Part shown: positions 1 through 22,628 of the stretch, piece by piece | Numbering within the stretch: the first letter of the stretch is position 1 | How the letters are laid out: each line of letters begins with the position of its first letter | Source of the DNA: a virus | Lineage: Duplodnaviria > Heunggongvirae > Uroviricota > Caudoviricetes | Virus record (IMG/VR): IMGVR_UViG_2861043448_000001 | Direction: 5' to 3' (one strand) | Length of the DNA: 22,628 nucleotides | Program-made: the position numbers and the translations under genes | Notes under the pieces: model-generated | What the model saw: only the letters and a program-made list of their open reading frames with translations | What the model was told of the DNA's origin: nothing | Databases searched by the model: none

Positions 1-19
1 CTATTTGATAAATATTAAA

Positions 20-1315
20 TTAATTTTTCATTGCTTCGTTATGGGGCATGGTTGGGGCAAACTCGCTTAACTGTGTATTTAACAAAGCTACCTGTGCATT
101 ATTGTTTTCAGACATCCATTTTCCGTATACCTGAAATACCATTTGCGCATCTGCATGGCCCATCTGGTTTGCTATAAATGCCGGGTTAGCACCAGCTGTC
201 AGCGACCAGCAGGCATAAGTATGTCTCGACTGATATGATTTTCGATGGCGGAGTCCGGCACGTTTTATCGCTGCGTCCCACATCTGCCTTATTGAGTCAA
301 CGGTAAAATGGTCACCATAATTTTTTACTCTCGCTGACACTTCAGGTTGAAAAACAAAGGTGCATTTTTGTTTTTCTGTTCTGCCATACTCTCTGAGGTG
401 AACATCAATGATATGCTCTTTGCTCAGTCTCGTTAATGTCATCTGACTCCGGAGAGCGTCGATTGCTGGCTTAATAAGATGAATGACCCGATTGGTTCCC
501 GCCTGTGTTTTTGGTACCGTGAAACGGTCTTTTGCTAAATTTCTCCTGATCATCATTGTTCCATTTTTCAGATCTATGTCCTCCCATCCAAGTGCACACA
601 GCTCACCAGGGCGAACGCCAGTATAAACAGAAACACACCATAAATTTTTTGCTTGCTGATTTCTGCACGCATCGATAAGACGGATAAATTCTTCCCGCGA
701 AAGAGGATCCGGAATGGTTCTTGATTCCTTTAATGGCGAGATCCCCTTAAACGGATTATCTGCCAGGTAACCGTTATCAACACCAAACTGGAACACGGCG
801 TTAAGATTTGTCATGTAATTATTTACAGTTACAGCCGATCTCCCTGGTTGTGTAACAATATAGTTACTTTTGGGGATCTGGTATCCAGTCAGTAACTCTT
901 TACGAACCTCCAGTAATTTTTCTTTATTAATCGATGAGGCAAGATTTTTTTCACCGATTATGCTCAGGATATTTTTGATGACGGCACGGTATGTGTTGAG
1001 TGATGTTTTGGCGACTTCAGTTTCTTTCAGTGCCAGAAATTTTTCAGCCAGTTCTTTTATGGTTAAATCTTGTCGGGCCTCACCAAATTTTTCCAGATTG
1101 CGTGAGGAGGGAAACTGTTTTGCATAGTCGAAAACACCAGTTTTTATTGCGTAACAAACAGAGGAGCGTAGTTCACCTGCAACGCGCCTGTTTTTTGCTG
1201 TGTCAGGAACCCCCAGGTTTTCCCTGACTCTTACGCCTTTATAAACAAACCAGATACGTAATTTCCCTCCATGGTTTTCCACGCCTGTCGGATATTTCAT
1301 TTCAACTTCTCTCAT
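20..1315 (-). CDS. int: Phage tyrosine integrase
   Basis: 431-codon ORF. The C-terminal half carries tyrosine-recombinase signatures in order (YTGVRPGEL, SRHTYACW, QMGHA, VYGKW). An Xis-like ORF lies immediately upstream. Met6 (coordinate 1300) follows a purine-rich gagagaag and may be the true start. Confidence 0.9.
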   Translation of the reverse strand: MREVEMKYPTGVENHGGKLRIWFVYKGVRVRENLGVPDTAKNRRVAGELRSSVCYAIKTGVFDYAKQFPSSRNLEKFGEARQDLTIKELAEKFLALKETEVAKTSLNTYRAVIKNILSIIGEKNLASSINKEKLLEVRKELLTGYQIPKSNYIVTQPGRSAVTVNNYMTNLNAVFQFGVDNGYLADNPFKGISPLKESRTIPDPLSREEFIRLIDACRNQQAKNLWCVSVYTGVRPGELCALGWEDIDLKNGTMMIRRNLAKDRFTVPKTQAGTNRVIHLIKPAIDALRSQMTLTRLSKEHIIDVHLREYGRTEKQKCTFVFQPEVSARVKNYGDHFTVDSIRQMWDAAIKRAGLRHRKSYQSRHTYACWSLTAGANPAFIANQMGHADAQMVFQVYGKWMSENNNAQVALLNTQLSEFAPTMPHNEAMKN

Positions 1316-1334
1316 TAGTTAGTGTGGCTTTTAG

Positions 1335-1586
1335 TCAAGTAAGATGACGTCTTGGTCTCGCTGATGCCTGGCGCTCAATCCAGCGATCAATTTCTTCCAG
1401 GTTGTAAAAGCATGGACTGTTATCCCATGGCATACCGTCATGAGCGACATGCTTATATTCCCTTCCTTCCATAAACGATTTTTCCCGGGCCTTTTTTAAC
1501 GTACCTTTTTTTATTCCTTTCAGCGCAATTAACTGCTCTTCGGATACCCATTTGCCGGGAGAGACAATCATGATTACTTCGCTCAT
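1335..1586 (-). CDS. xis: Excisionase-like small DNA-binding protein
   Basis: 83-codon ORF directly upstream of int on the same strand, with a 19-nt gap. Size and position are typical of lambdoid Xis. The assignment is mainly positional. Confidence 0.65.
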   Translation of the reverse strand: MSEVIMIVSPGKWVSEEQLIALKGIKKGTLKKAREKSFMEGREYKHVAHDGMPWDNSPCFYNLEEIDRWIERQASARPRRHLT

Positions 1587-1658
1587 CGATTTCTTTATCT
1601 CTTACATTAGACGAGCGCCGGTTGCAGAATACCAGTCACAACCGGCGACAGTTGAACA

Positions 1659-4130
1659 TTAAGAATCAGCCTGACTCGGGATCAGTTTTTGCCAGATAAC
1701 TGAAACGTATTTTGCCTGGTAACGGGCGTCATCAAGTGCATTATGGCGCTCACCTTCGAATTGAATAGCCGTTCTGGCATCGAAGTCTATGACTTTCCCC
1801 AGCTCAACGATTGTGCGTACATCGCGATCGTTGTAGTAACGCCACGGGCAGGGGATCCCCTGCCGTTCGTATGAACGGCGCAAAATCGTGTTGTCGAAGT
1901 TGGCTCCATTCCCCCAAACCTGAACAAAAAATTCACCGGAGTTTTCGTCGATAAATTCCCGCAATTGTAACAGTGCATCATCTAACGGGATTTCATCGGT
2001 CATAATGGCAGATTGCGCTTCGCGTGATTGCTTAAGCCACCATTTAATGGTGTCCCGATCAATGACTCCGCCAGCAGTTTCCAGATCGATAGTCTTACTA
2101 AATTCCGGTCCCATATCTCCGGTTTGCGGATCGAAAAATATTGCACCTATTGAGGTGATCGGGGCATCAGGATTTTTTCCCATGGTTTCAAGGTCGATCA
2201 TTAGATGGTCACACGTCCTGCTGGTGGATGTGATTTCGTGATGACCGTTCACCTTAATTGGGTGATCTGCCGTCTCGCCAGTTTCATTATCGCTATTGTG
2301 ATGCTGATTGCCGCCAGTGTTCTCCTTGTGTGGATGTTCAGCGCCTTCCATTTCCTCCGGATCATCTTCCTGAACTTCAACCTGATACTCTTCATCGAAT
2401 GTTTCTTGGTATGTTGCGTCGCCCATCACCGCGCCACAATCAGGGCAGTTGCCGCCGCCGGTCTGACCGCAGGCGGTGCAGACTTTTTCCACTTCCTGTT
2501 GCGCTACTGGTTCAGGCTGTTTCGTTTCTGGCTCGTTTTGTAACGCATTTGGACTGTTTTGTTCCGCTTTTTGGTAGTTCCGTTCCGATTCATGCTGGTT
2601 CTGGTTCACAGAATCGCGGGTCTGGATCCCCTTAACCCATTTCGGATCATTCGGGTCACTAATCCCTTCAACAAATTCACCACGTGATGCAGCAAGCAAC
2701 TTATCAGCGTCAGGCTGGCTGATATTGGCTGCCTGCATAATTTTGTTTACTTCGTCAGCGGTAACTTTTATCGGCTCTGGTTGTTCTGAATCTTCAGCGG
2801 TATCTACATTTTGCGGTAAGCCCGTGTATGTGCCATTTTTTCGGGCAAAATATTCTTCTTTTGTGATTTCAGTGGCGCCAGCAGCCAGTGCCTTATCCAG
2901 ACCAGAAAGTTTGTTTGCGCGACCGTATTTTTCTCCGTCCTTATCTGCGAAGAGGAAATAGAACGGCCCCTCACGCTCTACAGATGGTTCAGCTTCCGGC
3001 GCGGTTTCATTTTTTGGGATATCAGATACCTCAGTTTCCACTGCATCAGTTTGTGTTTCTGATGACTGGAGAACATCAACAGTGCCCAGGTCTGTTTCTT
3101 CATTCTCAAACACGCCCTTTGTCGTCAGGTATTCGCAGATATATTTGTTCAGTGCTACGGGATCTTTGTGAATGTCGATCGGACGCTCACGGACAAGGCC
3201 AAAAATAGTTTGGCGGTCGTAGCGAAGGGCATCAGGCTGTTTGCGCATTGATGCCGAGATACGCTTCCAGTCTTCGCGGTCGTTGTCGATAACTTCTTTT
3301 TTTGCCCAGCGATGGATGCTGCCGTCAATGTTTCCGGCATCCACATCACCAGGCCAGAGAGCGTAGGCCAGTTCGTCATCCAGTGTTTTCCATGTCTGCT
3401 TGTATTCGCGATGAATGGCAGCAATGACCGGGCTGATTTTTCCTGTTGAATTTTCAGTGTACTGTTGATTGGCTCTGGCGCGTGCGAGATCAACAACAGA
3501 CGTGTATTTTCCGGTTTCCTTGCGTTCACCTTCGCGACGTTTTTTCCAGATGCGCATCTCTGCCTGAATTTCGGGCCATTTAGCACCAGGAATACATTTA
3601 TGCTTAACCCACCCAATGGCGTGCAACTTAAGCTCCGGATACATGGCGTTAACTTCTGGCATTTTCATCAACGCTTCAACGATATGTCCGTCGAATGTTG
3701 CCATGTCTTCCTGCAACAATTCCTGTGCGCTAATAACCATATCAACGGTGATGTTTTCACATGTGTCGAACTTAACCATGACAGCGTTCTGTACTTCAGG
3801 GGCCAGCTTGTCAAAAGTGACGTTCATCGGATCGGATTCAGTCTCAACCGGGACAAAAGAAGCAGACTCCTCATCCCAGCGGTTTTCCTGCATATATTCA
3901 GCATCCCATGAATCGAGGGCAGGGCGGGGTATGCCAGGTTTATCCTCGCAGACAATAAATTTATAAGCGCAGTCCTGAGCAGCCGGATAATGTTCCAGGA
4001 ATTGCCAGTGAAATTTTGCTCGAGCACGGCGTTCGTCGCCAGCTTCAATGGCTGTGGCTACAGCCACAGCGCCTTCTTCCCTTGTTGCCAGTTCGTCAGG
4101 AATAGCGGCGCAAATAAAGACTTTACTCAT
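1659..4130 (-). CDS. Large early protein with C-terminal DEDDh 3'-5' exonuclease domain (often annotated as exodeoxyribonuclease VIII-like in E. coli prophages)
   Basis: 823-codon ORF. The last ~190 aa show MIDLETMG (Exo I), WGNGANFDNTIL (Exo II) and HNALDDARY (Exo III). Upstream are a CTACGQ..CPDCG zinc-ribbon-like pair and a long acidic low-complexity linker. Confidence 0.8.
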   Translation of the reverse strand: MSKVFICAAIPDELATREEGAVAVATAIEAGDERRARAKFHWQFLEHYPAAQDCAYKFIVCEDKPGIPRPALDSWDAEYMQENRWDEESASFVPVETESDPMNVTFDKLAPEVQNAVMVKFDTCENITVDMVISAQELLQEDMATFDGHIVEALMKMPEVNAMYPELKLHAIGWVKHKCIPGAKWPEIQAEMRIWKKRREGERKETGKYTSVVDLARARANQQYTENSTGKISPVIAAIHREYKQTWKTLDDELAYALWPGDVDAGNIDGSIHRWAKKEVIDNDREDWKRISASMRKQPDALRYDRQTIFGLVRERPIDIHKDPVALNKYICEYLTTKGVFENEETDLGTVDVLQSSETQTDAVETEVSDIPKNETAPEAEPSVEREGPFYFLFADKDGEKYGRANKLSGLDKALAAGATEITKEEYFARKNGTYTGLPQNVDTAEDSEQPEPIKVTADEVNKIMQAANISQPDADKLLAASRGEFVEGISDPNDPKWVKGIQTRDSVNQNQHESERNYQKAEQNSPNALQNEPETKQPEPVAQQEVEKVCTACGQTGGGNCPDCGAVMGDATYQETFDEEYQVEVQEDDPEEMEGAEHPHKENTGGNQHHNSDNETGETADHPIKVNGHHEITSTSRTCDHLMIDLETMGKNPDAPITSIGAIFFDPQTGDMGPEFSKTIDLETAGGVIDRDTIKWWLKQSREAQSAIMTDEIPLDDALLQLREFIDENSGEFFVQVWGNGANFDNTILRRSYERQGIPCPWRYYNDRDVRTIVELGKVIDFDARTAIQFEGERHNALDDARYQAKYVSVIWQKLIPSQADS

Positions 4131-4223
4131 TTTGTTTTAACCTCATGACAGATTTAAGGATGAACAAATCCCTGCCATTGCTGGCATATAAGAATGAAAC
4201 CGGATATTTATTACGGAACTGTT

Positions 4224-4415
4224 TTAAAGACCTGCCGGGATTTCGATATTATCCTGGTTAATAACTTTATCGACCGGGTAACAGTTACCGGGAATTTTCT
4301 GTTCGGTTGCTGCAGTCATACACTCCTGCATTGTCCTGTGAACACTGACTGCAATATCAACTGGCACTCCGGAAACAAGAAAAACTGTCAGAACAAGCGC
4401 AAATGCTGAATTCAT
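4224..4415 (-). CDS. Small signal-peptide/membrane protein (hypothetical)
   Basis: The preferred start is MNSAFALVLTVFLVSG at 4415. Its ATG overlaps the stop of the upstream Kil-like ORF as ATGA, suggesting translational coupling. The N-terminus is hydrophobic. Confidence 0.55.
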   Translation of the reverse strand: MNSAFALVLTVFLVSGVPVDIAVSVHRTMQECMTAATEQKIPGNCYPVDKVINQDNIEIPAGL

Positions 4416-4600
4416 TGTGCACATCCTTTTGGCATCAGACGTAAACGAGCCAGCATTGAAACAATGCATATTTTATTTAATAGCTCCCGTTCTTGTTTTC
4501 TCTTGTTAATGGCATCTTCAGTAAATACAGGGTTACTGATAGTGACACCAATTTCAAAACAACCTTCAGACGTATTAACGTTTGGTAATAACGTTTTCAT
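4412..4600 (-). CDS. Small early-left peptide, possibly a Kil-like host division inhibitor
   Basis: 62-codon ORF with gagga 7 nt upstream of its ATG. It is the first gene of the leftward operon. The Kil assignment rests on recollection of similar prophage annotations and is not verified. Confidence 0.45.
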   Translation of the reverse strand: MKTLLPNVNTSEGCFEIGVTISNPVFTEDAINKRKQERELLNKICIVSMLARLRLMPKGCAQ

Positions 4601-4652
4601 TATCGCGTCCTCAACAATGAATTTTGTGATGCAGTGCCTGGTGCCTCCAGGT

Positions 4653-4679
4653 GACGTTAACCAGTTAACAATTAACGTC
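4653..4679. promoter_or_regulatory. Candidate operator: perfect 8-bp inverted repeat containing three (G)TTAAC units
   Basis: The sequence gacGTTAACcaGTTAACaaTTAACgtc lies in the ~300-bp gap between the divergent leftward (kil) and rightward (replication) genes. Confidence 0.4.
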
Positions 4680-4743
4680 GGATATCCGGATTAGTGATTT
4701 CAGGTTGTATCGTGAGATCAGTGATGGAAAAAGTATTACGTAC

Positions 4744-4926
4744 ATGATCGCCGGGTTAAATAAAGAATATGGCGATGTGGTGGAATCCGGACTGCTTTTT
4801 GCAGATCCTGCCGTTGTAGATCGTGAAACTGACGAACTTATAGAAAAAGCAATTGCTTTCAAGCTTGCGTATCGACAGCAATACCAACAAAAAGCTGGAT
4901 GGAATTATGAGTCTTCTTTTTGCTGA
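4744..4926 (+). CDS. Hypothetical small protein or remnant upstream of the replication gene
   Basis: The ATG at 4744 lies inside the 73-codon track ORF, which itself starts at TTG 4705. The ORF overlaps the replication-gene start by 20 nt. No recognisable motif and no clear SD. Confidence 0.25.
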   Translation: MIAGLNKEYGDVVESGLLFADPAVVDRETDELIEKAIAFKLAYRQQYQQKAGWNYESSFC

Positions 4927-5872
4927 ACGCCCACTGGTTATAAACACGCAGCTGGCAATGAAAATTGGCTTAAACGAAGCCATTGTTTTGCAACAACTGC
5001 ACTACTGGTTGAGAGATACCAACTCCGGCATGGAATGTGATGGTGTTCGCTGGATTTATAACACAACGGAACAATGGCTGGAACAGTTCCCATTCTGGTC
5101 AGAGTCAACGTTAAAGCGCGCGTTTGCAAGTCTGAAAACGCTGGGGCTTTTGCGTTGTGAAAAGCTCAATAAATCAAAGCGCGATATGACCAATTTCTAC
5201 ACGATCAACTACGGGAGCGAGCTTTTAGATGGTGGCAAATTGAGCGAATCCATCGGTTTAAAATGCGCCGCTCCATCAGGTCAAAATGACACGATGGAAG
5301 AGGTCAAAATGAAACGCTCCATTGGTTCAAAACGACTCAATGTCATCGGGTCAAAATGGCCTGATGATCTTACAGAGAATACAACAGAGATTACTACAGA
5401 GAATAAAAAGACTTCTCGTCCGGAAGCTTCGCAACCGGACCCGCAGACGGTTGAACAGGATTTTTTAACCCGACACCCTGACGCGGTTGTGTTCAGTGCG
5501 AAAAAACGCCAGTGGGGCAGCCAGGAAGATTTGGCGTGTGCGCAGTGGATCTGGGGGCGAATCGTGAGTCTTTACGAGCAGGCCGCCAGCGATGATGGCG
5601 AGATTTCGCGACCGAAAGAACCCAACTGGACCGCATGGGCCAACGACGTGCGCACAATGCGGATGCTGGATGGCAGAACTCACAGACAAATTTGTGAAAT
5701 GTTTGGTCGGGTGCAGCGGGATCCATTCTGGGTAAAAAATATCATGAGTCCGTCAAAGCTTCGCGAAAAATGGGATGAACTGGTTATCCGCCTGGGGCGT
5801 TCGTCTGTACAGCGTTGTGTGAATCATATTTCTGAGCCGGATACCGAAATTCCGCCGGGCTTCAGGGGGTAA
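4907..5872 (+). CDS. Phage replication initiation/replisome-organiser-like protein
   Basis: ATG 4907 is preceded by ggatgg; the track start at 4853 is a TTG. The N-terminal region resembles a winged helix (LNEAIVLQQLHYWL...STLKRAFASLKTLGLL). The C-terminus reads FWVKNIMSPSKLREKWDEL, which I recall from phage replication proteins. The gene sits first in the rightward early block. Confidence 0.7.
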   Translation: MSLLFAERPLVINTQLAMKIGLNEAIVLQQLHYWLRDTNSGMECDGVRWIYNTTEQWLEQFPFWSESTLKRAFASLKTLGLLRCEKLNKSKRDMTNFYTINYGSELLDGGKLSESIGLKCAAPSGQNDTMEEVKMKRSIGSKRLNVIGSKWPDDLTENTTEITTENKKTSRPEASQPDPQTVEQDFLTRHPDAVVFSAKKRQWGSQEDLACAQWIWGRIVSLYEQAASDDGEISRPKEPNWTAWANDVRTMRMLDGRTHRQICEMFGRVQRDPFWVKNIMSPSKLREKWDELVIRLGRSSVQRCVNHISEPDTEIPPGFRG

Positions 5873-5912
5873 GTGTTAATTTCTGGTCATGAGGTAATTT
5901 TCAGGAGGGCTT

Positions 5913-6335
5913 GTGGCAAAAGTTTTTACACAAGAAGAGCGGGAAAAAATTAAAGGGCAGGTTGTTGAACTCGTACGCCGGAGTGGGCGTGAGACGTTAC
6001 GGCAACTGGAAGTCAAGACAGGTGCGACAAGATATCTGATGAGCGTTCTCGCAAGAGAGCTGGTTGCCAGCGGCGATGTATACAACTCTGGTTACGGGTT
6101 ATTCCCGTTTGAACAGGCGCGTAAGGACTGGCAAAATGCCCGTAAAAAGCTCTCAAGGGCAAAGCTGAAGGAACCATCTGCGGTTGATCCGGACCTTATC
6201 TGGTCATTACCTGACGGAGAAATACGTCGTTACGACAGGCGTCATAATATGATTTGTACTGAGTGTCGTAAAAGCGAAGTTATGCAGCGCATATTGTCGT
6301 TTTATCAGGGGGATGTCCGGTATTTATTGAAGTGA
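5913..6335 (+). CDS. Hypothetical protein with an N-terminal winged-helix-like segment
   Basis: GTG start at 5913 follows a strong aggaggg SD at 5903-5909. 140 codons. Confidence 0.7.
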   Translation: MAKVFTQEEREKIKGQVVELVRRSGRETLRQLEVKTGATRYLMSVLARELVASGDVYNSGYGLFPFEQARKDWQNARKKLSRAKLKEPSAVDPDLIWSLPDGEIRRYDRRHNMICTECRKSEVMQRILSFYQGDVRYLLK

Positions 6336-6403
6336 CGAGATTAAAGTGCATTAGTTCAGATGCAAATTGACATTTTGTGGCACAGGGTAGAGCTAGCGTG
6401 GTT

Positions 6404-6427
6404 GTCCGCTTTGTGCCAAGAGCGGAC
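6404..6427 (+). repeat. Palindromic repeat, type H2, copy A (gtccgctttgtgccaagagcggac)
   Basis: 7-bp stem gtccgct/agcggac. Near-identical to the copy at 7620-7643. The flank tttgca...ggggg is also shared with that copy. Confidence 0.8.
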
Positions 6428-6464
6428 TTTGCAAAATGGGGGTTATTTCAATCAAAACGTAACG

Positions 6465-7409
6465 TCACAACCAGCCGACGCTCTCTCGCCATTTATAATT
6501 AGTAACTTTATCATTTTCGCTTATTTTTTTAGATATAGAGCGCGGCTCTCTTCCTAGATACTCAGATATTTCTATCGGGGACAAATCAAAATCAACAAGC
6601 ATGACTCTAAGTTTTTCCATTTCCTTTAAAGTCCAAGGCTTGCCATAATTTTCATAAAGAGATACCTTATGCTCCCTGATAGTTCGCTTTCTCTGAGTTT
6701 CACTTTCCCTCTGAAAAATCTCGCTTTTAAATTGTGAACGGAACTCTTTACAGAAGTTGTTATCAGTTTTTTTGTTATATAGATTGCTAAAAATAAGCTG
6801 GGATGCCGGGTCTAAATCAGGTGTGTTAATAATGAAAACTTTGACCTTTTCCATATAGGGATATTCAATTTTACCCAATATGCTTAATTGCTTTATATTA
6901 AAAAAACCTCTCAAATCAAAAGATTTAATGAGCTTTGATTGGATTACACTTTCAATCCTGCTTGCATTTAAATAACAGTACTTTGCCATTGGAAGGGCCC
7001 ATACTACCAGTTGAGGAATATATTTTTCTAATGCAATGCTCTGCCAATCAGTATCAAAGGTTTGGCTTTTTGCTAGCATGTTTTTCGGCAAATCAGAATA
7101 CATTGTGGTAGATGCCCATATCTTATAATCATTCGCCAAGGCTTGATAGTATTTTGTGTGGTTATGAATTTTATAAGCTGACATGAAGCGATAAACGTCT
7201 TCGTCGTGACCAGCGTCGTAAATTGTTCGATTTCCTCTAAGATAACCGTCGTAATGTTCGGTTATCCTTCTACCTACATTACAACTTACCCCAACGTAAA
7301 CCACACGACTGAAAAGTCCTTTATGGACAATAAGATAAACTCCGCTACAGCCAGATTTCCTGGCCTCTGATAGAGAACCTAAAAATCTCCATTCCATAAT
7401 TAAATCCAT
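6465..7409 (-). CDS. GIY-YIG family nuclease with a C-terminal helix-turn-helix-like domain
   Basis: 314-codon ORF. The N-terminus reads GVYLIV-x9-VVYVGVSCNVGRRITEHY (GIY...YVG...R..H pattern), with a later glutamate in SRIESVIQ. The C-terminus reads PWTLKEMEKLRVML..SPIEISEYLGREPRSISKKI, which looks Myb/HTH-like. The gene is AT-rich. Confidence 0.8.
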   Translation of the reverse strand: MDLIMEWRFLGSLSEARKSGCSGVYLIVHKGLFSRVVYVGVSCNVGRRITEHYDGYLRGNRTIYDAGHDEDVYRFMSAYKIHNHTKYYQALANDYKIWASTTMYSDLPKNMLAKSQTFDTDWQSIALEKYIPQLVVWALPMAKYCYLNASRIESVIQSKLIKSFDLRGFFNIKQLSILGKIEYPYMEKVKVFIINTPDLDPASQLIFSNLYNKKTDNNFCKEFRSQFKSEIFQRESETQRKRTIREHKVSLYENYGKPWTLKEMEKLRVMLVDFDLSPIEISEYLGREPRSISKKISENDKVTNYKWRESVGWL

Positions 7410-7577
7410 AATTATTGCTACTGTTTTTGTTTATCATTATTTTCGTGAAACTTCAACAATTTTATCCAAAAGCTAAGGGCAAAGACTTATATAATTATAC
7501 TTGTCATCGTTAGCGATTATATAGAGTAGTGGCGCTGACCTGCTCCCTGGTGATTCACACAGAATGCTGTTAGTAAT

Positions 7578-7601
7578 GTCCGTTCCTCGCTCTCAGCGGA
7601 C
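7578..7601 (+). repeat. Palindromic repeat, type H1, copy B1 (gtccgttcctcgctctcagcggac)
   Basis: Shares the core tccgtYctcgctc..agcggac with the copy at 11791-11814 (20 of 24 positions) and the copy at 9561-9584 (18 of 24). Confidence 0.75.
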
Positions 7602-7619
7602 CTTCAGCTCAGTGATATC

Positions 7620-7643
7620 GTCCGCTCTGTGCAAAGAGCGGAC
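7620..7643 (+). repeat. Palindromic repeat, type H2, copy B2 (gtccgctctgtgcaaagagcggac)
   Basis: Perfect 9-bp stem with a 6-nt loop. Differs from copy A at two positions. Confidence 0.8.
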
Positions 7644-7956
7644 GTTGGTATGCAAGAGCCCTCCAAAAGTTGATGGTTGGTTTGCAGGGGGGCTTAAAGA
7701 AACTGCACTTATCAAGTTGAAGTTCTGTATTCAGCGAAATCGTAGCACTCTGACGATAAGTAACTCCGGTACTCCGCTCTTCGATGAAGAACCAGAGTAA
7801 TCCCCCCGAAAAACCAGCGCATCAAAATTGGATCTTCAGCGGTAGCTTATCGGCTATCGGAAGTACAGGTGTGGATTCGTGGTGAATTGCTTTGATAATA
7901 AACGATTAATACGGAAAAACGCATTAATCATTTATTAGCTTTTAGTAAACCACAAT

Positions 7957-9306
7957 TTATTCCGTTTTACATATCATAGTAGTCGATTGGAGAATATAGT
8001 TTCTGGGAATGTACTCTTCAAAGTGTTCGTCCTTTTTAAATACATGAACTACATTTGGGAATAATTGATAGTCAACAGGGTGTATAGCGTTTGGATTATG
8101 GTACATGTACATGGCTGTACACCATGGTTCTTGATAGTTAGGGTCACTTACATCGGCTGAAAATGGATGTGGGGCTGCATCCTGATCAGTTTTAACACCA
8201 CTGACGTACACTTTGAATCCACTCGCCTCTACACCTGCAAGAATTCCCATCCGGTTAAACTTAGGTATGGTTGCTTGAGTAGTGAGTAAAACGGCAGAAA
8301 CATAATTATTTTGTTCTGAGCCAAAAAAGTTCGACTTGATACTTCTATTTTCATCTGTATGTCTTTCAATAGAAATGCCTGACTCAATATCAATCCCGTA
8401 CAAATAGCTATGCAAGGCTTCGCTTGAGAAGGCCATGGACATTCTTTTTGAATAATCCTGCATTGCTATGACAAATGGTTTGTTCTTTGTATGGTTGAGT
8501 TCCCAGTAATGAACTTTCTCTGGCTCAGGGCAATGCCGGACTTTTTTTAATAAACTTCTTGCAAACTTAAAAGGCATGACATTTAGAACATGTTTTCTTA
8601 ATTCATCCATCTGTTCATCGTTAATGACTTTTCTTTCAAGAGGGGCTTCTGCTTCAGCAATGCTTACAGCCTCTACAGCAATTTCCACTCCAAATTTAGA
8701 TAGCAGAAAATCTGGTTGATTGTATTCTCTATTCATTTCAAAGTCGAGTTCATAAAATACAGCGTTCAAATATAATTCAAATAACCTTGAATTAAATGCA
8801 TCACTTTGAAAATCCCTTATAAATATTCCATCAGGATCTTTGAACCAGTATGCAAGTTCCTCAAGAACAATATATGCAGGGAAATGAAGAGGGTCTTCGA
8901 GGAGCATTTTTATATAAACATTCCTTTTTTTCGCTGGGACCTTACTCAAGAATAATGAAAAAGGTTTGGTTGATTCATCGCCTTGCATGAATGTACCATT
9001 TTGGTGCTGCGCCAGCATCTTTGGTATGTCATCGTTCAAATTATTAAGCAAGACATCCATTGAATCAAATGAAGCCAAGACGTTTATTGCTCTGAATTTT
9101 TTATCTAAATCCCGACCTAAGACTATTGCGTTAAAATCTTTATCAATATTGCATATGATTATTGTGGATAACAATGTTATCCCATTCCCCTCATATTTAA
9201 ACCAGCGTATCTCCTCAGAAAATGTCTTAAGGTAAGGTGAGCGACCGTAAAAATAAATATCAAATTGTTCTTTGCTGATCTCACTGAAGTGTAATCCTGC
9301 GTTCAT
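7957..9306 (-). CDS. Orphan 449-aa protein; a possible degenerate PD-(D/E)xK-like core; function unknown
   Basis: Long AT-rich ORF with aagga 8 nt upstream of its ATG. The segment FELYLNAVF...NQPDFLLSKFGVEIAVEAVS resembles a helix-E / PD / ExE arrangement but lacks a clear lysine. I recognise no other motif. Confidence 0.75.
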   Translation of the reverse strand: MNAGLHFSEISKEQFDIYFYGRSPYLKTFSEEIRWFKYEGNGITLLSTIIICNIDKDFNAIVLGRDLDKKFRAINVLASFDSMDVLLNNLNDDIPKMLAQHQNGTFMQGDESTKPFSLFLSKVPAKKRNVYIKMLLEDPLHFPAYIVLEELAYWFKDPDGIFIRDFQSDAFNSRLFELYLNAVFYELDFEMNREYNQPDFLLSKFGVEIAVEAVSIAEAEAPLERKVINDEQMDELRKHVLNVMPFKFARSLLKKVRHCPEPEKVHYWELNHTKNKPFVIAMQDYSKRMSMAFSSEALHSYLYGIDIESGISIERHTDENRSIKSNFFGSEQNNYVSAVLLTTQATIPKFNRMGILAGVEASGFKVYVSGVKTDQDAAPHPFSADVSDPNYQEPWCTAMYMYHNPNAIHPVDYQLFPNVVHVFKKDEHFEEYIPRNYILQSTTMICKTE

Positions 9307-9428
9307 ACCAATTCCTTTTCAATGAATAATTGGCCTTTAGGAGTGATTCCCTTTGTCTTTAATTCAGTTCTAACTAGTTCTTTAATCCAATAGCCTAAGC
9401 TCATCATGCAGTTGGATCATAAGACAAC

Positions 9429-9457
9429 GCCCTATAGTGCTCGTGATACTATAGGGC
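9429..9457. repeat. Perfect 10-bp inverted repeat with a 9-nt spacer (gccctatagt-N9-actatagggc)
   Basis: Read directly from the sequence. It lies between the divergent 449-aa gene and the recombinase gene. No T-run follows on either strand. Confidence 0.7.
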
Positions 9458-9560
9458 ATCTGACCACACTGTTAACTGGAGTAACGACTATGGCAGGAAT
9501 ACAGCATAACCAAACTCACCCCAAACTTACATAGCGCTTTCTGGCCGTGAGCATAACAAG

Positions 9561-9584
9561 GTCCACTCCTCGCTCATAAGGGAC
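9561..9584 (+). repeat. Palindromic repeat, type H1, degenerate copy D (gtccactcctcgctcataagggac)
   Basis: Keeps the termini gtcc...ggac and the core tcctcgctc. The palindrome is weakened to 4 bp. Confidence 0.6.
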
Positions 9585-9587
9585 AAC

Positions 9588-9626
9588 CATACTCAAATCT
9601 CCCACATTGCAGGAGATTTGAGTATG
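9588..9626 (+). promoter_or_regulatory. Perfect 15-bp inverted repeat (catactcaaatctcc-N9-ggagatttgagtatg) enclosing the recombinase SD and ATG
   Basis: The right arm contains GGAG (9612-9615) and the ATG at 9624-9626. It could be an RBS-sequestering hairpin in read-through transcripts, or a lox/FRT-style core site. Confidence 0.65.
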
Positions 9627-10226
9627 AACACGTCACCGTGGAACAAAGACCGTATCATAGGCCAAAAAAGACCACTTCAGATATCTCATATCTGGGGTAT
9701 CCGAATCCGACTTGAACTGGAAGGTAAAACTCGCGATTTAGCTCTGTTCAACATGGCCCTGGATAGTAAGCTTCGAGGCTGTGATCTGGTCAAACTCAAA
9801 GTATCTGATGTTGCATATGGTGGCTCTGTTTCAAGCAGAGCAACGGTGTTGCAACAGAAAACCGGTAGCCCTGTTCAATTTGAGATAACCAAAGGGACAA
9901 GAGAAGCTGTTGCTGCATTGATACAGCTTAGCAATTTGCACAGTAAAGACTTCTTGTTTCGGTCTAGGGTCGGAACTAACCAGCACATTTCAACCCGGCA
10001 ATACAACCGAATCTTTCATGGGGGGGTAGAAAAGCTTGGTCTCGAAGATTCGCTTTACAGCACACATTCCATGAGAAGAACAAAACCTTACCTGATCTAC
10101 AAGAAAACCAAGAATCTCCGGGTGATCCAACTTCTGTTGGGTCATAAGAAACTGGAAAGCACAGTCCGTTATCTGGGCATTGAAGTCGATGATGCGTTAG
10201 AGATTTCTGAATCGATTGAAGTCTAA
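9624..10226 (+). CDS. Mini tyrosine recombinase (catalytic domain only, ~200 aa)
   Basis: Catalytic signature occurs in order: DSKLRGCDL (R), LQQKTG (K), HSMRRT (HxxR), LLGHKK (H), VRYLG (Y). The ATG at 9624 sits 8 nt after aggag. The track start at 9618 is a TTG. Confidence 0.85.
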   Translation: MNTSPWNKDRIIGQKRPLQISHIWGIRIRLELEGKTRDLALFNMALDSKLRGCDLVKLKVSDVAYGGSVSSRATVLQQKTGSPVQFEITKGTREAVAALIQLSNLHSKDFLFRSRVGTNQHISTRQYNRIFHGGVEKLGLEDSLYSTHSMRRTKPYLIYKKTKNLRVIQLLLGHKKLESTVRYLGIEVDDALEISESIEV

Positions 10227-10232
10227 GGTTGT

Positions 10233-10254
10233 CAGGGCTGCAACAGCAGCCCTG
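10233..10254 (+). terminator. GC-rich hairpin after the recombinase gene (cagggctgc-aaca-gcagccctg); no T-run
   Basis: 9-bp perfect stem beginning 7 nt after the stop codon. The lack of a U-tract makes intrinsic termination uncertain. Confidence 0.3.
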
Positions 10255-10585
10255 TGCCATAAGCGGAAGTATTTAACAACTATCAGTGTTGTTCAACAGA
10301 TAAAGGGGCACTTGATTTTTTCTGTTCTCAGGAAATGATAAAAGCGCGTCGGTTCAAGCCTGCTTAACGGGAGTTTGTTAATCCTGTTGCCGTGACGTTT
10401 TGACACCATTATGATGGGGAGACACTTAATGTATGAAGGTTCCGCCACTTATACCTGTCCAACAACTGCCTCGGATGTTTCTTTGTATGAATAAGTGGTA
10501 ATGAGTAGTGAATCGCTAACAGTCACCCGAACAATCGGTGCCTGCAATTAATTCTATATTCTAAACGAGGGGGAGATTATTACAC

Positions 10586-11566
10586 ATGAAATTTAAGGAC
10601 AAGAACCTTAAGGCTCTCGCGGAATGTATCATAGGAGATAATAAGGCATTTCTGTATCGTTCAAGCAGTCACATCACTGAATTTTTCCAGGACTGCGGCA
10701 TGGATGTTACTCATGACGGATCCACTCGGTGGAAATGGACGGCCCAGAGGCTTGAAGAACTTCTTTATGAGCCACAGTCAAAGCCACATACTTTGCCGGA
10801 AAGGTTTGTTCATGTGCTCAGAACTTTAATGTTAAAAGAAGATGCAATGGATGACGATCCAGGAAGATTAAAGGCGCTTGAAGAACTGAACAAGCCTTTG
10901 ATGCGGGAAGGCTATGAGGCATTCTATGGTGACGATCGCCTTTTGTATATACGCCATACCGATACCAAAACGGTTTCAGTCAGTAATAACCCTCATCGGC
11001 CCTTAACGCCTCACGAAGTAGAATGCAGAAGGTTACTGACCGCGTTTCTTGATACCTGCTCAGAAGATGAGTTAATAGAAGATATTCTCCTTCCTTTATT
11101 CCGGCAACTTGGTTTTCACCGGATAACAGCAGTGGGACATAAAGATAAAGCGCTGGAATACGGGAAAGACATCTGGATGAAGTTCACACTGCCAACTCAG
11201 CATGTTCTTTATTTCGGCATTCAGGCAAAAAAAGGTAAGTTGGATGCGTCCGGTGCCAGCAAATCTACGAATTCAAACGTGGCAGAAATCTTCAACCAGG
11301 TACTGATGATGCTTGGCCATGAAATATTTGACCCAGAAACAAATAGAAAGGTGCTGGTAGATCATGCCTTTATCGTTGCTGGCGGAGAAATTACTAAACA
11401 GGCGAGGAACTGGCTGGGCGGGAAACTTGATGCCAGCAAAAGAAGCCAGATAATATTTATGGACCGGGAAGACATTCTTAATTTATATACTGTAAGTAAT
11501 GTACCTCTGCCAACAGGTGCTCTCATCTCTGATGATGCCGTTAAGAACGATGATATTCCTTTCTAA
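10586..11566 (+). CDS. Two-domain protein: unknown N-terminal domain plus C-terminal Mrr-like restriction-endonuclease-fold (D...QxK) domain
   Basis: 326-codon ORF with a gagggggag SD. The C-terminal half reads ELIEDILLPLFRQLGFHRITAVGH..EYGKDIWMKF..LYFGIQAKKGK...AFIVAGGEITKQA. This matches the Mrr_cat layout of helix, G-x-D-I, then (Q/E)xK. Confidence 0.75.
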   Translation: MKFKDKNLKALAECIIGDNKAFLYRSSSHITEFFQDCGMDVTHDGSTRWKWTAQRLEELLYEPQSKPHTLPERFVHVLRTLMLKEDAMDDDPGRLKALEELNKPLMREGYEAFYGDDRLLYIRHTDTKTVSVSNNPHRPLTPHEVECRRLLTAFLDTCSEDELIEDILLPLFRQLGFHRITAVGHKDKALEYGKDIWMKFTLPTQHVLYFGIQAKKGKLDASGASKSTNSNVAEIFNQVLMMLGHEIFDPETNRKVLVDHAFIVAGGEITKQARNWLGGKLDASKRSQIIFMDREDILNLYTVSNVPLPTGALISDDAVKNDDIPF

Positions 11567-11790
11567 TCAGAAGTACGTCTTTTTCTGAAAGAATACGTGA
11601 TAGGTAGCCACACCACACCTTTAGTGACCCCTTAATCTGGTAATATAACAGCCCGTATGAATGTCCGCGGCATCGCGGGCTGAAATTTATTAAAAATACT
11701 TATTCATCAAGCTGGAGTAGTTTGCCGAGTAACTGTAAACGCCCAACTTAACCGGACCATTCACTTTTAGATTGCTACCAGCAAACCAAC

Positions 11791-11814
11791 TTCCGTTTCT
11801 CGCTCAAAGCGGAC
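11791..11814 (+). repeat. Palindromic repeat, type H1, copy C (ttccgtttctcgctcaaagcggac)
   Basis: 20 of 24 positions match copy B1. Same orientation. It lies at the right edge of the island. Confidence 0.7.
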
Positions 11815-11993
11815 TAGAAGGTTAGCTTGCGTCGGACTTGGCGTATTTAAAGAAGTGCTGGTGGTAACTGGTTGTTGTGTTCCATTTCTACAAAACAAAA
11901 TCACAGAAACTATACCCAATAGTTATATTGAATCAATGATGAGACAGCCTCATATTTATCAGAACTGGTGTACGTCCAATACAGGAGGTTGTC

Positions 11994-12083
11994 GTGCTGG
12001 TTCTCAAATATGCGCTAGCTATTGCGGCTGTAATGGCAATTTATTGTCTTGCTATTGTTCTTACGGATCGCCTTTCTGATTGA
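11994..12083 (+). CDS. 29-codon hydrophobic peptide ORF (MLVLKYALAIAAVMAIYCLAIVLTDRLSD); candidate small membrane or toxin-like peptide
   Basis: GTG start 5 nt after a strong aggagg at 11983-11988. Predicted single TM helix with a charged tail. Too short for the six-frame track. It overlaps the Cys-rich 74-aa track ORF in another frame. Confidence 0.4.
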   Translation: MLVLKYALAIAAVMAIYCLAIVLTDRLSD

Positions 12084-12090
12084 TTTTATA

Positions 12091-12119
12091 TTGGCGAGGT
12101 GACGGGAGTTAAGTAGAAT
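12091..12119 (+). promoter_or_regulatory. Candidate hok mRNA promoter (TTGGCG-17 nt-TAGAAT)
   Basis: Hexamers at 12091-12096 and 12114-12119. The predicted start lies just before the 5' element gcgggtgcttgagg, which is complementary to the mRNA 3' end. Confidence 0.45.
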
Positions 12120-12171
12120 TGCTGCGGGTGCTTGAGGCTATCTGCCTCAGGCATGAACACCAAAGGCAGAT

Positions 12172-12246
12172 AGAGAAAAGCCCCAGTTAACATTACGCGT
12201 CCTGCAAGACGTTTAACATTAATCTGAGGCTCAATCTATGAACGGC
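12172..12246 (-). ncRNA. sok: Sok-like antisense RNA of the hok locus (ends approximate)
   Basis: The minus strand has TTGCCT-17 nt-TAACCT (plus-strand coordinates 12281-12276 and 12258-12253). The predicted transcript covers the mok start region and folds into a long imperfect hairpin ending ctggggcuuuucucu. This matches the R1 hok/sok layout. Confidence 0.5.
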
Positions 12247-12450
12247 AAATCTAGGTTAGCCTCTTACGTGCCGAAAGGCAAGGAGAAGCAGGCTATGAAG
12301 CAGCAAAAGGCGATGTTAATCGCCCTGATCGTCATCTGTTTAACCGTCATAATGACGGCACTGGTAACGAGGAAAGACCTCTGCGAGGTACGAATCCGAA
12401 CCGGCCAGACGGAGGTCGCTGTCTTCACAGCTTACGAACCTGAGGAGTAA
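12238..12450 (+). CDS. mok: Mok-like reading frame (in-frame N-terminal extension of Hok)
   Basis: 70-codon ORF containing the Hok sequence, as in the chromosomal mokC/hokC arrangement. Confidence 0.6.
   Translation: MNGKSRLASYVPKGKEKQAMKQQKAMLIALIVICLTVIMTALVTRKDLCEVRIRTGQTEVAVFTAYEPEE
12295..12450 (+). CDS. hokD: Hok/Gef family type I toxin (closest to my recollection of HokD/RelF)
   Basis: MKQQKAMLIALIVICLTVIMTALVTRKDLCEVRIRTGQTEVAVFTAYEPEE is the classic Hok signature. An aggag SD lies at 12281-12285. Confidence 0.9.
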   Translation: MKQQKAMLIALIVICLTVIMTALVTRKDLCEVRIRTGQTEVAVFTAYEPEE

Positions 12451-12518
12451 GAGACCAGGCGGGGGAGAATCCCTCGCCACCTCTGATGTGTCAGGCATCC
12501 TCAACGCACCCGCACTTA

Positions 12519-12547
12519 ACCCGCTTCGGCGGGTTTTTGTTTTTATT
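12519..12547 (+). terminator. Rho-independent terminator of the hok mRNA
   Basis: Stem acccgc-ttcg-gcgggt followed by tttttgttttt. Confidence 0.8.
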
Positions 12548-12665
12548 TTCAACGCGTTTGAAGTTCTGGACGGTGCCGGAATAGAATCAAAAATACTTAA
12601 GTAGCGCGCAGGGATAAGAGGGATGGTCCCTTAAAGGGGAGAGCTAATTATCCGGAAGGATTCTG

Positions 12666-12917
12666 ATGATGAACATCGAAGAACTGCGTAAAATTTTTTG
12701 TGAAGATGGCCTCTATGCTGTGTGCGTTGAAAATGGAAATCTTGTTAGTCATTACCGCATTATGTGTTTGCGAAAGAATGGGGCTGCGTTAATTAATTTT
12801 GTGGATGGTCGAGTGACAGACGGATTTATCTTGCGCGAAGGTGAGTTTGTCACTTCATTACAGGCACTGAAAGAGATTGGAATAAAAGCAGGCTTTTCAG
12901 CTTTTGCAGAAGAATAA
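12666..12917 (+). CDS. rem: Rem-like small protein (Qin prophage rem homologue by position and size)
   Basis: 83-codon ORF immediately downstream of hokD, as in Qin. A ggaagga SD precedes it. Identity is assigned from recollection. Confidence 0.6.
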   Translation: MMNIEELRKIFCEDGLYAVCVENGNLVSHYRIMCLRKNGAALINFVDGRVTDGFILREGEFVTSLQALKEIGIKAGFSAFAEE

Positions 12918-12983
12918 ACTCATCTACAATCTTGCGCGGGGCTGAACTCCCGCTGAGTAACACCGTGCCACCGGAGAAAACCG

Positions 12984-13262
12984 ATGGCACGCAACGTAAA
13001 ATATTACAATTCTGATAATTCGCCCGTTCTTGCCTGCACGCACGAGCGGTATTCTCACGCATTCAAGTCTGAATGGTTCCAGCACCCTCCATGCACTGAA
13101 GAGCAGGCTGAATGGATAATTCAGTGTTACCGCAGGCGCGGATACGAGGTTAAGAAAGCTCTTAGTCTCGACTACCGTCACTGGATAATCTCAGTCAGAT
13201 TGCCTTACTCCGAACGCCCACCGCGTCCGTCCCGTACATTCCAGCAACGCATCTGGAGGTAA
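12984..13262 (+). CDS. Hypothetical nin-region protein
   Basis: 92-codon ORF with a ggagaaaacc SD. Its stop lies 1 nt before the GTG of the next gene. Confidence 0.6.
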   Translation: MARNVKYYNSDNSPVLACTHERYSHAFKSEWFQHPPCTEEQAEWIIQCYRRRGYEVKKALSLDYRHWIISVRLPYSERPPRPSRTFQQRIWR

Positions 13263-13263
13263 C

Positions 13264-14313
13264 GTGCGGGTATTACTTCGACCTGTTCTGGTACCGGAAC
13301 TCGGGCTGGTGGTCGTTAAGCCGGGCCGTGAATCCATGCCGGTATTCCACAATACCCGGGTACTGGTGGAGCCGGAACCGAAAAGCATGCGTAATCTGCC
13401 GTCCGGGGTCGTTCCTGCCGTTCGCCAGCCGCTGGTGGAAGACAAAACATTGCTGCCGTTTTTCAGTAACGCACGGGTAATTCGTGCTGCTGGTGGTGCT
13501 GGTGCATTGTCTGACTGGCTGTTGCGCCATATTAAATCCTGCCAGTGGCCACACGGCGATTATCATCACAGCGAAACCGTCATTCACCGTTATGGTACCG
13601 GCGCAATGGTGTTGTGCTGGCACTGCGACAACCAGCTGCGTGACCAGACATCCGAATCACTCGAGCAACTTGCTCATCAAAACCTGTCAGCATGGATGAT
13701 TGACGTCATCGGTCACGCAATAAGCGGTACGCAGGAGCGTGAATTATCTTTGGCTGAATTATCCTGGTGGGCGGTCCGCAATCAGGTGGCGGACGCGCTA
13801 CCGGAAGCGGTATTACGTGGTTCGCTGGGGTTGCGTGCGGAAAAAATCCGCTCAATGTACCGTGAAAGCGACATCGTACCGGGAGAGCAGACCGCCAACA
13901 GCATACTGAAACAGCGCACAAAAAATCTTGCGCCGCTGCCTCACGCCCACCAGCAACAGAACCCACCACAGGAAAAGACGGTGGTCAGCATTGCCGTTGA
14001 TCCTGAGTCTCCGGAATCTTTCATGAAACGACCTAAACGTCGCCGCTGGGTTAACGAGAAATACACACGCTGGGTGAAGACACAGCCGTGTGCGTGTTGT
14101 GGTAAGCCAGCCGACGATCCCCATCACCTGATTGGTCATGGTCAGGGCGGAATGGGGACAAAATCTCACGATATTTTCACGCTACCGCTGTGTCGGGAGC
14201 ATCACAACGAGCTTCATGCGGATCCTCTGGCGTTCGAAGAAAAGCATGGTTCTCAGGTTGATTTAATTTTTCGTTTTCTTGATCACGCCTTTGCAACTGG
14301 CGTGCTTGGGTAA
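13264..14313 (+). CDS. ydfU: DUF968/YdfU-family protein with a C-terminal HNH-like Cys/His motif
   Basis: 349 codons. GTG start after ggaggtaac. The C-terminus reads CACCGKPADDPHHLIGHGQGGMGTKSHD...LCREHHNELH. Confidence 0.8.
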   Translation: MRVLLRPVLVPELGLVVVKPGRESMPVFHNTRVLVEPEPKSMRNLPSGVVPAVRQPLVEDKTLLPFFSNARVIRAAGGAGALSDWLLRHIKSCQWPHGDYHHSETVIHRYGTGAMVLCWHCDNQLRDQTSESLEQLAHQNLSAWMIDVIGHAISGTQERELSLAELSWWAVRNQVADALPEAVLRGSLGLRAEKIRSMYRESDIVPGEQTANSILKQRTKNLAPLPHAHQQQNPPQEKTVVSIAVDPESPESFMKRPKRRRWVNEKYTRWVKTQPCACCGKPADDPHHLIGHGQGGMGTKSHDIFTLPLCREHHNELHADPLAFEEKHGSQVDLIFRFLDHAFATGVLG

Positions 14314-14325
14314 AAGAGGTGACTG

Positions 14326-14700
14326 ATGCTCATAGATTTGGTTTTACCTTACCCGCCGACGGTGAACACTTACTGGCGACGCCGTGGCAGCACATATTTT
14401 ATCTCGGAGGAGGGAAAGCGTTATCGCCGGGCTGTGGCGCTTATTGTTCGCCAGCAGCGGCTGAAATTAAGCCTGTCCGGAAGGCTGGCGATAAAGGTGA
14501 TTGCAGAGCCACCGGATAAGCGTCGTCGCGACCTGGACAATATCCTGAAAGCACCGCTGGATGCGCTGACGCATGCGGGAGTGTTAATGGACGATGAGCA
14601 GTTTGATGAAATCAATATCGTTCGTGGTCAGCCAGTATCTGGTGGACGTCTGGGGGTGAAGATTTACCCCATAATGCATGAAGAGCAGGTCAAAAAATGA
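14326..14700 (+). CDS. rusA: RusA-family Holliday junction resolvase
   Basis: 124 codons. Contains YPPTVNTYW and PDKRRRDLDNILKAPLDALTHAGVLMDDEQ, which are RusA catalytic-region signatures. Confidence 0.9.
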   Translation: MLIDLVLPYPPTVNTYWRRRGSTYFISEEGKRYRRAVALIVRQQRLKLSLSGRLAIKVIAEPPDKRRRDLDNILKAPLDALTHAGVLMDDEQFDEINIVRGQPVSGGRLGVKIYPIMHEEQVKK

Positions 14701-15518
14701 AACTGGAAGATTTACCGAAATACTACTCCCCAAAATCCCCTGGCCTGACCGATGCATCGGCCTCAACGTCAAAAGATGCGCTGAGTATCACTGATGTGAT
14801 GGCCGCGCAGGGCATGACACAGAATCGGGCTGAGATGGGTTTTTCTGCGTTCCTGGGGAAAATGGGCATCAGTATGAATGACAGGGCGCGGGCAACAGAA
14901 TTACTGGCAGATTATGCACTCAGTCGGTGCGATCGTGTGGCGGCGTTGAGAAAGCTTCCGGCAGAAATAAAACCGGTAGTGATGCGCATTATGGCTTCGT
15001 ACGCTTTTGAGGATTATGCCCGCAGCGCAGCGAGTAAAAAGCAGTGCCCTTGTTGCTATGGGGAAAAATTTATTGAAAGCGTAGTTTTTACAAACAAGGT
15101 CCAGTATCCGGATGGTAAGCCGCCGGTATGGGCAAAGTGTACGAAAGGTGTGTATCCGTCTTACTGGGAAGAATGGAAAAAAGTCAGGGAGGTGGTAAAA
15201 GTTGCCTGTCCGGAGTGTGGCGGAAAGGGTGAGGTTTCCACCGCCTGTAAGGATTGCCGTGGGCGTGGTGTCGCCATTCATCGTGAAGAGTCGGTAAAAC
15301 GTGGTATGCCTGTTATCAGAGACTGCCAGCGTTGTGGTGGTCGTGGCTATGAAAGACTACCATCAACGGAGGCATTTAATGCTATATGCGAGGTGACAAA
15401 CCAGATAACACGCGCGTCATGGGAAAAAACAGTTAAGAAATTCTATGATGCGCTGGTGACCCGGTTTGATATTGAAGAAGCATGGGCTGAGCGGCAGTTA
15501 AAAAAGGTAACTAGGTAA
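14697..15518 (+). CDS. Late-gene antiterminator Q (zinc-finger-rich type)
   Basis: 273 codons, coupled to rusA by an ATGA overlap. Carries CPCC, CPECGGKGEVSTACKDCRGRG and CQRCGGRG motifs. Followed directly by a PR'-like promoter and terminator. Confidence 0.8.
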   Translation: MKLEDLPKYYSPKSPGLTDASASTSKDALSITDVMAAQGMTQNRAEMGFSAFLGKMGISMNDRARATELLADYALSRCDRVAALRKLPAEIKPVVMRIMASYAFEDYARSAASKKQCPCCYGEKFIESVVFTNKVQYPDGKPPVWAKCTKGVYPSYWEEWKKVREVVKVACPECGGKGEVSTACKDCRGRGVAIHREESVKRGMPVIRDCQRCGGRGYERLPSTEAFNAICEVTNQITRASWEKTVKKFYDALVTRFDIEEAWAERQLKKVTR

Positions 15519-15523
15519 CAAGG

Positions 15524-15566
15524 TTGATTTTTCCGGAATCTGTGGTAAATTCGTCATAACGATGGG
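15524..15566 (+). promoter_or_regulatory. PR'-like late promoter with a promoter-proximal pause / qut-like element
   Basis: TTGATT (15524-15529), 16-nt spacer, extended -10 TGgTAAATT (15543-15551). The sequence cataACGATGGGcg then resembles lambda tcaACGATGGGtt, the sigma-dependent pause. Confidence 0.65.
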
Positions 15567-15598
15567 CGTTTTATGCCTGACGTTAGAAGAGTTTCTAC

Positions 15599-15622
15599 AA
15601 CCCGCCGCCGAGCGGGTTTTTT
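15599..15622 (+). terminator. tR'-like rho-independent terminator
   Basis: Stem cccgc-cgccga-gcggg followed by tttttt. It lies about 45-65 nt downstream of the predicted PR' start. Confidence 0.8.
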
Positions 15623-15661
15623 ATTGCGGAATTAATTATGGACCGTTATTATTCTGCTCCC

Positions 15662-15737
15662 GGCCCTTTAGCTCAGTGGTGAGAGCGAGCGACTCATAAT
15701 CGACAGGTCGCTGGGTCAAATCCAGCAAGGGCCACCA
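15662..15737 (+). tRNA. tRNA with CAU anticodon, ileX/ileZ-like (Ile2 or Met); weakened anticodon stem and unusual T-loop
   Basis: Cloverleaf fits: acceptor GGCCCTT/AAGGGCC, D-arm GCTC..GAGC, loop CTCATAA, encoded CCA. However, 27:43 and 28:42 are mismatched and the T-loop starts with G (GTCAAAT). Confidence 0.6.
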
Positions 15738-15738
15738 A

Positions 15739-15815
15739 CCGTCACCAGTTCATCAGGAAAGAGCGTCAACCCTTTAAGTTGAGTGTGCGAGGTTCGAGTC
15801 CCCGGTGGCGGTCCA
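15739..15815 (+). tRNA. tRNA-like gene, anticodon loop CCTTTAA (nominally Lys-UUU with C33); possibly a pseudo-tRNA
   Basis: Acceptor CCGTCAC/GTGGCGG with one G-U pair. T-loop TTCGAGT, with one T-stem mismatch. C replaces the near-universal U33. CCA is encoded. Confidence 0.45.
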
Positions 15816-15817
15816 GT

Positions 15818-15893
<76 letters not shown>

Positions 15894-15896
15894 TAT

Positions 15897-15971
<75 letters not shown>

Positions 15972-16178
15972 GTTAGAGTCTTTCAGTCTGCGATGATGGG
16001 AAATCCCGGAGTGACTGAAAGACGTTTAAGTTATGAATGATCGCTTTTTTTTGCAAAATTGCTGTGCAGAAATACTAACCTTCGGGCAGGCGATCATTCA
16101 TAAGCACTCTGCTTTTATTCCGATTAACTGTGGGTGGTTTGTTGGATAGAGTGCTTTCCTTACTGTATATATTGTTTC

Positions 16179-16203
16179 GCCCGCTTTTGCGGGCTTTTCT
16201 TTT
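16179..16203 (+). terminator. Rho-independent terminator upstream of the holin start
   Basis: Stem gcccgc-tttt-gcgggc followed by ttttctttt. Confidence 0.75.
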
Positions 16204-16263
16204 CAAATCCCTTTCATTTCTCAGTGTAAAACTACGCCATCCGTTATTTGCGGAGGTGAGGCT

Positions 16264-18426
16264 ATGAAATCCATGGACAAAATTTCAACGGGCATTGCCT
16301 ATGGCACCTCCGCAGGCAGTGCTGGCTACTGGTTTTTACAGCTGCTCGATAAAGTCACGCCCTCACAGTGGGCAGCAATAGGTGTGCTGGGTATCCGCAC
16401 CGGCGGGCGCGTGCTGGCGGTAAACAGCCAGACCCGGACGCTGACGCTCGACCGTGAAATCACGCTGCCATCTTCCGGCACCACGCTGATAAGCCTGGTT
16501 GACGGGCAGGGGAGTCCGGTCAGCGTGGAGGTTCAGTCCGTCACCGACGGCGTGAAGGTGAAAGTGAGCCGTGTTCCTGACGGCGTTGCTGAATACAGCG
16601 TATGGGGGCTGAAGCTGCCGACGCTGCGCCAGCGCCTGTTCCGCTGCGTGAGTATCCGTGAGAACGACGACGGCACGTATGCCATCACCGCCGTGCAGCA
16701 TGTACCGGAAAAAGAGGCCATCGTGGATAACGGGGCGCACTTTGACGGCGACCAGAGCGGCACGGTAAATGGTGTCACGCCGCCAGCGGTGCAGCACCTG
16801 ACCGCAGAAGTCACCGCAGACAGCGGGGAATACCAGGTGCTGGCCCGCTGGGACACGCCGAAGGTGGTGAAGGGCGTGAGCTTCCTGCTTCGCCTGACCG
16901 TGGCAGCGGATGACGGCCGTGAGCGGCTGGTCAGCACGGCCCGGACGACGGAAACCACTTACCGCTTCACACAACTGGCTCTGGGGAACTACAGGCTGAC
17001 AGTCCGGGCAGTAAATGCGCGGGGGCAGCAGGGCGATCCGGCGTCGGTATCGTTCCGGATTGCCGCACCGGCAGCGCCGTCGCGGATTGAGCTGACGCCG
17101 GGCTATTTTCAGATAACCGCCACGCCGCATCTTGCGGTTTATGACCCGACGGTACAGTTTGAGTTCTGGTTCTCGGAAAAACGGATTGCGGATATCAGGC
17201 AGGTTGAAACCAGCGCGCGTTATCTTGGTACGGCACTGTACTGGATAGCCGCCAGTATCAATATCAAACCGGGCCATGATTATTATTTTTACGTTCGCAG
17301 TGTGAACACCGTTGGCAAATCGGCATTCGTGGAGGCTGTCGGTCAGCCGAGTGATGATGCATCAGGCTATCTGGATTTTTTCAAAGGCGAGATAGGGAAA
17401 ACCCATCTGGCTCAGGAGCTGTGGACGCAGATTGATAACGGTCAGCTTGCGCCTGACCTGACTGAAATCAGGACGTCCATAACGGATGTCAGCAATGAAA
17501 TAACACAGACCGTCAATAAGAAACTGGAAGACCAGAGTGCAGCGATCCAGCAGATACAGAAGGTTCAGGTTGATACAAATAATAACCTGAACAGCATGTG
17601 GGCAGTGAAGCTGCAGCAGATGCAGGACGGACGCCTTTATATTGCGGGTATCGGTGCCGGTATTGAGAACACCCCTGACGGCATGCAGAGTCAGGTGCTG
17701 CTGGCAGCAGACAGGATTGCGATGATTAATCCTGCGAATGGCAACACAAAGCCGATGTTTGTTGGTCAGGGCGATCAGATATTCATGAATGAAGTGTTCC
17801 TGAAACGCCTGACGGCCCCCACCATTACCAGCGGCGGTAATCCTCCGGCATTTTCCCTGACATCAGACGGGAGACTGACGGCGAAAAATGCGGATATCAG
17901 TGGCAGTGTGAATGCGAACTCAGGAACGCTCAACAATGTCACGATTAACCAGAACTGTACGATTAAGGGCATGCTGGAGGCGACCCAGGTCAGAGGAGAT
18001 TTCGTTAAAGCTGTATCAAAAGCCTTCCCGAAAAAAGTCGGTACGTGGGGTAACACGGAAACACCAAACGGTACGGTTACAGTAACCATCAGCGATGATC
18101 ATAACTTTGACCGCCAGATTATTATTCCGCCCATTATTTTTAACGGTATAGCGTATGACGATCCGGGGAGCGGAAATAACCCAGGAGGCACGCGATACAC
18201 GGGTTATGGTTTTGAAGTTCGCAAAAACGGCGTATTAATCGCATCCAGAGAAACTAAAGGGGCCATTCCCGGTAGTTACAGTGCAGTTATTGATATGCCG
18301 AGTGGCAGGGGAAGCGTCACTCTGGAGTTTAAGATTTTCCAGAAAGGCAATCAGGGGGCAGGCAATATCACCGACTGTACGGTGATTGTGACCAAAAAAG
18401 CGGCTTCCGGCATCAGTATTCGTTGA
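16264..18426 (+). pseudogene. Deletion-generated fusion: holin 5' end (43 codons) joined in frame to the C-terminal ~677 residues of tail-tip/host-specificity protein J
   Basis: Residues 1-43 ([43 protein letters not shown]) match Stx-phage-type holin N-termini. From residue 44 onward ([29 protein letters not shown]...[17 protein letters not shown]...[36 protein letters not shown]) the sequence matches lambda J. The junction is at about 16392/16393. Confidence 0.85.
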
Positions 18427-18447
18427 AATATTTATAACCCCAATAAA

Positions 18448-18473
18448 GGGCGTCAGGAATGACGCCTTTTTTA
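18448..18473 (+). terminator. Rho-independent terminator after J
   Basis: Stem gggcgtca-ggaa-tgacgcc followed by ttttttatt. Confidence 0.8.
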
Positions 18474-18496
18474 TTGCAGAAAAGCGAGAGGTAATT

Positions 18497-18892
18497 ATGC
18501 GTAAAGTTTGTGCAGCAATTTTGTCCGCAGCCATTTGTCTGGCCGTATCCGGTGCGCCTGCATGGGCGTCTGAACATCAGTCCACGCTGAGCGCGGGGTA
18601 TCTTCATGCCCGGACCAACGTTCCCGGCAGTGATGATCTGAACGGGATTAACGTGAAATATCGTTATGAGTTTACGGATACGCTGGGGCTGGTGACGTCA
18701 TTCAGCTATGCAGGAGACAAGAATCGCCAGCTGACCCGTTACAGCGATACCCGCTGGCATGAAGATTCCGTGCGTAACCGCTGGTTCAGCGTGATGGCGG
18801 GGCCGTCTGTGCGCGTGAATGAATGGTTCAGCGCGTATGCGATGGTACTGGTGGAAGAACTATCGAGCAAGCACGTGCGAACTTGCGGGTAA
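18497..18892 (+). pseudogene. lom: Truncated lom (Ail/Lom outer-membrane protein), intact to about codon 116 and then an out-of-frame tail
   Basis: Signal peptide MRKVCAAILSAAICLAVSGAPAWA plus GINVKYRYEFTD...RWFSVMAGPSV..SAYAM parallel lambda Lom, which is ~206 aa. Similarity ends at about 18845, followed by 16 unrelated codons. Confidence 0.8.
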
Positions 18893-20655
18893 TGTATGAG
18901 CAAAAAGCTGGCCTTGCTAATACTGACCTAAACACCCTTACCGGTGAATATTCTGGTTTCTATCAACAACCAACGAGCGCTTACGCAACAGAAGAGTTAA
19001 ATTACCCAATCGGTCTGGCGGGCGCTTTAATAGTGCTCCAAACGAGAGCCAACACTGCTTCTTCCTGCGTTCAGGTGTACCACCCTTATAATAATCCGGG
19101 AATTACTTATAGACGAATATATGAAGGAGGTAGCGGTACCTGGTCTGAATGGAAGAGAGATGTATCAACAGAAAGGGTTGAAGAGGGAAAAGAAACAACT
19201 TACGTATATTCTACGTATTCTTCAGGCGCACCACGCTTACAGGTTTCCAAATCTGGTTTGTGGGGTTGTCATAATGGCACTGGCTGGTTGCCATTAGCTG
19301 TTGGGCAAGGAGGTACAGGTGCGACAACAGTAGAAGATGCGCGAAACAACTTAAGTCTTGGCGAAAGTAGCGCAGTTAAATTTAAAAACCTTACTTTAAC
19401 CGAAGCGCTCGACACGACATTAGGACTGCTTACAAAAACAGGACGAGACTGGAACACGCAGCATACTGATAACATTAATAAATTTATACCAATTGCAGGC
19501 AGTACAAACGGCCCGGCAGGCTCTATGGTTCTTGGCGGCATTCATGTTCAATTTAGTAAAAATTATGCTGTGCAGTTCGGAGGCCGCAATTCCGGTTTTT
19601 GGGGAAGAACAATTGAAAATGGAACGACACAGGAATGGAAGAAATTACTAACAGTAGACGATCTCAATTCATCTACCGATCTTGCTGTCAGGTCATTAAC
19701 CACATCTAACCCGGTAAAATCTGGCGGAGGGCGAATTGATGTCCTTGGAAGCACGTCAGACTATAGCAAAATGGATTGCTTTGTACGTGGGTTTGATAGC
19801 ACCGGTAATTCTCTCGTGTGGGCGTTGGGTTCATCAGTCGGCGTAAGTAAGATGCTATCGCTAAAAAATTTCTTTAGCGGAGCTGAGATACTGTTAAATG
19901 GTAATGACGGCGCGGTTCAACTCAAAACAGGTGCTGTTAACGGGGCTACAGCGCAGACGCTCACTATCAACAAGAATGAGGTTAACTCAACCGTTGATTT
20001 AACCCTTACAAAGCAATCAGGGACTGGTAATCGTTTTGTTTTACAGAACTCAGGTAATGCAGAACTACCGTTTTCTGTCAGGGTGTGGGGTTCCAGTACT
20101 CGACAAAACGTTTTTGAGGTTGGAACGTCTGCTGCGTATCTGTTTTATGCGCAAAAAACGTCAGCAGGCCAGTTGTTTGATGTAAATGGCGCTATTAATT
20201 GCACAACGCTGAATCAGTCATCAGACCGCGACCTTAAAGACGATATTCTCGTTATCAGCGACGCGACGAAAGCAATCCGTAAAATGAACGGATACACCTA
20301 CACGCTCAAGGAAAACGGGATGCCTTATGCTGGCGTTATTGCACAGGAAGTAATGGAGGCGATACCAGAAGCTGTGGGATCGTTTACTCATTATGGTGAA
20401 GAGTTGCAAGGTCCGACCGTTGACGGCAACGAGCTACGCGAAGAAACTCGCTATCTTAATGTTGACTACTCCGCCGTGACGGGTTTACTTGTTCAGGTCG
20501 CCCGTGAAACAGATGATCGCGTTACCGCGCTGGAAGAGGAAAACACAACGCTACGTCAAAATCTGGCAACAGCAGGCACCCGGATCAGCACTCTGGAAAA
20601 TCAGGTAAGCGAACTGGTTGCACTTGTCCGGCAGTTAACAGGAAGCGAACATTGA
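18823..20655 (+). CDS. Distal part of a side tail fibre with a C-terminal S74-type intramolecular chaperone domain; its native 5' end is missing
   Basis: Fibre-like sequence starts at about 18844 (GTGGRTIEQARANLRV). The ATG at 18823 lies inside lom in another frame. The C-terminus reads SSDRDLKDDILVI..AIRKMNGYTY...YAGVIAQEVMEAIPEAV...VDYSAVTGLLVQVARE followed by a coiled coil, which is the auto-cleaving chaperone signature. Confidence 0.75.
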   Translation: MVQRVCDGTGGRTIEQARANLRVMYEQKAGLANTDLNTLTGEYSGFYQQPTSAYATEELNYPIGLAGALIVLQTRANTASSCVQVYHPYNNPGITYRRIYEGGSGTWSEWKRDVSTERVEEGKETTYVYSTYSSGAPRLQVSKSGLWGCHNGTGWLPLAVGQGGTGATTVEDARNNLSLGESSAVKFKNLTLTEALDTTLGLLTKTGRDWNTQHTDNINKFIPIAGSTNGPAGSMVLGGIHVQFSKNYAVQFGGRNSGFWGRTIENGTTQEWKKLLTVDDLNSSTDLAVRSLTTSNPVKSGGGRIDVLGSTSDYSKMDCFVRGFDSTGNSLVWALGSSVGVSKMLSLKNFFSGAEILLNGNDGAVQLKTGAVNGATAQTLTINKNEVNSTVDLTLTKQSGTGNRFVLQNSGNAELPFSVRVWGSSTRQNVFEVGTSAAYLFYAQKTSAGQLFDVNGAINCTTLNQSSDRDLKDDILVISDATKAIRKMNGYTYTLKENGMPYAGVIAQEVMEAIPEAVGSFTHYGEELQGPTVDGNELREETRYLNVDYSAVTGLLVQVARETDDRVTALEEENTTLRQNLATAGTRISTLENQVSELVALVRQLTGSEH

Positions 20656-20835
20656 TATCCTTCAAGCCCTGAAGGAGGCTGTTCCTGGTACGTTCAGACT
20701 GTTGTTGAGCTGGAAATCGCAACGGAGGAAGAAACTTCGTTGCTGGAAGTCTGGAAGAAGTATCGGGTGTTGCTGAACCGTGTTAATACAACAACTGCAC
20801 CGGATATTGAATGGCCAGTAGCACCTATAGGGTAA
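20656..20835 (+). pseudogene. Tail-fibre assembly (tfa) 3' remnant
   Basis: It encodes ...[36 protein letters not shown], a typical Tfa C-terminus. There is no start codon. It is in frame directly behind the fibre stop codon. Confidence 0.7.
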
Positions 20836-20881
20836 ATTCGTAATGATTACCTAAATACGTTATTCTGGTAATGACTCCAAC

Positions 20882-21385
20882 TTACTGATAGTGTTTTATG
20901 TTCAGATAATGCCCGATGACCTTGTCATGCAGCTCCACCGATTTTGAGAACGACAGTGACTTCCGTCCCAGCCTTGCCAGATGTTGTCTCAGATTCAGGT
21001 TATGCCGCTCAATTCGCTGAGTGTAACGCTTGCTGATTACGTGCAGCTTTCCCTTCAGGCGGGATTCATACAGCGGCCAGCCATCCGTCATCCATACCAC
21101 GACCTCAAAGGCCGACAGCAGGCTTAGAAGACGCTCCAGTGTGGCCAGAGTGCGTTCACCGAATACGTGCGCAACAACCGTCTTCCGGAGCCTGTCATAC
21201 GCGTAAAACAGCCAGCGCTGGCGCGATTTAGCCCCGACGTATCCCCACTGTTCGTCCATTTCCGCGCAGACGATGACGTCACTGCCCGGCTGTATGCGCG
21301 AGGTTACCGACTGCGGCCTGAGTTTTTTAAATGGCGGAAAATCGTGTTGAGGCCAACGCCCATAATGCGGGCGGTTGCCCGGCAT
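20882..21385 (-). CDS. insB: IS1 InsB reading frame (expressed as InsAB' by a -1 frameshift)
   Basis: 167-codon ORF inside IS1, overlapping insA. Confidence 0.9.
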
Positions 21386-21579
21386 CCAACGCCATTCATG
21401 GCCATATCAATGATTTTCTGGTGCGTACCGGGTTGAGAAGCGGTGTAAGTGAACTGCAGTTGCCATGTTTTACGGCAGTGAGAGCAGAGATAGCGCTGAT
21501 GTCCGGCGGTGCTTTTGCCGTTACGCACCACCCCGTCAGTAGCTGAACAGGAGGGACAGCTGATAGAAACAGAAGCCAC
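21304..21579 (-). CDS. insA: IS1 InsA transcriptional inhibitor
   Basis: 91 codons. The sequence [40 protein letters not shown] is the canonical InsA zinc-finger N-terminus. Confidence 0.95.
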
Positions 21580-21692
21580 TGGAGCACCTCAAAAACACCA
21601 TCATACACTAAATCAGTAAGTTGGCAGCATCACCGTTATTCTTTTGTTCAAAAAGTGATTTTGCTATAGGTAGGGAGTATGTTCTTGGATTA

Positions 21693-21726
21693 AGAATAAA
21701 AATCGCCATGAAAGAGCTTCATGGCG
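21693..21726 (-). terminator. Rho-independent terminator on the minus strand
   Basis: On the minus strand: cgccatgaa-gctct-ttcatggcg (9-bp stem) followed by atttttatt. Confidence 0.65.
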
Positions 21727-22200
21727 AGTACATAAACGTACAAAATATGATGAAAGTAGAGTGGCGTAAGCCACTATATTAAGATATGACAATAGCGAAG
21801 AAAAGTAAATAACATTTTATGGGCGTTTAATTGTTAATTATAAAAACTAGAGTGCCCGATATTGTTTATCTTGCTTTAAAATAATGTACTCAAACCAAAT
21901 TTTTGAGCTAAAAGCTCAAATAATATAAATGCAATGATAATGTTTAATAAGACAATTAGCTTGCTTTGTATTTTCATTTCGGAATACTGTTAAGTAACTT
22001 TGATGACACTAACAATAGATCGGAATTTTCTTAGAGTCAATGGTCACTGTTTTTGCTTGCAAAGCAAATGTTTTTGGTGGTTATAAGTTTTCTTAATATA
22101 GTCACCTATGCAACTTGTTCCGTGTGGAGATTAAAGGTTAAAATTTAATGCGAAGATGGAATTATAATATATTTTTTTATAATTAATTTAACCTTAACAT

Positions 22201-22298
22201 CGTTGCTGGCGGCATGGAAGAAATATCGGGTCTTGCTGATGTCGTGTTGGCACTTCCTTAGTGCGGTTATCGAATGGCCAGCTGTACCTGTGGGGTAA
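22201..22298 (+). pseudogene. Second, degenerate tfa 3' remnant
   Basis: 98 nt, collinear with 20738-20835. Encodes [12 protein letters not shown]...IEWPAVPVG*, with the middle scrambled by compensating indels. No upstream tfa sequence is present. Confidence 0.65.
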
Positions 22299-22430
22299 AA
22301 ACTTTATATGGGTGCTATTTTTATAATAGCTGGTAAAAACTGGCCGAACTGAAATTCACTGTTGATAAAAAAGATGTGTTTGAGTGTATGTCATTGTTTT
22401 CTTAACGGAATCCACTAGAATGCAGCGAAT

Positions 22431-22628
22431 TTAAGAAGGTGGGTTTTTATTGGAATATAAACTACAATAATGCTCAACTCGTTCGTAGAATTGTTTTTTC
22501 TTATTTTTTGGAATGCTAACCATTATATGCATTATGGGGGCGATACTTCCTGATAATTTACATGATGCATACATTGAAGCAATAAATTCAATATCATTGT
22601 CATCAAAGTTAAAGCTTTCTCCGTCCAT
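22431..22628 (-). CDS. AT-rich hypothetical ORF reaching the window edge; may be 5'-truncated by the window
   Basis: 65 codons, with the ATG exactly at 22628-22626. The ORF could extend upstream beyond the window. No motif recognised. Confidence 0.4.
   Translation of the reverse strand: MDGESFNFDDNDIEFIASMYASCKLSGSIAPIMHIMVSIPKNKKKQFYERVEHYCSLYSNKNPPS

Follow-up and report, generated by a model that had tools for sequence, protein, structure and literature searches.

A three-cassette array bounded by two classes of inverted sites in a Qin-like prophage of Escherichia coli: a proposed platform for site-specific cassette exchange

Gene content of the island

The window analyzed here is a 22,628-nt stretch of viral DNA (IMG/VR record IMGVR_UViG_2861043448_000001) that carries an accessory island in a Qin-like cryptic prophage of E. 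coli. The island occupies the slot between DUF977 and hokD; it is flanked by the DUF977 gene and, at the opposite end, by sok/hokD, rem, DUF968, rusA and Q (Table 1). An earlier note on this DNA described a cassette-like accessory island in a variable prophage slot, with nuclease-type cargo and a mini recombinase, and this description was confirmed: all four open reading frames were recovered at the same coordinates, and the two minus-strand genes are AT-rich as reported, with a GC content of 0.34-0.39 compared to 0.45-0.55 in the flanks.

Table 1. Features of the island (positions in the window; site sequences are written arm-centre-arm)
Feature	Position	Strand	Description
T1 site A	6404-6427	+	GTCCGCTTT-GTGCCA-AGAGCGGAC; left array boundary
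Cassette 1 cargo, 314 aa	6465-7409	-	N-terminal GIY-YIG nuclease domain, C-terminal Myb/SANT-like HTH
T2 site B1	7578-7601	-	minus-strand reading GTCCGCTGA-GAGCGA-GGAACGGAC; right boundary of cassette 1
Junction spacer, 18 nt	7602-7619	.	T2, then next T1
T1 site B2	7620-7643	+	GTCCGCTCT-GTGCAA-AGAGCGGAC; left boundary of cassette 2
AlpA-family HTH pseudogene fragment	7815-7895	+	inside cassette 2; RefSeq annotation
Cassette 2 cargo, PD-T7-1, 449 aa	7957-9306	-	PADLOC
T2 site C	9561-9584	-	minus-strand reading GTCCCTTAT-GAGCGA-GGAGTGGAC; right boundary of cassette 2
Perfect 15-bp stem	9588-9626	+	pairs recombinase Shine-Dalgarno and ATG
Tyrosine recombinase, 200 aa	9624-10226	+	catalytic domain only; Pfam Phage_integrase, E 2e-17
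Degenerate T1 site	10245-10268	+	AGCAGCCCT-GTGCCA-TAAGCGGAA; left boundary of cassette 3
Cassette 3 cargo, 326 aa	10586-11566	+	C-terminal D195...Q213-x-K215 motif
T2 site D	11791-11814	-	plus-strand reading TTCCGTTTC-TCGCTC-AAAGCGGAC; right array boundary

The 449-aa protein, considered unassignable in the earlier note, is the single-gene anti-phage defence protein PD-T7-1: a PADLOC run gave an end-to-end match (E 7.3e-157, spanning 2-448 of 452), together with a match to PD-T7-5 (E 3e-40), and the protein also matches phrog_8571. PD-T7-1 from ECOR46, which was labelled 'Nuclease', is active as a single cloned gene, and its protection is weaker against T7 than against T-even phages (Vassallo et al., 2022; PMC9519451). 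The window protein equals the ECOR46 protein in length, and no testable protein-level difference from the described system was found. The expectation of defence cargo in the island is thus borne out by a known defence gene. The GIY-YIG/Myb-HTH protein of cassette 1 is a plausible candidate for a single-gene defence or exclusion nuclease, as is the putative PD-(D/E)xK protein of cassette 3. The C-terminal domain of the latter displays a PD-(D/E)xK-like motif that is invariant among homologues, of which there are 3,877 (the best 120 are about 70-75% identical and span phyla). No relatives of its N-terminal domain were detected, the whole protein has no match in Pfam, NCBIfam, PHROGs, PADLOC or PDB, and the structure model is weak in the C-terminal domain and gave no fold match. 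Support for the previous label 'Mrr-like' is limited to the D...QxK motif and one marginal match to Pfam Mrr_cat (E 0.044) in a distant relative.

Two classes of sites at the cassette boundaries

The earlier note placed a single shared palindromic repeat between all gene units. The repeat is real and shared, although its copies form two classes in two orientations and only a degenerate copy separates the recombinase from the 326-aa gene. The copies are 24-bp sites with a 9-6-9 layout: T1 consists of the arms GTCCGCTnn and nnAGCGGAC around the centre GTGCCA, while T2 has the same arms around GAGCGA and is inverted relative to T1. Five strong copies are present in the window, where 0-0.05 would be expected by chance. 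Each cassette carries T1 at one end and an inverted T2 at the other, and the spacers from T2 to the following T1 measure 15-18 nt across 22 junctions (one extra value of 1 nt is an apparent artefact), with sequences that vary from junction to junction. Individual sites deviate from the consensus: the centre of B2 is one base off the canonical GTGCCA, the inner arm of D is degenerate, and the degenerate T1 overlaps a 9-bp stem-loop (10233-10254). For this last site, two other loci have a T1 in the matching position, and recombinase homology in other genomes stops at 10267-10275. Recombinase-centred loci of enterobacteria and E. coli, 397 kb in total, contained 101 T1/T2 sites, compared to 0 in shuffles; GAGCGA (51) and GTGCCA (36) dominate the centres, only three are hybrids, and 91 of the 101 sites follow the canonical orientation. 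Since the centres of T1 and T2 are different at two positions, pairing is expected only within a class, T1 with T1 and T2 with T2, and the best reading of these sequences is that the two classes rarely if ever recombine with one another.

A mini recombinase fixed between T2 and T1

The recombinase gene lies inside a T2-T1 junction, with T2 (site C) upstream and the degenerate T1 downstream; the recombinase-side arm of C is a variant typical for recombinase-proximal sites. In enterobacterial loci, the gene follows T2 by about 40 nt and precedes T1 by about 20 nt; the half-sites around the gene in a Pseudomonas clade differ in sequence (TGGCCGGTTAGCGAC) with the layout unchanged. The family is uniformly about 200 aa across Proteobacteria, with 60-98% identity for the best 80 of 547 confirmed loci, and residues R51, K79, H148, R151, H174 and Y183 all show at least 97% conservation among 43 diverse members. 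Such a stem over the Shine-Dalgarno sequence and the ATG was predicted for 41 of the 46 loci of the family; it varies in sequence by clade and would probably keep translation of the recombinase low on read-through transcripts. A role of the recombinase as a defence effector was also considered and rejected, as the gene belongs to the cassette platform and adjoins unrelated cargo in about 920 E. coli genomes, plus many other Proteobacteria.

A 707-bp recombinase unit recurs at many loci with about 94% identity and sharp ends within the sites, in Pseudomonas the recombinase is mostly alone between inverted half-sites (one locus has two copies), and a 66-nt junction is found in about 700 E. coli genomes. 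These observations would fit a selfish, IS-like element composed of the recombinase and two inverted half-sites, with the junctions as miniature derivatives and the cassettes as DNA caught between insertions. This explanation is considered unlikely, as cassettes with their own inner arms move among contexts that lack both the recombinase and a shared junction, single cassettes substitute for each other between fixed outer arms and spacer sequences vary among junctions. Selfish-element and cassette views overlap, however, since both sides become modular once recombination takes place at the centres.

The recombinase is nearby in only three of 223 viral loci with prophage-borne cassettes, so that the enzyme would need to act in trans. 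The lack of a recombinase in cis for most cassettes might instead indicate that T1 and T2 are served by another enzyme, such as host XerCD or the integrase of a helper element, with the 200-aa protein as a passenger or regulator; the pdif modules of Acinetobacter, in which a host enzyme serves plasmid-borne modules, offer a parallel. A small chance is assigned to this possibility: T1 and T2 are unlike dif or cer (sequences compared by eye), the recombinase gene is fixed between T2 and T1, the bracketing sites change along with the recombinase clade and the catalytic residues are strongly conserved.

Slot variation and cassette movement

The DUF977-hokD slot was compared among 40 IMG/VR contigs, strain A20 and the window. 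All share identical outer flanks, the outer arm and centre of the left T1 (site A) and the centre and outer arm of the right T2 (site D), and the interior holds at least 13 different contents that each bring inner arms of their own. The contents include PD-T7-1 alone, AbiH, a Tmn-like gene, PDC-S33, PDC-S39, a PD-T7-1-like gene and a NUDIX gene matching PDC-S07; the alternative cargo of this slot is rich in defence genes, and cassettes elsewhere carry non-defence cargo such as GNAT, LysR, MFS, HAD and ChaC genes. The slot is therefore hypervariable, and the gene set of the window is not a fixed core of the phage family. All slot variants share a single polarity, and in more than 14 of them the cassette breakpoints fall at or beside the site centres.

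Single cassettes can also be followed between contexts. At one locus, PD-T7-1 is alone in the slot as a unit of 1,965 bp with the inner arms of window 7620-9584, and Klebsiella P2-like prophages carry a 1,955-bp unit with 98% identity to window 7624-9576. The Klebsiella copy, which includes the AlpA fragment, is a T2/T1-flanked insert among tail genes, and no recombinase gene was called within 6 kb on each side of it. What is new for PD-T7-1 is hence that the gene moves as a 1,965-bp cassette bounded by T1 and T2. In roughly 90 further E. coli genomes, CP4-like islands contain the GIY-YIG cassette (window 6404-7601/7613) on its own. In two loci (L087 and L088), the inner arm and inner flank of B1 move with cassette 1; in L088, the recombinase-adjacent T2 combines the B1 inner arm with a recombinase-type outer arm, the product expected of recombination between B1 and C.

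The AlpA pseudogene fragment, the presence of the same cassettes in CP4-like islands and the fixation of the array in this clone could suggest a decayed fragment of a CP4/P4-like island acquired by illegitimate recombination, with a truncated integrase and incidental repeats. This origin is given hardly any credence and is largely refuted by the conservation of the recombinases, which have a uniform length and intact catalytic residues across Proteobacteria, by the mobile Klebsiella PD-T7-1 cassette to which the AlpA fragment belongs and by the coincidence of breakpoints with site centres among the slot variants.

The earlier note proposed that the four genes form one undescribed multi-component anti-phage system, with nuclease effectors and a recombinase. 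The genes are adjacent, occur together in 180 E. coli genomes, and three of them have nuclease-type features. Nevertheless, a joint system is very improbable: the units travel separately and in other combinations, PD-T7-1 was already validated alone (PMC9519451), the recombinase accompanies unrelated cargo in hundreds of genomes, and the genes lie on both strands with their own sites around each. The earlier reading is thus partly supported overall.

A proposed cassette-exchange platform

Based on these sequence comparisons, window 6404-11814 is likely a three-cassette array of a site-specific recombination platform in the DUF977-hokD slot, with cargos that would act independently of each other. 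The crossover, as mapped by the breakpoints, apparently lies in the 6-bp centres or beside them, and the shared cassettes indicate exchange among unrelated replicons. Against this reading, the array appears frozen in its own lineage: in 32 of 32 contigs read with the identical PD-T7-1 protein, the prophage context is the same except for IS insertions and deletions. The imperfect sites, the rarity of a nearby recombinase in viral loci and the non-defence cargo elsewhere also weigh against it. It is proposed that the recombinase cuts and rejoins DNA inside the site centres. A double crossover between two molecules, T1 with T1 and T2 with T2, would swap the DNA between the sites, while a single crossover that joined two like sites of the same array would excise a circle consisting of a cassette and a junction, or integrate one, and would thereby build arrays. 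No description of such a platform was found in open-access papers and preprints.

Comparison with known systems

Integrons (IntI, attI/attC) share with the array a tyrosine recombinase gene beside short, mostly one- or two-gene cassettes and a highly diverse cargo that includes anti-phage systems; additionally, CALINs lack a nearby recombinase, as seen for T1/T2 cassettes. However, IntI differs from the 200-aa recombinase, which comprises the catalytic domain only and scored 17 bits against integron-integrase models with cut-offs of 265-435. The folded attC sites of 57-141 nt contrast with two classes of 24-bp duplex-type 9-6-9 sites, and the array cassettes are each flanked by two inverted sites, and face both ways without a common promoter; the recombinase gene, too, is located within the array. 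The pdif (Xer) modules of Acinetobacter plasmids are likewise discrete modules with inverted short sites and 6-bp centres, and the same module occurs in different replicons. They use XerC/XerD 11-6-11 dif-like sites and host enzymes, and neighbours share one site, whereas the array has a dedicated linked mini-recombinase, two centre classes and two-site junctions with a spacer.

FimB/FimE-type DNA invertases are tyrosine recombinases of about 200 aa that act with short inverted repeats, although their match to the 200-aa recombinase is weak (27 bits, cut-off 222). The inverted sites of the array have different centres and all slot variants share one polarity, so that inversion was not observed and would not be expected. 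The DUF977-hokD slot resembles the defence hotspots known from P2-like phages, P4-like satellites and lambdoid prophages in its fixed location among conserved phage genes and its alternative defence genes; for those hotspots, the mechanism of exchange is described as unresolved (PMC13586616). In contrast to these hotspots, the boundaries of the array are explicit recombination sites, and one PD-T7-1 cassette is found in both a lambdoid and a P2-like slot, which it thereby links.

The proposed double crossover corresponds to recombinase-mediated cassette exchange as engineered with heterospecific sites (Cre/lox or Flp/FRT). In these designs, the flanking sites are mutually non-recombining, as proposed for T1 and T2, and a double crossover swaps the insert and keeps the outer half-sites, which is the pattern found among the slot variants. 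To our knowledge, no natural system has been described as a double-site cassette exchange, and none was found in the open-access literature searched; the engineered version is a laboratory design, whereas the T1/T2 array is natural.

Organization of the island and its recombination sites

The island lies in a cryptic lambdoid prophage of the Qin type in E. coli that adjoins ynfA-rspAB. To its left are found an integrase, an excisionase, an exonuclease, ydfD, dicB, a replication gene and a DUF977 gene, while sok/hokD, rem, DUF968, rusA and Q follow to its right, ahead of three tRNAs and a degraded late region. According to the RefSeq annotation, the tRNA genes (Ile, Thr and Gly; 15662-15968) are located directly downstream of the Q antiterminator gene, and a holin fragment abuts tail-tip, Lom and S74-peptidase tail-fibre fragments in the late region (~16264-20700). 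Base composition is GC-rich at 16400-17200 (0.63-0.64) and very AT-rich at the window's right-hand end (21600-22200, GC 0.27-0.30).

The earlier note had described four open reading frames in the island, two AT-rich minus-strand genes and a shared palindrome. This observation is confirmed: the four frames were found where the note had placed them, the GC content of the two genes is 0.34-0.39, and five copies of the palindrome are present against 0-0.05 expected chance matches. A sixth, degenerate copy was read from the sequence. Two other frames (6360-6557 and 7564-7800) were regarded as spurious, since they extend over recombination sites, and an Rfam search gave no match within the island.

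Each palindrome comprises two inverted 9-bp arms around a 6-bp centre, with the consensus GTCCGCTnn-GWGCSA-nnAGCGGAC, and the site sequences themselves rule out an origin from REP/BIME, ERIC or dif-like elements. Two classes are distinguished by their centres, T1 (GTGCCA) and T2 (GAGCGA). The sites delimit three cassettes. In the first, a T1 site precedes the GIY-YIG gene and a T2 site, followed by an 18-nt spacer. The second extends from T1 through an AlpA fragment and the gene for PD-T7-1, a known defence protein, to T2, after which the recombinase gene is located. The third comprises the degenerate T1, the gene for the 326-aa protein and a T2 site. The layout of T1, cargo and inverted T2 is kept without exception.

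Recombination sites of the island (window coordinates)
Site	Class	Position	Remark
A	T1	6404-6427	Left end of cassette 1
B1	T2	7578-7601	Right end of cassette 1
B2	T1	7620-7643	Left end of cassette 2; centre GTGCAA
C	T2	9561-9584	Right end of cassette 2
Sixth copy	T1	10245-10268	Left end of cassette 3; degenerate
D	T2	11791-11814	Right end of cassette 3

When 397 kb of loci around recombinase homologues were scanned, 101 sites were recovered, compared to 0 in shuffled sequences. The T2 centre accounts for 51 and the T1 centre for 36 of these, and only 3 carry a hybrid of the two. Orientation relative to the recombinase gene is the same in 91 of the 101 sites, and T2 and T1 of neighbouring cassettes are spaced 15-18 nt apart in 22 junctions.

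Of 5,426 complete E. coli genomes, 180 contain the entire stretch 6000-12200 at ~100% identity, and the array appears to be fixed in its clone. Some of its sites are also imperfect, and the copy in the window may no longer be mobile. The T1 centre of the PD-T7-1 cassette varies between loci, reading GTGCAA in the window, GTGCCA in two other loci (L311 and L100) and GTACCA in a third (L097). If the model of exchange set out below is right, the single-base change in B2 should impair exchange in the window lineage.

One prophage slot holds many alternative cassettes

The exact T1 and T2 patterns each occur in at least 120 IMG/VR contigs, from which 223 viral loci were fetched. The window's own outer flanks, which define a slot between DUF977 and hokD, are present in 40 of these loci. 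In all 40 contigs, the outer arm and centre of T1 (GTCCGCTTT GTGCCA) and the centre and outer arm of T2 (TCGCTC AAAGCGGAC) are identical. Between these fixed arms, 13 different cassettes of 1.0-4.1 kb are found, each with its own inner arms. At least 7 of the 13 alternatives match known or candidate defence models, namely PD-T7-1, a PD-T7-1-like gene, AbiH, a Tmn-like gene, PDC-S33, PDC-S39 and a NUDIX gene matching PDC-S07, and one more gives a weaker Hp2-like match. Across the 223 loci, the proteins encoded in 167 cassettes form 164 clusters, and the commonest of these clusters are mostly without a known family.

In L311, the slot contains the PD-T7-1 cassette alone (1,965 bp), whose length and inner arms match window 7620-9584. 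Strain A20 (L085, 1854-2125) carries both slot sites with only ~225 bp between them; because this filler has the inner arms and inner flanks of the AbiH cassette of L315 (2.7 kb), it probably arose from that cassette by internal deletion. The common relatives that carry QueH (L086, ~1840-1870) retain just the outer arm of this T1 site (A), and their homology with the window breaks off at 6419, within the centre of the site. Between site D and sok/hokD, a putative 74-aa Cys-rich ORF with a GTG start is located at 11855-12079. This stretch is shared with strain A20 and is replaced in QueH-type prophages, in which homology resumes at 12061.

The same cargo occurs in unrelated contexts

Individual cassettes are also found outside of this slot. 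Between tail genes of Klebsiella P2-like prophages there is an insert that shares 98% identity with window 7624-9576. It is flanked by T2 and T1 sites with outer arms unlike those of the window, and the genes called in the 6 kb fetched to its left and right include no recombinase. PD-T7-1, a validated defence gene, occurs in three kinds of context with identical boundaries. The GIY-YIG cassette is present in CP4-like islands, where it adjoins a type I R-M/DarTG cluster in one locus (L087) and the recombinase directly in another (L088). In both, the inner arms and inner flanks are identical to the window and the outer arms are different. Furthermore, the T2 site beside the recombinase in L088 is the hybrid expected from recombination between B1 and C. 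In other E. coli genomes, a 366-aa hypothetical protein replaces PD-T7-1 beside the same junction and recombinase. Recombinase-centred arrays elsewhere carry SIR2-HerA, DRT1 and a Lit-type peptidase as well as GNAT, LysR, MFS and other accessory genes.

A compact tyrosine recombinase accompanies the sites

The 200-aa protein is a tyrosine recombinase that consists of the catalytic domain only (Pfam PF00589, E 2e-17). Conservation of R51, K79, H148, R151, H174 and Y183 is at least 97% among 43 members. GTDB species genomes contain confirmed relatives at 547 loci, and the best 80 of these share 60-98% identity. A truncated integrase is ruled out, as the family is uniformly ~200 aa in length. No close relative was found in 50,697 sequenced phage records.

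The recombinase gene is part of a unit (window ~9562-10270) that recurs at ~94% identity in ~920 E. coli genomes and in plasmids, and whose ends lie inside the sites. In enterobacterial loci, a T2 site with a characteristic variant arm is located ~40 nt upstream of the recombinase start codon and a T1 site ~20 nt beyond its stop. About 500 Klebsiella plasmids contain only a 74-bp remnant matching window 9570-9643 (e.g. NZ_CP041374.1, 56628-56701), which spans the T2 centre, the recombinase-side arm, the SD stem described below and the first recombinase codons.

The enterobacterial site consensus recovered no sites in distant recombinase clades, and a clade-specific motif was needed for the Pseudomonas loci. 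In a Pseudomonas/Stutzerimonas clade (L033, L037, L043, L046, L055 and L061), identical inverted half-sites TGGCCGGTTAGCGAC bracket the recombinase (~10001-10590), usually without a cassette array, and L046 contains two such bracketed units ~3.7 kb apart. As these half-sites differ in sequence from the enterobacterial sites, the sites change together with the enzyme.

In the recombinase gene, both the SD and the start codon are paired in a perfect 15-bp stem (window 9588-9626). Such a stem is predicted in 41 of 46 family loci, with a clade-specific sequence, and probably acts as a brake on recombinase translation from read-through transcripts.

Proposed mechanism of cassette exchange

At the level of sequence, these comparisons document the anatomy of the cassettes, the positions of their breakpoints and a history of exchange. 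We infer that the 200-aa protein catalyses this exchange and that T1 and T2 centres are mutually incompatible. Recombination would take place inside the 6-bp centres and between like sites only, T1 with T1 and T2 with T2. Two such crossovers would swap the insert, a cassette exchange that fits the slot variants. With a single crossover between like sites of an array, a circle composed of a cassette and a junction would be set free or taken up, which fits the arrays of the recombinase loci and the hybrid site in L088.

Since the cargo of the arrays mixes defence genes with GNAT, LysR, MFS and other accessory genes, the platform is a general accessory-gene shuttle rich in defence genes and not itself a defence system. 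Taken together, T1/T2 and the 200-aa recombinase could represent an unrecognized cassette-exchange system widespread in Proteobacteria, mechanistically unlike integrons and Xer modules, which shuttles defence and other genes among lambdoid and P2-like prophages, CP4-like islands and plasmids; we hold this tentatively, a little short of an even chance.

Proteins encoded by the cargo genes

The earlier note could assign neither the 449-aa nor the 326-aa protein to a named defence family. The PADLOC search that it proposed identifies the former as full-length PD-T7-1 (PDLC04073, E 7.3e-157, residues 8-447 against profile positions 2-448 of 452). PD-T7-1 is a single-gene system selected from strain ECOR46 and labelled 'Nuclease', and its protection is stronger for T-even phages than for T7 (PMC9519451). 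The HMM match and equal length suggest that the 449-aa protein corresponds to the ECOR46 protein RCQ85672.1; in an exact-sequence cluster look-up, this accession was not among the 15 members listed. The gene occurs as a one-gene cassette that contains a promoter-like site, identified by consensus match only.

Judged by its motifs and catalytic Arg/Glu, the 314-aa protein belongs to the GIY-YIG nuclease superfamily: G23-V24-Y25, Y38-V39-G40, R48, H52 and E153 show little or no variation among 37 sequences, with a Pfam score below the cut-off (15.8 vs 22.6 bits). Sequence searches of the PDB gave no match for the 314-aa and 449-aa proteins.

For the 326-aa protein, no family match was obtained in Pfam, NCBIfam, PHROGs or PADLOC, nor in the PDB by sequence or profile. 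Conservation of this family (window 10586-11566) is unusually high. Among the best 120 of 3,877 homologues, all are 288-329 aa long, nearly all ~326 aa, and most are ~70-75% identical across distant phyla; they include proteins from Enterobacterales, Vibrio, a cyanobacterium, a Verrucomicrobium and an Omnitrophica MAG. D195 and Q213-x-K215 are invariant, and the predicted order of C-terminal secondary-structure elements is compatible with a PD-(D/E)xK core, but pLDDT in this part is ~45. Only the N-terminal domain is modelled well, and the model gave no fold match. A profile search of 1.8 billion representatives returned 1,180 relatives, and the distant ones carry no Pfam domain apart from one marginal Mrr_cat match (E 0.044). 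Given the invariant motif and this marginal match without a fold match, a putative PD-(D/E)xK-like assignment is graded as plausible. PD-T7-1 accounts for one gene of the window, and two more genes are single-gene nuclease candidates.

Novelty and implications

How defence genes pass from one mobile element to another, unrelated one is an open question. For P2/P4 hotspots, a 2026 study considered transposons and homologous or illegitimate recombination possible and left the mechanism of exchange unresolved (PMC13586616). In the loci described here, explicit 24-bp sites mark the ends of the exchanged units, and a candidate enzyme is present. If the tentative reading of a widespread exchange system is true, it would explain mechanistically at least some of the turnover of defence hotspots. 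No description of the recombinase/site system was found in open-access papers and preprints, which were searched in full text including the site sequences. The interpretation of the island as an undescribed anti-phage system is partly supported. One of its genes, PD-T7-1, was already known, and the cassette platform appears to be undescribed. Should the recombinase be active, the platform would join integrons as a second natural carrier of gene cassettes, T1/T2 pairs would provide a simple sequence flag for the mining of new defence and accessory genes, and a compact natural tool for cassette exchange with two mutually incompatible sites would be available.

Comparison with known systems

Integrons recombine attC sites, imperfect palindromes of 57-141 nt, as folded single strands, with attI located beside intI, and their cassettes are co-oriented, mostly promoterless and read from a common Pc promoter. 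In contrast, the island sites are 24-bp 9-6-9 elements of two classes arranged in inverted pairs, and its cargo genes are found on both strands. NCBIfam integrase models match the 200-aa recombinase only at E 0.002-0.003 and 17 bits (cut-offs 265-435). Integrase family, site type and cassette organization thus rule out an integron.

The pdif/Xer sites are dif-like 11-6-11 elements of XerC/XerD that are used by the host XerCD. Like the cassettes of the island, modules of this type have inverted sites at their ends and occur in more than one replicon. The island consensus, as read from its sequence, is unlike dif or cer, and these dif-unlike sites together with a dedicated enzyme argue against an Xer/pdif module.

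An invertible switch of the FimB/FimE type would flip the DNA between its sites. The invertase model NF007371 gives the 200-aa recombinase 27 bits against a cut-off of 222, and no inversion was seen among the 40 slot variants and three contexts of the GIY-YIG cassette, in all of which the polarity from T1 to T2 is constant. This constant polarity and the differing site centres rule out such a switch. By analogy, the closest counterpart to how the platform would work is engineered cassette exchange with heterospecific sites.

What the first reader, a model, noticed from the sequence alone, without database searches (positions are those of the whole stretch)
6404..11814. Five same-orientation copies of a 24-nt GTCCG...CGGAC palindromic repeat family delimit the island's gene units
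Type H2 (gtccgctYtgtgcMaagagcggac) occurs at 6404 and 7620. Type H1 (core tccgtYctcgctc..agcggac) occurs at 7578, 9561 (degenerate) and 11791. The layout is H2 | GIY-YIG gene | H1 H2 | 449-aa gene | H1 | recombinase + Mrr-like gene | H1. Flanks next to the H2 copies are also related: tttgcaaaatggggg versus tttgcagggggg, with about 35 extra nt in the second copy. The repeats do not match REP/BIME, ERIC or lambda nut consensus sequences as I recall them. They could be attC-like or att sites for the mini recombinase. Alternatively they could be mosaic boundary sequences that let homologous recombination swap cassettes, or RNA 3'-end stabilisers.
Basis: seen in the sequence. Interest (0 to 1): 0.65.

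Follow-up and report, generated by a model that had tools for sequence, protein, structure and literature searches.

The report
Recombination-site-bounded defence cassettes in a prophage
The 24-base palindromes mark the exact swap points of three gene cassettes in an E. coli prophage hotspot, and together with a small recombinase gene sitting between two of them they look like a cassette-exchange system that could explain how phages trade anti-phage defence genes.

Summary
The repeats are real: five copies at the stated coordinates, none expected by chance, plus a sixth missed copy at 10245-10268. They fall into two types. H2 has centre TGTGCC. H1 has centre TCGCTC and is an inverted variant of H2, not a same-orientation copy. 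Each of three cargo units is bounded H2...cargo...H1: a GIY-YIG-like gene, the PD-T7-1 defence gene, and an Mrr-like gene. The units are joined by an 18-nt linker and by a 200-aa tyrosine recombinase gene. The same sites bound more than 50 different cargos in the P2-like phage Z/fun hotspot, many cargos in the lambdoid DUF977|hokD hotspot, a CFT073 island and plasmids. When one cargo occurs in different backbones, the outer arm stays with the backbone and the inner arm with the cargo, so the junction lies in the site centre. Close relatives of the recombinase always sit between an H1 centre and an H2 centre. Best reading: heterospecific site-specific recombination sites that allow cassette exchange. 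Inverted repeats flanking P2 fun were reported in 2004. The recombinase link and array architecture were absent from the papers I could read. Nothing has been tested biochemically.

The parts
5913..6335 (+). DUF977 gene; left backbone flank of the hotspot (follows the replication O-like gene 4853-5872)
   Evidence: Pfam PF06163, E 1e-27. The same flank ..gcgtggtt precedes H2 in other lambdoid prophages that carry other cargos.
6404..6427 (.). H2a site GTCCGCTT|TGTGCCAA|GAGCGGAC: outer arm (backbone side), centre, inner arm (cargo side)
   Evidence: The outer arm plus flank is identical in mEp460_ev081, where a different cargo follows.
6465..7409 (-). Cargo 1: 314-aa protein with an N-terminal GIY-YIG-like motif (GVYLI..VVYVG..R..EH)
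   Evidence: Translation. No Pfam or NCBIfam hit. Weak PADLOC PDC-S14 hit (E 0.0075) and PHROG hit (E 6e-4). The same cargo occurs behind H2 in two other backbones.
7536..7547 (.). Subterminal motif TGACCTGCTCCC, the reverse complement of the GGGGAGCAGGTCA motif found next to H2 in other cargos
7578..7601 (.). H1a site GTCCGTTC|CTCGCTCT|CAGCGGAC
7602..7619 (.). 18-nt inter-cassette linker cttcagctcagtgatatc. It recurs between H1 and H2 in other arrays, with different cargos on both sides.
   Evidence: L122, L136, L166; CFT073 island
7620..7643 (.). H2b site GTCCGCTC|TGTGCAAA|GAGCGGAC (22 of 24 positions self-complementary)
7957..9306 (-). Cargo 2: PD-T7-1 anti-phage defence gene (449 aa). The cargo also includes 313 nt of conserved non-coding DNA (7644-7956) and its own promoter-like region.
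   Evidence: PADLOC PD-T7-1, E 7e-157. Segment 7620-9580 is 98.9% identical in P2-like Yersinia phage vB_YpM_46 and 96% identical in Morganella phage IME1369_01. Promoter-like site at 9475-9448.
9561..9584 (.). H1b site GTCCACTC|CTCGCTCA|TAAGGGAC. The outer arm is of the type always found upstream of the recombinase gene.
9588..9626 (+). Perfect 15-bp hairpin CATACTCAAATCTCC-N9-GGAGATTTGAGTATG that covers the Shine-Dalgarno sequence and ATG of the recombinase gene
   Evidence: DNA fold z = -6.0. Across 14 homologous loci, 92.7% of cells are paired and 4 pairs carry compensatory changes; slid controls give 25-43%.
9624..10226 (+). 200-aa catalytic-domain-only tyrosine recombinase (rec), sitting in the linker position between H1b and H2c
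   Evidence: PF00589, E 2e-17. HxxR, H and Y align with XerD; R and K are seen in the translation. 77-95% identical homologues occur across Gammaproteobacteria. Site association.
10233..10254 (.). Hairpin CAGGGCTGC-AACA-GCAGCCCTG downstream of rec. It overlaps the outer arm of H2c.
   Evidence: z = -3.8. Conserved downstream of rec homologues.
10245..10268 (.). H2c site AGCAGCCC|TGTGCCAT|AAGCGGAA. It has a weak outer arm but a conserved centre and inner arm.
   Evidence: (D4)
10586..11566 (+). Cargo 3: 326-aa protein with a PD-(D/E)xK / Mrr-like motif (GKDIW...IQAKK). Identity is not verified.
   Evidence: Translation. No hit in Pfam, NCBIfam, PADLOC, PHROGs or PDB.
11791..11814 (.). H1c site TTCCGTTT|CTCGCTCA|AAGCGGAC, followed by the backbone flank tagaaggttagctt
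   Evidence: The same outer arm plus flank ends other cargos in other lambdoid prophages.
12126..12184 (+). sok antisense RNA of the hokD/mok/sok locus; right backbone flank of the hotspot
   Evidence: Rfam RF01794, 57.4 bits, E 4e-11 (just under the gathering score of 59). RefSeq annotates hokD and rem in identical genomes.

Best explanation
H2 and H1 are core-type recombination sites, each built as arm, 6-8-bp centre, arm. They come in two mutually incompatible kinds: centre TGTGCC for H2 and centre TCGCTC for H1. They flank each cargo in inverted orientation.

A dedicated 200-aa tyrosine recombinase, encoded between an H1 and an H2 and probably acting in trans on islands that lack it, would exchange strands within the centres. 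An H2xH2 crossover plus an H1xH1 crossover between two replicons would swap a cargo without ever leaving the locus empty. That is a natural recombinase-mediated cassette exchange. Recombination between two like sites in one array would release or insert a circle made of cargo + H1 + linker (or rec) + H2, which builds arrays such as the three-cassette island here.

Shown: the anatomy of the sites; the position of the junctions in the site centre; reuse of the sites with more than 100 cargos in more than 10 backbones; the fixed placement of rec between site centres; co-variation of centre type with rec lineage; and an intact catalytic motif set.

Inferred: that rec binds and cleaves these sites; that the centres are the overlap regions; that the two kinds are heterospecific; and the direction and frequency of the reactions.
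For: 1. The sites are non-random and confined to the island.

2. In P2-like phages, the conserved flank ..aatctgaca + GTCCGCTCTGTGCC is followed by more than 50 different cargos, each with its own inner arm. Each cargo ends with its own inner arm + TCGCTCAAAGCAGAC + tgtcagatt.

3. The PD-T7-1 cargo occurs in 5 backbones, and six cargos in all were seen behind H2 in 2-4 backbones. The outer arm follows the backbone: conditional entropy is 0.19 bits for H2 and 0.00 for H1 given the backbone, against 1.27 and 0.78 given the cargo. The H2 inner arm follows the cargo (0.12 bits).

4. The window differs from mEp460_ev081 by exactly the H2a..H2b segment and the H1b..H1c segment, and that phage has a hybrid H1.

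5. The centres are the most conserved part of the palindromes. Conservation extends asymmetrically into the cargo (nTT after H2, AAn before H1), and these bases were not in the search pattern.

6. For rec homologues of at least 80% identity, 18 of 18 distinct loci have an H2 centre within 60 nt after the stop codon, and 16 of 18 have an H1 centre upstream. Background for both together is 1.2%. This holds in E. coli phages, Proteus prophages, a marine ICE-like island, a plasmid and the CFT073 island.

7. rec homologues of about 60% identity are followed by sites with other centres (CGGCCA in L198/L199/L202/L220, TGACCC in L200). The CGGCCA centre recurs elsewhere in those same loci.

8. The catalytic HxxR, H and Y align with XerD, and R and K are present in the translation.

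9. No empty site was found among 5426 E. coli genomes; the shortest allele is a 225-nt remnant still flanked by H2 and H1. This fits exchange rather than excision. A 2026 survey likewise reports that P2 hotspots are never empty and are swapped without pseudogenisation (PMC13586616).

10. No H site looks like an intrinsic terminator.
Against: There is no biochemical or genetic test; everything is comparative.

Most islands with H sites lack rec: H2 is in 2380 E. coli genomes and rec in 896. Action in trans has to be assumed.

Junctions in the centre would also arise from any recombination that needs the conserved stretch.

Two of the seven lambdoid hotspot alleles sampled have no recognisable sites.

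The same palindrome occurs densely, without a nearby rec, between ordinary-looking genes in Xanthobacteraceae and Nitrosomonadaceae MAGs. That would fit a REP-like element bound by some other protein.

A subset of cargos has terminal inverted repeats of about 70 bp, which looks transposon-like.

The rec-adjacent sites have poor outer arms, so a canonical two-monomer site is not evident there.
Confidence: 0.55

Rival explanations
1. The palindromes are conserved boundary hairpins, for example insulators or terminators of the hotspot. They are shared by descent, and cargos are swapped by homologous or short-homology recombination (RecA, Red or RecET-like) within and around them. The recombinase is just another passenger.
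For: Within P2-like phages, the flanking backbone haplotype tends to go with the cargo, as expected for exchange through long flanking homology. This lambdoid prophage has an 823-aa ORF (1659-4130) in the position where lambdoid phages carry recombination exonucleases, but I did not characterise it. Most islands lack rec. Recent surveys consider homologous or illegitimate recombination possible (PMC9122126; PMC13586616).
Against: Transfers between unrelated backbones (P2-like, lambdoid, Morganella phage, plasmid, chromosomal island) share only about 24 bp, and the junction always falls in the centre. The loop sequence is more conserved than the stem, and two distinct centre types are kept on the two sides; homology-driven exchange does not require that. 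There is no T-tract. The fixed placement of rec between an H1 centre and an H2 centre, which is the reverse of a cargo's H2..H1 order, is not what a passenger cassette would show.
Confidence: 0.2
2. The cassettes are non-autonomous transposon-like or REPIN-like elements. Their terminal inverted repeats (the H site plus the subterminal GGGGAGCAGGTCA motif) would be recognised by a transposase encoded elsewhere, such as an HUH/RAYT-type or unknown enzyme, and inserted into palindromic targets.
For: Imperfect terminal inverted repeats reach about 70 bp in a subset of cargos. H1-spacer-H2 doublets resemble REP doublets. Dense intergenic copies, including doublets, occur in some Alphaproteobacteria with no rec within 8 kb. 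The cargo-side end begins with TG..., like DDE transposon ends.
Against: There is no target-site duplication. The outer arm belongs to the backbone, so the mobile boundary lies inside the palindrome and not outside it. The would-be target (outer arms) has the same sequence as the element's own inner arms, which is the signature of site-specific recombination rather than transposition. The elements are low-copy in E. coli. No transposase is associated with them, and the 2026 survey also found transposable elements nearly absent from these hotspots.
Confidence: 0.12
3. The hairpins act only at the RNA level, as 3'-end stabilisers, processing sites or attenuators of cargo transcripts. They have no role in DNA exchange.
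For: H2 copies fold into stable hairpins. H2a lies 37 nt beyond the stop codon of cargo 1 on the transcribed strand. Many inner-arm variants are transitions that would keep G-U pairs.
Against: H1 copies fold poorly (z = -0.7 for H1c). The sites lie at both the 5' and the 3' sides of cargo genes of either orientation. Loop sequence is conserved across unrelated cargos. An RNA role does not explain why the junctions between backbone and cargo fall inside the sites, nor the recombinase association. Rfam has no match.
Confidence: 0.08

Closest known systems
Inverted repeats flanking the Z/fun locus of P2-like coliphages (Nilsson, Karlsson & Haggard-Ljungquist 2004, Mol Biol Evol 21:1; known to me only through citations, e.g. 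PMC8987985)
   Same: The window's repeats are the sequences that bound the Z/fun hotspot in P2-like phages. One cargo, PD-T7-1, is shared at 98.9% identity. The 2004 work, as cited, already proposed site-specific recombination at inverted repeats flanking fun.
   Different: Here the sites are in a lambdoid prophage, between the replication genes and hokD, and they form a three-cassette array with H1-linker-H2 junctions. A candidate recombinase lies between the sites. I could not read the 2004 paper, so I cannot say how much of the site anatomy it described. Later hotspot papers do not mention the repeats and call the exchange mechanism unknown.
Integron gene cassettes (IntI, attI, attC)
   Same: Both are arrays of single-function cassettes separated by imperfect palindromic recombination sites and linked to a tyrosine recombinase. 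The H1-linker-H2 junction has the two-simple-site, inverted-repeat, variable-centre layout described for attC (59-base elements; own knowledge). Defence genes are the cargo, as in sedentary integrons (10.1101/2024.07.02.601686, listed).
   Different: The recombinase is 200 aa and fails the integron-integrase models (17 bits against cut-offs of 265 and 435). There is no GTTRRRY core. Exchange appears to happen at both H1 and H2, not at one point. Cargos lie in either orientation, and PD-T7-1 has its own promoter-like site. There is no attI/Pc platform.
pdif (XerC/XerD-site) modules of Acinetobacter plasmids (Blackwell & Hall 2017; own knowledge)
   Same: Both consist of discrete accessory-gene modules bounded by inversely oriented short recombination sites of arm-centre-arm design. 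The modules are found in many plasmid backbones and their mobility is inferred from comparative data only.
   Different: By my recollection of dif, the sites have no similarity to XerC/XerD arms. Adjacent modules here do not share one site but are joined by H1-linker-H2. A dedicated small recombinase is associated, rather than host XerCD.
Recombinase-mediated cassette exchange with heterospecific lox or FRT sites (engineered)
   Same: A cargo flanked by two sites with equal arms but different spacers can be swapped by double crossover, but cannot be excised. This matches the H2/H1 layout and the absence of empty hotspots.
   Different: That system is an engineered use of Cre or Flp. Heterospecificity of H1 and H2 is inferred from their different centres and has not been tested.
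R64 shufflon sfx sites and the Rci recombinase
   Same: The 7-bp core GTGCCAA is identical to the H2 centre. The sites share an asymmetric design: conserved centre, one conserved arm, one poorly conserved arm (PMC4176322).
   Different: The sfx right arm TCCGGTACGTGG differs from GAGCGGAC. Rci is about 384 aa (own knowledge) and only inverts DNA. There is no evidence of inversion here, because the cargo keeps a fixed orientation relative to H2 and H1 in all backbones.
FimB/FimE-type small tyrosine invertases
   Same: The recombinase is about 200 aa and catalytic-domain-only. It gives a weak NCBIfam match to tyrosine-type DNA invertase (E 2e-6, below cut-off). The segment is flanked by inverted repeats.
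   Different: The centres of H2 and H1 differ, so inversion between them is not expected. The same cargo is never seen in both orientations relative to its sites.

Membership tests
P2 Z/fun-type inverted-repeat-flanked cassettes (Nilsson 2004) | Variable cargo at the P2 G|FI (Z/fun) locus is flanked by conserved inverted repeats | tested here: met
   More than 50 cargo types in P2-like IMG/VR loci lie between ..aatctgaca+H2 and H1+tgtcagatt...
P2 Z/fun-type inverted-repeat-flanked cassettes (Nilsson 2004) | The window's repeats are the same sequence family as those at P2 Z/fun | tested here: met
   The 24-mers are identical or differ at 1-2 positions. The PD-T7-1 cargo with both its inner arms is shared at 98.9% identity with a P2-like Yersinia phage.
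P2 Z/fun-type inverted-repeat-flanked cassettes (Nilsson 2004) | Exchange occurs by site-specific recombination at the repeats | not testable with these tools
   Only comparative support is available: junctions in the site centre and an associated recombinase.
Integron | IntI-type integrase (about 320 aa with the integron-specific insertion) | tested here: not met
   The protein is 200 aa. NCBIfam integron integrase models score 17.5 and 17.2 bits against cut-offs of 435 and 265.
Integron | attC sites with R''/R' cores RYYYAAC/GTTRRRY and cassette boundaries within R' | tested here: not met
   Only nTT / AAn is conserved next to the arms. Boundaries map to the centres of two different sites.
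Integron | Mostly promoterless cassettes in one orientation, downstream of Pc/attI | tested here: not met
   Cargos lie on both strands. A promoter-like site lies inside the PD-T7-1 cargo.
Xer/dif-type modules (pdif) | 28-bp site with XerC and XerD arms around a 6-bp centre | not tested
   By my recollection of the dif sequence, the arms GTCCGCTC/GAGCGGAC are unrelated to it. No alignment to dif was run. The modular architecture is similar.
Shufflon (Rci/sfx) | sfx site: core GTGCCAA plus conserved 12-bp right arm TCCGGTACGTGG | tested here: inconclusive
   The core is identical. The right arm differs, judged by eye against the sfx sequences in PMC4176322; the resemblance CGG(T)ACGT(T)GG holds only for some cargos.
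Shufflon (Rci/sfx) | Rci-type recombinase and inversion of the segments | tested here: not met
   The protein is 200 aa and no Rci model was hit. The cargo orientation relative to H2 and H1 is fixed.
REP/BIME/REPIN elements | High-copy, genome-wide intergenic distribution in the host genome | tested here: not met
   In E. coli there is a median of 1 and a maximum of 6 places per genome, and the element is absent from 56% of 5426 genomes. It is possibly met in some Alphaproteobacteria.
REP/BIME/REPIN elements | Association with a RAYT (Y1 HUH) transposase | not tested
   No RAYT search was run. The associated gene is a PF00589 tyrosine recombinase.
Intrinsic (Rho-independent) terminator | GC-rich hairpin followed by a T-tract | tested here: not met
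   None of the six sites is reported by the terminator scan on either strand.
DDE transposon with terminal inverted repeats | The inverted repeats move with the element and are flanked by a target-site duplication | tested here: not met
   The outer half of each palindrome stays with the backbone. No direct duplication flanks the units.
Tyrosine recombinase (catalytically competent) | R-K-HxxR-H/W-Y catalytic residues | tested here: met
   PF00589, E 2e-17. HSMR, LLGH and RY align with XerD H-x-x-R, H and Y. KLRGCDL and QQKTG are present in the translation.

The most novel reading that the evidence does not exclude
A previously unrecognised, integron-like but mechanistically distinct 'two-site' cassette system. 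A roughly 200-aa tyrosine recombinase and two heterospecific 24-bp palindromic sites would drive the swapping and stacking of accessory cassettes among hotspots of unrelated mobile elements across Proteobacteria. The cargos include anti-phage defence genes, iron-uptake genes and transporters. The mobile elements include P2-like and lambdoid phages, pathogenicity islands, plasmids and ICE-like islands. This would supply the missing mechanism for the rapid turnover of phage defence hotspots without empty intermediates.
Probability: 0.4. Interest if true: 0.85.

Novelty: new variant of a known kind. Interest (0 to 1): 0.72.

Why it matters
Phage and satellite hotspots are a main reservoir of bacterial anti-phage systems. 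How their contents are swapped so fast, even between unrelated elements and without empty intermediates, is stated to be unknown in the 2022 and 2026 surveys (PMC9122126, PMC13586616).

A defined pair of 24-bp sites plus a candidate recombinase turns that question into simple experiments. It gives a sequence signature for delimiting cargo units and for finding new defence genes: anything lying between H2 and H1. It would also add a natural cassette-exchange system to the short list of cassette platforms (integrons, pdif modules), with possible use as an orthogonal recombination tool.

Tried and rejected
1. Intrinsic terminators. The scan finds none at any H site.

2. Known RNA families. Rfam matches only sok, which lies outside the island.

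3. DDE-transposon ends starting at TG. I rejected this because TGTGCC and the outer arm stay with the backbone and there is no target duplication.

4. Integron membership. It fails on the integrase and on the core sites.

5. Simple one-crossover integration of a circle. This is incompatible with the different centres of H2 and H1.

6. Inversion switch. The cargo orientation is fixed relative to its sites.

7. Literature search for the site sequences as text. Only irrelevant hits came back. Nilsson 2004 and Odegrip 2006 are not held.

8. Empty site. A joined-flank BLAST over 5426 E. coli genomes found only a 225-nt remnant allele.

9. rec homologues near the alpha- and betaproteobacterial copies. 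None lies within 8 kb.

10. Cargo identities. Pfam, NCBIfam, PHROGs and PDB give nothing significant for the 314-aa and 326-aa proteins.

11. Resemblance of rc(H1) TGAGCGAGGA to the ERIC consensus. This rests on memory only, was not verified, and was not used.

12. The genome-contig scan is contaminated by chance hits: about 1000 are expected for 14 fixed bases in 596 Gb (my estimate). I used only hits whose unsearched left arm also matched.

Full report
**Observation**

The window is an E. coli lambdoid prophage. From left to right it carries int at 20-1315, an O-like replication gene at 4853-5872, a DUF977 gene at 5913-6335, then the island, then sok/hokD/rem. H2 lies at 6404-6427 and 7620-7643. 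H1 lies at 7578-7601, 9561-9584 (degenerate) and 11791-11814. Shuffled sequence gives no matches. A fuzzy scan of both strands of all 22.6 kb finds no further copy at up to 6 mismatches.

A sixth, degenerate H2-type copy (AGCAGCCCTGTGCCATAAGCGGAA, 10245-10268) came to light only through comparison with other loci. H1 matches H2 better as a reverse complement (17-18 of 24) than directly (14-16 of 24).

**Corrected layout**

The island is three cargo units, each in the order H2...cargo...H1.
- Unit 1: H2a, a 314-aa GIY-YIG-like gene on the minus strand, H1a.
- An 18-nt linker.
- Unit 2: H2b, PD-T7-1 on the minus strand, H1b.
- The recombinase gene, occupying the linker position.
- Unit 3: H2c, a 326-aa Mrr-like gene on the plus strand, H1c.

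The 449-aa protein is the PD-T7-1 defence protein (PADLOC E 7e-157; Vassallo 2022). The other two cargo identities rest only on motifs seen in the translations, because profile and PDB searches gave nothing significant.

**The repeats are exact cargo boundaries elsewhere**

Segment 7620-9580 runs precisely from the first base of H2b into H1b. It is 98.9% identical in the P2-like Yersinia phage vB_YpM_46, where it sits between the tail-fibre genes and the sheath gene FI (the Z/fun hotspot). It is 96% identical in a Morganella phage, between a tail-fibre gene and umuD. Phage mEp460_ev081 has the same lambdoid flanks but only this one cargo. Its H1 is a hybrid of the window's H1b (left part) and H1c (right part).

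A scan of IMG/VR for the right half of H2 gave 67 loci. A scan for the P2 backbone flank alone, which is unbiased with respect to the site, gave 120 loci. In these, the flank ..aatctgaca is always followed by GTCCGCTCTGTGCC. Then comes a cargo-specific inner arm, then more than 50 unrelated cargo starts. At the far end a cargo-specific inner arm is followed by TCGCTCAAAGCAGAC + tgtcagatt.

In the lambdoid DUF977|hokD hotspot of E. coli, five of seven sampled alleles are bounded by the same H2 (flank gcgtggtt) and H1 (flank tagaaggttagctt). Their cargos are RelA/SpoT, AbiH, NUDIX+HAD, SMEK+methyltransferase and one unnamed cargo. Two alleles (AAA ATPases and NACHT) have no recognisable sites.

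**Where the junction lies**

Six cargos were found behind H2 in two to four different backbones, and nine in front of H1. In every case the outer arm goes with the backbone. Its conditional entropy is 0.19 bits (H2) and 0.00 bits (H1) given the backbone, against 1.27 and 0.78 bits given the cargo. The H2 inner arm goes with the cargo (0.12 bits). The junction therefore lies within the central roughly 8 nt.

The centres are the most conserved part of the palindromes: TGTGCC in H2 and TCGCTC in H1. Conservation extends asymmetrically into the cargo, as nTT after H2 and AAn before H1, and these bases were not part of the search pattern. In 15 of 102 cargo starts, a further motif GGGGAGCAGGTCA lies 25-45 nt inside the cargo. 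Its reverse complement lies near H1 in 11 of 66 cargo ends, and the motif almost never occurs in the other orientation. The window's copy is at 7536-7547. The two ends of a cargo are therefore inverted repeats, up to about 70 bp long in a subset.

**Arrays**

Multi-cargo islands use a recurrent H1-18/19 nt-H2 junction. The very linker of the window (cttcagctcagtgatatc) occurs in other phages and in the CFT073 chromosome with different cargos on both sides. Both H1 and H2 must therefore be points of exchange.

**The recombinase**

ORF 9624-10226 encodes a 200-aa protein that consists of a tyrosine-recombinase catalytic domain only (PF00589, E 2e-17). HxxR, H and Y align with XerD, and the Arg and Lys are present in the translation. 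It fails the Xer, integron-integrase and invertase models.

Homologues that are 77-95% identical occur across Escherichia, Proteus, Providencia, Pantoea, Erwinia, Sodalis, Idiomarina, Pseudoalteromonas and Cycloclasticus. The gene is present in 896 of 5426 complete E. coli genomes, including CFT073 and Nissle 1917. In every context examined, the gene sits between an H1 centre (about 57 nt upstream) and an H2 centre (about 18 nt after the stop codon). The contexts were E. coli phages, Proteus prophages next to TIR, SIR2 and SMC-like genes, a marine ICE-like island between ars and cop operons, a plasmid, and the CFT073 island. Counts are 18 of 18 for the H2 centre and 16 of 18 for the H1 centre in distinct loci, against 1.2% background for both together.

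This order, H1-rec-H2, is the reverse of a cargo's H2...H1 order. The gene therefore occupies the linker (platform) position.

Homologues of about 60% identity are followed by palindromes with other centres: CGGCCA in L198, L199, L202 and L220, and TGACCC in L200. The CGGCCA centre recurs elsewhere in those same loci, so the centre type co-varies with the recombinase lineage.

A perfect 15-bp hairpin (9588-9626) covers the Shine-Dalgarno sequence and ATG of rec. It is conserved with compensatory changes: 92.7% of cells are paired, 4 pairs show double changes, and slid controls give 25-43%. This suggests tight translational control. Many phage loci carry only fragments of the gene.

**Mechanism proposed**

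H2 and H1 have the arm-centre-arm design of simple tyrosine-recombinase sites, with like arms and unlike centres. Recombination between like sites on two replicons, H2xH2 plus H1xH1, would swap the cargo. H2xH1 recombination would be blocked by the non-identical centres, so a cargo can be replaced but not simply lost.

This fits three observations. First, a joined-flank search of 5426 E. coli genomes found no empty site; the shortest allele is a 225-nt remnant of the AbiH cassette that is still flanked by H2 and H1. Second, a 2026 survey reports that P2 hotspots are never empty and are swapped without pseudogenisation (PMC13586616). Third, the cargo keeps a fixed orientation relative to its sites.

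Like sites in direct orientation within an array would release or accept circles of cargo + H1 + linker (or rec) + H2. This explains the window's differences from mEp460_ev081 and the travelling linker. The binding, cleavage, heterospecificity and trans action of rec are all inferences.

**Rivals**

(a) Boundary hairpins plus homologous or short-homology recombination. This is possible for exchange among related phages. It does not explain the conserved, side-specific centres, the roughly 24-bp junctions between unrelated backbones, or the placement of rec.

(b) Transposon-like or REPIN-like elements moved by another enzyme. The long inverted ends favour this. So do the dense copies without a nearby rec in Xanthobacteraceae, Pseudolabrys and Nitrosomonadaceae MAGs, where doublets 21-22 nt apart carry several centre types between ordinary-looking genes. 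Against it: there is no target duplication, the outer half of each palindrome belongs to the backbone, and the element is low-copy in E. coli (median 1, maximum 6 per genome, present in 44% of genomes).

(c) A purely RNA-level role. There is no T-tract, H1 folds poorly, and the loops are conserved.

**Comparison with what is known**

[quoted passage not shown] 2004 (PMC8987985). I could not read the original paper. The repeats at P2 Z/fun are thus known in outline, and the window's repeats belong to that family.

Several things were not found in any paper I could search or read:
- their use in the lambdoid DUF977|hokD hotspot, in a pathogenicity island (including a 5.7-kb iron-uptake operon as one cassette) and on plasmids;
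- the array architecture;
- the two heterospecific centres;
- the dedicated small recombinase.

The 2022 and 2026 hotspot papers call the exchange mechanism unknown and do not mention these sites. The nearest analogues are integron cassettes (architecture similar, membership fails), Acinetobacter pdif modules, engineered cassette exchange with heterospecific lox sites, and the shufflon sfx site. The sfx site shares the 7-bp core GTGCCAA and the design of one conserved arm and one poorly conserved arm (PMC4176322).

**Verdict**

I rate it a new variant of a known kind, with high practical interest, because it makes an explicitly open question testable with simple experiments. My confidence in the mechanism is moderate (0.55) and rests on comparative evidence only.

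Noticed in passing
window 12048-12184 and downstream to about 12450: A hok/sok-type toxin-antitoxin locus (Rfam sok, 57.4 bits, just under the gathering score) forms the right flank of the hotspot. RefSeq annotates hokD and rem here in identical genomes.
   Followed up: partly
window 9588-9626: A perfect 15-bp hairpin sequesters the Shine-Dalgarno sequence and start codon of the recombinase gene. It is conserved with compensatory changes in 14 homologous loci. It may be a translational lock or a palindromic operator.
   Followed up: yes
window 9430-9456: A 9-bp-arm palindrome CCCTATAGT-N9-ACTATAGGG overlaps the -10 element of the promoter-like site upstream of PD-T7-1 (9475-9448, minus strand). 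It may be an operator. It is conserved in the Yersinia and Morganella phage copies.
   Followed up: no
window 7644-7956: 313 nt of non-coding DNA lie between H2b and the PD-T7-1 stop codon and travel with the cargo (98.9% identical in a P2-like phage). The stretch contains an AT-rich 18-bp inverted repeat (7896-7937) right after the stop codon. Its function is unknown.
   Followed up: no
L255 (E. coli CFT073 chromosome, 4110397-4129055): A chromosomal island holds an array of H2/H1-bounded units that includes rec. One 5.7-kb unit carries a TonB-dependent siderophore receptor plus an ABC transporter. The left flank (aatctaatctgaca) is a remnant of a P2-like backbone.
   Followed up: partly
L269, L271, L286, L291, L341, L342, L350, L362 (Xanthobacteraceae, Pseudolabrys and other alphaproteobacterial MAG contigs) and L280, L300, L312: The same GTCCGCT-N10-AGCGGAC palindrome occurs several times per 5-8 kb between ordinary-looking genes (periplasmic binding proteins, MgtC, ABC substrate-binding proteins). 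It often forms doublets 21-22 nt apart and has several centre types (GTGCCA, GGGTCA/TGACCC, GGGGCA). No rec homologue lies within 8 kb. These copies could be REP/REPIN-like elements or large sedentary arrays; this is unexplained.
   Followed up: partly
L221-L243 and others (IMG/VR phage contigs): Many phage loci carry only fragments of the recombinase gene (residues 27-104, 164-202, 1-94...). In L013 the gene start is cut after about 20 nt by an H2 right half plus a new cargo. Together these suggest frequent decay or truncation at the sites.
   Followed up: partly
H2 centre, e.g. window 6413-6419: The centre GTGCCAA is identical to the 7-bp core of the R64 shufflon sfx sites recognised by the Rci tyrosine recombinase. 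The right arms differ. This may be coincidence or distant kinship.
   Followed up: partly
E. coli GN4751 (NZ_CM177078.1), region matching window 5000-13000: An otherwise 100%-identical copy of this prophage region carries an IS1 insertion (matched in two pieces spanning 8778 bp instead of 8001).
   Followed up: no
L001 3990-4000 and 5966-5976 (Yersinia phage vB_YpM_46) and most P2-like loci: In P2-like backbones, the 9 nt just outside H2 and H1 (aatctgaca / tgtcagatt) are themselves inverted complements. The backbone halves would therefore form a palindrome with 17-bp arms if the cargo were absent. This may be the ancestral single site or the terminator of the tail-fibre operon.
   Followed up: no

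Follow-up and report, generated by a model that had tools for sequence, protein, structure and literature searches.

A GIY-YIG nuclease module fused to a Myb-like helix-turn-helix, a candidate single-gene defence nuclease carried between palindromic sites in a Qin-type prophage

The window, which is the whole stretch of 22,628 nucleotides that was analysed, is a Qin-type cryptic lambdoid prophage in Escherichia coli, beside rspAB/ynfA. It contains a gene whose product joins a GIY-YIG nuclease module to a small C-terminal helix-turn-helix (HTH), and this gene occupies a slot delimited by conserved 24-nt palindromes of two classes, A and B. We propose that the gene encodes a single-gene defence nuclease carried as exchangeable cargo, a reading that we hold with slightly less than even confidence. 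A defence role is the likeliest because the partner-less 1.2-kb module fills B...A slots in which proven or candidate anti-phage genes are found elsewhere. A broader proposal, which we put forward tentatively, is that the protein is a new single-gene anti-phage nuclease travelling as cargo of an uncharacterised cassette-exchange system of Enterobacterales, in which A and B sites in a strict B-cargo-A order allow defence genes to be swapped among lambdoid, P2-like and CP4-type hotspots and plasmids, possibly by means of a 201-aa tyrosine recombinase. The palindrome-bounded grammar of the slot is a more unusual observation than the protein itself.

The gene and its immediate signals are located as follows.
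6465–7409, minus strand: GIY-YIG/Myb-HTH fusion ORF of 314 aa, ATG to stop, identical to WP_001678528.1 (RefSeq label 'hypothetical protein')
7410–7577, minus strand: AT-rich 5' region of ~170 nt that travels with the gene, with two perfect TATAAT hexamers (7516–7521 and 7494–7499)
6461–6482, minus strand: terminator-like stem-loop over the stop codon, followed by ACGTTTTGAT

The reading frame and the motifs GVYLIV, VVYVGVS, GRRITEHY, WTLKEMEKL and SPIEISEYLGREPRSISKKI, which an earlier note had quoted from the sequence, are all present in this interval. The second ATG (position 7397) is the start codon in most homologues. A total of 72 homologues of ~310 aa were found in Enterobacterales, Aeromonas, Vibrio, Photobacterium, Pseudoalteromonas, Thalassotalea and Undibacterium, and dN/dS between the ORF and 11 homologues is 0.10–0.17, with a value of 0.46 for one very close pair. 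The homologues and the low dN/dS indicate a real gene under purifying selection and not a chance frame. Most homologues bear the NCBI name 'GIY-YIG nuclease family protein'. The literature that was searched yielded no account of this protein family, nor of phage protection on its expression; the family is annotated generically only and is uncharacterised.

The GC content is 34–36% at the gene and 44–52% in its flanks. The gene stands alone, as had been described: the convergent DUF977 gene lies 129 nt away, and the next one on its own strand is at a distance of 547 nt. The promoter of its own that the earlier note assigned to it is plausible in view of the two TATAAT hexamers, but a consensus scan of the minus strand upstream of the gene revealed no full sigma-70 site.

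The protein is organized in three parts.
6786–7409, minus strand: enlarged GIY-YIG nuclease module, aa 1–208 (GVY25, VY38VG, R48, H52, E153, N171)
6645–6785, minus strand: helical linker, aa 209–255, with a long helix at aa 228–251 in the structure model
6504–6644, minus strand: three-helix HTH resembling Myb, SANT and the GcrA DNA-binding domain (DBD), aa 256–302

Residues Y25, Y38, G40, R48, H52, E153 and N171 are invariant in an alignment of 36 sequences with identities down to 38%, and by position they correspond to the full GIY-YIG catalytic set. An AlphaFold2 model calculated from this alignment (pLDDT 93.2, pTM 0.83) shows a nuclease part with strands 23–30 and 34–42, helix 45–57, an insertion of ~75 residues, strand 134–140 and helix 146–164, whereas the C-terminal part consists of the long helix 228–251 followed by a three-helix bundle (261–302). 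The GIY and YIG motifs (G23-V24-Y25 and V37-Y38-V39-G40) lie on the two adjacent strands 23–30 and 34–42 with the spacing of ~10–13 residues typical of the superfamily, R48 and H52 are located in helix 45–57, E153 is found in the helix that follows strand 134–140 (β3), and N171 is distal. This arrangement is that of the GIY-YIG superfamily and resembles solved GIY-YIG domain structures. The window protein itself stays below the gathering score of Pfam PF01541 (E 0.017, 15.8 bits versus 22.6), whereas 33 of 36 diverse relatives match Pfam GIY-YIG at E ≤ 0.01 (best 7e-6). The GIY-YIG fold that had been proposed from the letters is thus borne out by the invariant catalytic set, the structure model and the matches of these relatives.

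A Foldseek search of the model against PDB and BFVD gave no significant match; the viral models that aligned best in a colinear manner were phage intron or homing GIY-YIG endonucleases, at non-significant values (E 2e-3 to 0.1). A profile of the family retrieved zero chains at E ≤ 0.1 from the PDB sequences. An exhaustive search of the same type against 1.84 billion cluster representatives yielded only 139 clusters at E ≤ 0.001, and the family is therefore rare. Some 50 of these clusters are proteins of 200–230 aa from other organisms that match positions 1–208 only, which implies that the enlarged nuclease module forms an independent unit. Taken from the fold and the intact catalytic residues, nuclease activity is predicted, and the protein very probably acts as an autonomous DNA endonuclease with a DNA-binding tether.

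The gene order of the prophage is int, xis, a gene for an 823-aa exonuclease, ydfD, dicB, an O-like replication gene, a DUF977/Ren-like gene and the GIY gene, which is followed by a 449-aa gene, a short integrase, a 326-aa gene, hokD, rem, DUF968, rusA, Q and tRNAs. The slot between DUF977 and hokD is variable, and the GIY gene occupies it next to two genes that bear on its interpretation.
7957–9306, minus strand: PD-T7-1 homologue of 449 aa (PADLOC E 7.3e-157)
9618–10226, plus strand: short tyrosine recombinase of 201–202 aa, catalytic domain only, with R..K..HxxR..H..Y present (WP_023147793.1)

PD-T7-1 is a validated single-gene defence system from the screen of Vassallo et al. (PMC9519451). 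The prophage cargo position ascribed to the GIY gene is therefore confirmed, by its place in a variable slot and by this adjoining homologue. An operon or two-gene system formed by the GIY and PD-T7-1 genes was considered and rejected, as the two are found apart elsewhere and have site pairs between them.

The slot and its modules are delimited by the following palindromes.
6404–6427: palindrome B, GTCCGCTTTGTGCCAAGAGCGGAC, 24 nt, bounding both the GIY module and the entire variable slot on the left
7578–7601: palindrome A, GTCCGTTCCTCGCTCTCAGCGGAC, 24 nt, right limit of the GIY module
7620–7643: palindrome B that opens the following module (PD-T7-1); its start lies 42 nt beyond that of A
9561–9584: degenerate A-type palindrome, GTCCACTCCTCGCTCATAAGGGAC, marks where the PD-T7-1 module ends; the short recombinase gene begins shortly downstream
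11791–11814: A-type palindrome, TTCCGTTTCTCGCTCAAAGCGGAC, right limit of the variable slot

The arms GTCCGCT/AGCGGAC are common to both classes, and the centre is TCGCTC in A and GTGCC in B. The module was compared at the DNA level with loci of Salmonella, Enterobacter, Citrobacter, Pantoea, Serratia and Silvania and with other E. coli contexts. Homology spans from 7592–7612 to 6402–6412, that is, from inside A to B, and in at least 12 loci from other genera it stops sharply at conserved palindromes. These limits define a mobile unit of ~1.2 kb, which comprises A, the AT-rich 5' region, the ORF, the terminator-like stem and B. Backbone homology to other Qin prophages ends at 6428–6432. In a comparison with the Qin prophage of strain VE-T2, homology is interrupted at B and taken up again at 11800, in the centre of the A-type site at 11791–11814, and the region 6428–11800 is consequently one variable slot bounded by B and A. 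VE-T2 carries two other, unrelated genes between the same B and A palindromes.

All loci share the same site grammar: B, cargo, A, B 42 nt further on, cargo, A. Each of the 15 closely spaced pairs is A followed by B, and a B-then-A 'empty' junction was found in none of them. The module of PD-T7-1 ends at 7640 and 9585 in another context. The same palindromes bound the candidates HEC-08 (E 1e-173) and PDC-S71 (E 1e-218), the cargo found in P2-like prophages at the hotspot flanked by the tail-fibre assembly and tail-sheath genes, and cargo in CP4-type islands. The title of a 2004 article by Nilsson et al. in Mol Biol Evol reportedly points to repeats flanking P2 cargo, and the slot grammar may in part have been described already for P2-like phages.

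The double A-B element is present in 734 of 5,426 complete E. coli genomes (13%), with a median of one copy, and an assignment to high-copy repeats of the REP/BIME type was rejected on these figures. Strict pattern scans of IMG/VR for the element gave 0 and 1 matches. The palindromes have no Rfam match at E ≤ 1. When 40 distinct copies of B and 32 of A are compared, sequence is conserved in the 7-nt arms and at the six central positions, and inner stem positions are often unpaired. A folded hairpin, of either RNA or single-stranded DNA, is unsupported, given that covariation does not exceed that of shuffled controls and that the arms are conserved in sequence; the sites look more like a duplex site recognised by a protein than a proven hairpin.

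Such a pattern, in which conserved inverted arms and an invariant 6-nt centre lack covariation, would also fit a GIY protein that is itself a helper of cargo exchange and that binds or nicks the A/B sites and stimulates the swapping of modules, perhaps together with the short tyrosine recombinase. The GIY gene is constantly flanked by A and B, distant homologues apart, and the short recombinase gene adjoins the degenerate A site at 9561–9584, is divergent from the two cargo genes, and neighbours the GIY gene not only in the window but also at three further loci (L002, L007 and L024), where it is often decayed. Relatives of the recombinase, which is absent from the P2 hotspot arrays, are small 'site-specific recombinases' located mid-genome in Streptococcus and Bacillus phages. 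However, the GIY gene is found in only ~240 E. coli genomes, far from the number with the double element, and the P2-hotspot arrays and many island arrays have sites without a nearby GIY gene. Moreover, A/B sites are absent around the distant homologues in Vibrio, Pseudoalteromonas, Pseudomonas and Rugamonas. We consider a helper function improbable, and weaker than the homing alternative discussed below, because most genomes with sites are without the gene.

The ~240 E. coli genomes with the GIY gene represent ~4% of the complete ones and include clinical lineages of the ST410/ST167 type. Copies with 93–98% identity occur in Escherichia, Salmonella, Enterobacter, Citrobacter, Pantoea, Serratia and Silvania, and four plasmids carry the gene. 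A second E. coli slot contains a GIY module of 1.21 kb with 99.3% nucleotide identity, flanked on one side by a yeeP-type GTPase gene and on the other by a type I restriction-modification (R-M) system plus DarTG, an arrangement found in 58 genomes; in strain STO_Bone2, this second slot is occupied by a three-gene operon of the ParA family instead of the GIY module.

Recognised defence genes recur in the vicinity of homologues. The immediate neighbours include retron II-A in Pectobacterium, a retron III-A PRTase plus HNH in Enterobacter, and a Ppl-like gene in Serratia. PifA lies near a homologue on a Serratia plasmid, Thoeris and a TIR protein lie near one in a Salmonella integrative element, and type I R-M systems accompany further homologues. 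It speaks against a defence role that a recognised defence gene was found within 10 kb in only ~9 of 26 distinct contexts and that many loci have ordinary housekeeping genes as neighbours; others show ICE genes or IS elements. A PADLOC tally over 105 neighbours was dominated by redundant models of type I S subunits. The recurrence in defence islands that had been put forward as a check is nonetheless observed, and the neighbours support, through guilt by association, the idea of a defence effector. Comparison of the protein with PADLOC-DB 2.0 did not add to it, since no defence model matched significantly; the best matches, to PDC-S14 (E 0.0075) and UzuA (E 0.015), each cover ~45 residues of the GIY motif only, and neither PD-T4-3 nor PD-lambda-1 was matched. 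No conserved partner or immunity gene was found across 22 loci.

The main rival to a defence role is a selfish homing enzyme similar to those of the T4 Seg/Mob type, which would cut slots without the gene, for instance at an unoccupied B/A junction, and spread the 1.2-kb module through repair from the copy of the carrier. We consider this unlikely, although several observations fit it well. The gross architecture is that of I-TevI and Seg proteins, the colinear viral models retrieved by Foldseek are intron or homing enzymes (at non-significant values), and there is a weak match to TIGR01453. The unit is compact, contains a single gene and has sharp ends in loci of other genera, its nearly identical copies extend across seven enterobacterial genera and plasmids, and some copies are decaying, as shown by frameshifts at two loci (L007 and L048) and by truncated Klebsiella proteins.

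Against the homing alternative, cargo that lacks any nuclease (PD-T7-1, HEC-08, PDC-S71 and the ParA operon) occupies the same B...A slots, so mobility does not require the GIY gene. Intact A and B palindromes persist next to the gene as well as at other places in the genome that carries it, which makes them unlikely cleavage targets, and the unoccupied junction is missing from the 15 close pairs described above. The gene is absent from 50,697 sequenced phage genomes (INPHARED), and its IMG/VR matches correspond to the same prophage or to the Salmonella integrative element. The free-standing position noted earlier holds in ~26 distinct loci, none of which shows embedding in an intron, an intein or a host gene, a survey that addresses embedded homing endonucleases and is blind to free-standing ones. 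Neither an intron or intein nor a conserved target gene was found beside the GIY gene, whose neighbours are unrelated across 22 loci and the further contexts. No NUMOD family was detected in Pfam even at E ≤ 10, and the match to TIGR01453 (E 0.027) reaches 14.5 bits versus a cut-off of 56. Finally, purifying selection on the gene is strong and uniform.

A further alternative is that the protein works as a toxin-like or abortive-infection effector, or as a domesticated DNA-binding regulator, and not as a direct nuclease of the restriction type. Single genes in defence islands are compatible with it, given that some single-gene systems act by abortive infection, and passages of one published account report a precedent for the regulator, namely domesticated homing endonucleases that act in this way (PMC8096241). 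A purely regulatory role is, however, difficult to reconcile with the invariance of every catalytic residue down to 38% identity, and no conserved antitoxin-like partner was found. We give this alternative little credence.

The defence function of the GIY/Myb protein is favoured by the combination of defence-gene neighbours, interchangeability with defence cargo and steady purifying selection. In the mechanism that we envisage, the C-terminal Myb/SANT-like HTH would bind duplex DNA, and the helical linker would position the N-terminal GIY-YIG domain to nick or cut nearby, as in the bind, tether and cut mode of other two-domain GIY-YIG enzymes. The nuclease would attack incoming phage or plasmid DNA, and self DNA would be spared if the enzyme depended on something peculiar to foreign DNA, for example a modified base or a certain sequence or structure. 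It counts against this reading that the sequence gives no indication of how a partner-less nuclease spares its host; a modification-dependent, type IV-like mode would be attractive for a nuclease without an immunity gene. The target, the self/non-self discrimination and the defence phenotype are accordingly described here as presumed properties of the protein.

If protective, the gene would represent a compact one-protein defence system of 0.95 kb in which an enlarged GIY-YIG module is newly combined with a Myb/GcrA-like reader, and its presence in ~4% of complete E. coli genomes, including the clinical lineages mentioned above, would bear on phage therapy. The carrier may nevertheless outweigh the gene. 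Cargo in several known defence hotspots is delimited precisely by the A/B palindromes, which could serve to find defence genes not yet recognised, for example among the unannotated cargo of VE-T2, STO_Bone2 and P2-like prophages, and help to explain the exchange of content among hotspots.

If defensive, the GIY/Myb protein would join the known single-protein nuclease defences as a new member. CMoRE, PD-T4-3, PD-lambda-1 and Uzume are single-gene GIY-YIG defence systems that are found on mobile elements and in defence islands without a methyltransferase or an immunity partner (PMC12923530; bioRxiv 10.1101/2024.10.26.620412). The GIY/Myb protein is likewise partner-less and, by analogy, may act in a similar restriction-like manner, but it has no significant sequence match to any of them and differs in its nuclease module of ~200 aa with an insertion of ~75 aa. 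With respect to CMoRE, the motif is GVYLI here and GIYxY there, and the second domain is a small Myb/SANT-like HTH in place of a modification-sensing domain. CMoRE or another solved GIY-YIG enzyme was rejected as a homologue because of the different motif and because no PDB chain was retrieved at E ≤ 0.1.

R.Eco29kI and T4 endonuclease II, which also have enlarged GIY-YIG cores, show identities of 16–17% to the GIY protein, and both differ from it by the additional C-terminal HTH that it contains. R.Eco29kI has a methyltransferase partner, whereas the GIY gene has none.

The resemblance to I-TevI and Seg enzymes lies in the layout, with an N-terminal GIY-YIG domain, a linker and a C-terminal HTH, and extends to the stand-alone gene, which is located in a phage or prophage and has expression signals of its own (putative ones in the case of the GIY gene). 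By contrast, the GIY/Myb protein lacks NUMOD or Zn-finger elements, its gene has no conserved target gene and is not found in sequenced phages, and the same slots hold nuclease-free cargo. The earlier note stated that the C-terminal part is unlike a homing array. This stands for the missing NUMOD and Zn-finger elements and for a TIGR01453 score far below the cut-off; it does not stand for the gross design, which is exactly that of I-TevI and Seg, nor for the best, non-significant viral matches, which are intron or homing endonucleases.

Cargo that is delimited by short conserved palindromic sites is known from integron gene cassettes and from Xer-site (pdif) modules. The arrays described here differ from both in having sites of two classes, A and B, whose order is always B-cargo-A with variable orientation of the cargo, in showing no covariation that would point to folded single-strand sites, and in a recombinase of 201 aa that comprises the catalytic domain only and is often missing or decayed. 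The arrays have in common with integron cassettes and pdif modules the palindrome-bounded cargo, a tyrosine recombinase gene beside some of them, and the swapping of unrelated cargo in a single slot.

Two classes of 24-nt palindromes, A and B, share the arms GTCCGCT/AGCGGAC and are told apart by their centres, TCGCTC in class A and GTGCC in class B. Palindromes of these classes lie in the window at the following positions, and beyond it in loci L024, L025, L035-L041 and L053.

6404-6427, A/B-class palindrome
7578-7601, A/B-class palindrome
7620-7643, A/B-class palindrome
9561-9584, A/B-class palindrome
11791-11814, A/B-class palindrome

The palindromes delimit cargo modules and follow a strict sequence in which B comes first, then the cargo and A, and after a linker of 18 nt the next B, and so on; closely spaced pairs run A then B in all 15 cases. 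The B-cargo-A order was found in hotspots of Qin-type and P2-like prophages, in CP4-type islands and in other genera. Six loci (L004, L005, L006, L010, L026 and L031) differ just downstream of the GIY stop codon: there palindrome B runs only to GGCAC, the end of its first half, and then gives way to another conserved sequence, about 70 nt long (AGAGCTGCCTGTCAGATTAGGTTTAGATCTGTGCC...CTGAGCTAATACAA). This sequence also adjoins B on the upstream side of yeeP-type GTPase genes. The joint points to a second junction type.

The neighbour of the GIY gene, a homologue of the validated anti-phage gene PD-T7-1 (PMC9519451), forms a separate palindrome-bounded module (7640-9585), and about 21 further E. 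coli genomes carry this module without the GIY gene. An HTH regulator gene remnant, annotated in RefSeq as lacking its N-terminus, lies at about 7815-7895 (+), with the A-B element on one side and the 3' end of PD-T7-1 on the other. The same variable slot also holds a 326-aa ORF with no match in PADLOC or PHROGs, and B...A slots elsewhere hold other cargo.

Window 7957-9306 (-), PD-T7-1 homologue, 449 aa (PADLOC E 7e-157)
Window 10586-11566 (+), 326-aa ORF
L037 6628-8607, 320-aa and 333-aa genes, Qin slot of VE-T2
L053 2461-4492, ParA-family three-gene operon, slot of STO_Bone2
L036 5505-8216 and L039 5512-6806, 461-aa, DUF3800, 125-aa and DUF6650 genes, slots of P2-like prophages

Most genes of the uncharacterised cargo in L037, L053, L036 and L039 have no PADLOC match, and these genes are candidates for as yet unidentified defence functions.

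The GIY gene is frameshifted or truncated in some copies, from a Pantoea MAG, a metagenome contig and Klebsiella (L007 9989-10945; L048 5509-6448; proteins P0035, P0042 and P0049), and is therefore not maintained everywhere. The window itself (1-22628) is a decayed Qin-type prophage (compare locus L001) with a partial holin gene and tail-fibre genes reduced to fragments; three tRNA genes (Ile, Thr, Gly) lie downstream of the Q antiterminator gene. The variable slot is interrupted by IS3 or IS1 copies in some genomes.

The slot further encodes a short tyrosine recombinase that comprises the catalytic domain only, with a complete set of catalytic residues (R, K, HxxR, H, Y).

Window 9618-10226 (+), tyrosine recombinase, 201-202 aa

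An AlpA-family regulator is annotated between this gene and the 326-aa ORF in some genomes. A degenerate A site lies ahead of the recombinase gene, and the 60 nt upstream of this gene show conservation across about 600 E. coli genomes. Its relatives are small recombinases encoded mid-genome in Streptococcus and Bacillus phages.

What the first reader, a model, noticed from the sequence alone, without database searches (positions are those of the whole stretch)
9588..10226. Mini tyrosine recombinase whose SD and ATG lie inside a perfect 15-bp inverted repeat
The sequence catactcaaatctcc-N9-ggagatttgagtatg is a perfect 15/15 palindrome. Its right arm contains the GGAG and the start codon of a ~200-aa, catalytic-domain-only tyrosine recombinase with all R-K-HxxR-H-Y residues present. 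Two readings are possible. The first is an RNA hairpin that blocks translation of read-through transcripts, the fold-back inhibition strategy known from IS10-type elements. The second is a lox/FRT-like core site, with inverted arms around a central spacer, placed at the 5' end of its own recombinase gene. Either reading implies a self-contained mobile or switchable unit inside the prophage.
Basis: partly seen in the sequence, partly recalled or inferred. Interest (0 to 1): 0.7.

Follow-up and report, generated by a model that had tools for sequence, protein, structure and literature searches.

The report
Hairpin-gated mini recombinase in cassette array
The perfect 15-bp palindrome is real and most likely an mRNA hairpin that hides the ribosome-binding site and start codon of a 200-aa tyrosine recombinase; the recombinase's probable DNA targets are a different set of 24-bp palindromic sites that bracket swappable anti-phage gene cassettes in this prophage, in phage P2 and in many other elements.

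Summary
Observation confirmed: CATACTCAAATCTCC-N9-GGAGATTTGAGTATG (9588-9626) is a perfect inverted repeat. Its right arm holds the GGAG and ATG of an intact 200-aa, catalytic-domain-only tyrosine recombinase (YR).

Homologues at 60-98% identity keep an anti-SD/SD hairpin at the same place with different arm sequences. The hairpin occurs only directly 5' of YR genes, so it belongs to the gene's expression unit and most likely represses translation. It is not a lox-like site: it has no partner copy, its arms are not conserved, and one relative has the loop flipped.

The lox-like sites lie elsewhere. They are 24-bp sites, GTCCGCT-nn-core-nn-AGCGGAC, with one of two invariant 6-bp cores: A (TCGCTC) or B (GTGCCA). 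They bracket the YR gene (A'...B') and three cargo cassettes (B...A, one being PD-T7-1) across 6404-11814. The same sites bound the fun(Z) locus of P2 and cassette arrays in P2-like and lambdoid phages and genomic islands. Ancestry switches inside the 6-bp cores.

Inverted repeats flanking fun, and a site-specific recombination hypothesis, were published in 2004; I could not read that paper. In the literature I could search, neither the recombinase candidate, nor the two-core architecture, nor the hairpin is described. No activity has been tested.

The parts
9588..9626 (+). Perfect 15-bp inverted repeat: left arm 9588-9602 (anti-SD CTCC and CAT), loop 9603-9611, right arm 9612-9626 (SD GGAG 9612-9615, ATG 9624-9626). 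Predicted mRNA hairpin that occludes the SD and AUG.
   Evidence: conserved by covariation in homologues; found only next to YR genes
9624..10226 (+). 200-aa tyrosine recombinase with a catalytic domain only (R51 K79 H148 R151 H174 Y183)
   Evidence: family of about 200-211-aa proteins; present in 847 of 5426 complete E. coli genomes
9561..9584 (+). Site A' : GTCCACT-CC-TCGCTC-AT-AAGGGAC. The left half belongs to the PD-T7-1 cassette and the right half to the YR module. It ends 3 nt before the hairpin.
10234..10253 (+). 8-bp stem hairpin AGGGCTGC-AACA-GCAGCCCT just after the stop codon. It is terminator-like but has no T run, and it overlaps the degenerate left arm of B'.
   Evidence: read from the sequence; conserved in 12 enterobacterial loci; analogous 3' hairpins in distant homologues
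10246..10268 (+). Site B' : (GCAGCCCT)-GTGCCA-TA-AGCGGAA, the right end of the YR module. Conservation among loci stops after the B core and right arm.
6404..6427 (+). B site GTCCGCT-TT-GTGCCA-AG-AGCGGAC, the left border of the island against the lambdoid backbone (DUF977 gene)
6428..7577 (.). Cassette 1 (B...A): one gene, 6465-7409 on the minus strand, 314 aa, no known domain
7578..7643 (+). 66-bp junction made of A (7578-7601), an 18-bp linker and B (7620-7643). It is the gene-less counterpart of the YR module.
   Evidence: the same junction is in 702 of 5426 E. coli genomes and in 35 of 120 IMG/VR pattern hits
7644..9560 (.). Cassette 2 (B...A'): PD-T7-1 defence gene 7957-9306 on the minus strand, with its own promoter region (9429-9475)
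   Evidence: the same cassette with the same borders is in lambdoid mEp460 and P2-like YpM_46
10269..11790 (.). Cassette 3 (B'...A): one gene, 10586-11566 on the plus strand, 326 aa, no known domain
11791..11814 (+). A site TTCCGTT-TC-TCGCTC-AA-AGCGGAC, the right border of the island. The lambdoid backbone (hok/sok region) resumes exactly as in mEp460.

Best explanation
The 15-bp palindrome acts at the RNA level. Any transcript that contains both arms folds into a very stable hairpin that buries the Shine-Dalgarno sequence and the AUG of the recombinase mRNA. Translation of this recombinase is thereby kept very low, whatever transcription enters the module from neighbouring genes. In this prophage the gene lies in the sense orientation of the early-right operon.

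The recombinase is a 200-aa, catalytic-domain-only tyrosine recombinase. It most likely does not act on the palindrome. Its probable targets are 24-bp sites that share 7-bp inverted arms (GTCCGCT / AGCGGAC) and carry one of two invariant 6-bp crossover cores, A = TCGCTC or B = GTGCCA. A would recombine with A and B with B. A gene cassette bounded by B on the left and A on the right could then be excised, stacked or swapped, as in recombinase-mediated cassette exchange with heterospecific lox sites. The recombinase gene is itself a module in the complementary register, running from an A core to a B core. In most arrays that module is replaced by an 18-bp linker, so the enzyme would have to act in trans.

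Shown here: the palindrome, the conservation of the hairpin, the site family, the cassette borders, and the mapping of ancestry switches to the cores. Inferred: translational repression, that this protein is the enzyme for these sites, and the exchange mechanism.
For: Hairpin.
- The palindrome is perfect, folds at -22.5 kcal/mol and holds the SD and AUG in its 3' arm.
- Across 81 upstream regions of homologues, the MFE fold pairs the SD in 66 and the AUG in 53.
- An exact anti-SD 4-mer lies 3-16 nt upstream of the SD in 63% of 76 distinct sequences, against 14% of controls with the upstream part shuffled.
- The pairs next to that core, which were not used for anchoring, are Watson-Crick in 40/48, 33/48 and 25/48 sequences, with all four pair types at the first two positions (z = 7.8, 4.8, 2.9).
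- The best ungapped stems hold at least 9 Watson-Crick pairs in 35% of sequences against 7% of controls.
- A covariance model of the hairpin hits only directly 5' of YR genes, or of one truncated YR relic, in 123 loci.
- No other copy of the arm exists in the window.

Sites.
- Six sites lie in the window, all between 6404 and 11814 and all in one orientation.
- Logos from 64 distinct A and 61 distinct B sites give the layout 7-2-6-2-7, with arms and cores 78-100% conserved (nearly all positions above 85%).
- In 12 enterobacterial loci with unrelated flanks, conservation around the YR gene begins at an A site and ends at a B site.
- The GTCCGCT arm recurs 60-90 nt upstream of homologues in Pseudomonas and Xanthomonadales and in some beta-proteobacteria.

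Cassettes.
- The PD-T7-1 cassette has identical B-to-A borders in a lambdoid phage, a P2-like phage and this prophage.
- Three P2-like phages with the same backbone diverge right after the B site and re-converge at the A site.
- Site pairs that share one flank but differ in the other keep the variable dinucleotide on the shared side (31/38, 41/42) and not on the other side (6/38, 12/42). Ancestry therefore switches inside the 6-bp core.
- Cargo proteins include PD-T7-1, Lit, a pVip-like radical-SAM protein, a PD-(D/E)xK nuclease, a STALD/SIR2-like protein and PDC-S32.
Against: - No experiment supports any step.
- Mismatches in the hairpin arms show no sense-strand wobble bias (G.U-type 24, A.C-type 32). 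Pairing in RNA therefore cannot be separated from a strand-symmetric DNA palindrome on that criterion.
- A 15-bp perfect stem should almost abolish initiation, and I found no bypass: no sigma-70 promoter upstream or inside and no coupled upstream ORF.
- Most arrays lack the gene (30 of 35 IMG/VR junction loci).
- The GTCCGCT arm is detectable near only 31 of 68 distinct homologue loci.
- The inner arms of A' and B' next to the gene are degenerate.
- Homologous recombination across 24 conserved bases could also move cassettes.
- Sequences in the covariation tests are related, so the z-scores are inflated.
Confidence: 0.6

Rival explanations
1. IS10-type fold-back inhibition in the strict sense. 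The module has its own weak promoter whose transcripts start inside or after the left arm and are translatable. Only read-through transcripts from outside carry both arms and are silenced.
For: The left arm begins CATACT (CATAAT in L010-L012), a -10-like hexamer with A2 and T6. A start about 7 nt downstream would fall at the 3' end of the left arm (read). The module can land in any transcriptional context, and here it lies in sense orientation within the early-right operon.
Against: The promoter scan found nothing on the plus strand between 9330 and 9624. There is no acceptable -35 and no TG extension (sequence). The CAT of that hexamer is already explained by pairing with ATG. No transcription start data are available.
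Confidence: 0.25
2. The palindrome is a double-stranded DNA site: an operator for autoregulation, or a recombination core bound by a dimer of the recombinase.
For: It has perfect dyad symmetry and lies 3 nt from site A'. Mismatches show no G.U over A.C bias. The loop flip in L013 shows that DNA-level events occur at the palindrome.
Against: Arm sequences change among proteins that are 85-98% identical (L010-L012, L014), and only the SD-proximal pairing is kept. The 3' arm always coincides with the SD rather than with a promoter. There is no second copy in the window or at any YR-less junction. Flipping an asymmetric spacer would reverse the polarity of a lox-like site, yet it is tolerated. The A and B arms, not the palindrome arms, are what stays conserved around the gene.
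Confidence: 0.1
3. The A/B repeats are 'linker' sequences used by general homologous recombination (RecA or phage Red/RecET). The mini recombinase is an unrelated passenger or a decaying integrase fragment.
For: Most arrays have no YR gene nearby. The sites offer 24 nearly identical bases. Phage recombinases can use short homologies (general knowledge).
Against: The gene is intact and conserved at about 200 aa in 526 representative clusters with E <= 1e-30, with all catalytic residues. In 12 of 12 enterobacterial loci it is bounded by an A core and a B core in the same polarity. Similar arms flank distant homologues. Ancestry switches fall in the 6-bp core rather than across the arms. Two invariant alternative cores are what a spacer-homology rule would predict.
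Confidence: 0.2
4. The gene is a FimB/FimE-like invertase that flips a neighbouring segment as a phase-variation switch.
For: It has the size and the catalytic-domain-only architecture. There is a weak hit to the tyrosine-type DNA invertase model (2e-6). L013 carries one A/B pair in the opposite orientation.
Against: The score is far below the family cut-off (27.5 against 222 bits). All six sites in the window are in direct orientation, and the two sites that flank the gene have different cores.
Confidence: 0.05

Closest known systems
RBS-sequestering hairpins of transposase genes (IS10 'fold-back inhibition', the IS200 RBS stem-loop) - from general knowledge
   Same: An inverted repeat whose 3' arm contains the SD and start codon of the gene for a DNA-rearranging enzyme. 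Its presumed role is to keep expression very low and insulated from outside transcription.
   Different: The enzyme here is a tyrosine recombinase, not a DDE or HUH transposase. The stem is unusually long and perfect. It is unknown whether the gene's own transcripts escape folding, which is the defining point of the IS10 case.
Inverted repeats flanking the fun(Z) locus of P2-like coliphages (Nilsson, Karlsson & Haggard-Ljungquist 2004, Mol Biol Evol 21:1). Known to me only through the summary in PMC8987985.
   Same: These are the same sites. In P2, fun(Z) lies between GTCCACT-CT-GTGCCA-AA-AGCGGAC and TTCCGCT-TC-TCGCTC-AA-AGGAAAC, and site-specific exchange between phages and bacteria was proposed.
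   Different: I could not read the paper, so I cannot say whether a recombinase was named. This window shows the sites in a lambdoid prophage, stacked in an array, and bracketing a candidate recombinase gene that has a conserved SD hairpin.
Integrons (IntI, attI/attC, cassette arrays)
   Same: A tyrosine recombinase is associated with arrays of small cassettes of 1-2 genes, separated by short imperfect palindromes. Many arrays lack the recombinase, like CALINs. The cargo is rich in anti-phage genes.
   Different: The protein scores far below the IntI models. The sites are 24 bp with two alternating cores, not attC. Cassettes lie in either orientation and carry their own promoters. There is no attI and no Pc. 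The recombinase gene sits inside the array as a module of its own.
Cre/lox and Flp/FRT with heterospecific spacers (recombinase-mediated cassette exchange, an engineered system)
   Same: Identical inverted arms surround a short asymmetric core. Two incompatible core variants flank a cassette, so a double crossover would swap cargo without leaving the locus empty.
   Different: The arms are 7 bp plus 2 variable bases rather than 13 bp, and the core is 6 bp. The recombinase has no N-terminal DNA-binding domain. The system is natural and untested.
pdif modules of Acinetobacter plasmids (XerC/XerD sites bracketing resistance modules; e.g. PMC9947245, listed)
   Same: Short recombination sites alternate between modules. 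The modules are found in many contexts, and the recombinase is supplied in trans.
   Different: The sites do not resemble dif. The candidate enzyme is element-encoded and is not XerC/D (44.7 and 27.6 bits against cut-offs of about 330).
FimB/FimE family of about 200-aa invertases
   Same: Tyrosine recombinases of the same size that lack a core-binding domain.
   Different: The protein fails the family cut-offs, and the sites are direct rather than inverted repeats around a promoter.

Membership tests
Tyrosine recombinase superfamily (Pfam PF00589) | Score above the Pfam gathering threshold | tested here: met
   63.9 bits against 27.1, E = 2e-17, residues 35-184
Tyrosine recombinase superfamily (Pfam PF00589) | Catalytic R-K-H-x-x-R-H/W-Y residues | tested here: met
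   R51, K79, H148, R151, H174 and Y183 are invariant in 25 homologues and align with the RVSEL, HxLRH and LLGH...Y motifs of XerD
Integron integrase / integron | IntI-specific models (TIGR02249, NF011946) at their cut-offs, which capture the extra IntI domain | tested here: not met
   17.2 bits against 265 and 17.6 against 435; the match covers the C-terminal 70-80 residues only
Integron integrase / integron | attC-type sites, and promoterless cassettes in one orientation behind Pc | tested here: not met
   The sites are 24 bp in a 7-2-6-2-7 layout with two cores. Cargo lies on either strand. The PD-T7-1 cassette has its own promoter-like site.
FimB/FimE-type DNA invertases | NCBIfam PRK09871 / PRK09870 at their cut-offs | tested here: not met
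   27.5 bits against 222 and 19.2 against 221
FimB/FimE-type DNA invertases | Inverted repeats bounding an invertible segment | tested here: not met
   All six sites in the window have the same polarity, and the two that flank the gene have different cores
XerC/XerD-dif systems (including pdif modules) | XerC/XerD equivalog models at their cut-offs; dif-like 11-6-11 site | tested here: not met
   44.7 bits against 335 and 27.6 against 330. The sites lack the TTATG.TAAA arm (by eye; the dif sequence is recalled from memory).
Simple lox/FRT-type core site - claim made for the 9588-9626 palindrome | At least two copies serving as partners; arm sequence conserved with the recombinase; spacer polarity kept | tested here: not met
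   Single copy in the window. Never found at YR-less junctions. Arms vary among close homologues. The loop is reverse-complemented in L013.
Simple lox/FRT-type core site - claim made for the A/B sites | Inverted arms around a short asymmetric core; many copies; exchange point inside the core | tested here: met
   Logos, six copies in the window, and ancestry switches between the two variable dinucleotides. Binding and cleavage by the protein: not testable with these tools.
IS10-type fold-back inhibition | Inverted repeat that pairs the RBS and AUG with an upstream segment | tested here: met
IS10-type fold-back inhibition | The element's own transcripts start downstream of the 5' arm, so that only read-through transcripts fold | tested here: inconclusive
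   No promoter-like site between 9330 and 9624 on the plus strand. There is only a weak -10-like CATACT in the left arm. Mapping of transcription starts is needed.

The most novel reading that the evidence does not exclude
A family of about 200-aa, catalytic-domain-only tyrosine recombinases, together with two heterospecific 24-bp sites (same arms, core TCGCTC or GTGCCA), forms a natural cassette-exchange platform. It would be distinct from integrons and would be the long-sought mechanism that swaps and stacks anti-phage genes, and other cargo, among P2-like phages, lambdoid prophages, genomic islands and plasmids of Proteobacteria. The recombinase gene would itself be an exchangeable module whose expression is gated by a conserved SD/AUG hairpin.
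Probability: 0.4. Interest if true: 0.85.

Novelty: new variant of a known kind. Interest (0 to 1): 0.65.

Why it matters
Recent surveys still describe how defence systems are exchanged in P2/P4 hotspots and between unrelated mobile elements as an open question. A 2022 paper speculates about recombination at cos ends. A 2026 paper lists transposition, homologous recombination and illegitimate recombination without resolving the matter.

This locus offers a concrete hypothesis that can be tested cheaply. It names an enzyme, present in 847 of 5426 complete E. coli genomes. It names the sites, with the junction present in 702 genomes. It also gives a rule, that A recombines with A and B with B, with crossover in the 6-bp core.

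If the hypothesis holds, three things follow. It explains why these hotspots are swapped rather than emptied. It provides a marker for finding new defence cassettes: about three quarters of the sampled cargo had no PADLOC hit. It also supplies a very small recombinase with two orthogonal sites for engineering. The hairpin on its own is a routine kind of translational control.

Tried and rejected
- RNAalifold on a MAFFT alignment of 76 upstream regions gave no structure because the alignment was poor. I replaced it with per-sequence folding and an anchored pairing test.
- A covariance model built from 16 enterobacterial hairpins found only close relatives. It was useless for distant covariation but useful to show that the hairpin is exclusive to YR genes. 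On that seed alignment covariation is weak: 3 pairs changed on both sides, and 70 of 500 shuffles reached the same score.
- The G.U versus A.C asymmetry test, meant to separate RNA from DNA pairing, showed no bias (24 against 32) and is inconclusive.
- The promoter scan found nothing for the YR gene.
- The AlphaFold model from 25 homologues at 77-94% identity was poor (pLDDT 48.5), so I ran no fold search.
- phmmer against PDB found nothing. A profile search found the XerD catalytic domain.
- Rfam has no family for the hairpin or the sites.
- My early idea that the gene is a solo insertion of about 675 bp into an 'empty' site was superseded by the two-register cassette model.
- The claim that the GTCCGCT arms are universal near homologues was checked and weakened: 31 of 68 loci.
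- Ten full-text searches found no paper that describes the recombinase, the two cores or the hairpin. The 2004 paper by Nilsson et al. and the 2006 paper by Odegrip et al. are not held.
Full report
**1. The observation**

The window holds CATACTCAAATCTCC (9588-9602), a 9-nt spacer CACATTGCA, and GGAGATTTGAGTATG (9612-9626). The arms are 15/15 complementary. GGAG (9612-9615) and ATG (9624-9626) lie in the right arm. The ORF 9624-10226 encodes 200 aa and is annotated identically in RefSeq as 'site-specific integrase'.

By my own arithmetic, a perfect 15-bp inverted repeat with a short loop is expected about 3e-4 times in 22.6 kb. As RNA the hairpin folds at -22.5 kcal/mol (z = -7.0). It dominates the fold of a 106-nt context (-33 kcal/mol, z = -5.1).

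The protein matches Pfam Phage_integrase (2e-17). Its catalytic residues R51, K79, H148, R151, H174 and Y183 are invariant among homologues. They align with those of XerD over XerD residues 131-280 only, so the protein is a catalytic domain without a core-binding domain.

**2. Context**

The window is a Qin-like lambdoid cryptic prophage next to rspAB/ynfA, identical to E. coli 042 and about 180 other complete genomes. The recombinase gene lies between the replication region (DUF977 gene) and the hok/sok-nin-Q region. It sits inside a 5.4-kb insert whose largest gene is the anti-phage protein PD-T7-1 (7.3e-157).

**3. The hairpin is a conserved feature of the gene family**

- The protein belongs to a large family of about 200-211-aa recombinases: 526 representative clusters at E <= 1e-30. 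Close relatives occur in Enterobacterales and in other Gammaproteobacteria such as Idiomarina and Pseudoalteromonas; one search adds Pseudomonas and beta-proteobacterial loci.
- In 80 genome loci the region just upstream of the start codon shows the same theme...CAT..xCTCC - loop - GGAGx..ATG, with different arm sequences. Examples are GTCCTCC/GGAGGAC in Pseudomonas and ACACTTCTCCCG/CGGGAGAAGTGT in L066.
- Folded one by one, the SD is paired in 66 of 81 and the AUG in 53 of 81.
- An exact anti-SD 4-mer lies within 3-16 nt of the SD in 63% of 76 distinct sequences, against 14% when the upstream part is shuffled.
- The neighbouring pairs, which were not used to anchor the test, are Watson-Crick in 40/48, 33/48 and 25/48 sequences, with all four pair types at the first two positions (z = 7.8, 4.8, 2.9 against permuted partners). 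The sequences are related, so these z-scores are generous.
- A covariance model of the enterobacterial hairpin hits only directly 5' of recombinase genes, including second copies in L005 and L015 and one truncated relic in phage YpM_22. It never hits elsewhere in 123 loci.

The hairpin is therefore part of the gene's expression unit. The simplest reading is occlusion of the SD and AUG in the mRNA, as is known for several transposase genes (general knowledge).

There are two caveats. First, arm mismatches show no sense-strand wobble bias (24 G.U-type against 32 A.C-type). Second, I found no promoter for the gene, so I cannot say whether any transcript escapes folding, which is the defining point of IS10-type fold-back inhibition.

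**4. The palindrome is not the recombination site**

- Its arm has no other copy in the window.
- Its arms differ among proteins that are 85-98% identical.
- In L013 the loop is the exact reverse complement (TGCAATGTG) between unchanged arms. That would reverse the polarity of a lox-like site but is neutral for an RNA hairpin.
- It is absent from all cassette junctions that lack the gene.

**5. The real sites**

Comparison with phages gave the first clue. The sequence left of about 9576 (the PD-T7-1 module) recurs in lambdoid mEp460 and in P2-like Yersinia phage YpM_46, where it is followed by different DNA. P2-like YpM_22 keeps only the palindrome plus the first 20 nt of the ORF.

Alignment of 12 enterobacterial loci with unrelated flanks shows where conservation around the gene starts and stops. 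It starts at AACGTCCGCTnnTCGCTCAT and stops at GTGCCAnAAGCGGACGTT.

A search for GTCCRCT-N10-AGYGGAC found five sites in the window: 6404, 7578, 7620, 9561 and 11791. With the degenerate site after the stop codon (10246-10268) that makes six. All lie within 6404-11814 and all are in one orientation.

Logos from 64 and 61 distinct sites define two types:
- A = GTCCGCT-nn-TCGCTC-nn-AGCGGAC
- B = GTCCGCT-nn-GTGCCA-nn-AGCGGAC

The arms are the same, and the two alternative 6-bp cores are invariant.

The order in the window is:
- B (6404)
- 314-aa gene
- A - 18 bp - B (7578-7643)
- PD-T7-1
- A' (9561)
- hairpin and recombinase
- B' (10246)
- 326-aa gene
- A (11791)

Beyond the outer B and A the lambdoid backbone resumes exactly as in mEp460, which carries only B-PD-T7-1-A, and as in E. 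coli A20, which carries a 225-bp mini-cassette.

**6. Cassettes move with break-points in the cores**

- The 66-bp A-linker-B junction is conserved at 80% identity among unrelated loci.
- It occurs in 702 of 5426 complete E. coli genomes and is unannotated.
- It accounts for 35 of 120 IMG/VR pattern hits, where arrays such as B..A-B..A-B..A are seen.
- Thirty-five distinct cassettes of 0.2-6 kb carry one or two genes on either strand.
- Of 21 sampled cargo proteins (the window's PD-T7-1 and 20 from other loci), six match PADLOC families: PD-T7-1, Lit at 4e-126, pVip-like, a PD-(D/E)xK nuclease, STALD/SIR2-like and PDC-S32.
- In E. coli ATCC 25922 one cassette is a 5.7-kb TonB-receptor/ABC-transporter operon.
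- Three P2-like phages with the same backbone diverge immediately after the B site and re-converge at the A site.
- Across all site pairs that share one flank and differ in the other, the variable dinucleotide on the shared side is kept (31/38 for B, 41/42 for A). The one on the other side is not (6/38, 12/42). Ancestry therefore switches inside the 6-bp core.

That is the signature expected for strand exchange by a tyrosine recombinase in the overlap region. It is not what evenly spread homologous crossovers would give, although the pairs are not independent.

The recombinase module has the complementary register, from an A core to a B core. The 18-bp linker is its gene-less counterpart.

**7. 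Proposed mechanism (inferred)**

The recombinase binds the shared arms and exchanges strands within the core. Because the cores differ, A pairs only with A and B only with B. Single events would excise or insert [cargo + junction] circles. Double events would swap cargo between any two B...A loci, which is a natural analogue of recombinase-mediated cassette exchange.

The gene is present in 847 of 5426 E. coli genomes but in only 5 of 35 sampled arrays, so it would act in trans. The hairpin keeps its translation minimal and independent of the transcriptional context in which the module lands.

Support for linking this protein to these sites is by association only:
- It is bounded by an A core and a B core in 12 of 12 enterobacterial loci.
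- GTCCGCT-type arms lie at -60 to -90 in many Pseudomonas, Xanthomonadales and some beta-proteobacterial loci.
- In Pseudomonas the gene is flanked by 24-bp terminal inverted repeats containing the same arm.
- The arm is not detectable near more than half of the distant homologues (31 of 68).

**8. What is known**

Phage P2's own fun(Z) gene lies between a B site and an A site. [quoted passage not shown] 2004 (PMC8987985). So the repeats and the idea of site-specific exchange are prior art. I could not obtain the original paper and do not know whether it named an enzyme.

Later work on P2/P4 hotspots does not use this idea. One paper speculates about cos-end recombination (PMC9122126). A 2026 survey lists the exchange mechanism as unresolved (PMC13586616). 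A hotspot-annotation preprint does not mention it. Ten full-text searches found nothing on the recombinase family, the two cores or the hairpin.

By model scores the protein is not an integron integrase, a Xer protein or a Fim-type invertase.

**9. Verdict**

The finding is real. Its first reading, a translation-blocking hairpin, is the better one and is an ordinary kind of control. Its second reading misplaces the recombination site but pointed to something more interesting. The gene is the best candidate for the enzyme that services a widespread two-core cassette system carrying anti-phage genes. I file it as a new variant of a known kind (site-specific cassette platforms and RBS-occluding hairpins), with moderate-to-high interest because it makes an open question directly testable.

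Noticed in passing
window 9429-9475 (minus strand): The 10-bp palindrome GCCCTATAGT-N9-ACTATAGGGC overlaps the best promoter-like site of the region (TTAACA-16-TATAGT, 10/12, reading towards PD-T7-1). The -10 lies inside the palindrome, so this may be an operator for the defence gene. It belongs to the PD-T7-1 cassette and travels with it to mEp460 and YpM_46.
   Followed up: partly
L013 5959-6006 (Leclercia MAG): The hairpin loop is TGCAATGTG, the exact reverse complement of CACATTGCA, between unchanged 15-bp arms. This is a spacer flip, presumably by a DNA-level event at the palindrome.
   Followed up: no
L002 3995-4075 (Yersinia phage vB_YpM_22 and about 7 related P2-like phages): A relic of the A' site, the hairpin and the first 20 nt of the recombinase ORF is fused to the P2 backbone at ...GTGGAA|GGAC.... 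This suggests deletion of the gene up to the right arm of B'.
   Followed up: partly
L206 6042-11785 (E. coli ATCC 25922 chromosome): A 5.7-kb B...A cassette carries a TonB-dependent receptor and an ABC transporter (iron-uptake-like). Cargo is therefore not limited to defence genes. The same island holds a recombinase copy that is 94% identical with the identical hairpin.
   Followed up: partly
L005 6001-6600 and 9856-10455; L015; L046: Some loci carry two diverged copies of the mini recombinase (84% and 98% identity to the query in L005). Each has its own variant of the hairpin.
   Followed up: no
window 6465-7409 (minus strand) and 10586-11566 (plus strand): The two other cargo genes of the array (314 aa and 326 aa) have no significant Pfam, PADLOC or PHROG match (each library gave at most one marginal hit for the 314-aa protein). 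By position they are candidate new anti-phage genes.
   Followed up: partly
L029-L084 loci, e.g. L033, L037, L046 (Pseudomonas/Stutzerimonas): Here the recombinase gene is flanked by 24-bp terminal inverted repeats, GTCCGCTTyTGGCCGGTTAGCGAC ... GTCGCTAACCGGCCAAAAGCrGmC. The two flanking sites are inverted relative to each other, unlike the A/B arrangement in enterobacteria.
   Followed up: no
window 11815-11850: The backbone just right of the last A site (TAGAAGGTTAGCTTGCGTCGGACTTGGCG) resembles a decayed linker plus B site (GTTAGCTCG...CGGAC). This hints that the hotspot once ended in a full A-linker-B junction.
   Followed up: no
window 12126-12300; 15662-15968: A sok antitoxin RNA of the hokD locus (111.7 bits) and three tRNA genes lie upstream of the lysis region. 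These are ordinary lambdoid features.
   Followed up: no
window 7564-7800 (plus strand): The 78-aa ORF in the mechanical list runs straight through the A-linker-B junction and is probably spurious. RefSeq instead marks a short AlpA-family pseudogene fragment at about 7815-7895 inside the PD-T7-1 cassette.
   Followed up: no

Follow-up and report, generated by a model that had tools for sequence, protein, structure and literature searches.

The 22,628-nucleotide stretch of DNA analyzed here, which we call the window, is a defective Qin-like lambdoid prophage of Escherichia coli beside rspAB/ynfA. Its genes include an integrase, an excisionase, an exonuclease, dicB, ydfD, a DUF977 gene, hokD/sok, rem, a DUF968 gene, rusA, the Q antiterminator, and three tRNAs. 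Beyond the tRNAs, the lysis and tail genes are truncated or pseudogenes, indicating that the prophage is defective. Near the middle of the window lies the gene for a 326-aa protein that RefSeq/NCBI labels only as “hypothetical protein” and that we describe here as a putative nuclease, together with a 200-aa tyrosine recombinase that has no domain besides the catalytic one, the anti-phage system PD-T7-1, and a series of short palindromic sites (Table 1). About 180 complete E. coli genomes, among them that of strain 042, carry the 6.4 kb around the nuclease gene at 100% identity.

Several observations support the nuclease ORF as a gene with the start codon given. A GGGGGAG Shine-Dalgarno sequence lies 8 to 14 nt 5' of the ATG, and M1 and the N-terminus are kept among the homologues in the alignment, indicating that the start is right. 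With 3877 homologues at E <= 1e-3 and 971 cluster representatives, the 326-aa ORF is no chance ORF. The family spans many phyla but is sporadically distributed: a search of 185,579 species, each represented by one genome, gave 409 confirmed matches. The window protein itself had no sequence match in Pfam, NCBIfam, PADLOC, PHROGs, or PDB sequences, and the curated defense HMMs of PADLOC-DB 2.0.0 returned 0 families at E <= 1. The sole match of the PDB profile search, a ribosomal protein at E = 0.006, was rejected as spurious. Searching the literature by the protein's accessions likewise gave nothing.

Table 1. Features of the window around the nuclease gene, with homologous plasmid loci in the last row (strand given as + or -; a dot marks features without strand)
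Feature	Position	Strand	Remarks
314-aa hypothetical protein WP_001678528.1	6465-7409	-	weak N-terminal GIY-YIG match, E 0.017
PD-T7-1, 449 aa	7957-9306	-	PADLOC 7e-157; phrog_8571 5e-120
Array palindromic sites	6404-6431, 7575-7601, 7620-7647, 9558-9584, ~10246-10273, 11788-11814	.	
Left recombination site, type B, hybrid junction	9558..9584	.	left half phage, right half element; crossover in CTCGCTCA
Tyrosine recombinase, 200 aa, catalytic domain only	9624..10226 (NCBI ATG); 9618-10226 (ORF finder)	+	Pfam Phage_integrase 2e-17
Degenerate type-A half-site A'	about 10246..10273	.	just past recombinase stop codon
Promoter-like hexamers TTGCCG-17-TATGAT	10387..10415	+	in 360-bp spacer; weak evidence
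Shine-Dalgarno-like GAGGGGGAG upstream of ATG	10567..10577	+	read from sequence
Nuclease ORF, WP_023147794.1	10586..11566 (including stop)	+	ATG start, 326 aa
Family-specific N-terminal domain, residues 1-134	10586..10987	+	five helices and a beta-hairpin
Inter-domain linker motif NPHRP(L/F)TP, residues 135-142	10988..11011	+	conserved; low-pLDDT segment
Predicted PD-(D/E)xK nuclease domain, residues ~150-305	11033..11500	+	putative catalytic E160/D161, D195, Q213, K215
Putative catalytic codons	D195 11168-11170; Q213 11222-11224; K215 11228-11230	+	
Variable, predicted-disordered linker, residues 306-320	11501..11545	+	pLDDT drop; variable columns 311-323
C-terminal tip NDDIPF (family consensus DDDIPF)	11546..11563	+	same form as SSB C-terminal tip
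Right recombination site, type B, hybrid junction	11788..11814	.	left half element, right half phage
74-aa GTG-start ORF	11855-12079	+	cysteine-rich C-terminal half (...CRAGSQICASYCGCNGNLLSCYCSYGSPF); between right site and sok
sok antisense RNA (Rfam RF01794, 111.7 bits) and hokD/mok toxin ORF	12126-12450	+	immediately right of cassette array
Three tRNA genes (annotated Ile, Thr, Gly)	15662-15968	+	downstream of Q antiterminator
IncF plasmid nuclease homologues with vapBC	L011 6218-7994; L012 6250-8013; L013 6231-7994		

The cassette array and its recombinase

Positions 6404 to 11814 of the window form an integron-like array in which single-gene cassettes lie between imperfect palindromes of about 24 bp, with the recombinase inside one junction. 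The sites are of two mutually inverted types, A being GTCCGCTYTGTGCMAAGAGCGGAC and B approximately the reverse complement of A. PD-T7-1, which Vassallo et al. 2022 (PMC9519451) validated as an anti-phage system, has an A...B cassette to itself, and the same cassette is present in phage mEp460_ev081. The gene for WP_001678528.1, a candidate defense gene, sits in a separate cassette (6432-7619) that this phage lacks. To the right of the array, the 74-aa ORF is annotated neither in RefSeq nor in the record of the phage and might not be a true gene. Features of the array also occur on loci L094, L095, and L096, and other E. coli islands combine the same recombinase and sites with different cargo. 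We considered whether adjoining B and A sites form one long attC-like hairpin, but folding yields two separate hairpins.

The insertion that brought in the nuclease gene can be read from its junctions. Phage mEp460_ev081 has the same DUF977, PD-T7-1, and hok order without the recombinase and nuclease genes; its empty site reads GGTCCACTCCTCGCTCA|AAGCGGACTAGAAGG, and excision of the unit from the window would restore GGTCCACTCCTCGCTCAAAGCGGAC. Alignment of the window junctions with this site places the crossover inside the CTCGCTCA core. The left junction runs on into recombinase-module sequence, whereas the right junction starts as element and goes on into phage. These comparisons indicate that a 2.2-kb unit composed of a site, the recombinase gene, and the nuclease gene entered by site-specific recombination.

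Although the two genes arrived together, the recombinase carries other cargo as well. It is present in approximately 975 of 5426 complete E. coli genomes, and in about 800 of the 5426 it occurs, at 92-95% amino-acid identity, without the nuclease. At three nuclease-free recombinase loci, the next gene is a DUF4145, ETEC_3214, or CBS-domain gene, followed by the same sites. Identity among recombinase loci ends at A', making this degenerate half-site the point of cargo exchange, and together with the other cargo found behind the recombinase, this marks the nuclease gene as exchangeable cargo. These data bear on whether the nuclease might instead be a functional partner of the adjacent recombinase, for example as a cleavage or directionality factor for cassette movement. 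Such a partnership would suit two co-oriented genes that form one inserted unit between hybrid repeat junctions, but it is largely refuted by the recombinase loci that carry other cargo, by the stop of their identity at a site between both genes, and by the finding of no recombinase homologue near nuclease homologues in 79 species-level loci, the IncF plasmids examined, or Vibrio.

A preliminary description of this locus, made from the sequence alone, had placed the nuclease gene directly downstream of the recombinase gene within a 2.25-kb cassette bracketed by repeat copies. The repeats are present at both ends and the genes are co-oriented, although adjacency holds only loosely across a gap of 360 bp. 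A single 2.2-kb insertion is borne out by the empty site of mEp460_ev081, but a conserved gene pair is not: co-travel of recombinase and nuclease, on which that description had staked its proposal, was not found beyond one E. coli lineage.

The array resembles integrons in its single-gene cassettes, imperfect palindromic sites, tyrosine recombinase, and defense cargo. It differs in that its sites are palindromes of about 24 bp rather than attC, and its recombinase lies inside the array. The 200-aa recombinase, having the catalytic domain only, does not qualify as an IntI-type integrase, and it scores 17.5 and 17.2 bits against integron-integrase cutoffs of 435 and 265. The literature we searched yielded no description of a cassette system with this recombinase.

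Domain structure of the putative nuclease

An AlphaFold2 (AF2) model of the nuclease, built with 39 sequences in the alignment, had a mean pLDDT of 81 and predicted the alpha-beta-beta-beta-alpha-beta core fold of the PD-(D/E)xK superfamily. E160, D161, D195, Q213, and K215 are invariant across the 39 sequences, down to 24-28% identity. In the model, E160/D161 open helix 160-174, D195 comes just before predicted strand 196-201, and Q213-A-K215 lies on predicted strand 207-215. All three elements of the active site are present, namely, an acidic residue in the first helix, an acidic residue at beta2, and (D/E/Q)xK on beta3. The best structural matches of the domain were the modification-dependent enzymes AspBHI and MspJI, with a sequence identity of only 11-12%, and the closest folds overall were restriction and defense effectors rather than resolvases. 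Shedu (SduA) and similar single-protein immune nucleases matched less well in structure than the Type IV enzymes did, and the window protein belongs to none of their PADLOC or Pfam families. As modeled, the C-terminal half of the protein is a nuclease fold of the PD-(D/E)xK, Mrr/MspJI-like type with a D...QxK motif, and both the motif and the predicted fold suggest that the protein has nuclease activity.

Formal membership in a known family is another matter. Pfam Mrr_cat (PF04471) gave no match to the window nuclease at E <= 1, and three divergent relatives scored 18.4 (P0140), 14.7 (P0152), and 14.0 bits (P0257) against a gathering threshold of 21 bits, the best of these matches covering profile positions 4-112 of 115. 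Compared with proteins that carry Mrr/Mrr_cat domains, among them AF1548, the LlaBIII nuclease domain, and the Avs4 effector domain, the window protein differs in its N-terminal domain and in an added tail.

The N-terminal domain contains the invariant motifs GD, F.YRSS, FF, and HDGSTRW. Residues 1-148 modeled alone gave a pLDDT of 87.6 and a pTM of 0.82, again with five helices and a beta-hairpin, and this 148-residue model found no match among solved and viral structures. In the linker that follows, P136, H137, R138, P139, and T141 are invariant. None of the 150 representatives listed fuses the N-terminal domain to any other effector; apparent fusions among the listed cluster representatives proved to be frameshifted fragments.

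These results bear out most of what had first been read from the sequence alone. The motifs LLPLFRQLGF (168-177), GKDIW (193-197), and GIQAKKGK (211-218) had been placed correctly, and the fold prediction that the preliminary description asked for supports a PD-(D/E)xK domain in the C-terminal half. Its designation as an Mrr-like D...QxK domain stands at the level of fold and motif but not as membership in Mrr_cat, for which scores are below threshold. The N-terminal domain had been left unassigned and, lacking a solved or viral structural match, is still so. The suggestion that it is a sensor was a guess that gains nothing from the 150 representatives and, while plausible, is unsupported.

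Five distant relatives with 24-28% identity (P0235, P0240, P0257, P0258, and P0268) keep the nuclease core and all catalytic residues on unrelated N-terminal domains of about 150 aa, one of which is SLFN_AlbA_2. Their C-termini are basic and without an SSB-type tip. The SLFN_AlbA_2 domain on the same nuclease core matches the swapping of sensors that is typical of immune nucleases.

The likeness to AspBHI and MspJI raises the possibility of an ordinary Type IV enzyme, with the N-terminal domain as the reader of a DNA modification and the MspJI-like domain as the cutter; the C-terminal tip would then have no role or one in stability or oligomerization only. MspJI and AspBHI carry an SRA-like 5mC reader as their N-terminal domain and have no SSB-type tail, whereas the N-terminal domain of the window nuclease is helical and without structural match. 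The top structural matches, the D...QxK motif, and the occurrence as a single gene without a methyltransferase in variable mobile contexts all suit a Type IV enzyme. No SRA-like or winged-helix reader of modified DNA was found in the nuclease, which on that count does not classify as Type IV. We consider this explanation unlikely.

A C-terminal tip resembling that of SSB

Beyond the nuclease core, the AF2 pLDDT falls from 77 at residues 301-310 to 48 at 311-320 and lies below 50 for 315-326. This predicted-disordered segment leads into a conserved end. Among the 191 distinct full-length members, [ILVMFYC]PF closes the sequence of 178; D stands at position -5 in 168 and D or E at position -4 in 175, an acidic pair precedes [ILVMFYC]PF in 166, and 38 end in FDDDIPF. 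The tip is retained in members with just 38-59% identity and is missing from relatives that have a different N-terminal domain on the shared nuclease core. A comparable ending was observed in just 1 of 792 neighboring ORFs. In a Blastocatellia genome, a 179-aa ORF about 5 kb from a nuclease homologue (locus L044, 905-1444, minus strand) does not look like an SSB but ends in ...PPDDEMPF, suggesting that SSB-tip endings may occur on further island proteins.

In E. coli SSB, the C-terminal tip reads DDDIPF and serves as the docking point for over a dozen proteins of genome maintenance (PMC5872125, PMC4137731). The nuclease family shares the arrangement of SSB, a disordered linker followed by an acidic tip of the form (D/E)(D/E)(D/E)(I/L/V)PF-COOH, with DDDIPF as the consensus of its last six residues. 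It differs from SSB in having no OB fold: searches of Pfam, NCBIfam, and PDB gave no match to an SSB or OB fold, indicating that the nuclease is not an SSB. The tip and the degenerate A' site, along with the cross-phylum constraint reported below, had all been absent from the preliminary description.

A reading of the tail as a beta-clamp-binding motif was rejected, as the pattern of such motifs, Qxx(L/M)xF, is absent from it. NucS/EndoMS, a PD-(D/E)xK nuclease of housekeeping mismatch repair, uses a C-terminal peptide to attach to the sliding clamp; the window nuclease differs in its N-terminal domain and in its proposed hub, the SSB interactome rather than the clamp. In the AF2 model, the tail is undocked, and the model thus lends no support to an interaction in cis. 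A search of the literature on SSB-tip mimics and SSB-tailed defense proteins found no non-SSB protein with an SSB tip. Because we found no characterized precedent for a protein that bears the tip rather than the binding pocket, the mechanism we propose for the tail below is by analogy only.

Taken with the domain models, these sequence features describe what is predicted to be a restriction-fold nuclease with a new N-terminal domain and an SSB-tip tail.

Distribution, constraint, and proposed role

Amino-acid identity across phyla is 62-90%. Along its full length, the protein shares 62-75% identity with homologues from Cyanobacteria, Planctomycetes, Acidobacteria, Verrucomicrobia, Synergistota, Bacteroidales, and many Proteobacteria. 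Between the window nuclease and homologues of other phyla, pS was 0.79-0.94 and dN 0.16-0.31. Synonymous sites are saturated while dN is low, arguing for old, strong purifying selection rather than recent transfer. This constraint fits what contact with conserved host machinery would predict.

Viruses rarely carry the gene. tblastn against 50,697 phage genomes did not find it, and it occurs in just 22 of 2.9 million viral contigs, the window's prophage accounting for six of these. Among plasmids, 702 records match a 3-kb query, with the matches listed covering the nuclease gene; a match on a Salmonella plasmid reaches approximately 340 bp 5' of the gene. On the three IncF plasmids examined (from Klebsiella, E. 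albertii, and E. coli), the nuclease gene lies approximately 140-160 bp downstream of vapBC, and on two of them, a 1572-nt AAA-ATPase gene is convergent on its other side. On pCFSAN001010, its surroundings are ardA, DUF1380, and methylase genes, yet it has the opposite orientation and sits beside an IS110; since other IncF plasmids place it by vapBC and maintenance genes, we rejected a role as a leading-region anti-defense gene. In Vibrio (loci L004-L009, gene 8001-8981), an identical protein is encoded by the end gene of an island found at at least three different chromosomal sites, which also holds unknown proteins of 301 and 429 aa, an NA37 nucleoid-associated protein, an HTH regulator, and HipA.

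Across 79 species-level loci, nuclease homologues always lay in variable accessory regions, with no conserved neighbor and no conserved methyltransferase neighbor. Most neighbors are unrelated genes; in a plain tally, immediate neighbors include type I restriction-modification subunits, GajB, AriA, DRT6, PD-T4-3, mad3, integrases, and resolvases.

The plasmid loci bring up a third explanation, that the protein is a toxin, addiction, or interference factor whose decoy tail titrates SSB-interacting proteins and which may be held in check by the neighboring plasmid VapBC. A tail of the same form as the SSB C-terminus and the position directly after vapBC on three different IncF plasmids are what such a factor could show. 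Yet none of the 79 species loci has a conserved antitoxin or immunity neighbor, and vapBC is absent from the window, Vibrio, and most other loci. The invariant catalytic residues, moreover, indicate that catalysis matters, and we regard a toxin as very improbable.

A role in DNA metabolism deserves closer attention. The protein might be an accessory factor for repair, recombination, or replication restart, acting as a structure-specific nuclease inside the SSB hub for the mobile element or the host, and not be immune in function. The very strong long-term purifying selection over its whole length, the SSB-type tail, the presence of RusA and other recombination genes in the same prophage, and the lack of a PADLOC model for the nuclease would agree with this. 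Ancient strong conservation is unusual for defense proteins, and a DNA-metabolism accessory factor fits it equally well. On the other hand, the spread is sporadic (409 matches among 185,579 species) and always in variable accessory regions, the neighbors are defense and mobility genes rather than repair operons, and the nearest folds are restriction and defense effectors rather than resolvases, so that we find this role unlikely.

The explanation we favor, with a probability of roughly 0.45, is a mobile nuclease that stands alone, serves defense or exclusion, and is linked to the hub of SSB interactions. The helical N-terminal domain, found in this family only among the cluster representatives listed, would be a presumed specificity or regulatory module. 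The catalytic PD-(D/E)xK part, of the Mrr/MspJI/FokI type, would bind metal and catalyze cleavage through E160/D161, D195, and Q213-x-K215, and a short disordered linker would lead to an acidic-IPF tip that copies the tip of SSB. Most likely, the protein would serve as a single-gene defense or exclusion nuclease on plasmids, genomic islands, and occasional prophages, acting without a cognate methyltransferase and without an immunity partner. Its tail would plug it into the conserved SSB interaction hub by docking on binders of the SSB tip, such as ExoI, RecQ, RecJ, PriA, the chi subunit, and others. Foreign DNA that is replicating or rich in ssDNA would thereby become the target of cleavage or the place where cleavage is followed up. 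The tail may instead be a cis-inhibitory pseudo-ligand that is displaced as SSB-coated ssDNA accumulates. In the window, the nuclease gene is cargo of a repeat-delimited cassette that entered a prophage defense hotspot together with the recombinase. Its position beside the validated defense system PD-T7-1 counts in favor of a defense role, which the genomic contexts and fold suggest, while an interaction with the SSB hub through the tail is proposed from the analogy with SSB.

A more specific form of this model, which we consider unlikely, is a new kind of immune or exclusion nuclease wired into the SSB hub by a decoy tip. The ultra-conserved N-terminal domain would then be a tip receptor that is closed by the protein's own tail and opened by SSB-coated ssDNA. 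Phage replication, rolling-circle plasmids, or incoming conjugative DNA would expose arrays of SSB tips on coated ssDNA, and these arrays would push the tail aside, draw in the enzyme, and start cleavage. Alternatively, the tail of a DNA-bound enzyme would recruit ExoI, RecJ, or RecQ, which would destroy the cut DNA. In the decoy-tip form, invaders would be sensed via a universal host replication intermediate rather than by their sequence, by a modification, or by a protein of the phage.

Should the tail prove functional, the nuclease would be the first non-SSB protein that we could find in the literature to bear the SSB interaction tip, and a nuclease of the restriction fold would thereby be tied straight into the hub of bacterial genome maintenance. 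The family is uncharacterized though widespread, with hundreds of IncF plasmids from clinical Klebsiella and E. coli carrying it, and as a small single-gene nuclease, it is easily testable. The locus also exposes a cassette system in E. coli, composed of the 200-aa recombinase and palindromic sites with validated and candidate defense cargo, that occurs in about a sixth of complete E. coli genomes.

Follow-up and report, generated by a model that had tools for sequence, protein, structure and literature searches.

The open reading frame (ORF) at positions 16264-18426 (+) of the stretch of DNA analysed here (22,628 nucleotides, hereafter the window) is an in-frame fusion of the beginning of a holin gene to the end of the tail-tip gene J, and we consider it, with a probability of roughly 90%, to be an inert deletion scar in a defective lambdoid prophage that occupies the Qin site in one clonal group of E. 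coli. The ORF begins with ATG and encodes 720 amino acids before its stop codon. An earlier note, made by reading the sequence alone, had proposed that an in-frame holin::J fusion marks a large internal deletion, and in respect of parentage, junction and extent our analysis bears this out.

We propose that one illegitimate recombination event at a GGTA tetranucleotide would have joined codon 43 of the holin to codon 488 of J, with the loss of approximately 18.6 kb that would have included the pore-forming part of the holin, the endolysin, the spanin, the terminase, all of the head genes, and the tail genes up to and including the first 42% of the J protein. Such a deletion would have abolished both lysis and virion production, fixing the element in the chromosome, while the reading frame would have been kept by chance. 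That the fused ORF is still open may be because the deletion is recent.

The N-terminal part of the fusion is a holin remnant

The first 43 codons (16264-16392, +) are the 5' remnant of a class II holin of the phage 21 S/EssD type, in agreement with the earlier assignment of these codons to a holin N-terminus. Residues 1-43 match Pfam family PF04971 (phage 21 holin S) with an E value of 2.6e-19, and the fusion scores 69.4 bits against a Pfam gathering cut-off of 26, the match covering only profile positions 1-39 of 64. All 43 residues are identical to residues 1-43 of the intact 71-aa EssD holin. The remnant retains the dual-start motif of class II holins (Met1 for the antiholin and Met4 for the holin, within MKSMDK, which is the same in EssD and in the holin of the intact relative described below), a SAR-type first transmembrane domain (TMD1), the inter-helix loop LDKVTPSQ, and the first 8 residues of TMD2. 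The Shine-Dalgarno sequence of the holin gene was also said to be retained, and GGAGGT can indeed be read in the sequence at 16252-16257 (+), 6 nt before the ATG.

In these features the fusion is the same as the phage 21 S pinholin and EssD. It differs from them in that the alignment to EssD stops 8 residues into TMD2, and the charged C-terminal tail is missing. Thus both the two-TMD architecture that defines this class of holin and its pore-forming helix are absent from the fusion. Nor is there a lysis cassette, since J sequence follows directly after the holin remnant, whereas YdfR, lysozyme and Rz are present in the intact relative.

The remainder of the fusion is the 3' end of J

The rest of the ORF (16390-18426, +) is a 3' remnant of J, identified by its Pfam domains, by an ungapped alignment to the intact 1165-aa J of a locus that we designate L003, and by comparison with lambda J structures. 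Residues 43/44-720 of the fusion align without gaps to residues 488-1165 of the L003 protein, with 65 differences in 2034 nt, and this half also aligns to lambda J from about residue 488 to residue 1131 (residues 487-1131 in comparison with the structure 8iyk and others). Codon 44 onward had been described as collinear with the C-terminal ~60% of lambda J, and the figure that we obtain is 58%. Four Pfam domains are found in the fusion, in the order Ig_J, Ig_J_second, Phage_Tail_Tip and Ig_GpJ_C, the last being receptor-binding (E values from 3e-42 to 2e-25), and these are the same four C-terminal domains as in lambda J (PDB 8iyk).

Identity to lambda J is 92.5% over fusion residues 44-391, 66.7% over residues 421-561 and 38.6% over the last 159 residues; residues 392-420 are a 29-residue insertion relative to lambda J. 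In phages mEp332 and PhiR68_2 the J protein ends in exactly these 159 residues (100% identity), and the J end of mEp460 matches them at 95-96%. It was therefore correct to state, as the earlier note did, that the C-terminal ~150 residues are unlike the receptor-binding end of lambda J. A literature search for the receptor of J ends of the mEp332/mEp460 type returned nothing usable.

Apart from the insertion and its receptor-binding end of the mEp332/PhiR68_2 type, the fusion differs from lambda J in lacking residues 1-487, that is, the FNIII-A and Phage-tail_3 hub that builds the tail tip. Pfam finds neither of these domains in the fusion, whereas the intact J of L003 has both (residues 86-207 and 330-498); FNIII-A is absent from the remnant altogether, and Phage-tail_3 has been almost entirely lost. 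Tail genes M, L, K and I, which lie upstream of J both in L003 and in the intact relative described below, are likewise absent from the window. A product with neither TMD2 of the holin nor the tail-tip hub domains of J would therefore be capable of neither holin nor tail-tip function.

An antisense ORF of 304 codons (16363-17277, −) overlaps the J remnant and most likely owes its existence to the composition of J.

The junction lies within a 4-nt microhomology

The holin parent (the EssD allele) reads GTGCTG-GGTA-GCC and the J parent reads TATGCC-GGTA-TCC, while the window reads GTGCTG-GGTA-TCC. In a search with a 60-mer over the junction, matches to holin alone end at 16393 (16396 if one mismatch is allowed) and matches to J alone begin at 16390. 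The crossover falls within the four nucleotides GGTA that are common to both parents, at 16390-16393 (codon 43, GGT for glycine, being likewise common to the two), and the previous estimate of a junction at about 16392/16393 agrees with this position. A microhomology of at least 4 nt is expected by chance at ~1.6% of random junctions (about 0.016). The bases flanking GGTA differ between the parents, and the BLAST segments for the two sides overlap by only 7 nt.

Such a junction fits an illegitimate deletion mediated by microhomology, and we take this to be the probable mechanism. As in other microhomology-mediated (RecA-independent) prophage deletions, a short tetranucleotide lies at the breakpoint, a large segment of the late genes has been lost, and neither an IS element nor a long repeat is found at the breakpoint. 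Nothing distinguishes the present deletion from these save that the frame was kept, an outcome with a one-in-three prior for a random join.

The extent of the deletion was defined by alignment to an intact relative. Strain GPEC1366 carries a prophage with the same gene order, which runs from Q through the tRNAs, a 71-aa holin, YdfR, lysozyme, Rz, HNH, terminase, portal, protease and capsid genes to the connectors, the tail genes, J, Lom, the tail fibre and Tfa. Window positions 15644-16391 correspond to positions 17119-17866 of this relative (97.5% identity), and window positions 16385-17958 correspond to its positions 36509-38081 (94% identity). In the coordinates of the relative the deletion amounts to 18,648 bp, a multiple of 3, and spans the 3' end of the holin gene, 24 whole genes for lysis, packaging, head and tail, and the first 487 codons of J. 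The loss had previously been deduced from the gene order of lambda; the order stands, but the type of gene does not, given that the head genes of the closest relative are of the HK97 type.

The exact holin allele was not found in intact form when complete genomes were searched with a chimeric query composed of that allele, its expected 3' end and ydfR; only relatives of the GPEC1366 type were retrieved, at 97.9% identity. The true content of the lost segment is thus predicted from relatives that are 94-97.5% identical over the matched stretches flanking the junction.

An alternative to deletion within one prophage is that the junction arose by recombination between two lambdoid prophages, or between a prophage and an incoming phage, such that the two halves never belonged to one element. 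Material for such an exchange is plentiful, as E. coli genomes typically have several near-identical copies of J (at a median of 2 places per genome), and the prophages of other strains contain J copies up to 100% identical over 408 nt. There is also mosaicism, in that the phage most similar to the Q module is not the one most similar to the tRNA-holin module. However, a junction at which only 4 nt are shared is not a homologous exchange. Furthermore, the ends of the element are as expected of a single prophage: the integrase end lies at rspB and the tail-fibre/tfa end at ydfJ, in normal lambdoid order and with the usual neighbours of the Qin site, and no chromosomal rearrangement accompanies the junction. 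We therefore regard an origin from two prophages as highly improbable, and favour a single internal deletion.

Distribution of the junction and its annotation

Of 5,426 complete E. coli genomes, 110 carry the identical junction, once in each. In 108 of these 110 carriers the whole 20.9-kb element is ~100% identical, suggesting that the event occurred once and was inherited. Among public contigs, 490 encode exactly this 720-aa protein, under the name 'host specificity protein J' or 'hypothetical protein'.

These counts bear on whether the fusion is real. The earlier note had allowed that it might be an assembly error, or that its first 43 residues might be native to a variant of J with a holin-like N-terminus. 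The same junction in 110 independently assembled complete genomes, in addition to the 490 contigs, rules out the former. As to the latter, the 43 residues are those of EssD and stand behind the holin's own upstream region, whereas an intact J has 487 other residues in this place, with FNIII-A and Phage-tail_3 domains and no match to PF04971. Both readings are refuted by the genome count, the identity to EssD and the domains of intact J, and the chance that the fusion is an artefact is negligible.

The feature is already known, in that RefSeq (PGAP) annotates both of its halves as pseudogenes: 16264-16392 as 'phage holin, incomplete, missing C-terminus', and 16390-18426 as 'phage tail tip domain-containing protein, incomplete, missing N-terminus'. 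The type of event is familiar also, and is ordinary prophage decay. The fusion is of little importance beyond annotation, where the database name 'host specificity protein J' covers only part of a chimeric pseudogene. Nevertheless, this single junction accounts for the inability of the Qin-site prophage either to lyse its host or to make particles, and with one identical breakpoint in ~2% of complete E. coli genomes it provides a clean lineage marker. The J remnant also keeps a complete alternative receptor-binding end that lambdoid phages could in principle recover by recombination. On a modest reading, the remnant might be merely a recombination reservoir for infecting lambdoid phages, as cryptic prophages are already known to be.

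Signals upstream of the fused ORF

Upstream of the fusion lies a gene for a Q-type late antiterminator of 273 aa (14697-15518, +), which appears intact (Pfam PF03589, Antiterm, E 6e-55). In RefSeq the gene is labelled 'antitermination protein', and the Q region of phage mEp460_ev081 matches it at 99.2% identity. The late promoter PR' of lambdoid phages lies immediately downstream of Q, and in this position we identified by eye a candidate PR' at 15524-15551 (+), with the hexamer TTGATT, a 16-nt spacer and TGg-TAAATT; a consensus promoter scan did not list this candidate, which scores 8 of 12. It is plausible that the fused ORF stands behind PR'; the interval from Q to the ORF contains a tRNA cluster and two terminator-like hairpins. 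The first of the hairpins, a candidate tR' at 15599-15618 (+), has a 7-pair stem that includes 5 G-C pairs and is followed by a T-run (TTTTTATT). The second, GCCCGC-TTTT-GCGGGC followed by a T-run, is at 16179-16194 (+) and ends 70 nt upstream of the start codon of the fused ORF; it is found also upstream of the intact holin in GPEC1366, within the stretch that matches window positions 15644-16391 at 97.5% identity.

The tRNA cluster (15662-15971, +; ARAGORN, Rfam and PGAP) comprises a tRNA with a CAT anticodon (Met according to ARAGORN, Ile according to PGAP), a doubtful Lys-TTT, Thr-TGT and Gly-TCC, so that ARAGORN counts four tRNAs, three of which are supported by Rfam and PGAP. The tRNA-Lys (TTT) at 15739-15815 (+), between the CAT and Thr tRNAs, comes from ARAGORN only, and is reported neither by the Rfam tRNA model at its gathering score nor by PGAP. 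The homologous cluster of phage PhiR47_1 is annotated with a tRNA-Lys.

The same tRNA-holin arrangement is present in the viable phages PhiR47_1 and vB_EcoS-689R5, at 95.6-96.3% identity. As viable phages share the layout of Q, tRNAs and holin, the fused ORF does occupy a late-operon position. No single record in the phage collection covers at least 80% of the whole stretch from Q to the holin. The annotation of the element includes no cI/cro region, and Q is thus left with no known driver. We infer that the fused ORF is probably not expressed. Against the view that it is an inert scar, its 720 open codons, strong Shine-Dalgarno sequence and dual start, together with the intact Q and the plausible PR', would make expression conceivable on the evidence of the sequence.

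Could the fusion be a working protein?

One alternative to an inert scar is that the chimera is a working protein, in which the SAR-type, weakly hydrophobic TMD1 would tether or export the trimeric receptor-binding part of J, and which could either be toxic when Q is active or modulate phage adsorption or superinfection. The open frame of 720 codons with its Shine-Dalgarno sequence and dual start speaks for such a protein, as do the intact Q gene and the plausible PR' upstream. So too does the nature of the J half: its receptor-binding end is the same as in mEp332 and PhiR68_2, both of them viable phages, and structures are available for isolated C-terminal pieces of J, 166-428 aa long (8jvm, 8xcj and 9wca). 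The J remnant could therefore fold and bind its receptor, if it were made.

The holin half argues against this reading. TMD1 of phage 21 S ends with the aromatic patch YWFLQW; the loop LDQVSPSQ comes next, and then TMD2 (bioRxiv 10.1101/2021.04.20.440580; PMC7278021). In the fusion, Y22-L27 is the aromatic patch and L28-Q35 the loop, LDKVTPSQ, so that TMD1 and the periplasmic loop are whole; TMD2 starts at W36, and all that is left of it is W36-G43 (WAAIGVLG), followed by 10 residues that include two arginines. The earlier note had the holin break within its first transmembrane region, at AIGVLG, but this motif belongs to TMD2. TMD2 of phage 21 S is both necessary and sufficient for pore formation (bioRxiv 10.1101/2021.04.20.440580), and TMD1 leaves the membrane when the holin is activated (bioRxiv 10.1101/2021.04.20.440580; PMC7278021).

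By Kyte-Doolittle hydropathy averaged over 19 residues, the best window of the fusion reaches 1.0 and that of the intact holin 1.58, with ~0.7 for TMD1. With TMD2 broken and only the weakly hydrophobic TMD1 kept, a membrane-anchored product, as the earlier note had envisaged, is therefore unlikely: the strongly hydrophobic helix has been destroyed (1.58 to 1.0), and the segment that is kept is the one that exits the membrane. We would not expect the fusion to provide a stable membrane anchor.

We also considered toxicity of the holin type through the fused ORF, and rejected it, as it would not be expected where the pore-forming TMD2 is destroyed.

Several further observations argue against a working chimera. 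The retention of the frame has a prior of one in three, and the neighbouring Lom::tail-fibre junction does not keep the frame. The ORF comes after two terminator-like hairpins, and the element has no annotated repressor or early-promoter region that could drive Q. Moreover, a J receptor-binding domain located in the cell or the periplasm would be on the wrong side of an outer-membrane receptor. Taken with the loss of the pore-forming helix and with a TMD1 whose hydrophobicity averages only ~0.7 and which is known to exit the bilayer, these points make it very unlikely that the chimera is functional.

One specific form of this proposal is that TMD1 acts like the SAR domain at the N-terminus of SAR endolysins, with Sec-dependent export followed by later release of a trimeric J fragment of the mEp332 type. 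We find this hardly credible. Were it true, a decaying prophage would have accidentally made an envelope-located protein that binds a phage receptor, which could affect superinfection or the function of the receptor.

The surrounding element and its decay

The reading of the fused ORF as an inert scar sits within an element that is defective in other respects. The window is a piece of E. coli chromosome with a defective lambdoid prophage, and is 99.99% identical to the corresponding region of strain UK_Dog_Liverpool, apart from a copy of IS1. In the RefSeq annotation of that strain the element lies between rspB and a 5'-truncated ydfJ, which is the Qin site, and includes genes for an integrase, an excisionase and an exonuclease, ydfD, dicB, hokD and rem, and genes for a DUF968 protein, RusA and the Q antiterminator. 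The insertion between rspB and truncated ydfJ, in combination with dicB, ydfD, hokD and rem as annotated there, identifies a Qin-site defective prophage.

The Qin prophage of E. coli K-12, which is inserted in ydfJ and carries dicB, ydfD, hokD, rem and essQ, provides the obvious comparison. The two have in common the chromosomal site, dicB, ydfD, hokD with sok, rem and an antiterminator of the Q family, and both are lambdoid prophages made defective by internal deletions. They differ in what was deleted: K-12 Qin has kept the whole EssQ holin and lysis cassette and lost J, whereas in the present element the lysis cassette is gone and the 3' 58% of J remains. The present element also has a PD-T7-1 defence gene, and is without DicF and the dicA/dicC region. 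The Qin-like prophage 042p4 of EAEC 042 was considered for comparison; it appears complete and belongs to a different and larger genome, and was not applied to this locus.

The immunity region, at 4600-5900, seems to have been deleted, with dicB and ydfD kept and a 5'-truncated pseudogene at the spot. The annotation shows no gene like cI, cro or ydaT between these positions, nor does Rfam detect DicF. In GPEC1366 the immunity position holds ydfABC, a LexA-family repressor, Cro and YdaT.

Downstream of the fusion, RefSeq annotates three further pseudogenes: a 5' remnant of Lom (18497-18844; positions 1-119 of 199 of Ail_Lom), the 3' remnant of a tail fibre with an S74-peptidase ('pyocin knob') domain (18844-20655), and the tail-fibre assembly gene tfa, of which only a 3' fragment is left (20704-20835). 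The junction of Lom to the tail fibre, at ~18844, does not preserve the frame. At least two internal truncations beyond the holin::J deletion (Lom::fibre and tfa), along with the IS1 insertion, represent the usual stepwise decay of a prophage.

The IS1 copy, at ~20867-21634, matches DDE_Tnp_IS1 with an E value of 3e-75 and has a 9-bp target duplication. As it is absent from the otherwise identical region of UK_Dog_Liverpool, the insertion is strain-specific.

Two accessory modules of the element are also worth recording. A sok antitoxin RNA (12126-12300, +; Rfam RF01794, 111.7 bits) lies beside hokD; the prophage thus seems to have kept its hok/sok module intact. The 449-aa protein encoded at 7957-9306 (−) matches the anti-phage defence protein PD-T7-1 (PADLOC PDLC04073, E 7e-157), and forms part of a cargo islet inside the prophage. 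The other ORFs of this islet are at 6465-7409 (−), 9618-10226 (+) and 10586-11566 (+), the neighbours of the defence gene being two ORFs without a Pfam match and a 202-aa integrase fragment.
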